Virus record (IMG/VR): IMGVR_UViG_3300032258_000007
Location: 1 to 33,662 of that record
Length of the DNA stretch: 33,662 bases
Source of the DNA: a virus
Lineage: Duplodnaviria; Caudoviricetes
Direction: 5' to 3' (one strand)
The stretch's first letter is position 1; each line of letters starts with the position of its first letter. Below the pieces are notes generated by a model. That model was not told the origin of the DNA. It worked only from the letters and a program-made list of their open reading frames with translations, and did no database searches. Both the position numbers and the translations under genes were made by a program. Below, piece after piece: positions 1-33,662 of the stretch.

Positions 1-116
1 TGACCCTTAGAGCCAACAATCACAGCACCAATTTTAGTACTTGGGTCTTTGCTCCATGTCGATACTTCTCTCGCTAGATTGAAGAATCTGTTATGCCATT
101 TACCTGTCAGTACCAT
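1..116 (-). CDS. cd: dCMP deaminase, N-terminal part (runs off the window edge)
   Basis: Not in the ORF track. Manual translation from ATG at 116 gives MVLTGKWHNRFFNLAREVSTWSKDPSTKIGAVIVGSKG, the typical deoxycytidylate deaminase N-terminus (W..RF..LA..V..WSKDPSTK.GAVIV). The start overlaps the end of the upstream ORF. Confidence 0.85.
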   Translation of the reverse strand, partial: MVLTGKWHNRFFNLAREVSTWSKDPSTKIGAVIVGSKG

Positions 117-580
117 GCTAAGAACTTATTCCTACTGAGTTGTACAGAACCGGCAATTGAATTTTCATTCATGCACTGCTCGTGTTCCTTTGCATTGAGC
201 ACATAAGGTGTGCGACCAGCAACCTGCTTTACAAATTCTGGTTCAAAAACATAGAACATCTTCCCGGCAACTTTCATTTTACCAAGAACAATACCCGATT
301 TCTCAAGTTCCCGCTCTGTAATATCGAATTCAGAACGGAAATAAGTACAAGGAAGCTTGTTGCTCATATCCGTAAACTTGTGAGCTTTCAGACCCTGCTT
401 GATATTATTTGGTAAGTTATATGCCTTTGAATTAACAAATGAGCAGTTGTTCATTTTTCTGATGCTATAGTAGTCATCATTGTGTTCGAATCGCTTACGG
501 ATAATCGAAACGTTGGCAATGTGAATTCCCATTTTTTGCACGAGCTCGTTAGCTAGTACATAATTTCTATTTAGAAACAT
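107..580 (-). CDS. hypothetical protein (157 aa)
   Basis: ORF with an AAGGAG RBS and two upstream promoter motifs. No family confidently recognised. Confidence 0.8.
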   Translation of the reverse strand: MFLNRNYVLANELVQKMGIHIANVSIIRKRFEHNDDYYSIRKMNNCSFVNSKAYNLPNNIKQGLKAHKFTDMSNKLPCTYFRSEFDITERELEKSGIVLGKMKVAGKMFYVFEPEFVKQVAGRTPYVLNAKEHEQCMNENSIAGSVQLSRNKFLAWY

Positions 581-610
581 TCGCTCTCCTTCTAGTTGGT
601 TGGTAAGTAT

Positions 611-639
611 ATTCTATCACGCCTATACGAACTTGTAAA
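611..639 (-). promoter_or_regulatory. sigma70-type early promoter TTTACA-17-TAGAAT (extended TG)
   Basis: The minus strand reads TTTACA agttcgtataggcgtga TAGAAT. The tgaTAGAAT -10 matches the promoters at 28798 and 31584. Confidence 0.7.
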
Positions 640-680
640 CAACTAATTTCGTTCTCTCAGTTAAGCACCCTGATATAGTT

Positions 681-703
681 ATTATAAACTACAGCTGTTT
701 AAG
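681..703 (-). promoter_or_regulatory. putative middle-type promoter CTTAA-n12-TATAAT
   Basis: The minus strand reads CTTAA acagctgtagtt TATAAT, with the same motif and spacing as at 4395 and 32571. Confidence 0.55.
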
Positions 704-705
704 TT

Positions 706-912
706 TTATTCATTTTCTAAATTTTCTGAATTTCTTATTGCTCTTTCTATGAACTCATCAGCTAAATCCGTAGCTTCGTCTCGAGTAACAACATTTTCAT
801 CATAGTCAATTTTGTATGCTACACCTTTATCGGTGAATTCAAAATTTGAAACTACAACTCCATCGTTTAGAATATATCTGCCTTCGGCAAGTTTTTGAAC
901 TGTTCTAATCAT
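706..912 (-). CDS. hypothetical protein (~68 aa)
   Basis: ORF immediately downstream of nrdA. The ATG at 912 has a GAGG RBS; an alternative ATG at 924 overlaps the nrdA stop. Confidence 0.7.
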   Translation of the reverse strand: MIRTVQKLAEGRYILNDGVVVSNFEFTDKGVAYKIDYDENVVTRDEATDLADEFIERAIRNSENLENE

Positions 913-920
913 TTCATTCC

Positions 921-3275
921 TCATGTACAAGATTCGCAGACGTACTCATCACCGTCTTTCTGCTGTTTTAAATAGTAAAAAGTCTTCATACCGTGCTTGA
1001 AGCCATAAAGGTGAAGCTTAGTCATTTCAAGCAATGAATCTGGCTTGCTCAGATAAGTATTAACAGATTGTGCCTGGTCTAGCCACTTCTGGCGCACACA
1101 AGCATTCTTCACAAGATTCATCTGGTTACAATCAAAAGCTCGCTTGTAGTATTTGTTGTTCTTTCTGAAATTCGGAACAACAGTAGGAACCGTTATTGTG
1201 CCCTCTTCTTTATAGAAGAAGTCATGTACTGGTTCTGTACTCTCGATTGAATTTACTGCTTTACCGCTTGTAGCAGTCGGAGCAATAGCCATAAGTTGAG
1301 CATTTCTAATTCCGAATGTTTTAACTCTTTCTGCAAGGTCAGCCCATTTCTTTTCATCATGTTGATAAGCAGTTAGGCCGAAAGCATTCTTATTAGCTTT
1401 ATGAATAGGAAGAATTCCCTTCGCCCATTCTGTCTCATAGAACTTTTCAAATTTACCTTTCTCAATTGCAAGTTCTACACTAGCTGAGATAATTTTATAA
1501 GATAAATCATCGAAAAGAGCATCAGTTTCTTCTGCAGCTTCTTGAGTATCAATCACAATTTTCTTCAGAGCTAAATAGTTCGTGTAGTTCAGAACACCAA
1601 TACCAAGATATCTGTACATCATGTTGCTATTCTTACCTTCCTTAACTGGGTAATTAGCAATATCAATTGTGTTATCAAGAGCACGAACAACAGTTCTGAC
1701 GAGATTCATTCTCTGTTTGTCATTCATATAGAACCACTTTTCGAGATTGATTGAACTCAAGTTGCAAAGAGCAATCTCCCCAGCGGTATACTTCTTGATA
1801 ATTCTCTTCTCACCGAACTCCATTGTTGCCAACTGTTCCGAGATTGGTTTAGATGGACGTGATGGGAGGGTGATTTCAGTACAAAGATTTGAACTACCGA
1901 TATAACGGTTCAGCATAGACGGATTATTCACATTCTCTTCATGGAATAGATAAATGTTTCCGGTCTCAGAACGCTCTTTGAAGATTTTAGCCCATAGTTC
2001 TCGAGCTGGAATCTTCTTACGTCTTGCTGAGGTTTTTGTCATGTATTTGATGTACTCTTTATTGAATTCCCCATTAACCTTTCCAATGAGGCCAGGAGTA
2101 TCTCTTGGGTCAAATAGCATGATATCTTCATCATTTATTACAGCATCAATGAAGTAGTCGTTCAATTTGATGGCGTACTGTAAACCTCGAGCGCGGTTTT
2201 CGTCTGTTCCACCATTGGACTTCAGACTAAGAATATCAAGAACATCCAAATGCCACCAGCTGAAATAAACAGCTAGAGCACCAGGTCGTTTCCCACCTTG
2301 ATTCCACGCTTTCATGATTGACTCATAGTACTTCATAAAAGGAACCGGGCCTGAAGAATAGCCTTGAGTTCCTTCAATATATCCGCCCTTAGCCCGCATG
2401 GCTGATATATCTAATGCTGTTCCGCCTTTGAACTTACTGTAAATACCAAGATTCTTGCCGGTATCAAGGATGCTGTGTGAATCATCATCTAATGTGTTCA
2501 AGACACATGAACTCAACTGTTGGCCAGGAGTCAGAGCATTCAACATGATAGGTGTAGCCTTTGTTGATTTGTGTTGAGAAATTACATTATAGAGCTCGAT
2601 TACTCGTTGTGCTCTATTCTCTTCATTAACCATCAAAGACATAGCCACTCGCATGTACGCGTGCTGGGGCAGTTCAAGTTTTCTTGTTTTACTGTAGTTC
2701 AGGCAGTACTTATCAAAGAACGTAACAAGTCCTTTGTAATTGAATAATAAGTCTCTTTCAGGTTTAATAGCAGCATTTATTTCTTCTATTTCTGAGTTGC
2801 TGTATAACCCGATTGTTTCTTTATTATAGATTTTGTGTCCAATTCCCTTTTCGAGGATTTCAGACATGTGAGGGTACTCATCGGTACTTCCGAAGTTATA
2901 CGTCTCTTTGTAAATTGACATTAATTGTAGCTTAGCAGCAATATCTTCCCACTGAGGATACAGAAGGGAAATCTTATTCACAGCAGTAACGATCACCTGC
3001 TCGAACATGTCTTTAATGTGAATTTCCTTGTGTAACTTAATTTCAGTATCACGGATAAGCTCATCCGCAAGCCATTCAACATTGTCACATGCCCAGAGAC
3101 AAACATTTCTCATTTTCTCTGGTTCAAAAGGTTGCTTGCGACCGTCGCGTTTAATAACAGTAATCCTGTTTGCCTTCATTGCATCTTGATTACTAATCTC
3201 GATCTTTTCTTTTCCTTCAACAGCACTAGATAGGTGCTCGAGAGAGGACTTGTTATAACGTCTATGTTTTCCCAT
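921..3275 (-). CDS. nrdA: class Ia ribonucleotide reductase alpha subunit with N-terminal ATP-cone
   Basis: ATP-cone start VIKRDG, ATP..N...P.QQLSSC, WNQGGKRPGA, SNLCTEI catalytic motif, AIAPTATS, KTFYY and C-terminal CESC. Confidence 0.97.
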   Translation of the reverse strand: MGKHRRYNKSSLEHLSSAVEGKEKIEISNQDAMKANRITVIKRDGRKQPFEPEKMRNVCLWACDNVEWLADELIRDTEIKLHKEIHIKDMFEQVIVTAVNKISLLYPQWEDIAAKLQLMSIYKETYNFGSTDEYPHMSEILEKGIGHKIYNKETIGLYSNSEIEEINAAIKPERDLLFNYKGLVTFFDKYCLNYSKTRKLELPQHAYMRVAMSLMVNEENRAQRVIELYNVISQHKSTKATPIMLNALTPGQQLSSCVLNTLDDDSHSILDTGKNLGIYSKFKGGTALDISAMRAKGGYIEGTQGYSSGPVPFMKYYESIMKAWNQGGKRPGALAVYFSWWHLDVLDILSLKSNGGTDENRARGLQYAIKLNDYFIDAVINDEDIMLFDPRDTPGLIGKVNGEFNKEYIKYMTKTSARRKKIPARELWAKIFKERSETGNIYLFHEENVNNPSMLNRYIGSSNLCTEITLPSRPSKPISEQLATMEFGEKRIIKKYTAGEIALCNLSSINLEKWFYMNDKQRMNLVRTVVRALDNTIDIANYPVKEGKNSNMMYRYLGIGVLNYTNYLALKKIVIDTQEAAEETDALFDDLSYKIISASVELAIEKGKFEKFYETEWAKGILPIHKANKNAFGLTAYQHDEKKWADLAERVKTFGIRNAQLMAIAPTATSGKAVNSIESTEPVHDFFYKEEGTITVPTVVPNFRKNNKYYKRAFDCNQMNLVKNACVRQKWLDQAQSVNTYLSKPDSLLEMTKLHLYGFKHGMKTFYYLKQQKDGDEYVCESCT

Positions 3276-4366
3276 TAGAGATCCTTAAGTGGGCCGTCAG
3301 GAATATCATTCTTCATAATGCCGATAGAGTATACGGCTAGGTCTGATTCCTGCCCTGCTGAATTATCTTTGTTCATATCTTTGTAGTTCTCAAACCACTG
3401 AACAACGTCTGTCTTTTCTTGATTGTAAATTTTAGGTTCTCCGAGCTGTGTAGCACGAAGGTCGATGTAGTATTTAAGGAACTGGTCAAGAACCTTTTCG
3501 GTTAGAGTTGGGACATTACCCAAGCTGAGCAAATATCGTGCCCATTTAATTTCATCTTTATAAACACCTTTCAGTGTTTTCTTAATCATGTCTGAGTACC
3601 ATTCAGATTCCATGATTTCTTTAAAACCTTCTGGCTTTTCTTTCTTCAGAATATTCAGCAAGCCATTACACATGCTTGTGTGAATATCTTCATCGAAATT
3701 AATCAACTTGATGATTCTGGTGCTGCCCTGAATTTTATTACTGTATGCGTTATTGATAATATAAGTAACGAGGAATGACACGTAGAATTTGACACCCTCA
3801 AGAGCAAAGACATTTACTAGTAGTTCAAGTACCAATTTCTTCTTTTCTTCTAAGGTCTCAAGATCGTTAATATGCTTAACTCGGTCATACAGCTCGATTT
3901 CCTTATCAATTCTGTGTTGAATCTCTGGATAATCTTTAATCTTATCGAAGATGGCTGTTGAGTCTGAGAAGATGCCACGTAGAAGATGACTGTATGAAAG
4001 TGAATGGATTAACTCGAAGTAACCCCAAGTTTTGAACATAGCCTCGAACTCTGGGTTAGTACACAGTTCAGCAATAATTCCCTCAAGTCCAGAATTCTGT
4101 CCCGAGTCCATTAGAGTCTGGAACAGCCAGATTCTAATCATTACTTCTTGGATATGGTTAGGTAACTCGAAAAACTTCTGAGAATCGTTCTGCATTGAGA
4201 TTTCATTAGGGTTCCAGAACGCATTTCTCTGTTTTTCTTCCATGTTCACGGCGAACTTGTAAGTCGGATTGTCGTATCTTTGAAACCCAGAATAGTCACC
4301 AAAGAAGATTTTCTCGTCGGCTTTTAGTGTCACCAAGTTCTTGGTGTCAACAATTTTATTGGGCAT
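3275..4366 (-). CDS. nrdB: ribonucleotide reductase beta subunit
   Basis: FWNPNEI, QTLMDS, ELIHSLSY (ExxH plus radical Tyr), LEGVKFYVSF, DEDIH, C-terminal QE....Y. Translationally coupled to nrdA. Confidence 0.96.
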   Translation of the reverse strand: MPNKIVDTKNLVTLKADEKIFFGDYSGFQRYDNPTYKFAVNMEEKQRNAFWNPNEISMQNDSQKFFELPNHIQEVMIRIWLFQTLMDSGQNSGLEGIIAELCTNPEFEAMFKTWGYFELIHSLSYSHLLRGIFSDSTAIFDKIKDYPEIQHRIDKEIELYDRVKHINDLETLEEKKKLVLELLVNVFALEGVKFYVSFLVTYIINNAYSNKIQGSTRIIKLINFDEDIHTSMCNGLLNILKKEKPEGFKEIMESEWYSDMIKKTLKGVYKDEIKWARYLLSLGNVPTLTEKVLDQFLKYYIDLRATQLGEPKIYNQEKTDVVQWFENYKDMNKDNSAGQESDLAVYSIGIMKNDIPDGPLKDL

Positions 4367-4394
4367 TAATTTTCCTCTTAGTAATTATTAGTTA

Positions 4395-4417
4395 ATTATA
4401 AACTAATGCTGATTAAG
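4395..4417 (-). promoter_or_regulatory. putative middle-type promoter CTTAA-n12-TATAAT upstream of nrdB-nrdA
   Basis: The minus strand reads ttCTTAA tcagcattagtt TATAAT, ~30 nt before the nrdB ATG. Confidence 0.6.
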
Positions 4418-4423
4418 AAACAG

Positions 4424-5206
4424 TTAAAACGTGATAGTCCAAGTAATACGGAGTGAAACAGTACTGTCTTTAATCTTGCTCTTGAATGTCTTCAATGAAA
4501 AGATTCTGCCGTTTGAGTACAAAGCAGCCTCAGTGAATACTGAAGTTGTTAGGTCTTGCAAGTTGGCAGCTGCAGGAACAACCTCAAAGTAGAAAGTAAC
4601 CGATGTCCCGGATTGATAAACTGTAACTGTACTGCCAGAACCAGCATCATCTTCAACAATGTTAAGTGCTGTATCACCATTAACCTGGTCAATATTAGTA
4701 CCTGGTAGGTCAAAAGTAATATTGTAAAGATATGGGGCAGTTGCTCCAAGTGATTCCCATTCAAGCGGGTCAAGAATAAGTGCATCAGATAGAGTATAGT
4801 TTGTTGTATCGGGGTGGAGGTATCTGTAATATCCGTTGTTTGTAGGAACTGTTGCTTCAATATAATAAACGTCGTTAAGTCTTAACACAGGAATTACGTC
4901 GTTTGTTGTAGCACTGACCGGCGCGCCTGGAGTGCTTCCAGATTCACAGAACATGCGATCACGAGTATTGTAATATCCCTCAACTTCAGTCTTAGGAGCA
5001 AGTTGATTTGTCTCAACGTGACCCATAGTTCCTAAAGCGAAACGATTAATGAATGTGTTTGTTGCTAGATTCGCAAATAACTCAGACATTGTGGTTCTGG
5101 CATCAACCATAATCATGTTGTTATCTTCATAAACATCTAGAATGTTTTTCTGAGAATCTAAAGACTCAATTTTGAAATGGCCCTGAAAGCTAATCATATC
5201 TTGCAT
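4424..5206 (-). CDS. putative baseplate/tail structural protein
   Basis: Last gene of the late baseplate operon. The N-terminus (G.F.I...D....D.NMIM) and C-terminus (FTEAALY...IFS.KTF..KIKD....L.ITWTITF) resemble the myophage tail-collar/baseplate domain. Confidence 0.6.
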   Translation of the reverse strand: MQDMISFQGHFKIESLDSQKNILDVYEDNNMIMVDARTTMSELFANLATNTFINRFALGTMGHVETNQLAPKTEVEGYYNTRDRMFCESGSTPGAPVSATTNDVIPVLRLNDVYYIEATVPTNNGYYRYLHPDTTNYTLSDALILDPLEWESLGATAPYLYNITFDLPGTNIDQVNGDTALNIVEDDAGSGSTVTVYQSGTSVTFYFEVVPAAANLQDLTTSVFTEAALYSNGRIFSLKTFKSKIKDSTVSLRITWTITF

Positions 5207-5208
5207 TA

Positions 5209-5463
5209 TTATACCTCGAAGTAAAGTAGAACAGGAGCACCGGTTGTATCTACATAAGCGCGATAGTATTTGCCGCCAACTGGGTCATGCCAAATATCAC
5301 CTTCTTTAACTCCATCAAGAAGTGTCGGAAGAATTGACGAGTCCAAATAAGCTATGTACCCAAGTAACTCAGTACTTAGATTATGTGCTCTTGTAATAGC
5401 ATCCTTCGCCTGTTGGGCTGTTAATCCCAGTGGGTAAGGTGAGTATCCGTCATTAGTTGCCAT
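5209..5463 (-). CDS. small putative virion protein
   Basis: GAGG RBS and its own TATAAATA late promoter. EGDIWHD is a tail-fibre-like motif. Confidence 0.65.
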   Translation of the reverse strand: MATNDGYSPYPLGLTAQQAKDAITRAHNLSTELLGYIAYLDSSILPTLLDGVKEGDIWHDPVGGKYYRAYVDTTGAPVLLYFEV

Positions 5464-5491
5464 TTGTTAATCCTCGTGTTAATCTTTAAGT

Positions 5492-5499
5492 TATTTATA
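5492..5499 (-). promoter_or_regulatory. T4-type late promoter TATAAATA
   Basis: Exact TATAAATA in the intergenic space upstream of 5463. Confidence 0.75.
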
Positions 5500-5509
5500 T
5501 TCTTTATTT

Positions 5510-7438
5510 TTACGGAACCACAGTCAGGTATGATGAGCCAACCTGAGCAATGAGTAATGAACCAGCATCAGTCGCAGCTGCAGCAACAAGGGCAGTACCA
5601 TCATAATCAAAATTGATTGTATTCCCATCAGTCAATGTTACATCCTGATTGAGTGGTGTACCTGAGACAATGTTTATAGTTCCTACCGTTCCAGCATTAT
5701 CAATAGTGATTACACCATCTACTCCAGCTGTTGAAGTTTCAGTGAATGTGTAGGTTTCAATTGTTGCTGTACCAGCATTTGACACAGTAGTAAATGTGAA
5801 TGCAGCAGCATTGCCACCGAGACCAACTGTGAAGATTTCCTGCCCGTAAACATTGAACGTATTAGTTTCTCCACCAGTACCAGCGGCCGCAGGACCAAAT
5901 GTGATGCTGATTGTTGCACCATCAGTACAAACAACTGGAGCAGTAGTTGAAGCGGCAAATGCAAGATTTCCAACATTGCCGTTAGTTATACTCGAGATAG
6001 TTAAATCTCCATTCGCCGCAGCAGTGAAAGTATAATCAGCATTCAAATCAGTACCTGATGCTGCTGTCAAGTTAGCATCCAGCACACCTGTATTAGTCCC
6101 TCTTGTGAATTGCCAAGCCGGAGCAGCAATACCAACGTCAGAAGTAACTGGGAACCAAGAAAGTAAAGGGTCAAGGTCTGCAACAAGATAGTTACCACCA
6201 GCTGAGGTAGCATAACCAAAAAAGATATCCTGAACGAAAGTAGGACTAGTCATAATCCAGTGATCAGAAGTACCGATAGGTTGTGGTGTTCCTGTATTAT
6301 CTAAATAAGTAATACCGCCTGGTGCTCCAGTAGTATCATTCACAGCAGTAATATCGAAGTCTATAATCCAAGATGTTATAGTATCATAGTAATCAAACTG
6401 AAGTGTGAAACTGTAATCCGTAAATAGAGAGTAATGACCAGCAGCAGTTGATGGAAGATAATTTCTAATGATACCCTCACCGGTTCTTAGCCAAGTGAAA
6501 TAGTTCACGAATAGAATATTAGCAGCTACACCTGTTCCCGGAGTCTGAATAATAAAAGTCCCATCGGTAAACATAATTCCAATTTCGCGGCCGGTGGAAG
6601 TAATACTTTCAGTAATATCCTGTACAACTTTATTTTCCCAGATGGTAACTTGTGCATTAAATTCAGATAATGTGAAAAGAGCACCAGTTGATGGGTTAAT
6701 TCTTGTTTGGAAATCAGTCCATATTGTATCAATAGCTACCTGTCCACTCAATTCAGTAAAAACATCAAATGTACCTTTAGAACCCCTGATTTCAATAGCA
6801 TTAATTGTGTATGTCTTTGACAGCCCGAATGTATCAAGTAAAGATTCTTCTATAACCTGTCTGTACCCGTAAGTAAATCCCAACGGATGAGAAAGTGGTT
6901 TAACAATACTAGCATACATTTCTGAAGTTAAAGGCCCATCTATAAGAAAGTGGAATGGTTTAATCTCAGTTATAACTGGGTCGGTTGTATCTTTATTTGA
7001 TTCTAGAGTTCTTGCTACTGCATGTGAATAGTTAATACCAGTTTTTGTACCAACAGATTCTTTAAATGTTTTGTTAGTAACGAAAAACTCAGTACCAAGA
7101 ATTTGCTCTGCAACATTATTTAATGTAACAGAACTATCAATTCCGGAAATCTCAAGCTTCTTCTGAAGAACCTTATCTCCCTGAGCAGCCTTAATTACAT
7201 TATATAGTGTCTGAAGATAAATATTCAGTAAGCTACCGCGCAGATTTGTTTTGCCCTGAAGAGTTAAATCATTAGGGTCTATATTCAAATAATTGTCATA
7301 AACTTTGCTGATATCGAAAGCAACTGCTGAGTTCTTTTCTAAGTTTGTTAGAAAAATATCCATAGCAGTCTGCATTAAAGGAATTTCTTTAATGTTTTCT
7401 GGTACGATTCCTTCAAAAATTTGTTTTAAATCAGACAT
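5510..7438 (-). CDS. putative baseplate wedge protein (gp7-like position) with Thr/Gly/Ala-rich C-terminal extension
   Basis: Directly downstream of gp6. VKPLSHPLGF matches the HP.G motif of T4-like wedge proteins. Confidence 0.6.
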   Translation of the reverse strand: MSDLKQIFEGIVPENIKEIPLMQTAMDIFLTNLEKNSAVAFDISKVYDNYLNIDPNDLTLQGKTNLRGSLLNIYLQTLYNVIKAAQGDKVLQKKLEISGIDSSVTLNNVAEQILGTEFFVTNKTFKESVGTKTGINYSHAVARTLESNKDTTDPVITEIKPFHFLIDGPLTSEMYASIVKPLSHPLGFTYGYRQVIEESLLDTFGLSKTYTINAIEIRGSKGTFDVFTELSGQVAIDTIWTDFQTRINPSTGALFTLSEFNAQVTIWENKVVQDITESITSTGREIGIMFTDGTFIIQTPGTGVAANILFVNYFTWLRTGEGIIRNYLPSTAAGHYSLFTDYSFTLQFDYYDTITSWIIDFDITAVNDTTGAPGGITYLDNTGTPQPIGTSDHWIMTSPTFVQDIFFGYATSAGGNYLVADLDPLLSWFPVTSDVGIAAPAWQFTRGTNTGVLDANLTAASGTDLNADYTFTAAANGDLTISSITNGNVGNLAFAASTTAPVVCTDGATISITFGPAAAGTGGETNTFNVYGQEIFTVGLGGNAAAFTFTTVSNAGTATIETYTFTETSTAGVDGVITIDNAGTVGTINIVSGTPLNQDVTLTDGNTINFDYDGTALVAAAATDAGSLLIAQVGSSYLTVVP

Positions 7439-7447
7439 TTAGAATCC

Positions 7448-10027
7448 TTAAGCAAAAGTAACGCGTTTCAGTCTAGGTATAACATTCTTCTTAATTCCAA
7501 AGTTAGGAGAATTATAGCTCAAAGACAGATATCTATCTCTTCTGAACAAATCCATCTTAATAGGAGAGCCGTAATAAGTGTTCGGGGTGATTGTCTTAAT
7601 AATAGGCCCAGTTAAAACATCTACTTGTGACTGTGATGTTAGTGAGTATCCATCAGTAGTAATGTAGAATGAGTCAGTTGTGTACTCGTAAAGCTGGTCT
7701 GTTGTTGTTAGATATGATTTTGGATTGTCATAAACAATAGAAACCGAGCTTCCCTGATTGTAGTTCAATGCATCCACAAATAGCTGTACAGTAATGTATT
7801 TCTTGAATGAGTTAAACAAGATATAGTTACCGCACATTGCTTGAGTTTCAACTCGAACAGCCTCACCATCAGCTAGTGTTGTGATAAGATTAATCAATGT
7901 AGCATCTATTCCCGGATCAACACTCCAGCCAAGAGCACCAGGATCGTCCTGGATAAGAACAGTCTCTGCTCCACCAACCGCAATTTTTGTAACTACAGTT
8001 TTATCATATACAGGAACACCAATATCTAGAGTACTTGGGTCGTCTGGATATACACCAAACTGTGTTAGATTAAATGAACTTGGAAGACCAGGCCCGGCAG
8101 TATATGTTTCAGACATGCTGCAGCGAATTGGAGCAATAATAATTTGATTTCCAATCTGAGGAGTAGTAGCATCAATTTGAGCTTGAATATCTGACCAATC
8201 TGTATAAAGATCAGTTGTTGGAATATTCAAGTTTCCAGCTACATCAGCTAGTGATCTGTAGTCAATAAATGCAGGCGTGTCAATACTTGGGAGTACATTA
8301 TATAGTAGGTACCCGTCAGCATCAAAGTAATCTTCGTATGGAATATCTAGAGAAATATAAAGATCTCTATAATCGGTTACTAGATTTTCTTTGACAACAT
8401 TCTTCTGAGTAATTAGAAGATTTGTTGTTACTGTGTTATTGTAGCCGGTGCTATCAGTCAAGAAAGCATCAATTCTCTTCTCGAGAGATGAATGGAAGTA
8501 CTCAATCTCGAAAGATTCAGCAACAAATGTATCATCAGTGCCTGTGAAGAAGCCATCAACTATATTGAAAACAGAATCATTAATATCTGCCTTAGATGTA
8601 ACAACATCATATTTCATAATTTCAATATCGTACTCGAAGTCAAGATAGATTGGGTGACGGTTATGGAACTCCAAAGTAGGAATCTTGAAGTTATTTAGAA
8701 CATCCCAAACACCTGGCTGGATAAGCTGACCAGAATCATTAAGTTCAGTACTGATAATTTCAGAATCCTCAATAAAACGAAGTGAGTAATATGCGTCTGC
8801 TGTGTCCAATTGTGCCTCGAAAGGTCCTGGATTATTAACAGGGTCTGGAGATTCAGTTAAAGTATAATCCCAGTCAACATAAGTATAGTTGTTAAGAAGA
8901 TATGACTGATTAAACGCATCTGAAGTAAAACTTCTTGGGTAGTTACTTGGTAGGAAACTGAACCAAATATGTCCAGGACACTTTGGAAGCTCATCATCAC
9001 CACCCCAGATGAATGAATCTTGAACAGAAGATTGTCTGTTACAAATAGCCTTGTAATCATTAGCAGTTACAGCACGGTTAGCACTGTTGTAAAACTTAGG
9101 AGCATTATCTTTAACTGATGTGATTGATTCTTCATCTGCACCCTCAGTAACAAGAAGAGCATTTGTGATTGTAGCATTTGGGATGCTATGTAGAATATTG
9201 CCAGGTAGTGTTGGGTCGAGAAGAGCACCATCAACACCACTTGTTGCTAGTACATTGAAGTTAACAGTACTTCCAAGACGGAGACCAGTACCAACACCAG
9301 CAATCTCAAAGTAAATTCTAGGTGTTCTGTACTCAATGTCGTCCATTCTGAAGAACTTATTTTTAACAACAAGATCTTTATCAATCATGAACTGTTCAGA
9401 TTTTAACCATTCCTCGTTAGTAACAAGATTTCCAAAATCATCGTAGTAAGTTACGTAGCATTCGATACCGTTTTCTTCAATGTCAACAAATGGTAGATCA
9501 ATATAGAACTGGGGAACTGTTTCTCCAGCTTCATTCTGAACCTCGATTGTAGTAACCGAAAGTGAATCTGGATAGTCACCGTACTGGTATAGAGTACCTT
9601 CAACTACAAGAATTTCAACAGTACTTCCATCTGGCTGGTTAGCAAGCTCAATCTGAGCTCCCTTGTACCAATAAACCTTATTACCATCTGTAAATTGACT
9701 GTACTTCGGAATAATATATGAACCGTCAGGAGAACCTGAAAGAGTCAAGGTCAATCTGTAAGAGTAAGACTGTTTATGCTGAATTTCATAACCCAGTGCA
9801 CGAGCATCAGCAAGCACATTGTTACGAATTGTCGCTGTTGGAAGAAGCATTTCATTAATATTTACAGCTGTATTGACATTCAGCATACTTGTGAAGTAAG
9901 CCATTGCTGTAACAAGCTGTGATACGTTTGAACCTTCGGCAACATCATATCCAGCATCTTCAAACTGGGTTTGTAGACTTGTGTAAAGTTCATCAAAATT
10001 GAACGGGACGGTTTCGATAATTGCCAT
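7448..10027 (-). CDS. gp6: baseplate wedge subunit (T4 gp6-like)
   Basis: FDEL...L, EGSN.SQL...MAY, A..R.NV...AR.LGY, GADEESI..VK.NAP......NRAVTA.DY, WGG. Confidence 0.9.
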   Translation of the reverse strand: MAIIETVPFNFDELYTSLQTQFEDAGYDVAEGSNVSQLVTAMAYFTSMLNVNTAVNINEMLLPTATIRNNVLADARALGYEIQHKQSYSYRLTLTLSGSPDGSYIIPKYSQFTDGNKVYWYKGAQIELANQPDGSTVEILVVEGTLYQYGDYPDSLSVTTIEVQNEAGETVPQFYIDLPFVDIEENGIECYVTYYDDFGNLVTNEEWLKSEQFMIDKDLVVKNKFFRMDDIEYRTPRIYFEIAGVGTGLRLGSTVNFNVLATSGVDGALLDPTLPGNILHSIPNATITNALLVTEGADEESITSVKDNAPKFYNSANRAVTANDYKAICNRQSSVQDSFIWGGDDELPKCPGHIWFSFLPSNYPRSFTSDAFNQSYLLNNYTYVDWDYTLTESPDPVNNPGPFEAQLDTADAYYSLRFIEDSEIISTELNDSGQLIQPGVWDVLNNFKIPTLEFHNRHPIYLDFEYDIEIMKYDVVTSKADINDSVFNIVDGFFTGTDDTFVAESFEIEYFHSSLEKRIDAFLTDSTGYNNTVTTNLLITQKNVVKENLVTDYRDLYISLDIPYEDYFDADGYLLYNVLPSIDTPAFIDYRSLADVAGNLNIPTTDLYTDWSDIQAQIDATTPQIGNQIIIAPIRCSMSETYTAGPGLPSSFNLTQFGVYPDDPSTLDIGVPVYDKTVVTKIAVGGAETVLIQDDPGALGWSVDPGIDATLINLITTLADGEAVRVETQAMCGNYILFNSFKKYITVQLFVDALNYNQGSSVSIVYDNPKSYLTTTDQLYEYTTDSFYITTDGYSLTSQSQVDVLTGPIIKTITPNTYYGSPIKMDLFRRDRYLSLSYNSPNFGIKKNVIPRLKRVTFA

Positions 10028-10050
10028 ATTTATTCCTTATTTGTTTCCAA

Positions 10051-10058
10051 TATTTATA
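10051..10058 (-). promoter_or_regulatory. T4-type late promoter TATAAATA
   Basis: Exact match upstream of gp6. Confidence 0.75.
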
Positions 10059-10060
10059 TC

Positions 10061-10414
10061 TTATTCTACGAAGGCAACTGAGATCTGCTCGTTGATATTC
10101 AAGCCCTTATCTCTGTACTGATAGTCTATAGTAGCAATAAGTTTATTGTATTCTGGGACCTCGGTTACAGTTACATTTCTTACAATTATTCTCGGTTCCC
10201 ATTTTGCTAGTGCTTCTTCAACACTTTTCTCAATTATCCCTTTTGTTACGTGGTCAATTTGATTGAATAGGCTAGCAGAAATATTGCTACCGAATGTTGG
10301 CTTTCCAGGGAGAGAGCCAATTCTAGTTAAAAGAATGTTTTTTATAGCGTTGTTAATTGCTGCAGCATCGGTAACGGTACCATTTGCTGTTCTATAATCT
10401 GTATATAATGGCAT
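10061..10414 (-). CDS. gp25: baseplate wedge subunit gp25-like
   Basis: AI.NAIKNILLT..G..P..PTFGS.I ... WEPRI, the GPW/gp25 signature. Confidence 0.92.
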   Translation of the reverse strand: MPLYTDYRTANGTVTDAAAINNAIKNILLTRIGSLPGKPTFGSNISASLFNQIDHVTKGIIEKSVEEALAKWEPRIIVRNVTVTEVPEYNKLIATIDYQYRDKGLNINEQISVAFVE

Positions 10415-10439
10415 CGTTATCCCTTGAAATAGTTTATTC

Positions 10440-10447
10440 TATTTATA
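10440..10447 (-). promoter_or_regulatory. T4-type late promoter TATAAATA
   Basis: Exact match upstream of gp25. Confidence 0.75.
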
Positions 10448-10451
10448 AGGC

Positions 10452-10742
10452 TTATCCGCCAGCGAAAACATTACCTGAGCCAACAACAACAGTTGAACCA
10501 CATGCTACTGGGTCTCCAATTCTTCCAAGTTGAACACCATTGACGAAAACGGTAGCACTGCCGCTAGCAAGTGTTGAATCATGACAAACTGGAGTAGGGT
10601 CACAATGAGTTACCCAATGGTCTCCTTGTCTGTGAGCACCAATTCCATTTACGAAAACGTCACTACTTGCTGAATCATTCGCCCTAGGTGGAAAAGCACC
10701 GTGGCCGGAGCAAGTATCTCCTAATCTACAAACGCCTGGCAT
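10452..10742 (-). CDS. PAAR spike-tip protein (T4 gp5.4-like)
   Basis: RLGD.CSGH..FPPR, VFVNG..AHR.GD, H C..H, GS.TVFVNG...GRIGD...CG, GS.NVF.G. Confidence 0.93.
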   Translation of the reverse strand: MPGVCRLGDTCSGHGAFPPRANDSASSDVFVNGIGAHRQGDHWVTHCDPTPVCHDSTLASGSATVFVNGVQLGRIGDPVACGSTVVVGSGNVFAGG

Positions 10743-10750
10743 ATTTCCTC

Positions 10751-11278
10751 CTAGTACCTTGTACTGAAATATGTATCAGTCCAAGTTTTAATCATGTCAT
10801 AAGTCTGAGTGACAGTGAAATCAAAAGTCTCAATATAATCAGCTACAAAAACTCCACCGTCTGTCACTGTGGTTGTTACTGTGCAACTCAGTACAATACT
10901 TGTTCTGCCATCAATCGCAATACTATAAACTTCTTTAAAATCTGGTACTGCAGACAATATTGAAACTACTGGAGTCTGTGTTGTGTTTGACTCTCCTTGG
11001 TCAACATAAGTGGCGCTGTACTGATCAAAATAATCAATAGGAGCAGTACCGGTAATTGCAACAGCGCATGTAGTATCAGTAAAACTTGGTGTTAATGTTA
11101 AGTTCAATCCTAAATCGAACCCACCGTATGGTACCCAAACAGCTGAACATGCTGTAATAATGTCAGTTGTATCTGGAGTATAAAGTCCAGAAATATTGAA
11201 ATTCACAGGAGACCCAACTGCAACTGACCCCAGAGATGCTGGATTAGGACCTGCCGGTGTCCAGACAAATGTTGCCAT
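10751..11278 (-). CDS. hypothetical virion protein (gp5.1 position)
   Basis: Coupled to gp5, lies between gp5 and PAAR, and is beta-rich. Confidence 0.65.
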   Translation of the reverse strand: MATFVWTPAGPNPASLGSVAVGSPVNFNISGLYTPDTTDIITACSAVWVPYGGFDLGLNLTLTPSFTDTTCAVAITGTAPIDYFDQYSATYVDQGESNTTQTPVVSILSAVPDFKEVYSIAIDGRTSIVLSCTVTTTVTDGGVFVADYIETFDFTVTQTYDMIKTWTDTYFSTRY

Positions 11279-12294
11279 TAGTTCAGATCAATTCTTGGAG
11301 CAGTAACTGAGTGGTTTCCACCATTGTTAACGGTGTGAGTTCCTGTTGTGTCAACAGTTAAATTGGCTCCAGAATTTAAAGCCATATTTTGCCCAGAGAT
11401 AAAACTAACCGTTCCTGTAACATCATAAGTAAGATTTCCGTCAACCTTAAGTGTCACATTTCCGACAACGTGCTCGGAAAGAGCTCCACCGATTTTTCGC
11501 TTAACAGCACCATCTACAATCTCATCGAGATTAGTCTCAAGATATTTCTTAACAGAACCAGCAATGTGTTCATTCACATCAGCCATATGAATATAATGAG
11601 ATGCTCCAGTACCGTTTATAGCTTTCTGGACAATACTTCCGTCAGGTTTAATCTCAATATATGAACCAGTTTTATGATAAAGCCGAATTCTCTCATTCCC
11701 TGTTGTGTCATCGAACTCGAACACGTGACCAGAAGCGGTTTCAAGTACAGCACACTCGGGATAAGTTGTAGAATCACTCGTGCTGCTAGGTTCAGTTTGA
11801 CTAACATCGGCCCCACTAGTAACATCAGTAATGTTACTGTTCACATCTATGTTATCGTTAATTGTCTGATGAATAGTATCAGTTAAAGTACCAGCCCTAG
11901 CTAATCTGTTAGTATCAGATTCTCCAACTCTGTTTGCTAGAGGATAAACACCATCTTTGTCATTGAAACCTTCTCCACCAGCATAGTCAGTTCTTGTAGC
12001 AGTAGTTCCCTTAATAGTCCCAACAATTAATGGCTTATTAGGATTTTCTTCATCTAGAACAACCCAAACCCAAGTTCCCTGTCTAAGGACTGAAGAAATA
12101 CCAATACCAGAAATTAAACCAAAATCAGTCCCACCAATAACTTCAGCCCAAGGTAAATCTGAACTTTTAATAAAGTTAAAAGCTTCGCCAGAGTTCTCAT
12201 TCTTAGCAGTATGCATTCCGAAAATACGAACGCGAACCCTTCCGTTTTCCAACGGGTCTAGATTATCTTCAACGACTGCTCGCCATAACTTCAT
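11278..12294 (-). CDS. gp5: baseplate central spike gp5-like (OB-fold plus beta-helix, no lysozyme domain)
   Basis: VVED..DPL..GRVRVR.FG.H, LPWA, ETASGHVFEFDDT.G.ERI..YH.TGSY.EI.PDG, C-terminal V.G beta-helix repeats and APRIDLN. Confidence 0.9.
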   Translation of the reverse strand: MKLWRAVVEDNLDPLENGRVRVRIFGMHTAKNENSGEAFNFIKSSDLPWAEVIGGTDFGLISGIGISSVLRQGTWVWVVLDEENPNKPLIVGTIKGTTATRTDYAGGEGFNDKDGVYPLANRVGESDTNRLARAGTLTDTIHQTINDNIDVNSNITDVTSGADVSQTEPSSTSDSTTYPECAVLETASGHVFEFDDTTGNERIRLYHKTGSYIEIKPDGSIVQKAINGTGASHYIHMADVNEHIAGSVKKYLETNLDEIVDGAVKRKIGGALSEHVVGNVTLKVDGNLTYDVTGTVSFISGQNMALNSGANLTVDTTGTHTVNNGGNHSVTAPRIDLN

Positions 12295-13454
12295 CTTGGT
12301 GTCCTTGCGTCAACTCTTGAAAGAGTAATTTTATTAATGTACTTATCGCCCATAATTTTATCAGTAACTTTACTAATGAAATACTTGCCGCCCGTTAGTA
12401 CATCTCCCTTCAAAGCAGTATCTGATGACAGAACGACACCATTCAGCTCAAGTAAAGCAACATTTCCGATGTTCGAGTCTTTAAGACTACCAGAACACAC
12501 AATATCTATAGAGTTATTCTTGCCGTAGGAATCAAATAACTCATAGTCCTGATTTCCGGTTGTAAAGAAACTCTGCTTATCATATTTCTCACCAGTGGTG
12601 AGTTGGAGACCAGTTGCATCTAAAGTATTGAGCTTTATATTTGGAACCACATCTGTAAGATTTCTTGTTAAATCTACAATCTTTTTATCGTTATTGTATC
12701 TGAAAGTTCTCATTATCGGCTTTTCAGAATTTGTTCTCATAACAGAGTTCTTATTTTCCATGTACTCATGAACCTTGTACAGGTACTCGTTGTTTAATGT
12801 CTTGTTAGAATAAACAATATCTTTGCCATCGTTCTGCATTGGAGTAAGAGCACCGATATTTATTTCCTTAATGTACAGACCATTTCTATCTTGCCATATT
12901 CTGATGTTCTCTTGTTTAAATCTCTCGGTGAAGAAATCTAGAACAGATATATTCTGAGGAACAACAAATGAGTCAGATGTGCTTGTGTCAGTAATGTTTG
13001 TTGTAAGCTTATCAGCACTTAAAAGTTTATCTATTCCCAGCTCAGTCATGTAAGATTGAAATGCAGCTACAGGTGTCCCGGTAAAACTTTTTGAAACATA
13101 AGAATTCATCAACTGAAAAGTGATCTCATCTATAAAGAAGAACTTATAAAGTTTAAATCTATCACCACTTGGCTCAACAGTTGTATTCACAATTCTGAAT
13201 GTTCTTTTATTTGAAGTTCCAAGAAAATCCTTTACAGAAATCACGAGCTTGTTATCACCGTTCAGTGTTATAAGTCCGTTGTTATTGATGTCAAATGTGT
13301 CTCTAAACAACATATGACCACCAATTCCGAACTCATCAAAATTCTGAGCAAATTCAATACTTAGAATATCATGGGGAAAAAGTTGTTCTCCATCTATACT
13401 GACATGAATATATCTAAGTACAGATGTATCATTTAGAATTTTTTCAAATCCCAT
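12291..13454 (-). CDS. baseplate hub protein (gp27-like)
   Basis: Synteny (between gp53 and gp5), size, and C-terminal G.Y.I..V.....Y...I.L.R. Confidence 0.65.
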   Translation of the reverse strand: MGFEKILNDTSVLRYIHVSIDGEQLFPHDILSIEFAQNFDEFGIGGHMLFRDTFDINNNGLITLNGDNKLVISVKDFLGTSNKRTFRIVNTTVEPSGDRFKLYKFFFIDEITFQLMNSYVSKSFTGTPVAAFQSYMTELGIDKLLSADKLTTNITDTSTSDSFVVPQNISVLDFFTERFKQENIRIWQDRNGLYIKEINIGALTPMQNDGKDIVYSNKTLNNEYLYKVHEYMENKNSVMRTNSEKPIMRTFRYNNDKKIVDLTRNLTDVVPNIKLNTLDATGLQLTTGEKYDKQSFFTTGNQDYELFDSYGKNNSIDIVCSGSLKDSNIGNVALLELNGVVLSSDTALKGDVLTGGKYFISKVTDKIMGDKYINKITLSRVDARTPR

Positions 13455-13933
13455 TAGAAGATTCCCTGGTCGTAACCGTCCTGAAGGAATTGGTTCATCT
13501 GAGATGGTTTAATAATTTTGATAACTCGATTAAGTTCTGATTGAGCAATAAAATCGGTTTCATATTTGTTGTACATAATCACATGCTCAGCATCAGGAAC
13601 TGTAAGTCCACTATAACTAACTTCGTATTCTGCTATATTATCTTCAGCTAGATTACTTAAAGTATCAAAATTAAAGGGCAGTCCAGTTAGAGGATTTCTG
13701 TGATTAATAACCAGAAGAATATCCCAATAGTTAGCACTACCATATAGTTCAAGAGCAATTCTCTCAAACTTATCATCATTCTCAACCTGGTACCAGTCTG
13801 TCATAGAAGTGGGCAATGATGCTACGTATGATTGAACTTTTGTGAAGTTTAAACTAGTGTAATCAGCTACATTGTAGCCGTCAACATCACGACGATCGAA
13901 TTTCATTAAAGTATCTGTTAAATAGCCAGCCAT
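13454..13933 (-). CDS. gp53: baseplate wedge protein gp53-like (LysM-like)
   Basis: Y.V...DK.ERIA.ELYGS..YWDILL.IN...NP...LP, R.IKIIKP. Confidence 0.85.
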   Translation of the reverse strand: MAGYLTDTLMKFDRRDVDGYNVADYTSLNFTKVQSYVASLPTSMTDWYQVENDDKFERIALELYGSANYWDILLVINHRNPLTGLPFNFDTLSNLAEDNIAEYEVSYSGLTVPDAEHVIMYNKYETDFIAQSELNRVIKIIKPSQMNQFLQDGYDQGIF

Positions 13934-14838
13934 TATGTAATACCTACCCTACCATTTCTTCCTTCTGTTGGGACCGGAATTGTATTAAAATCTTGTGATG
14001 TTTGCATATCAACTTCTTGTAGAGTCATAGATAAGTTCATCTGTTTAGGGAACCCATCTGCTGTTTGTTGCATTGCTCCATCAGCACCATAATCCATACT
14101 GATACTTGTTATAACCACTCGATCAAGTGAGATCATAGATGTTATGTACTTATTGCTTAACTCAATATGGAAATAGTGAGGAGCTAATAGTGACACACCC
14201 GTAACTGTTTGTGTCGGAGAAGAATATTCTTTCAGTTTCAGAACAATCATCATAATATCTGCAGCTTCCTGAGCACTATTAGGAACGAGCTCCCAAGCAC
14301 AGTTGAATGTTCTAGGTTCTGAACCAGAATAATTTTGGAAATAGCCAGGATCAAATAGTGGCTTACGCATACTAGCTCCAGATAAAACAGAACCCATTGC
14401 TTGGTCGGCAGAAATATTAGCAGCTCCACCAGCAACGGATTTTAAAACACCAGCAACTAGACCCTTACCACCAATTTTATCAATAGTCCCACCCAGAGTT
14501 TTGCTCATTAACTCTTTACCCATAGTACCGACAATACCAGATTCTCTACTCCAACCGTGAGATTGTTGGTCGGTGAAGGTGTTAGGAAGAGGTAAAACAA
14601 TCACATCTTTTGTTGGGTCTTTTGTGTTCTTATAGTTTGCTTTCTTATTAGCAGCAACTTCTTCTGTAGTAGTAGCAGACACCGATTCAAAACTCAGAAC
14701 CTGACCAGCCTTCTCGAGACCTTTTGCTAGTGCAGTTTTGGCATCTTGAAGAACAGTAACTTCTTTAATGTAAATAGTGAATTTTCTATTTTCATATGGT
14801 GGAGTTTTAATATCTGATGGGTAGTAATAAGTATCCAT
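13933..14838 (-). CDS. gp48: baseplate tail-tube cap gp48-like
   Basis: I.LP.P, Y.G..PRTF...W.L.P.S..EA..I..I, P......., I..DY, G.P....L.M...E. Confidence 0.8.
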   Translation of the reverse strand: MDTYYYPSDIKTPPYENRKFTIYIKEVTVLQDAKTALAKGLEKAGQVLSFESVSATTTEEVAANKKANYKNTKDPTKDVIVLPLPNTFTDQQSHGWSRESGIVGTMGKELMSKTLGGTIDKIGGKGLVAGVLKSVAGGAANISADQAMGSVLSGASMRKPLFDPGYFQNYSGSEPRTFNCAWELVPNSAQEAADIMMIVLKLKEYSSPTQTVTGVSLLAPHYFHIELSNKYITSMISLDRVVITSISMDYGADGAMQQTADGFPKQMNLSMTLQEVDMQTSQDFNTIPVPTEGRNGRVGIT

Positions 14839-14847
14839 TATCCCTCT

Positions 14848-16743
14848 TTATACCGAAAATGCTGCAAGTAATTTTTCATTTTTTTGCTCTGGTGTACTAT
14901 TTATATTGTTCATCATAACCGGTTGTACAAGTTGAGCAACCTGCTGAGCATCAACTTTATTTGCTTGAGCCGATGCAGTAGTAATTTTTGAAGAAGCATT
15001 ATCAATAATTATCTCTTTAACGGTCTTGTTAACTTCAGCTTTAATATCAGTACCCTTTGATTGCGCTTCAGCAGCAACCTCATCACCGATATCACCAATC
15101 TGTTTACCAATATTAGCAATACTAACAGCTTTAACTTTAGCCTTAGCAGCATTGACTGACATATCTTTGGTGCTTGTTTCACCTTCTGCAAGTTGAGTAC
15201 TTGGCATATTTGATGGAATAGAATCTTTAATAGCTTTTTTACCTGATGCTCTAATTCCAGCACGGTCAAGACCCACTGGTTCAACATGCCATGTTTCTCC
15301 AGGAACTGGTCTGGTAAATCCGTACTTATTAAACAGTCCAGCACTGATTGCCTTATTAGCATTTACGGTATTCATATCAATTGCTACACCGTAATTATGC
15401 ATCGAAGCACCCGGCGCAGCAGCTCTAGATCCAAATTTCTCTTTCAGTTCTGCCTGCTCGGCGAACGATCTAAATGCACTATTAATTTGAATTTTCTCAC
15501 CGAAAGTATCAAGATACTCTGCACCCATAGCCTTTAAGTTGCTTAAAGTATTCGGCTCGAGTCCTTCAATATCTTTATCATTAACCTTATAAAAGTTAAA
15601 CAGCTCACTTGATTTATAATCATCCGGATTCAGTGATGAGCTTGATGTTCCGTCTGCATTCGGAACCGTTGGAACTTGCTTCATCTGATAACTAATTTTC
15701 TCAGGTGGTGCTTTCTTAGCACTCTCATCTGTTGGTACTCTCTCTTCTGCAGCCTTTTGAGTACGAATCATTCTCAGCTTGGCCATATCTTCATCAGACC
15801 AATCATCAATCTTTATAATCTCTTGTATTTCGGTTTCCTTAAGCTTGACCAAACGAGACCAAGAAGTAATTTCAGAATTACCAATCGTGTCATGGTCTAT
15901 AATTCCCATATTTTCATATTTCTCAATAATGGGATTTCCACCAGTGAGATTATTAATCCCTTTTGAAGTCTCGCCAGCATCTGCTAGACCAAATGTTAGT
16001 CCAGAAATTGCACTGCCAGCAGCAGAAGAAGCTTTATTAGCAGTTGTGATATTTTCTTCATCAATACCAAGATTTTCACCTGCGTTATTGTATCCGTCAA
16101 TGCCATCGGAGATGGCCATTCCAGCACCGATAACTGCACCGAGTGGACCAGCGAACTTAGCAAATCTCAGAGCACCCTTAGCAAGTTTACCCATGCCTGA
16201 AGCTTTCTTGATAAATCTACCAGTTTTAGGGTCACGAGCTGGCATCTTTCTTTTAGGTTTTGCTTTACTTGTTTTCTTCTTTTTAGCCTGTTCTTTTTTA
16301 GCAGCCCCTGCGTGTAACTTATTTCTACCAAGACCTAGAGCACCGAGGGCTCCAAGACCACCGAGACCGAAGCCTCCTGATGATTCATCTCCAGTTCCAG
16401 CACCAGCATCTTCGATTCCAGCAGGCAGTTGACCTAATGAAGCTGTCTTTATCCCTTTACTCGCGTGTTTGATCGATGTATCCTGTTCATCAATCATGTC
16501 TCTGTAGATTTTTTCTAAAGTACTAAGAATCTTCTTATTAACTGTAAGTAAAGCGAATGAATTTGGGTCAGGTTTAGATTTATCTTTATCAGCACGTTGG
16601 TTCTGAATTAAGTTCTCGATCTGTTCAGCAGCAACAGTTTCACCCTGCTCGTTCATGTAGCTAACGAGTTTCTCATTTGTCTCAGCAATAGCAGTTGGGG
16701 TTGCTGTATCCATATTTAGTTTTTGATCGAACTTATCAGTCAT
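14848..16743 (-). CDS. tape-measure/gp29-like protein with an M15 (VanY-like) peptidase domain
   Basis: Gly/Ala-rich hydrophobic segments and position in the hub cluster. M15 motifs: INSAFRS..EQ..L, APG.S.H..G.AID, YGF......E.WH.E. Confidence 0.7.
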   Translation of the reverse strand: MTDKFDQKLNMDTATPTAIAETNEKLVSYMNEQGETVAAEQIENLIQNQRADKDKSKPDPNSFALLTVNKKILSTLEKIYRDMIDEQDTSIKHASKGIKTASLGQLPAGIEDAGAGTGDESSGGFGLGGLGALGALGLGRNKLHAGAAKKEQAKKKKTSKAKPKRKMPARDPKTGRFIKKASGMGKLAKGALRFAKFAGPLGAVIGAGMAISDGIDGYNNAGENLGIDEENITTANKASSAAGSAISGLTFGLADAGETSKGINNLTGGNPIIEKYENMGIIDHDTIGNSEITSWSRLVKLKETEIQEIIKIDDWSDEDMAKLRMIRTQKAAEERVPTDESAKKAPPEKISYQMKQVPTVPNADGTSSSSLNPDDYKSSELFNFYKVNDKDIEGLEPNTLSNLKAMGAEYLDTFGEKIQINSAFRSFAEQAELKEKFGSRAAAPGASMHNYGVAIDMNTVNANKAISAGLFNKYGFTRPVPGETWHVEPVGLDRAGIRASGKKAIKDSIPSNMPSTQLAEGETSTKDMSVNAAKAKVKAVSIANIGKQIGDIGDEVAAEAQSKGTDIKAEVNKTVKEIIIDNASSKITTASAQANKVDAQQVAQLVQPVMMNNINSTPEQKNEKLLAAFSV

Positions 16744-17432
16744 TGATTAAGATCCTCTTTTGTCTTTTCTAGAAGACTTAGTAAAATTGTTCTTTCGAAC
16801 GGGTACATAGTATCTACATCACTTTTTGAGTACCCTCCATTTACTACAAATTCATTATATGTCTGGTACATGCTAATTAGTGAATCGTCACTCATCATAC
16901 TCAGAACGAAACTCGGTTCATTAATTCTGATGTGATTAATAGCAGTACACTTCTGACAAGCAGAAGGTTTTCTGAACTCGAACCGGGTAACTGATTTTTC
17001 TATTTCAGCCTTAATATCATCGAACTCATCTAAATCTAATTCTCCAATATCAACAGAAATGAACTCTTGGATATTTTCATCTGTAAGCTCCATGAATTTA
17101 TCTAATATGTTACTGTTCTCTATATTGCTAGACGTTATAATTTGTTCAATATCAACAGTATTTTCATTCTGTGAACCGCAACTCTTGCACTTGAACACAA
17201 GACTAAGACTAGCACCTACGGATATTTCTCTAAGCTTGTACAACATAGCAACTTTTTCGTGCTCAGATAAGTCCTCGTAAATATCCTTTTTGATATTACA
17301 GATTTCTAGAACCTCATCTAGATCAGTTTCAGCATCATGCATTGCTAGCAGCAGCATGTCTTTTTCCTGCTGAGTATTATACGGAGAAAGCTTAAATTTC
17401 TTTCCACTGTACCCGTAGTCAACTTTTAGCAT
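16740..17432 (-). CDS. baseplate hub assembly protein (gp26-like with gp51-like C-terminus)
   Basis: PY...EK..L, KLR..SVG, two CxxC pairs, C-terminal YSKSDVDTMYPFER resembling gp51. Confidence 0.7.
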   Translation of the reverse strand: MLKVDYGYSGKKFKLSPYNTQQEKDMLLLAMHDAETDLDEVLEICNIKKDIYEDLSEHEKVAMLYKLREISVGASLSLVFKCKSCGSQNENTVDIEQIITSSNIENSNILDKFMELTDENIQEFISVDIGELDLDEFDDIKAEIEKSVTRFEFRKPSACQKCTAINHIRINEPSFVLSMMSDDSLISMYQTYNEFVVNGGYSKSDVDTMYPFERTILLSLLEKTKEDLNQ

Positions 17433-18098
17433 TTAGATATTCCAAGACTCTGGGAAAAATCCCGGCAAATCATCAAACTCATATGTCTCTTGAGCTTTAC
17501 AATGAGGACATTGCACAGTGTGTATATTGTTAACCTTGAATCTCATAGCTTCCCATTGAGCAAAAATATCCTCGAAAGCATCAACATCAAGATTATTGAT
17601 AATGTCATTCAGTCCATCAAAATCAAGACTCTCGTTCTGATTATAAGATTTGATGTGGAGAATAAAATCAACGAGTAATTTCTGTTCATCATTTACATAT
17701 GCTCCAATTACATTATCATAGAATTCTCTATTTCTGATAGAAGTCATTTCAAATGAATGAATACCTGATTGGACAATTCCGTACTTACTGAATTCGGGTT
17801 TCATAATTTGTTTCAGATCAGCAGTATAATCATATTCTTCTAAGCACTCATCACATCTAAATGTGTACGAAATAGAATTCGGAAGAGACTCAGCTCTGAT
17901 TCTCATTAACAAATATTTGTACTCATCTTCAGACAAAGCGATTTTCTCATCTCTCAAGCAGTCATATACGAGTGCTTCTTTGATAATCTTAGGGTCTCTG
18001 TTAGCAGAAAGAAATTTGTTTTTGTCTTTAACTTTCCACTTTCTGAACTTAATATTCTTGTCTCGAATTTTAGCTAAATGGTCGAATTTTTCTGTCAT
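17433..18098 (-). CDS. baseplate hub subunit gp26-like
   Basis: FR.W.VKD, EY.YLL..IR..S, C..C, CPHC, C-terminal DLPGFF. Confidence 0.7.
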   Translation of the reverse strand: MTEKFDHLAKIRDKNIKFRKWKVKDKNKFLSANRDPKIIKEALVYDCLRDEKIALSEDEYKYLLMRIRAESLPNSISYTFRCDECLEEYDYTADLKQIMKPEFSKYGIVQSGIHSFEMTSIRNREFYDNVIGAYVNDEQKLLVDFILHIKSYNQNESLDFDGLNDIINNLDVDAFEDIFAQWEAMRFKVNNIHTVQCPHCKAQETYEFDDLPGFFPESWNI

Positions 18099-18646
18099 TA
18101 TTGTCTAGGTCCTTTTGCGCTTGAATTTCCTTCAATGAATGGTGCACTTGTCTTGAATTCAACATCGAATTCAGCAATCTGTGATTCAGTTTCATTACTA
18201 AACTGTACTTGTCCAACGGATTCTATCATAACTTCATCGAAATGAAACAACACGCGTTCATTTTCTCCGTGATAATCTCCGTCTTTAAAAAGAGTTACCT
18301 GCATTTTAATATCATCAAAATATGATGTCTTTTGCCAGTTGTATGACTTGATGAACTTTCTATACAGTGTCATTTGGTCTTGGTCTCTGAAGCTAATTGT
18401 GAACTTCCACAGCTCATTACGACCGTTGTGAATTTTCCAGCGGTCTCCAACATATGACTCGATTGCTTGGTTAGTATACTGTGGAGTGCTAATACTTTTG
18501 ATATTAATAGTCAGACCATCTTCTTCTTCTGGAGTCCAGCCAACACTACTCCTAATAAAGTCAGAAAATAAGAACTGAACTCTAAAGGTGTTAATGTATG
18601 ACCATTTTGTGCTGTATGCTTTTTCTAAACCTTTGGCAAAGTCCAT
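18098..18646 (-). CDS. gp19/gp54-like tail tube-fold protein
   Basis: N.F.V.F, I.TP, FTISFRD, C-terminal I.EFDV.F, the same pattern as the adjacent tube paralogs. Confidence 0.65.
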   Translation of the reverse strand: MDFAKGLEKAYSTKWSYINTFRVQFLFSDFIRSSVGWTPEEEDGLTINIKSISTPQYTNQAIESYVGDRWKIHNGRNELWKFTISFRDQDQMTLYRKFIKSYNWQKTSYFDDIKMQVTLFKDGDYHGENERVLFHFDEVMIESVGQVQFSNETESQIAEFDVEFKTSAPFIEGNSSAKGPRQ

Positions 18647-18670
18647 GAGTACTCCTTGCTATATTTTTAT

Positions 18671-18698
18671 TATTTATACCGATGCCAAAGTATAAATA
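18671..18698. promoter_or_regulatory. back-to-back divergent late promoters (TATAAATA on - at 18671-18678 and on + at 18691-18698)
   Basis: Two exact matches at the strand-switch point between the baseplate and tube/head operons. Confidence 0.8.
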
Positions 18699-18718
18699 TA
18701 ACAAAAAGGAGATACTAA

Positions 18719-19576
18719 TTGTCAAGTGCTATTCAGAACATTTTAGCTAGAACCCTTGGTGACCTCGCAAGAGCAACAAAATACGAAGTATTTTTCGCTT
18801 TTACAGATCCTAAATCTCAGCTAGATAAAGATACTCTTATTGCAATGGGTAAGACAGCTAGTTTTCCTGGCAAGTCTCACACAACTATTGACTTTAAGTA
18901 CAAAGGTAGATCAGTACCGATTAAAGGTCAAACTAAGTATACTCAAACTTGGGAATGTACTTTCTATCTCACAGAAGACCACAAGTTGAAAAACGCATTT
19001 GAAAATTGGATTGAAGCACTAGATCAGAAACATAACTATTTTGATGTGACTGAATCAGATAGTATTCCAGGAATGCAAGCAAAACATTCTACTAGCGGTT
19101 ATACTACAGAATTGTTTATCTATCAAAAGAATTTCTACGACGATGCTGAAACAGCAGAATACATTCTACATAATGCATTCCCAGTTGATGTAGCTCCGGT
19201 TCAGACAAATTATGAATCACTGGGTCAGACACAAGAGTTCACAGTAACATTCGCATACAGTCATTTTACTTCTCAGGTGCTTAAGGGAACTGCTGGAAAC
19301 TTTATTGATAATCTCATCGGTAAACTTGGAGATTATTCTAATAGTTTAGTAAATGGTAGTTTATCTGCTGTTGGTGATAAGATAAACTCCTTTGTTTCAG
19401 ATGCTACGGGTAATGCCCTACAGGAACTGAACTCTTGGTCGCAGGGACTATCAACAGATTTTAATCTCGGCGATGTTGGAGATATTCTTTCTGATGCAAA
19501 AGCTTCTCAATTAATGGGAGCTGGTGTTGACAGTATGCCGAACACATTCTTAGATAAAGTAAAGGGAATTAAATGA
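18719..19576 (+). CDS. gp19-like tail tube protein (possible tube initiator) with C-terminal extension; TTG start
   Basis: LAR..KY.V, SFPG, YKGR...I.G...Y..TW..TF, F..W, L.NAFP..V, EF.VTFAY. AAAGGAG RBS. Confidence 0.8.
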   Translation: MSSAIQNILARTLGDLARATKYEVFFAFTDPKSQLDKDTLIAMGKTASFPGKSHTTIDFKYKGRSVPIKGQTKYTQTWECTFYLTEDHKLKNAFENWIEALDQKHNYFDVTESDSIPGMQAKHSTSGYTTELFIYQKNFYDDAETAEYILHNAFPVDVAPVQTNYESLGQTQEFTVTFAYSHFTSQVLKGTAGNFIDNLIGKLGDYSNSLVNGSLSAVGDKINSFVSDATGNALQELNSWSQGLSTDFNLGDVGDILSDAKASQLMGAGVDSMPNTFLDKVKGIK

Positions 19577-20331
19577 ACTTTTCAATCGAAGATCTAAAGA
19601 AACATTTAGGTCCGGGTCTCGGGCTTAGAAAGAACAAGTACCTTCTTGAGATTCCAGTTCCTGGAATTGAGGGTGCTAAACTTAACGTACTTGCGAGAAG
19701 TGCTGGTCTTCCAGAACGGAATATAACAACAAGCACTATCTTTCACAAAGGTCGCAAGTACAACGTAAGAGGTGAAACCGATTATATCGGCACATATGAA
19801 GTATCAATTGTAGATGATTCGGCAATGAATATCCGAAGAAAATTCGACGATTGGTTAAGACTCATTGATGATTCTAAACCTGCTAATGCTGGATTATTTA
19901 GTGGTGCTTCATATGAAACTGGTGTAGGCTCAGCTTTAGATGTAATTAGATCTGGAGTTGAAGCAGCGAACCAGGTTAAAGCGGCTATTAAGAATCCTGC
20001 TGAAGTAATTGGCGGACTTTTCATAGGTACTGTTGATCCGGGTCAGACTGCTCCAAGCGCTGAATACCAAACAGATATTAACATATGGCAGTTATCAGCC
20101 ATTGGAGATAAGATTTACGGGTACAAATTACAGAATGCTTTCCCATCTTCGATAGGGATTGTAACATTAGATGATGGTGATGCAAACACATTATCAGAAT
20201 TTAGCGTTAACTTTGCATTCAGTGAATTTATACCACTAGAAGGTGTTACTGTGCCACAACAAGTGGTAGATACCTTACTAGGAGGCGACGCTCAAGATGT
20301 CATAACCGGCATTGAGGCCCTCGTCAGATAA
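19573..20331 (+). CDS. gp19-like tail tube protein paralog
   Basis: R.NKY, LP.R, KGR....RGE, R..F..W, Y.L.NAFP..IG...LD, EF.V.FAFS. Confidence 0.8.
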   Translation: MNFSIEDLKKHLGPGLGLRKNKYLLEIPVPGIEGAKLNVLARSAGLPERNITTSTIFHKGRKYNVRGETDYIGTYEVSIVDDSAMNIRRKFDDWLRLIDDSKPANAGLFSGASYETGVGSALDVIRSGVEAANQVKAAIKNPAEVIGGLFIGTVDPGQTAPSAEYQTDINIWQLSAIGDKIYGYKLQNAFPSSIGIVTLDDGDANTLSEFSVNFAFSEFIPLEGVTVPQQVVDTLLGGDAQDVITGIEALVR

Positions 20332-20339
20332 TATAAATA
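20332..20339 (+). promoter_or_regulatory. T4-type late promoter TATAAATA
   Basis: Exact match upstream of the major tube gene. Confidence 0.75.
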
Positions 20340-20381
20340 ATAAAAAATTGAAAAGCAATAGCTTTATCAAGGAGAAAAATA

Positions 20382-20963
20382 ATGGCAAATAAACTTGCAG
20401 AATTGAAAGGTGCATTAGGCGCAGGTGCCAGAGCTAGTAAATACAGAGTTAACTTTTCTGTACCAGCAGCTGTTCCTGTTACTTCTAATCTACAGAATGT
20501 AGATGCACTATGTAAGGCGAGTAACTTCCCTTCAGTGACCATTGGTCAAATCGAAGTTTTCAGCCAGGGCCGTAAACTTATGCTTCCTGGTGACACAACT
20601 TATACAAATGCATGGACTTTGAGTTTCTATAACACAGAAGACCACGCACTTCGTAAAGACATGATTTCATGGATGAAAGCAGCTGATCACTTCCAAAATA
20701 ACTCACACAGTGGTAACCCAGCAGCTCTAATGGGCGAGCTTTCAGTTGAACAGCTTGATTCAGCTGGTAACCCTACTGCTAAGTACACATTCCACAATGT
20801 ATTCGTACAGGAAGTTGGTGAACTAGCTGTTGGTGACGATCAGATTGATACCATTCAGGAGTTCGATGTTACATTCAGCTTTACCGACTGGGTAGTTGGT
20901 GATGGTGAACTTAATAACCCTGCAGCTGGTAATGCTGCTACCGAAAACGAAGTAGCTGGTTAA
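20382..20963 (+). CDS. gp19: major tail tube protein gp19
   Basis: LG.GARA.KY.V, LCKA..FP...IG.IEV..QGRK...PGD..Y...W.L.F, EFDVTF.F. Has its own promoter, a strong RBS and a 3' hairpin. Confidence 0.9.
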   Translation: MANKLAELKGALGAGARASKYRVNFSVPAAVPVTSNLQNVDALCKASNFPSVTIGQIEVFSQGRKLMLPGDTTYTNAWTLSFYNTEDHALRKDMISWMKAADHFQNNSHSGNPAALMGELSVEQLDSAGNPTAKYTFHNVFVQEVGELAVGDDQIDTIQEFDVTFSFTDWVVGDGELNNPAAGNAATENEVAG

Positions 20964-20970
20964 TTAAATC

Positions 20971-20990
20971 CGGGGCCCTTCGGGGCCCTG
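20971..20990 (+). terminator. GC-rich cUUCGg hairpin after gp19 (no clear U-tract; terminator or stabilising hairpin)
   Basis: CGGGGCCC-TTCG-GGGCCCTG. Confidence 0.6.
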
Positions 20991-21002
20991 TGATTACTCA
21001 TT

Positions 21003-21563
21003 ATGCTAAATAATCTTACTAGAAAAGTATCTCAACTTTGGTCTAAAGCTAGTAAAAAGATAAAAGAACTTACTACAAGTCAAAGTAATAAAGCCGTCAA
21101 AGATTTAATCAAGGAAAAGAAAACCCTTAAACGTAAGGATTTCACACCCGGCAATCTAATCTTTACATCCTATGACGCAAAAGATAAAACACAAACTTAT
21201 GATAAAACACCATTGGTTCTAATCCTGAGAACTGGTTCTAACCATACTCTAGGCTTAAATTTTCACTGGTGTCCTATGTCTATGAGAATTAACCTTATCA
21301 AGATTATTATAGCTGCTAATGAGAAAAACATTCAGAGAGGCAGACCACTCGAGTTCAGTTATAAGCAATTGAAACCTTTGCTAAAATCTCTGGGTTATGC
21401 TCCAGTTATTAGATTGTATATCAATGGTCGCTTGGGCACAAAGGGTGTTGTTATTCCACCAGAAAGGCTAATTGAGGTTGCTAGACTTAAAACTGAGTCA
21501 TTTACAAACGGTAAATACTCGGCTGGTCAAATGTACCAAATGGCTAGAAAGAGAAAACGTTAA
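21003..21563 (+). CDS. gp2: DNA end protector protein gp2-like
   Basis: PG.L....YDAK.K...YD..PLV..L, LGLNFHW.P...R, IR.Y. Confidence 0.85.
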   Translation: MLNNLTRKVSQLWSKASKKIKELTTSQSNKAVKDLIKEKKTLKRKDFTPGNLIFTSYDAKDKTQTYDKTPLVLILRTGSNHTLGLNFHWCPMSMRINLIKIIIAANEKNIQRGRPLEFSYKQLKPLLKSLGYAPVIRLYINGRLGTKGVVIPPERLIEVARLKTESFTNGKYSAGQMYQMARKRKR

Positions 21564-21586
21564 TTTTCATAATAATGAAGCTATAA

Positions 21587-21594
21587 TATAAATA
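21587..21594 (+). promoter_or_regulatory. T4-type late promoter TATAAATA
   Basis: Exact match upstream of 21621. Confidence 0.7.
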
Positions 21595-21620
21595 TAATAA
21601 ATTAAGAAAGAGGAAATGAT

Positions 21621-21809
21621 ATGATTGATAAAGAAACAATTGACATGGCTGTTAATCACAAATTCACTGACTTTGAAGCCGGTGTAAAGAGTGCATTACA
21701 AGATAAACTTGCTGGTCATTCAGATATTGTAAACTATACAAACGAGTTCGATACTATCAGAGCGAATAAAGCAAAGTTCGCTGATATTAACGGTAACTCT
21801 GAGGAATAA
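21621..21809 (+). CDS. small putative prohead core protein
   Basis: Lies just before gp21, has an AGAGG RBS and looks helical. Confidence 0.6.
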   Translation: MIDKETIDMAVNHKFTDFEAGVKSALQDKLAGHSDIVNYTNEFDTIRANKAKFADINGNSEE

Positions 21810-21810
21810 T

Positions 21811-22494
21811 ATGCATTTAATCTTCGATATTGATGCCAAGCCGGAGTTCTGCATTGAGGAATCACTCGATGAAGCAACAGGGGTAGCATCAAAGAAATAC
21901 AAAATTAAAGGTATCTTTAGCACAATCGGTGAGAAAAACCGAAACGGTAGAATTTATCCACGTTCATTGTGGGAAACCGAAGTATCTAAGTACCAAGAGA
22001 ATTTCAGTACAGGTTCAATCAACACTCTTATGGAGTATGAGCATCCTGCTCGTACAGTTGTTGACCCTATGGAAGCAGTAGCCAAAATTACAAAACTACA
22101 AGTCAAAGACAGATTTGTTATGGGTGAAGCTGTTCTTCTAGACAACGCGAAAGCTAACCAACTTAAATCATTGATCGATAACGGCGTTAAAATGTCAGTT
22201 TCATCACGTGGTGTTGGATCAGTTAAGAACGGTGTGGTAGAGAACTTTAAACTCGTGACGTATGACATCGTGGCGGCACCGTCTGACTATAACGCATCAA
22301 TGAATGGATTGGTTGAAAGTTATCAGTTGAACGAAGGCGTTATTGAAGACCTGACCTTTAGTATTGATACATTTGGTAATATTGTACCTATGACTGAATG
22401 TGAAGGAGCCTGCAGTCTTTTCGAGAAAGCTGATATTGACGCAGCATTTAAGGAACGATTCGCCGGGATTCTGGACGAATTAAAGAATAAGTAA
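21811..22494 (+). CDS. gp21: prohead protease gp21
   Basis: I.GIF......NRNGRIYP, EYEHP, VSSRGVGS, YDIV..PS...A. Confidence 0.95.
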   Translation: MHLIFDIDAKPEFCIEESLDEATGVASKKYKIKGIFSTIGEKNRNGRIYPRSLWETEVSKYQENFSTGSINTLMEYEHPARTVVDPMEAVAKITKLQVKDRFVMGEAVLLDNAKANQLKSLIDNGVKMSVSSRGVGSVKNGVVENFKLVTYDIVAAPSDYNASMNGLVESYQLNEGVIEDLTFSIDTFGNIVPMTECEGACSLFEKADIDAAFKERFAGILDELKNK

Positions 22495-22512
22495 TTATTT
22501 TTAACCCAGTGT

Positions 22513-22520
22513 TATAAATA
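22513..22520 (+). promoter_or_regulatory. T4-type late promoter TATAAATA
   Basis: Exact match upstream of gp22. Confidence 0.75.
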
Positions 22521-22563
22521 ACAAGTTATTACTGAATAGTAAAAAAATTAAAGGAGATAAAAC

Positions 22564-23289
22564 ATGCTAGAGAAACTTTTCGAATCACTAGATGATAAAG
22601 TTTTTACTTCTGAGTTGAAGGAAGCTCTTGAAGCTCAATTCAATGAAGCTGTTGAAGCTAAAGCTAGTACGCTTGCTGAAGCACGTATCGAAGAAGAAAT
22701 CGATTCTCTAAATGAAAAGTCTGATGCACATATTGAATTTCTGAATGAAAAAGCAGAAGAATATGTTGAACTTGAGAAGGCCAAAATGGTTGAATCATTG
22801 GACAAGTATTTAGAAAGAGTTGTTGATGACTTCGTTGCTGAAGCAAAAGAGAGTCTAGATGAATCTATTAAGTCTGAAAAGGCAGATATGATTATTGAGG
22901 CTTTTGACTCAATGCTTGTTGCAGCAGGTGTTACTGTTGCACAGATCGTTGAAGCTAAGGACGAAGCTGCTGTTGAAAATAAACTAAATGAATCAGTTGA
23001 AAAAATTGATACACTAGTTGATGAAAACATCACACTAAAAGAAGAAAATGAAACCCTAATCAAGATGGGTGTCATTTCTGAATTAAAAGAAGGTCTGTCT
23101 ATTGTTGAAGCAGAAAAATTCACTAAGCTCGCAGAGCTTGTTGAGTTTGATCGTAGCACTGCCTACGCTGAGAAGCTTGAGACAATCAAGGAATCAGTAA
23201 AAGGTTCTGTTGAGACTAAAGAAGTAAAATTAGAAGAAAGTGACGACAATGGTGCTACTGAAGCTCCTGCGTGGGCTCACTTGGTCTAA
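22564..23289 (+). CDS. gp22: prohead scaffolding protein gp22
   Basis: Acidic coiled coil between gp21 and gp23. LDKYL..VV, L...E.EKF..L.E.V, EKL.TIKES. Confidence 0.88.
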   Translation: MLEKLFESLDDKVFTSELKEALEAQFNEAVEAKASTLAEARIEEEIDSLNEKSDAHIEFLNEKAEEYVELEKAKMVESLDKYLERVVDDFVAEAKESLDESIKSEKADMIIEAFDSMLVAAGVTVAQIVEAKDEAAVENKLNESVEKIDTLVDENITLKEENETLIKMGVISELKEGLSIVEAEKFTKLAELVEFDRSTAYAEKLETIKESVKGSVETKEVKLEESDDNGATEAPAWAHLV

Positions 23290-23297
23290 TATAAATA
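23290..23297 (+). promoter_or_regulatory. T4-type late promoter TATAAATA
   Basis: Exact match upstream of gp23. Confidence 0.78.
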
Positions 23298-23326
23298 ATT
23301 TAAAATTCTAAAGGAGAATAATTAAA

Positions 23327-24742
23327 ATGGAAAACATCCAAGCTTTACTTGAAAGTTCTAAGTATACTCCATTGTCTGCAACTGATACTGCTTCAATGAA
23401 GATGATGCTTGAGAACACTGAAAAAGAACATGATCGCCTACTGCGTGAGGGCACCTTGACTGGTGACGTTCAGGGTTTCACCCCTATCCTTATGCCTATG
23501 GTTCGTCGTGTTTATCCTAACCTGATTGCTAATGAGCTTCTAGGTGTACAGCCAATGGCAATGCCAACTGGTTTCATCTACGCTCTTACTAACCAGTACA
23601 CTGGTGATGGCGTAATTTCCGCTAATCCTAACAGTGCTGCTCAGGTTGTGGACTTTACCCTTACAGCTGGTGACTTGACTGGTGGCGAACTTGCTATCGG
23701 TTGTGAAGTTACTGGTAACGTATCTTCTGCTGTAGGTATTGTTGCTCACGTTGAAACTACTGCGGCTGGTGTTGTAAAAGCACTTATCGTAACTTCATCT
23801 GGTGCATTCACTACTGCTGATACTGCTGCTACTCTTACCCAGGCTGACGGTACTACCGCTTCAACTGGTACACTTGCTGTTGATGCTACTTACTCTAACG
23901 AAGCGGCTTTCGGCCACATTCTGAAGAACTACACCGGTACTTATTCTACTGCAGCTGCTGAACAGCTTGCAATGGATATGAAAGAGATTGGCTTCTCTAT
24001 CGGGCGTAAGCAAGTTACTGCGCGTTCACGTGCATTGAAAGGCCAGTACACTGTTGAAATGTATCAGGATCTTAAATCTCAGCATGGTCTACTTGCTGAT
24101 GAAGAGATCATGAGCCTAATGTCTTACGAGATGCAGGCTGAAATTGACCGCGAGGTTGTTGACTTTGTTAATAACATCGGTAACTCTCATGGTCTTGCTG
24201 ATACTGCTTTCACTGCTCCATCTACTACCCCTAACACAGACGGTGGCCGTTGGGAGATTGAAAAATATCGTGTTCAGGCAATCCGTATTGCTAAAGAATC
24301 TGCTCAGATTGGTCTTGGCACCAAGCGTGGTCAGGGTAATATCCTGATTGTATCACCTAAGGTTGCAACTATGTTGGAACAGGTTGGTTCATTCAAGACT
24401 GCTCCTCAGACTTCAGGTGTTACTCAGCCAGTTTCTGGTGGTATCGCTGGTACCTTCGATAACAAGTTCAAAGTTGTTGTTGATCAGTATGCTGTTTCTG
24501 ACTACTGCACTGTACTTTACAAGGGTGCTGACCGTCGTGACGCTTTGGGCTTCTTCGCTCCATACGTTCCTATGTCATTCACCAAGGTTACTAGTTTCGA
24601 ATCTGGTCAGCCTGCTGTAATTGCTAAAACTCGTTACGCTCTTGATACTATTCCAGGTATCTCTAGTGAGACATCTACTGACCGTGCGGCTCTATACTGC
24701 CGTTCATTCGGTGTTAACTTCGCAAATACAATCCTAGCGTAA
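23327..24742 (+). CDS. gp23: major capsid protein gp23
   Basis: P.L.PMVRR..PNLIA..L.GVQPM..PTG.I.AL, V.ARSRALK..YT.E..QDL...HGL.A..E, EI.REV, TKRG.GN, G.F.APYVP, QP....KTRY. Confidence 0.97.
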   Translation: MENIQALLESSKYTPLSATDTASMKMMLENTEKEHDRLLREGTLTGDVQGFTPILMPMVRRVYPNLIANELLGVQPMAMPTGFIYALTNQYTGDGVISANPNSAAQVVDFTLTAGDLTGGELAIGCEVTGNVSSAVGIVAHVETTAAGVVKALIVTSSGAFTTADTAATLTQADGTTASTGTLAVDATYSNEAAFGHILKNYTGTYSTAAAEQLAMDMKEIGFSIGRKQVTARSRALKGQYTVEMYQDLKSQHGLLADEEIMSLMSYEMQAEIDREVVDFVNNIGNSHGLADTAFTAPSTTPNTDGGRWEIEKYRVQAIRIAKESAQIGLGTKRGQGNILIVSPKVATMLEQVGSFKTAPQTSGVTQPVSGGIAGTFDNKFKVVVDQYAVSDYCTVLYKGADRRDALGFFAPYVPMSFTKVTSFESGQPAVIAKTRYALDTIPGISSETSTDRAALYCRSFGVNFANTILA

Positions 24743-24764
24743 GCTAAGACTATTGCTTAATATG

Positions 24765-24792
24765 GCCGGGGCCCTTCGGGGCTCCGGTTTTT
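24765..24792 (+). terminator. Rho-independent terminator after gp23
   Basis: GCCGGGGCCC-TTCG-GGGCTCCGGT followed by a T-run. Confidence 0.85.
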
Positions 24793-24997
24793 AAGTCTGT
24801 GGGGTTCTCTTCCGGTTGTGATTATTGATTACTTCCAAGTCTTTTGCTGCTTGGTTAAGCCATCCCTTATATGCTAATTCAGCATAATCACCACTGCTCA
24901 TCTTAGTAACTTCAGGGGATAGTGTCGCTTTATTACCCTTATGATACTCAAACGCGAGCAATCTTGCTAGTACTTCTTGTTGTGTTCTATCGCACAT
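24791..24997 (-). CDS. hypothetical protein (68 aa), last gene of the accessory operon
   Basis: AGGAG RBS overlapping the stop of 25007. Lacks the YPE tail. Confidence 0.7.
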   Translation of the reverse strand: MCDRTQQEVLARLLAFEYHKGNKATLSPEVTKMSSGDYAELAYKGWLNQAAKDLEVINNHNRKRTPQT

Positions 24998-25006
24998 ATC
25001 GTTCTC

Positions 25007-25237
25007 CTAAAGAAAGTACTCTGGGTACTTTTTCTGAAAATATTTGTATTTACCTAATGGAACTATAAGGGCTTTTTCGGTAACAGAACACAATTTGTTT
25101 ACCTTGCAATCTATACATTTAATTCCAGTGTTTGTATCACCACAGAGCTGGAAATTACCAGTGTTGAATTCATACGGAATAATGCCATGATGTTTAGAGA
25201 ACTCAATGAATAGAATTTCTTGTGAATCATCTTTCAT
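25007..25237 (-). CDS. YPE-tail array gene 12: Cys4 protein, subfamily A (ends KYPEYFL)
   Basis: C-x8-C-x2-C-x5-C; paralog of 25428. Confidence 0.85.
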   Translation of the reverse strand: MKDDSQEILFIEFSKHHGIIPYEFNTGNFQLCGDTNTGIKCIDCKVNKLCSVTEKALIVPLGKYKYFQKKYPEYFL

Positions 25238-25431
25238 ATGAATTCTTCTGGATAATATTTTTTAATAACTTCCAAATCATCTTTGCTCAAATCCCAATCG
25301 CCACACGTTTCAGCAATAACGCAACCAGAACAATGAGTTCCGTGACAGAAAAGAGATTCAGCCCCTGCGTCACCAAATCTTACTTCATGGTGTTCCGCGA
25401 ATTTATAAAAGTCTTCTAGTGCTTGGTTCAT
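25234..25431 (-). CDS. YPE-tail array gene 11: Cys4 protein, subfamily B (ends YYPEEFI)
   Basis: C-x4-C-x2-C-x5-C; paralog of 25652; ATGA overlaps. Confidence 0.85.
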   Translation of the reverse strand: MNQALEDFYKFAEHHEVRFGDAGAESLFCHGTHCSGCVIAETCGDWDLSKDDLEVIKKYYPEEFI

Positions 25432-25655
25432 ATAAAGTGCTCGGGGTATCTGTCTTTTAGATATTCGTATTCTTCTTGTGTAAACGAAAACGACTCTTCT
25501 CTTTCAGAACACATTTGACTTACCTTACACTCTTGACATTGAGTACCATATTCTGAAGATCCACAAAGCTGAAAATTACCATCCGAGAGTTCAATATCTA
25601 TAACATCATGATGTTTAATGTACTCAATGAATAGAATTAATCCACCATCCATCAT
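25428..25655 (-). CDS. YPE-tail array gene 10: Cys4 protein, subfamily A (ends RYPEHFI)
   Basis: C-x8-C-x2-C-x5-C; ILFIE..KHH...GNFQLCG shared with 25007. Confidence 0.85.
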   Translation of the reverse strand: MMDGGLILFIEYIKHHDVIDIELSDGNFQLCGSSEYGTQCQECKVSQMCSEREESFSFTQEEYEYLKDRYPEHFI

Positions 25656-25849
25656 ATGAACAACTCCGGGAATTCATTTTTAATAACTTCCAAATCTTCA
25701 ACACTCAAAGTATCATTAGTACATTTTTTTGAAATAACACACTTTTCACATTCTGTTCCTAAACAAAAAAGAGGAGAATCTTGCTCATCAAAGTCAAATT
25801 CTACATTATGATGCTTTTTAAATTCGTAAAATTCTTCTAATGGTGTCAT
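25652..25849 (-). CDS. YPE-tail array gene 9: Cys4 protein, subfamily B (ends EFPELFI)
   Basis: C-x4-C-x2-C-x5-C; DLEVIK shared with 25234. Confidence 0.85.
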   Translation of the reverse strand: MTPLEEFYEFKKHHNVEFDFDEQDSPLFCLGTECEKCVISKKCTNDTLSVEDLEVIKNEFPELFI

Positions 25850-26115
25850 ATGAAGTACTCGGGGAATTCATTTTTGAACATTTCCCATGATTTAACTTCA
25901 TGCACAATCTCAATTTCTTTGTACCCAGAAGGAATATCAACCAGTACTCGCTCATCCGCTGGTGTTAAACTAATCAACTCACATAACCTTGAGACATCTC
26001 TTGCGCCGTAAGCACCATCTAGTGATACAATTCTCCCACGCGTATAGGCAGGAACCAAAGAATAAAAACCTGTATTAAAACTAGTTCTGTATTTAATAAT
26101 TTTGTACTGTGTCAT
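25846..26115 (-). CDS. YPE-tail array gene 8: non-Cys family C (ends EFPEYFI)
   Basis: YKIIKY.T.F...IV.L...YG...ELI...VD.PS...EIE.V.E shared with 26112. Confidence 0.85.
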   Translation of the reverse strand: MTQYKIIKYRTSFNTGFYSLVPAYTRGRIVSLDGAYGARDVSRLCELISLTPADERVLVDIPSGYKEIEIVHEVKSWEMFKNEFPEYFI

Positions 26116-26381
26116 AGGAAGTACTCTGGGTATTTTTCTCTGAATGACTCAATTGTTCCGATTTCTTGTACAGTTTCAATTTCTGAATTTGTACTTGGCA
26201 TATCAACCGTTTCCCATTTGTCCCTTGGAACTGAACCAATTAGTTCATATAAACTTGAAAGTTCTTTTACTCCATAAACATCATTTAATCTCACAATTGT
26301 ATCGGACATGAAACTGACACTTAAAGAATGAAAGTACTCATCTCCAAATCTAGTCTTGTATTTAATAATTTTGTACATCAT
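26112..26381 (-). CDS. YPE-tail array gene 7: non-Cys family C (ends KYPEYFL)
   Basis: Paralog of 25846, same length (89 aa). Confidence 0.85.
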   Translation of the reverse strand: MMYKIIKYKTRFGDEYFHSLSVSFMSDTIVRLNDVYGVKELSSLYELIGSVPRDKWETVDMPSTNSEIETVQEIGTIESFREKYPEYFL

Positions 26382-26656
26382 ATAAAGTACTCGGGGTATT
26401 TTTCACTTGCTGTTTTCCAAATTTCATTAACTTTGTGTTGTGTTCTGTTCCCTACATGTTCAGCAAAAACAATACCTGTATCATAAAAACCACCAACAAG
26501 TGATGGGAATTGTGAACTGCGTGCTACACACAACCCTTCTCGTTCCATTCGAGATACACCACTTTTATAAATTCCCAAGAAGATGTTGCCAGGAAGAGCC
26601 ACAATACTAAAAAAGTAGTAATGATGCTCAGTTAAGTTCATTTCCGATGTGATCAT
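26378..26656 (-). CDS. YPE-tail array gene 6: unrelated body (ends KYPEYFI)
   Basis: No Cys4 motif and no visible similarity to its neighbours except the tail. Confidence 0.8.
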   Translation of the reverse strand: MITSEMNLTEHHYYFFSIVALPGNIFLGIYKSGVSRMEREGLCVARSSQFPSLVGGFYDTGIVFAEHVGNRTQHKVNEIWKTASEKYPEYFI

Positions 26657-26862
26657 ATGAATACCTCCGGATAATGCTCCTTAATTTCTTCCTTTTCATC
26701 ATCGGTTAAGTTCACATCACCACATTTTTTATCCAGTACACAATCATCACAGGATAAGTGTGAACACATCCAACTAAGATTCGGGTCATCGCTCCACTCA
26801 AAATTCTCAATACCATGTACTCGAAGGTATTTCAATGTATGTTTTTTACCTATAGCACTCAT
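26653..26862 (-). CDS. YPE-tail array gene 5: Cys4 protein (ends HYPEVFI)
   Basis: C-x4-C-x2-C-x5-C. Confidence 0.85.
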   Translation of the reverse strand: MSAIGKKHTLKYLRVHGIENFEWSDDPNLSWMCSHLSCDDCVLDKKCGDVNLTDDEKEEIKEHYPEVFI

Positions 26863-27116
26863 ATGAACAACTCCGGTCTATCTTTCTTGAACTGTTCTAG
26901 TTCATCATCCTCGAAGTACCAGTTTCCTTTGAACTCCTCGCCAGTGCAGAATGATTCACATTTACAACCCTTGCAGAGTAAAGAACAAAAATAATTATCA
27001 CCAATCCCATCAACAATATTCAATCTTTCCCACTGAGGAGTGTAATGCTGGATGAACAACTCATACAACTCATCAACGTTGTTGTTAGGTCCCCATTTAT
27101 CAGCACCTATACTCAT
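26859..27116 (-). CDS. YPE-tail array gene 4: Cys4 protein (ends DRPELFI)
   Basis: C-x3-C-x2-C-x5-C. Start set at the ATGA overlap (27116) rather than 27122. Confidence 0.82.
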   Translation of the reverse strand: MSIGADKWGPNNNVDELYELFIQHYTPQWERLNIVDGIGDNYFCSLLCKGCKCESFCTGEEFKGNWYFEDDELEQFKKDRPELFI

Positions 27117-27316
27117 ATGCATTGCTCTGGGTATCGTTTTTTAGCTTCTTCGATATCTTCCTTTGTTAAAGTTAGATTAGTATTATCTTCATCTACATTA
27201 TCACAAAAACTTCTAATTGTGCAGTTTTGGCTACACATATAGTTCACACACAGACTTTCACCTTCCACCAGATGTGGCACATGATGTTTAATAAATTCTT
27301 CAAGAATAATATTCAT
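27113..27316 (-). CDS. YPE-tail array gene 3: Cys4 protein (ends RYPEQCI)
   Basis: FIKHH and C-x4-C-x3-C-x5-C. Confidence 0.85.
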   Translation of the reverse strand: MNIILEEFIKHHVPHLVEGESLCVNYMCSQNCTIRSFCDNVDEDNTNLTLTKEDIEEAKKRYPEQCI

Positions 27317-27522
27317 AGGAAGTACTCTGGGTATTCTTCTTTGATAATTTCCATATCATCACCACGTAATGAGTCATCACAATCTCTATATACTGGGCAC
27401 TTACTACAAAAACTGAATTGTTTATCAGCACAATGAGTCCAGTCACCATCATTGCCGCGCTCAAAAACAGGTATCTCATGAAGTACATATTTTCTAAATC
27501 TATCTAGTGGTTTCAAGCTCAT
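27313..27522 (-). CDS. YPE-tail array gene 2: Cys4 protein (ends EYPEYFL)
   Basis: C-x7-C-x2-CP-x4-C. Confidence 0.85.
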   Translation of the reverse strand: MSLKPLDRFRKYVLHEIPVFERGNDGDWTHCADKQFSFCSKCPVYRDCDDSLRGDDMEIIKEEYPEYFL

Positions 27523-27761
27523 ACGAAGTCCTCTGGGTACAGTTCCTTCAGAATTTCTTCATCATTATCTCTGTGATCAGGGGCGGCTTCTTCACCCCAT
27601 AAAGCCACACACTCTAATCCTAATGGGCAGTTTTGTCCACACCGAATATCTAAACAGTAAGTATAAATGTCATCGTGCTTAGTATTATCTAAGCATATTT
27701 CTTTCAGCTTTGCCAATTCGTAGAATTCTATTCTTTGTTCTTGTGTTGTTGGATTACTCAT
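27519..27761 (-). CDS. YPE-tail array gene 1: Cys4 protein (ends LYPEDFV)
   Basis: C-x4-C-x3-CP-x4-C. Confidence 0.85.
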   Translation of the reverse strand: MSNPTTQEQRIEFYELAKLKEICLDNTKHDDIYTYCLDIRCGQNCPLGLECVALWGEEAAPDHRDNDEEILKELYPEDFV

Positions 27762-27979
27762 AATGCAATCACCAAACCTGCTACACCTACTACAAGTATA
27801 ACCGTATTAGTTACAATCATTGCAGGTTCTTTCCAAATGATTGAAACAATCAGCCACATAAATCCACCCAGTGACAACGCAATAGCGCCAGCAGGGTAGA
27901 TATTAAATGAGTTGAGACCAGTACCGACAATCAGTACAACTGTAGCAACCCATTTAAGATATGTGGCTAATTTAATCAT
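27758..27979 (-). CDS. small membrane protein (3 TM; DUF6552-like)
   Basis: LKW.AT...I.G..L.S.NIYP.......G...W..V...W.E...IV.N pattern, common in T4-like phages. Family name recalled, not verified. Confidence 0.7.
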   Translation of the reverse strand: MIKLATYLKWVATVVLIVGTGLNSFNIYPAGAIALSLGGFMWLIVSIIWKEPAMIVTNTVILVVGVAGLVIAL

Positions 27980-28350
27980 AGTTCCTTAAAAGCTTCATCA
28001 ATCTTTTCGTTCAAGTCAATGTCAATCATATCGAGAACAATGTCAAGAACAGTGATTGAATCCTCTTTGTTCATTCCAACTTTGTAATTCTTGTGGTTAT
28101 TCAGGAACAGCTTTCCGGAAAGTGTTGGACACTGCATCGGGCCAGTAAATGTACCATTGAACTCATCCTCATAGTCATCTTGAACACTTCGGGTTTTATT
28201 CCAGTCAATACCGAACTGTTTGATCTCCTTGCGCATACGGCCATCAAGGACAGGAGATTTTTCATAGCGTCCGCCATAATAACTCCATTCTTTGTAAACA
28301 GATCCGTTTTTCAACAGGTACAACCACATTAATTTTTCAGATTTTTTCAT
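27976..28350 (-). CDS. hypothetical protein (~124 aa)
   Basis: ATG at 28350 with a GAGG RBS, just after the upstream stop. Confidence 0.75.
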   Translation of the reverse strand: MKKSEKLMWLYLLKNGSVYKEWSYYGGRYEKSPVLDGRMRKEIKQFGIDWNKTRSVQDDYEDEFNGTFTGPMQCPTLSGKLFLNNHKNYKVGMNKEDSITVLDIVLDMIDIDLNEKIDEAFKEL

Positions 28351-28351
28351 T

Positions 28352-28771
28352 TTATACCTCGAGTTCAACAATAGAGAAGTTAGATGAAACCTTTTTAGCC
28401 TTGGTTGTCATTGCTCTGGTTGTTGACAGCTGTGTTTTTGCACGTTTAAGGGCACGTTCAGTGCGCTTCAGATTAGAATTCGCTTCACGAATGAGGTATT
28501 TCCGATTCAGTTCTTCGGCTGCCTCAACATCACCTTTGGCTTCAGCTACAACCTTTTCAGCTTTGTAAACAGCCTTGAGGTATTTTTCTTCCTCAAGTTC
28601 AAGTTGTTCAATTTTGGAATAGTCAACCTTTCGAACAACCTTGTCAAGAACATCCTCAGCTTCTTCTCGGGAGAAGATTAAAATTGGCTTATCACCAACT
28701 GTAGGTTCAAAAAAGTTTGTTTTTGAGACGTACTTATTTGATTCGGTGTTCTTGACAATGTATGCTTTCAT
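28352..28771 (-). CDS. hypothetical coiled-coil protein, first gene after an early promoter
   Basis: AGGAG RBS and heptad-like Lys/Glu/Ala helix. Confidence 0.8.
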   Translation of the reverse strand: MKAYIVKNTESNKYVSKTNFFEPTVGDKPILIFSREEAEDVLDKVVRKVDYSKIEQLELEEEKYLKAVYKAEKVVAEAKGDVEAAEELNRKYLIREANSNLKRTERALKRAKTQLSTTRAMTTKAKKVSSNFSIVELEV

Positions 28772-28797
28772 CTGTATCTCCTATTTCCTATATGATA

Positions 28798-28826
28798 ATT
28801 CTATCAGGAAATGCAGATGCTGTCAA
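28798..28826 (-). promoter_or_regulatory. strong sigma70 early promoter TTGACA-17-TAGAAT (copy 1), upstream of the YPE-tail array operon
   Basis: aaaatgg TTGACA gcatctgcatttcctga TAGAAT ... ggaaataggagat. Confidence 0.85.
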
Positions 28827-28849
28827 CCATTTTGTTCATTTTTGTTCAT

Positions 28850-29131
28850 TTATTTGAACTCGGTAAGAACCTTTTCCTTCACAACCTCGAGTTTTTCTGC
28901 ATTATAAATTTCATAAAGATCAAAGTATTCTCTCCGTGTGAGAATATCGTCCTCAAGAAATACTTTCAGCTTTTTATTCACACCTGGGCTCTCTTTTGCC
29001 ATATCAGCAACAGTAACATATGTACTGGCTGAAACTTCTAGGTTTTTGGAGTCGAGTATGCCAAAAGCAGCAGCACTCACAGTAAAAATAAAAAACATAG
29101 CAAGGATCATATTATATCCGGCATTATTCAT
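28850..29131 (-). CDS. hypothetical protein with N-terminal TM/signal
   Basis: Hydrophobic N-terminus, GGAG RBS and ATGA overlap. Confidence 0.75.
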   Translation of the reverse strand: MNNAGYNMILAMFFIFTVSAAAFGILDSKNLEVSASTYVTVADMAKESPGVNKKLKVFLEDDILTRREYFDLYEIYNAEKLEVVKEKVLTEFK

Positions 29132-29580
29132 TTTGTTTTCTCCAGAGCTTCTTGAAGCTGTTTTAGTTTTGCTTCTGCAACTTTCACATCATGCAAGTTT
29201 TTCTCAAGGGTTTTTTCTTTCGCCTTGTTTAATTCAGCCTGCACAGTAACTTCGATAGCAGCATCAAGTTCTTCATCCTGCATATCGAGATACTCAACAG
29301 GGAATTCCATATAGAATTCTTCTTCTGTTCCACCCCACCACATGGTTGATTTCACAGTAACGGTATCTGCACAAATTCCAAATGAGTCATAACACCCATC
29401 ATATATATGGCCAGAGTATTTCAAGCTGCTACTGAAATTTGGAATATTGTGATAGGGCTTGCGAGAATTCTCGATTCTCTCAGCAATTTCTTTGACGCGG
29501 GGCTCTAACTCTGCCACAATTTTATCAACAGCCAGTTGAGCATCTGAGAGTTCTTGTGTTCGTTCTTTATAAGTTTTCAT
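29128..29580 (-). CDS. hypothetical protein (~150 aa, coiled-coil ends)
   Basis: The ATG at 29580 (MKTYKER) has a GAGGT RBS; the longer track ORF overlaps the upstream gene. Confidence 0.75.
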   Translation of the reverse strand: MKTYKERTQELSDAQLAVDKIVAELEPRVKEIAERIENSRKPYHNIPNFSSSLKYSGHIYDGCYDSFGICADTVTVKSTMWWGGTEEEFYMEFPVEYLDMQDEELDAAIEVTVQAELNKAKEKTLEKNLHDVKVAEAKLKQLQEALEKTK

Positions 29581-29584
29581 TCTT

Positions 29585-29830
29585 TCACCTCGGTCCAAAA
29601 GTTCTGTATTGTGATACGGCAATTGTGTCCCATTCCTTACCAGGAAGCACAATGAAATTATCGTCGTAGATTTCTAAGAATCCATGAAGTGTTCCATTCC
29701 AAACAAGAACATTACGGTCTGATAAGATATCCTCGTTTGGGTGAACCTCAACTTCACAGTGAGGGGCTAACTTGTCCCAAAGCTTCTGATCTGCTCCGTG
29801 CCAAAAGTAAATATACCACTTATTTTTCAT
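29585..29830 (-). CDS. hypothetical protein (81 aa)
   Basis: In-operon ORF with an RBS. Confidence 0.7.
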   Translation of the reverse strand: MKNKWYIYFWHGADQKLWDKLAPHCEVEVHPNEDILSDRNVLVWNGTLHGFLEIYDDNFIVLPGKEWDTIAVSQYRTFGPR

Positions 29831-30041
29831 CCTTCACCTCCGGAACAAATTTCCATTCTAGAACACAATTCTGTGATCTTGGTAGGTCCTTTTCACACTC
29901 GAATTTAGCTTTATTCATGGCAACCTGCTCTGAGTGCTGATGTATTGTCTTACCTATAACCATACCAGCCAGCACCAGAACCAACATCGCACCAACAGCT
30001 AAAATCTTACCACTTTTTGTAAGTATTTCCATTTCCATCAT
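29820..30041 (-). CDS. small membrane-anchored protein (CEKDLPRSQNC)
   Basis: One TM helix followed by a C-x9-C motif often seen in phage early regions. Confidence 0.7.
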   Translation of the reverse strand: MMEMEILTKSGKILAVGAMLVLVLAGMVIGKTIHQHSEQVAMNKAKFECEKDLPRSQNCVLEWKFVPEVKDEK

Positions 30042-30220
30042 TAACCCCTAAACTGCTTTTCAATTCTCTTGTGTTCGCGTCCCAACTGGAACGAAGCTGA
30101 TAAACAGAATGCCATAATATACATCTGAATATCAGTAATTGTCCAAGCTGTGGCCATAACCAACCCCGCAACGAAAAATGTAAGGGTAGTTAGAACCATC
30201 ACTGTTGTTTTATCTGTCAT
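30041..30220 (-). CDS. small membrane protein (2 TM)
   Basis: AAAGGAG RBS before the ATG at 30220. Confidence 0.7.
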   Translation of the reverse strand: MTDKTTVMVLTTLTFFVAGLVMATAWTITDIQMYIMAFCLSASFQLGREHKRIEKQFRG

Positions 30221-30233
30221 TTCATTTTCTCCT

Positions 30234-30437
30234 TTATTCATTAACCCATGCTATTGCTTCCCATCGAAGGAACTCACTTCCGACAACGTTTTCATATCCG
30301 GCTTTCTTATATTCATAACGAATTGTAGCGGTTTCCCACCATCTCCATTCACCATTAATACATCGAGGAAAAAGCAAGAACTTTGTCTTTTCCAAAATGT
30401 CTTCAAACTCTGGTGATTTTTTAGATTTCCAACGCAT
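30234..30437 (-). CDS. hypothetical protein, paralog 1 of the FP.CINGEWRW.ETAT.RY pair
   Basis: The ATG at 30437 (MRWK) has an AAGGAG RBS; aligns with 30489-30686. Confidence 0.8.
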   Translation of the reverse strand: MRWKSKKSPEFEDILEKTKFLLFPRCINGEWRWWETATIRYEYKKAGYENVVGSEFLRWEAIAWVNE

Positions 30438-30488
30438 AAATATCTCCTTTTTGTAATGGAAGGGTGCGAAGTGCACTATTAGTACTCA

Positions 30489-30686
30489 TTAATCCGCCCA
30501 CTCCTTTAACTCCCAGCGAAGGTAGCCGCTGCAAGTATCATAATCGACATATTCTACACATTCATAACGAAGTGTTGCTGTTTCCATCCATCTCCATTCA
30601 CCATTAATACATAGAGGAAAAATCAAGAACAATTCCTCTTCCTTGATATCTCCAACCTCTCGCTTCTTTTTAGCTTGCCAACGCAT
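30489..30686 (-). CDS. hypothetical protein, paralog 2 of the FP.CINGEWRW.ETAT.RY pair
   Basis: The ATG at 30686 (MRWQ) has an AGGAG RBS. Confidence 0.8.
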   Translation of the reverse strand: MRWQAKKKREVGDIKEEELFLIFPLCINGEWRWMETATLRYECVEYVDYDTCSGYLRWELKEWAD

Positions 30687-30694
30687 TTGAACTC

Positions 30695-30904
30695 CTATTT
30701 CCAACCGTACTCTAGGTCGCGCACGCGAGTCAGAGCAGCAGTGTAATCTTTAAAGTTCTCCCATTCACCACCGCAGTGATAAACAACTCGAACTTCATTT
30801 AGTGAATGGTGTGGAATTTCCTTCACAATTCCATTCTCGGTAGGACCGTGAATTGGGTTGTAGTGAACCTTATCACCAACTTTAATCTTAGCAATATCAA
30901 TCAT
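30695..30904 (-). CDS. hypothetical SH3-like small protein (KVGDKVHY.P)
   Basis: KVGDKV.Y......ENGIVK...V.VVY.C pattern. Confidence 0.75.
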   Translation of the reverse strand: MIDIAKIKVGDKVHYNPIHGPTENGIVKEIPHHSLNEVRVVYHCGGEWENFKDYTAALTRVRDLEYGWK

Positions 30905-31341
30905 CTAATAACCTCTCTGGCTCTCTCCTGAGCCAACTGCTCAAGGTACTGATCATATTCGGATTTTCTTCTCTTTGCTGTTTTGAGAACTTCTTCAAGC
31001 TCCTCAATACTGAATGATAATTCCTCAGTAATAGGACCTGACCATCTCGAGCAATCTTCGTACAAGAAAGCAACTTCACCATCGTGTTCAATATGAACCC
31101 GTTCGTTCAGAATTTCCTCTTCACTAAAGTTATAGGTTGGCCATGTGGTTTCCCACAACTCAGCCCTGAAATTAAAATCATCTATACGATAATTAGACTC
31201 AGTAAGATGAATCTTGAACTTCTCGATTGCAGCTTCTGAACTAACAGCAATAACTTCAGCTTCAACGAAGTTAGTACTAAATGGACCCGTTTCGGCTCTG
31301 ACAATATATCTTTCAGTTTTGGTTTCAGTTGTTTCAGTCAT
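30901..31341 (-). CDS. hypothetical acidic protein (~146 aa)
   Basis: ATG at 31341 with an AAGGTGG RBS. Confidence 0.75.
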   Translation of the reverse strand: MTETTETKTERYIVRAETGPFSTNFVEAEVIAVSSEAAIEKFKIHLTESNYRIDDFNFRAELWETTWPTYNFSEEEILNERVHIEHDGEVAFLYEDCSRWSGPITEELSFSIEELEEVLKTAKRRKSEYDQYLEQLAQERAREVIR

Positions 31342-31371
31342 GATTTTCCACCTTCTCACAAAGAGCTTTGT

Positions 31372-31557
31372 TCATGGGTACTCTCTATTTGTCGCGCGTA
31401 CCGCGGTAGTTACATATCCGTTGATATATTTATCTGATGCACCGAGAGCCGCCTTTAGATGATTGAGGAGATATTCAGTTGATTTCTCACCTCGAGTAAT
31501 CCAGCCGAGAGCCATATCTCTTTCTGCATCAGCTACACCTTTATCATAATCAGACAT
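31372..31557 (-). CDS. hypothetical protein (DY.KG..D...Y..GY), first gene after an early promoter
   Basis: AGGAG RBS, directly downstream of promoter copy 2. Confidence 0.75.
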   Translation of the reverse strand: MSDYDKGVADAERDMALGWITRGEKSTEYLLNHLKAALGASDKYINGYVTTAVRATNREYP

Positions 31558-31583
31558 GTTAATCTCCTATTTCCAATAGGTTT

Positions 31584-31612
31584 ATTCTATCAGGAAATTA
31601 CCATGCTGTCAA
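31584..31612 (-). promoter_or_regulatory. strong sigma70 early promoter TTGACA-17-TAGAAT (copy 2)
   Basis: aaaatgg TTGACA gcatggtaatttcctga TAGAAT ... ggaaataggagat. Confidence 0.85.
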
Positions 31613-31636
31613 CCATTTTTTTAGCATTTTCGGACT

Positions 31637-31658
31637 AAAAAGCCACCCGAAGGTGGCT
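31637..31658 (-). terminator. Rho-independent terminator after the thyX operon
   Basis: The minus strand reads AGCCACC-TTCG-GGTGGCT-TTTT. Confidence 0.85.
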
Positions 31659-31663
31659 AATTA

Positions 31664-31864
31664 TTAAACAAGCTGTGAGGTTACAATCTTATCCATATTC
31701 ACGTAGGGAACTCCCTTCTGAACCTTAACTCTTCGGCCGAAGTGGAACTCATAAAGTGCAGGTCGACCTCGGTAGTTGGTTCCGGCAATTTTCATATCTT
31801 CACCGTTCCTGATACTATGAAGCATCCCGTAGGTTGGGTTTACTCTGGTAATATTCTTTTTCAT
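31664..31864 (-). CDS. hypothetical protein (66 aa)
   Basis: AAGGAG RBS and ATGA overlap with thyX. Confidence 0.7.
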   Translation of the reverse strand: MKKNITRVNPTYGMLHSIRNGEDMKIAGTNYRGRPALYEFHFGRRVKVQKGVPYVNMDKIVTSQLV

Positions 31865-32544
31865 TTGATCTCCTTCTGTGCGTATTGTTCTGTTAATGGG
31901 AAGATTTCGCTGATCGCCTTTGCGACAGCTCGAGCAACTTCCATATGCTCTTCTTGTGTTCCGTTTCCAGCCCTCAGCTCAATGTAATGAATCCATGAAC
32001 GGATGGTACCCTGCATGTACATTCTGGACTTAGTAAGTCCCTCAGGGAGAACGGCACGTGCCTGCTCTTTAGCAATACCCTTCTCGATTGCCTGGTCGTA
32101 CACATCTTTAATAATCTTGGTGACGTATTTCTGTTGAGCATCCCACCACGCAGCCATTTCTACATCGTTTGACTTGATACTGTTCTGTCGGTTGACTGGG
32201 TCTTGCATTCGGAGTTCTCGAACCACGAATGCTTCATCCATATCCTGTGGGTTAGCATAGCGCTGGGAGAATTCCTGGAAGCTGAATGAGCGATGTCGAA
32301 GAATCTGGCGTGCGATATCTCGAGTGGTCTCAATTTCTAATGTCGCTGAAGCCATCTCGAATGGACTCCAGTGTTTATGCTTTGCGAGATAGTTCAGTAA
32401 TTTCTCACTGGTCTCTTTGTTAATCTGATTTGATGGATTGGAAACTCGTGCACAATATGCAATCAGGTCTTGAACATTATCGAGCTGGAGTTCTTCCTTT
32501 ACACCATCTGCTGGTTGTGTATAACCGATAAGACGTACTTTCAA
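31861..32544 (-). CDS. thyX: flavin-dependent thymidylate synthase (TTG start)
   Basis: AYCARVSNP, H.HWSPFE, RQILRHRSFSFQEFSQRY (ThyX motif), AKEQARAVLP, TQ.EH. Confidence 0.96.
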   Translation of the reverse strand: MKVRLIGYTQPADGVKEELQLDNVQDLIAYCARVSNPSNQINKETSEKLLNYLAKHKHWSPFEMASATLEIETTRDIARQILRHRSFSFQEFSQRYANPQDMDEAFVVRELRMQDPVNRQNSIKSNDVEMAAWWDAQQKYVTKIIKDVYDQAIEKGIAKEQARAVLPEGLTKSRMYMQGTIRSWIHYIELRAGNGTQEEHMEVARAVAKAISEIFPLTEQYAQKEIK

Positions 32545-32570
32545 TACAGGCTCCTTTTGTAATTTAGATA

Positions 32571-32593
32571 ATTATAACAGGCTCCTGATTAAG
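32571..32593 (-). promoter_or_regulatory. putative middle-type promoter CTTAA-n12-TATAAT upstream of thyX
   Basis: The minus strand reads ttCTTAA tcaggagcctgt TATAAT. Confidence 0.6.
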
Positions 32594-32604
32594 AATACTA
32601 CATT

Positions 32605-33030
32605 TTAGAACTCGTACTGTTTCTCCGCTTTGTTAATTTGCATAAATGCCATGTTCTTTAAAATCTCTTCAGGTGTCTTTTTGTTCCAGCTGTACCAACC
32701 GAACAATCTAAGTGCACCGTACATCAAATACGCTCTGACAATATCAACACCATTATCTCTAAGCATAACAAGAAATAACTTATCTGCTGCTTCCCTGGAC
32801 ATGATTTGTGACTTGTACAAGCCGTCGTGGATGATTGCAGACCCAATGAACTCACCAGAGTTAGGGCATCCGATTGTGCTCCAGAAATATCTAGGGATTG
32901 AAGCACCATTTATTATCAAGCCAGGAAGAGCAGTAATCAGAGTTCTATTATGATAAAATGATAATGTACTAACCAGCTTAGAGTTCTTTTTATCTATGCG
33001 TTCTAGAATTGTTTTGCCACCGAAAGACAT
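32605..33030 (-). CDS. DUF1353-family protein
   Basis: GASIPR.FWS..G.P, AIIHD.LY, R..AD.LF...L...GV, MY.A.R.FG. Confidence 0.85.
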   Translation of the reverse strand: MSFGGKTILERIDKKNSKLVSTLSFYHNRTLITALPGLIINGASIPRYFWSTIGCPNSGEFIGSAIIHDGLYKSQIMSREAADKLFLVMLRDNGVDIVRAYLMYGALRLFGWYSWNKKTPEEILKNMAFMQINKAEKQYEF

Positions 33031-33374
33031 TACTTATCCTTCTTCCCAGATTCCCAAGCTTCCTTGCCGTAGAAGGCAGCTACAATAGCAGCAACAGATA
33101 CGAAGTAAGTAGGAGCGATACCCTGCAGTGCAGTAACAGCAGCAGGAAGAACACAGTAAGCAGCTGCAAAGATAAAGATAGGATACAACAGCATACCGAA
33201 CAATGCAAACCACGCCATGTGACGTTGAGCATCTCGGGTGTTATCTTCATCTTCTAGTCTTTTCAATTTTGCATTCTCATCGATAGCTGTCGACAGTTCA
33301 GACTCGGCAATATGCCCGTCTCCGTTCTTATCAGCTTTTAGTGTTTGTGCGTTTTCATCAATGGTCATTGTCAT
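33030..33374 (-). CDS. holin-like membrane protein with an N-terminal EF-hand-like loop
   Basis: DKNGDGHIAESE loop, two TM segments, basic C-terminus and a late promoter upstream. Confidence 0.55.
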   Translation of the reverse strand: MTMTIDENAQTLKADKNGDGHIAESELSTAIDENAKLKRLEDEDNTRDAQRHMAWFALFGMLLYPIFIFAAAYCVLPAAVTALQGIAPTYFVSVAAIVAAFYGKEAWESGKKDK

Positions 33375-33395
33375 AGCCTCAACCTCTTATTGGAC

Positions 33396-33403
33396 TATTT
33401 ATA
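33396..33403 (-). promoter_or_regulatory. T4-type late promoter TATAAATA
   Basis: Exact match upstream of 33374. Confidence 0.7.
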
Positions 33404-33416
33404 CAAAAACCTAAAA

Positions 33417-33662
33417 TCAGCTGTTTCTTAAACTCCGGATATCTATTCGCTCAGGACCAAAGAATTGGAATCCGGGTAGAGCTGATCTGTACTCTACAAG
33501 GTCAGAGTTATAAGGATAAGCGAACATCTTAGTTTTAATCTTCTGCATCTCAAAAGTTGCAATCATATTCTGTACTTCGTGTTTAGCTACTTGGACTCTC
33601 TCGATCATTCTAAGACCTGACAGATCAGGATGTGTATGAGAATGGCCGCCAATAAATGAATC
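33417..33662 (-). CDS. polysaccharide deacetylase (NodB/CE4-like), C-terminal part (runs off the window edge)
   Basis: The frame stays open to the edge: DSFIGGHSHTHPDLSGL...FAYPYN, matching CE4 motifs H(S/T)xxH and FAYPY. The track ORF starts at an internal Met. Confidence 0.75.
   Translation of the reverse strand, partial: DSFIGGHSHTHPDLSGLRMIERVQVAKHEVQNMIATFEMQKIKTKMFAYPYNSDLVEYRSALPGFQFFGPERIDIRSLRNS

Follow-up and report, generated by a model that had tools for sequence, protein, structure and literature searches.

A shared C-terminal tail on unrelated small proteins of T4-like and N4-like phages, and a candidate MoxR/DUF2201 reader

Twelve small ORFs, all on the minus strand at 25007-27761, share one C-terminal tail in the window (the whole stretch of 33,662 nt that was analysed), and the same ending marks up to about a quarter of the ORFs per genome in related phages. 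The tail may well be a docking tag, in which case a MoxR AAA+ ATPase and the zincin-vWA protein DUF2201, both encoded by the phages, would form the machine that reads it; this reading is drawn from sequence comparison and given a probability of roughly 0.55. The initial annotation had proposed that a variable set of bodies carries one common docking signal, and action of that signal at the level of the peptide is supported by synonymous variation in the tails, their persistence without gene overlap, the diversity of the tagged bodies (220 families among 244 proteins) and concerted variants of the tail.

The tagged gene array and its proteins

The window covers part of the genome of a T4-like myovirus, a relative of Vibrio phage Va1. 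Its relevant features are as follows.

23327..24742, plus strand: major capsid protein gp23, 67% identical to Vibrio phage Va1
24763..24793, no strand: GC-rich terminator-like hairpin where gp23 and the small-gene operon converge, boundaries approximate
25007..25237, minus strand: Cys4 small protein, 76 aa, tail KYPEYFL; closes the array and ends in TAG without an overlap
25234..25431, minus strand: Cys4 small protein, 65 aa, tail YYPEEFI
25428..25655, minus strand: Cys4 small protein, 75 aa, tail RYPEHFI
25652..25849, minus strand: Cys4 small protein, 65 aa, tail EFPELFI
25846..26115, minus strand: member of non-Cys paralog pair, 89 aa, tail EFPEYFI
26112..26381, minus strand: member of non-Cys paralog pair, 89 aa, tail KYPEYFL
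26378..26656, minus strand: singleton body, 92 aa, tail KYPEYFI; contig G005 has a weak relative
26653..26862, minus strand: Cys4 small protein, 69 aa, tail HYPEVFI
26859..27122, minus strand: Cys-rich small protein, 87 aa, or more probably 85 with a start at 27116, tail DRPELFI
27113..27316, minus strand: Cys-rich small protein, 67 aa, tail RYPEQCI
27313..27522, minus strand: Cys4 small protein, 69 aa, tail EYPEYFL
27519..27761, minus strand: Cys-rich small protein, 80 aa, tail LYPEDFV; opens the array
28798..28826, minus strand: sigma-70-like promoter site TTGACA-17-TG-TAGAAT, a consensus match only

The 12 C-termini, their coordinates, the 11 ATGA overlaps and the Pro codon counts (CCA 6, CCC 3, CCG 3) of the initial annotation were all reproduced, as were the last gene, which ends in TAG without an overlap and keeps its tail, and the flanking genes at 24791 and 27758, both of which lack it. 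The motif originally given, (Y/F)PExF(I/L/V), strictly fits ten of the 12 ends and has to be relaxed for DRPELFI and RYPEQCI; all 12 conform to helix-[YFR]-P-E-x-[FC]-[ILV]-COOH. The strict motif is terminal ten times and never internal in the window, and Pro-Glu at positions -5/-4 is found in 12 of its 58 ORFs (crude calls, at least 50 aa), every one of them within the array. The gene at 26859 probably starts at 27116, which gives an ATGA overlap, and not at 27122. A gapless gene run from 28771 to 25007, array included, is headed by the promoter-like site at 28798..28826, which has a near-identical twin at 31584-31612; promoter-like sites number 23 in the window against 25 expected, and hence only the twin sites are noted. 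Enrichment of early promoters in other genomes was uninformative, as the strict pattern gave only 0-2 sites per genome.

When the window proteins were compared after removal of their last 16 residues, the nine Cys-rich bodies formed a loose family in which several pairs reached only z 2-5, the non-Cys pair scored z about 26, and for the singleton every z was at most 1.7. The three unrelated families proposed earlier are thus upheld, but the description of nine Cys4 proteins is not, since three of the nine have five Cys. Unrelated bodies also carry the tail in related phages, where 244 tagged proteins of 58-379 aa fall into 220 BLAST body families. Some of these bodies may be remote homologs in fold; a single homologous family with the tail as a conserved core element does not fit the three window families and the 220 BLAST families. 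Libraries of known families were silent on the window proteins (0/12 in each of Pfam, PHROG and NCBIfam) and, for Pfam at curated cut-offs, on 79 tagged proteins of Va1, while a profile of the Cys-rich family matched only the window's own members among 5.8 billion proteins. A profile of the tail, too short for the purpose, retrieved only two repeat proteins from 1.8 billion representatives. In an AF2 model of the 25234..25431 protein (mean pLDDT 65) a helix at residues 50-59 immediately precedes the tail, and a fold search with the Cys4 model (pLDDT 65) gave no match. Matches in the ESM Atlas were all under 0.9, including a Ral antirestriction cluster at 0.85, which is a lead at best. Hydrophobic stretches occur in 4/244 tagged proteins versus 34/238 untagged small proteins, indicating that the tagged proteins are cytoplasmic or soluble.

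Codon usage, distribution and variants of the tail

In the window, the Glu codon of the tail is GAG in 11 of the 12 genes and in 10 of the 11 overlapped tails, because the tail doubles as the ribosome-binding site of the next gene, a role of the tail DNA that the initial annotation did not mention. Across six genomes the GAG:GAA ratio is 95:13 with an ATGA overlap and 22:86 without (p 8e-25), so that the Glu codon doubles as a Shine-Dalgarno sequence only at gene overlaps, and this role is secondary. Outside the window, Pro and residue -4 have near-random third positions; the genes end in any of the three stop codons, the tails draw on all four Pro codons, and the motif was terminal 172 times as against seven internal occurrences. 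Conservation of the nucleotides without synonymous bias was not found, since third positions, stop codon and overlap all vary. The earlier proposal that selection acts on the peptide agrees with the synonymous third-position variation and with the retention of Glu where there is no overlap. It is very improbable that the tail repeat is instead a junction cassette at the DNA or RNA level, combining Shine-Dalgarno and ATGA overlap or seeding the recombination that shuffles genes, with the peptide as a by-product. A 47-nt repeat is indeed present in 11 window copies, 64-77% identical to a reference copy, and GAG dominates the overlapped tails, but without an overlap the Glu persists and its codon returns to GAA in 86/108 cases, and the range of stop and Pro codons, together with PH tails that have neither GAG nor overlap, speaks against the cassette as well; the codon data have already largely refuted it.

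The search for further tails reached far beyond the window, to 80 of the 334 ORFs of the cultured phage Va1 (about 80 tagged proteins, some of 300-380 aa), 49 of the 156 ORFs of a complete N4-like podovirus (G001) and 58 PE tails in G002. The Campylobacter phage CP220 carries it on none of 197 ORFs. Few tails were seen in some genomes that carry the MoxR/DUF2201 pair (3/137 in AD45-P1, 0-1 in G021 and G022). A scan of genomes for tail DNA found arrays at three of 26 loci, all of them phage-like contigs in MAGs, the rest being chance-like. The hosts or bins of the carriers are Vibrio, Alteromonas and a Campylobacterales MAG. The literature covered, in which few subscription journals were represented, gave no account of the tail and no virion proteome of a tail carrier, and no RNA runs were listed.

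Whole genomes differ in the residue that follows the Pro. G029 has 19 PH tails and no PE, with His codons CAT (10) and CAC (7) and no ATGA overlap; G031 has about 20 PQ/PH tails and no PE; in G024 the tails have 2-4 extra residues. Such genome-wide, concerted change from PE to PH or PQ indicates one reader. The MIDAS motif of DUF2201 (DxSGS) is intact in G029 and G031 despite His or Gln in place of Glu at -4, which, together with the longer G024 tails, makes a simple Glu-to-Mg or free-carboxylate contact unfit for all lineages. No DUF2201 residue compensating for the change was found; K207 and R282 were considered and rejected, as both are also changed in G002 with its PE tails.

The MoxR/DUF2201 pair as candidate reader

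The sole screen for shared genes, a BLAST comparison of crude ORFs (at least 50 aa) at E 1e-5, matched eight of the 156 ORFs of G001 to the tagged myoviruses: three apparent homing endonucleases, PhoH, NrdA, one tagged protein, DUF2201 and MoxR. The last two score higher against Va1 than against the N4-like pVa5 (358 vs 61 bits for DUF2201, 158 vs 52 for MoxR), are absent from the untagged CP220, and appear from these comparisons to be the only conserved genes specific to the tagged myoviruses and the tagged podovirus. In relatives of the window virus the candidate reader consists of DUF2201_N and DUF2201 (Pfam PF13203 and PF09967), with an N-terminal zincin HExxH and a C-terminal vWA domain whose fold was matched in a predicted model; of 127 sequences, 125 keep an intact HExxH and all 127 an intact MIDAS. 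MoxR and a MIDAS-intact vWA partner occur together in Va1, G001, G002, G012, G029, G031 and AD45. Since the 33.7-kb fragment holds neither gene, the link of its tails to the pair rests on relatives, both genes being present, 45-50 kb apart, in Va1 and in the complete syntenic G012.

Among loci chosen by DUF2201 similarity alone, with tails counted within 10 kb, 32 of the 50 scoring at least 300 bits had tails (157/989 small ORFs) and 18 had none, whereas none of the 18 below 300 bits did (0/318 small ORFs); the profile behind this cut-off came from the tagged clade itself, and genomes that are related do not count as independent, so the real contrast is one cross-family transfer. DUF2201 was encoded in 6/6 tag-selected viral contigs that were more than 35% complete. 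Tagged genomes group together in quick trees of DUF2201 and MoxR (SH-aLRT 99 and 96), and AU tests rejected a clade restricted to myoviruses (p 0.02) as well as the placement of the tagged N4-like DUF2201s with pVa5 (p 0.0008); in an LG+G4 tree AR9 did not fall cleanly outside the tagged clade (77). N4, YH6 and 2-L372D have a gp24/gp25-type or related pair and no shared tail in the parts examined, which for N4 was the first 32 kb. PT11-V19 has a different tail and no DUF2201 match, a case that would suit a reader that is another phage protein, too small or divergent for the single BLAST screen; such a protein is quite improbable, as two genes that lie far apart both track the tail across families.

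DUF2201 would act as an adaptor on a MoxR ATPase hexamer, like CbbO and NorD, and may grip the helix-Pro-hydrophobic tail; the ATPase would then pull the tagged protein, and the peptidase might cut either that protein or its bound partner. Each of the fast-evolving bodies would bind a different host or phage target and be plugged into the machine by its tail. A role as adaptor or handle is slightly favoured over that of a simple degron for the removal of early proteins, on data that do not distinguish between the two. The anti-defence role suggested for the bodies in the initial annotation is conjectural. More tentatively, and with a good deal of doubt, the system might be a modular remodelling or proteolysis platform comparable to cullin ligases, with dozens of hypervariable small receptors for host factors or defence proteins, a constant C-terminal box, and one MoxR-vWA-zincin machine by which the targets are dismantled or cleaved, box and machine co-evolving (PE, PH, PQ) and having moved jointly between myoviruses and N4-like podoviruses.

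Other readings and related systems

Among the partner options raised in the initial annotation, one shared phage partner fits best, with MoxR/DUF2201 as the candidate, and capsid targeting through gp23 or gp22 is weakened because N4-like podoviruses share the tail and none of 45 related gp23 loci of at least 9 kb has tags near gp23. No tags were seen in shorter loci, so that the adjacency of array and gp23 in the window was dropped as a packaging clue. The underlying idea, that the tail is a virion-loading signal for packaging and injection, equivalent to the T4 capsid targeting sequence (CTS) but placed at the C-terminus, and that MoxR/DUF2201 could be the loader, is decidedly improbable. It gains from that adjacency, from the virion-assembly role proposed for the MoxR/peptidase-vWA pair by Iyer et al. 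(PMC7824862) and from the T-even internal proteins, diverse defence inhibitors sharing only a common targeting sequence (PMC3012670). Against it stand the common tail of myoviruses and N4-like podoviruses whose head proteins have no mutual BLAST match, the number and size of tagged species per genome, and a pI no higher than 4.8 in nine of the 12 array products, in contrast to the basic internal proteins of T4.

It is unlikely that a conserved host protein (ClpXP, Lon, FtsH, a chaperone or the sliding clamp) reads the tail as a degron or docking motif, with MoxR/DUF2201 merely co-travelling. The hydrophobic C-terminal end resembles host degrons and the tagged proteins are soluble; a phage adaptor for a host AAA+ protease is also known, Gp53 of SPO1 (PMC6873191). 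However, the carriers span Vibrio, Alteromonas and a Campylobacterales MAG, other Vibrio and Alteromonas phages examined lack the PE tail, the concerted PE to PH/PQ switches demand a fast-evolving reader, and position -3 varies too much to suit the sliding-clamp motif.

The candidate reader belongs to the phage MoxR/metallopeptidase-vWA pairs of group 2.2 jumbo phages and N4 gp24/gp25 type (AAA_5 MoxR, DUF2201_N plus DUF2201, HExxH, MIDAS; Iyer et al. 2021, PMC7824862). The accessible part of that paper names no clients or tag, whereas here one lineage co-occurs with a proteome-scale tail. CbbQ-CbbO and NorQ-NorD likewise combine a MoxR hexamer with a vWA adaptor gripping a client (PMC4660213, PMC9976466), and CbbQO requires an exact, position-critical C-terminal Rubisco motif, an 11-mer C-terminal peptide stimulating its ATPase (PMC4660213). 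Unlike the dozens of unrelated tagged proteins found here, each of those cellular systems has one dedicated client, and the accessible portions of these sources describe no peptidase domain; in them the MIDAS is liganded by a separate acidic residue on the surface, whereas the tail Glu (-4) may be His or Gln. The T-even internal proteins of the IPI locus are also small and diverse and share only a short address peptide, and a proteolysed mature form is described (PMC3012670). The tail differs in being C-terminal and in occurring in two phage families, and the N-termini of the 12 window proteins hold no sequence common to the three families. The CTS of T-even internal proteins is N-terminal, is cleaved and targets the prohead core. 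Short extreme C-terminal peptides also join unrelated proteins to one hub in the sliding-clamp tails of T4 gp43, gp55 and gp33 and in SspB-type AAA+ adaptor tethers, but these have another consensus and serve a handful of proteins rather than dozens, and Va1 has no tagged DNA polymerase subunit.

The tail brings up to a quarter of the hypothetical proteins in cultured phages (Va1 and, by near identity, Pv27 and phiKT1024) into one testable function class, and proposes clients for a widespread, uncharacterised phage pair. If the adaptor reading is true, phages would have their own form of programmable protein remodelling or degradation, and the six-residue tail would be a search key for host-takeover and counter-defence genes. 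The PE, PH and PQ variants amount to a built-in specificity-swap experiment.

The tagged array and selection on its tail

The window covers part of the genome of a T4-like myovirus, whose major capsid protein (gp23, 23327..24742, plus strand) shares 67% identity with that of Vibrio phage Va1 and its group, and 46–47% with those of Campylobacter Firehammervirus phages. All 12 small ORFs described in the initial annotation (25007–27761), together with their C-termini ([YFR]-P-E-x-[FC]-[ILV]), were reproduced from the window sequence. They are on the minus strand, inside a gapless gene run that starts at 28771 and converges on gp23, and Pro-Glu at positions -5/-4 is found in 12 of the 58 crude window ORFs, all within the array. 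Once the tails were removed, the bodies sorted into three families: nine Cys-rich proteins, a pair and a singleton. None of the 12 proteins had a match in Pfam, PHROGs or NCBIfam, and a profile search with the Cys-rich family matched only the window's own proteins. The untagged gene directly upstream (27758–27979) encodes a DUF6552 membrane protein. Two promoter-like sites were recognized in this part of the window:

28798–28826, minus strand: sigma-70-like promoter site (consensus match only), heading the gene run that includes the array
31584–31612: near-identical twin of the sigma-70-like site (consensus match only)

These extended promoter sites have about 50 nt in common, including the downstream GGAAATAGGAGAT. 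In the baseplate region, at 10452–11278, a PAAR gene adjoins one of 175 aa whose weak PHROG match carries the label toxin.

Selection had been proposed to act on the peptide, and this was borne out: synonymous codons are mixed, with every Pro codon and every stop codon in use, and the Glu residue is retained where the overlap, and with it any Shine-Dalgarno role, is missing, though its codon shifts from GAG. Across six genomes, GAG is used in 95 of 108 tails with an ATGA overlap onto the next gene versus 22 of 108 without, indicating that the junction doubles as a Shine-Dalgarno sequence. Zero entropy at first and second codon positions is an artefact of tail selection, which fixes them, so that only third positions are informative. 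The motif is terminal in 172 cases and internal in seven. Two large repeat proteins (P0128 and P0129) carry five to nine internal copies of helix-[HN]PE[YW]F, which is probably a common helix-cap turn.

Distribution and dialects of the tail

A search of IMG/VR with the tail DNA pattern gave 29 loci, 25 of which have one or more tagged ORFs and many of which have long arrays; their gene contexts are of both T4-like and N4-like kinds. The same pattern in 185,579 cellular genomes gave 26 loci, with arrays at three, all on phage-like contigs in MAGs; a Campylobacterales bin accounts for two of the three. Counted over whole records (crude calls, at least 50 aa), ORFs ending PE-x-x-x numbered 80/334 in cultured Va1, 49/156 in the complete N4-like genome G001, 58/199, 17/106 and 11/321 in the genomes G002, G005 and G012, and 3/137 in Alteromonas phage AD45-P1; such ends were absent from CP220 (0/197), pVa5 (0/108) and PT11-V19 (0/93). 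The 244 tagged proteins of seven genomes fell into 220 BLAST families, of which 202 have a single member, and membrane-like stretches occur in 4 of the 244 versus 34 of 238 untagged small proteins, the latter taken from three of the seven genomes. In one array (L041:5001-8605), a second short repeat, AAG-A/G-A..CT..TGA/TAA, often follows the stop codons of tagged genes.

Two genomes have changed dialect, named by the residues at -5/-4, across their whole tail set: there are 19 PH tails in G029 and about 20 PQ/PH tails in G031, with no PE in either. The four PE motifs of G024 are each followed by 2–4 extra residues, and S-E forms are found in one contig group. From this concerted change across unrelated genes, together with the mixed synonymous codons, we infer one reader that is itself able to evolve.

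MoxR and DUF2201 as candidate reader

Genes for a MoxR-type ATPase and for a DUF2201 zincin-vWA protein are present in both Va1 and G001, with the DUF2201 gene sitting amid tagged genes. A comparison with 50,697 phage records gave the N4-like AD45 phages as the top matches of both Va1 proteins outside Va1's own group. Against four tagged myovirus sequences, 8 of the 156 G001 ORFs had matches (apparent homing endonucleases, PhoH, NrdA, one tagged protein, MoxR and DUF2201); PhoH matches CP220 equally well, NrdA is closer to N4-like phages, and with the other six set aside only MoxR and DUF2201 are left. Of 144 loci examined, all chosen solely for their similarity to DUF2201, those 8 kb or longer and with a near-full gene entered the tail count after de-duplication (shorter or partial ones being left out). 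Tails were present at 32 of the 50 loci scoring at least 300 bits and at none of the 18 scoring lower, statistics that overstate independence, since the profile behind the cut-off derives from the tagged clade itself, and since the genomes are related. DUF2201 was found in all six tag-selected viral contigs more than 35% complete, likewise in the MAG, and in 1 of 19 fragments at most 28% complete versus about 1.9 expected from summed completeness (L001 and L019 being left out of this count). Its HExxH and MIDAS motifs are intact, and an AF2 model (pLDDT 88) matches vWA domains. At five myovirus loci (L113, L115, L119, L121 and L128), a small conserved gene near DUF2201 ends F-x-E-[YF]-x-I-x-P-[YF]-N.

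In quick trees of MoxR and of DUF2201, the tagged genomes group and the N4-like ones are nested among myoviruses, a label that gene content shows for some rows and that is inferred for the rest. By AU test, a DUF2201 clade that joins only N4-like phages with pVa5 is rejected (p 0.0008), and so is one made up of myoviruses alone (p 0.02). The DUF2201 of Bacillus phage AR9 (L104) is not cleanly placed under LG+G4; five AR9 ORFs near the MoxR/zincin-vWA genes have Y-E-A-x-x-I-L...L near the C-terminus.

Other observations count against the pair. MoxR and DUF2201 are both absent from the window itself; its closest complete syntenic relative, G012, has both. Several in-clade genomes (AD45, G017, G019, G021 and G022) have few or no tails, and the incomplete G021 and G022 gave no MoxR match. 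N4, YH6 and 2-L372D carry a more distant pair, with no evident common tail in the 32–45 kb read. Vibrio phage pVa5 (L099-L103), whose DUF2201 falls outside the PE clade, has another common helix tail, L-[LM]-E-x(1-2), on 19 of 108 ORFs, and Alteromonas phage PT11-V19 (L095-L098), which has no DUF2201 match, has a third (DDGWI/DDWI/DDWLG-like) on about seven small ORFs.

Proposed docking and its alternatives

The tail system is real, strong and undescribed within the literature searched, and MoxR/DUF2201 is a specific, unproven candidate for its reader. The search, with subscription papers and supplements outside its scope, found no description of the tail, and neither 'C-terminal' nor 'ATPase' occurs in the main text of the Pv27 paper (PMC12063606). 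The phage MoxR/peptidase-vWA pair is already on record with a suggested role in virion assembly, in passages that mention no tag (PMC7824862). We consider it most likely (probability about 0.55) that the helix-aromatic-Pro-x-hydrophobic tail docks on the candidate MoxR-DUF2201 complex. There are precedents: CbbO is a substrate adaptor for CbbQ, and CbbQO activation requires the exact C-terminal motif of the client, an isolated 11-mer of which stimulates the ATPase (PMC4660213); NorD engages both the NorQ hexamer and, via the MIDAS, its target (PMC9976466). An early idea, that the tail Glu is a MIDAS ligand, is disfavoured by the His/Gln variants, for which sequence comparison found no compensating residue in DUF2201.

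Reading of the tail by a host protein is unlikely. The nearest concept is that of the T-even internal proteins, which have a common address peptide for capsid loading (PMC3012670), but their defining N-terminal CTS is missing from the array proteins, and a virion-loading role for the tail is doubtful. An unseen phage protein as reader seems improbable, and a DNA cassette very improbable.

The tagged proteins might serve as adaptors, substrates or virion cargo. Their numerous and variable bodies favour adaptors or payloads; a substrate role is the better fit for a small number of larger ones, among them a conserved tagged protein of 309–379 aa that directly adjoins MoxR in three myovirus genomes (L065:10648-11787, L198:18186-19115 and L178:18453-19394). 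This protein has no Pfam match, appears nucleotidyltransferase-like by eye, and is possibly the original client.
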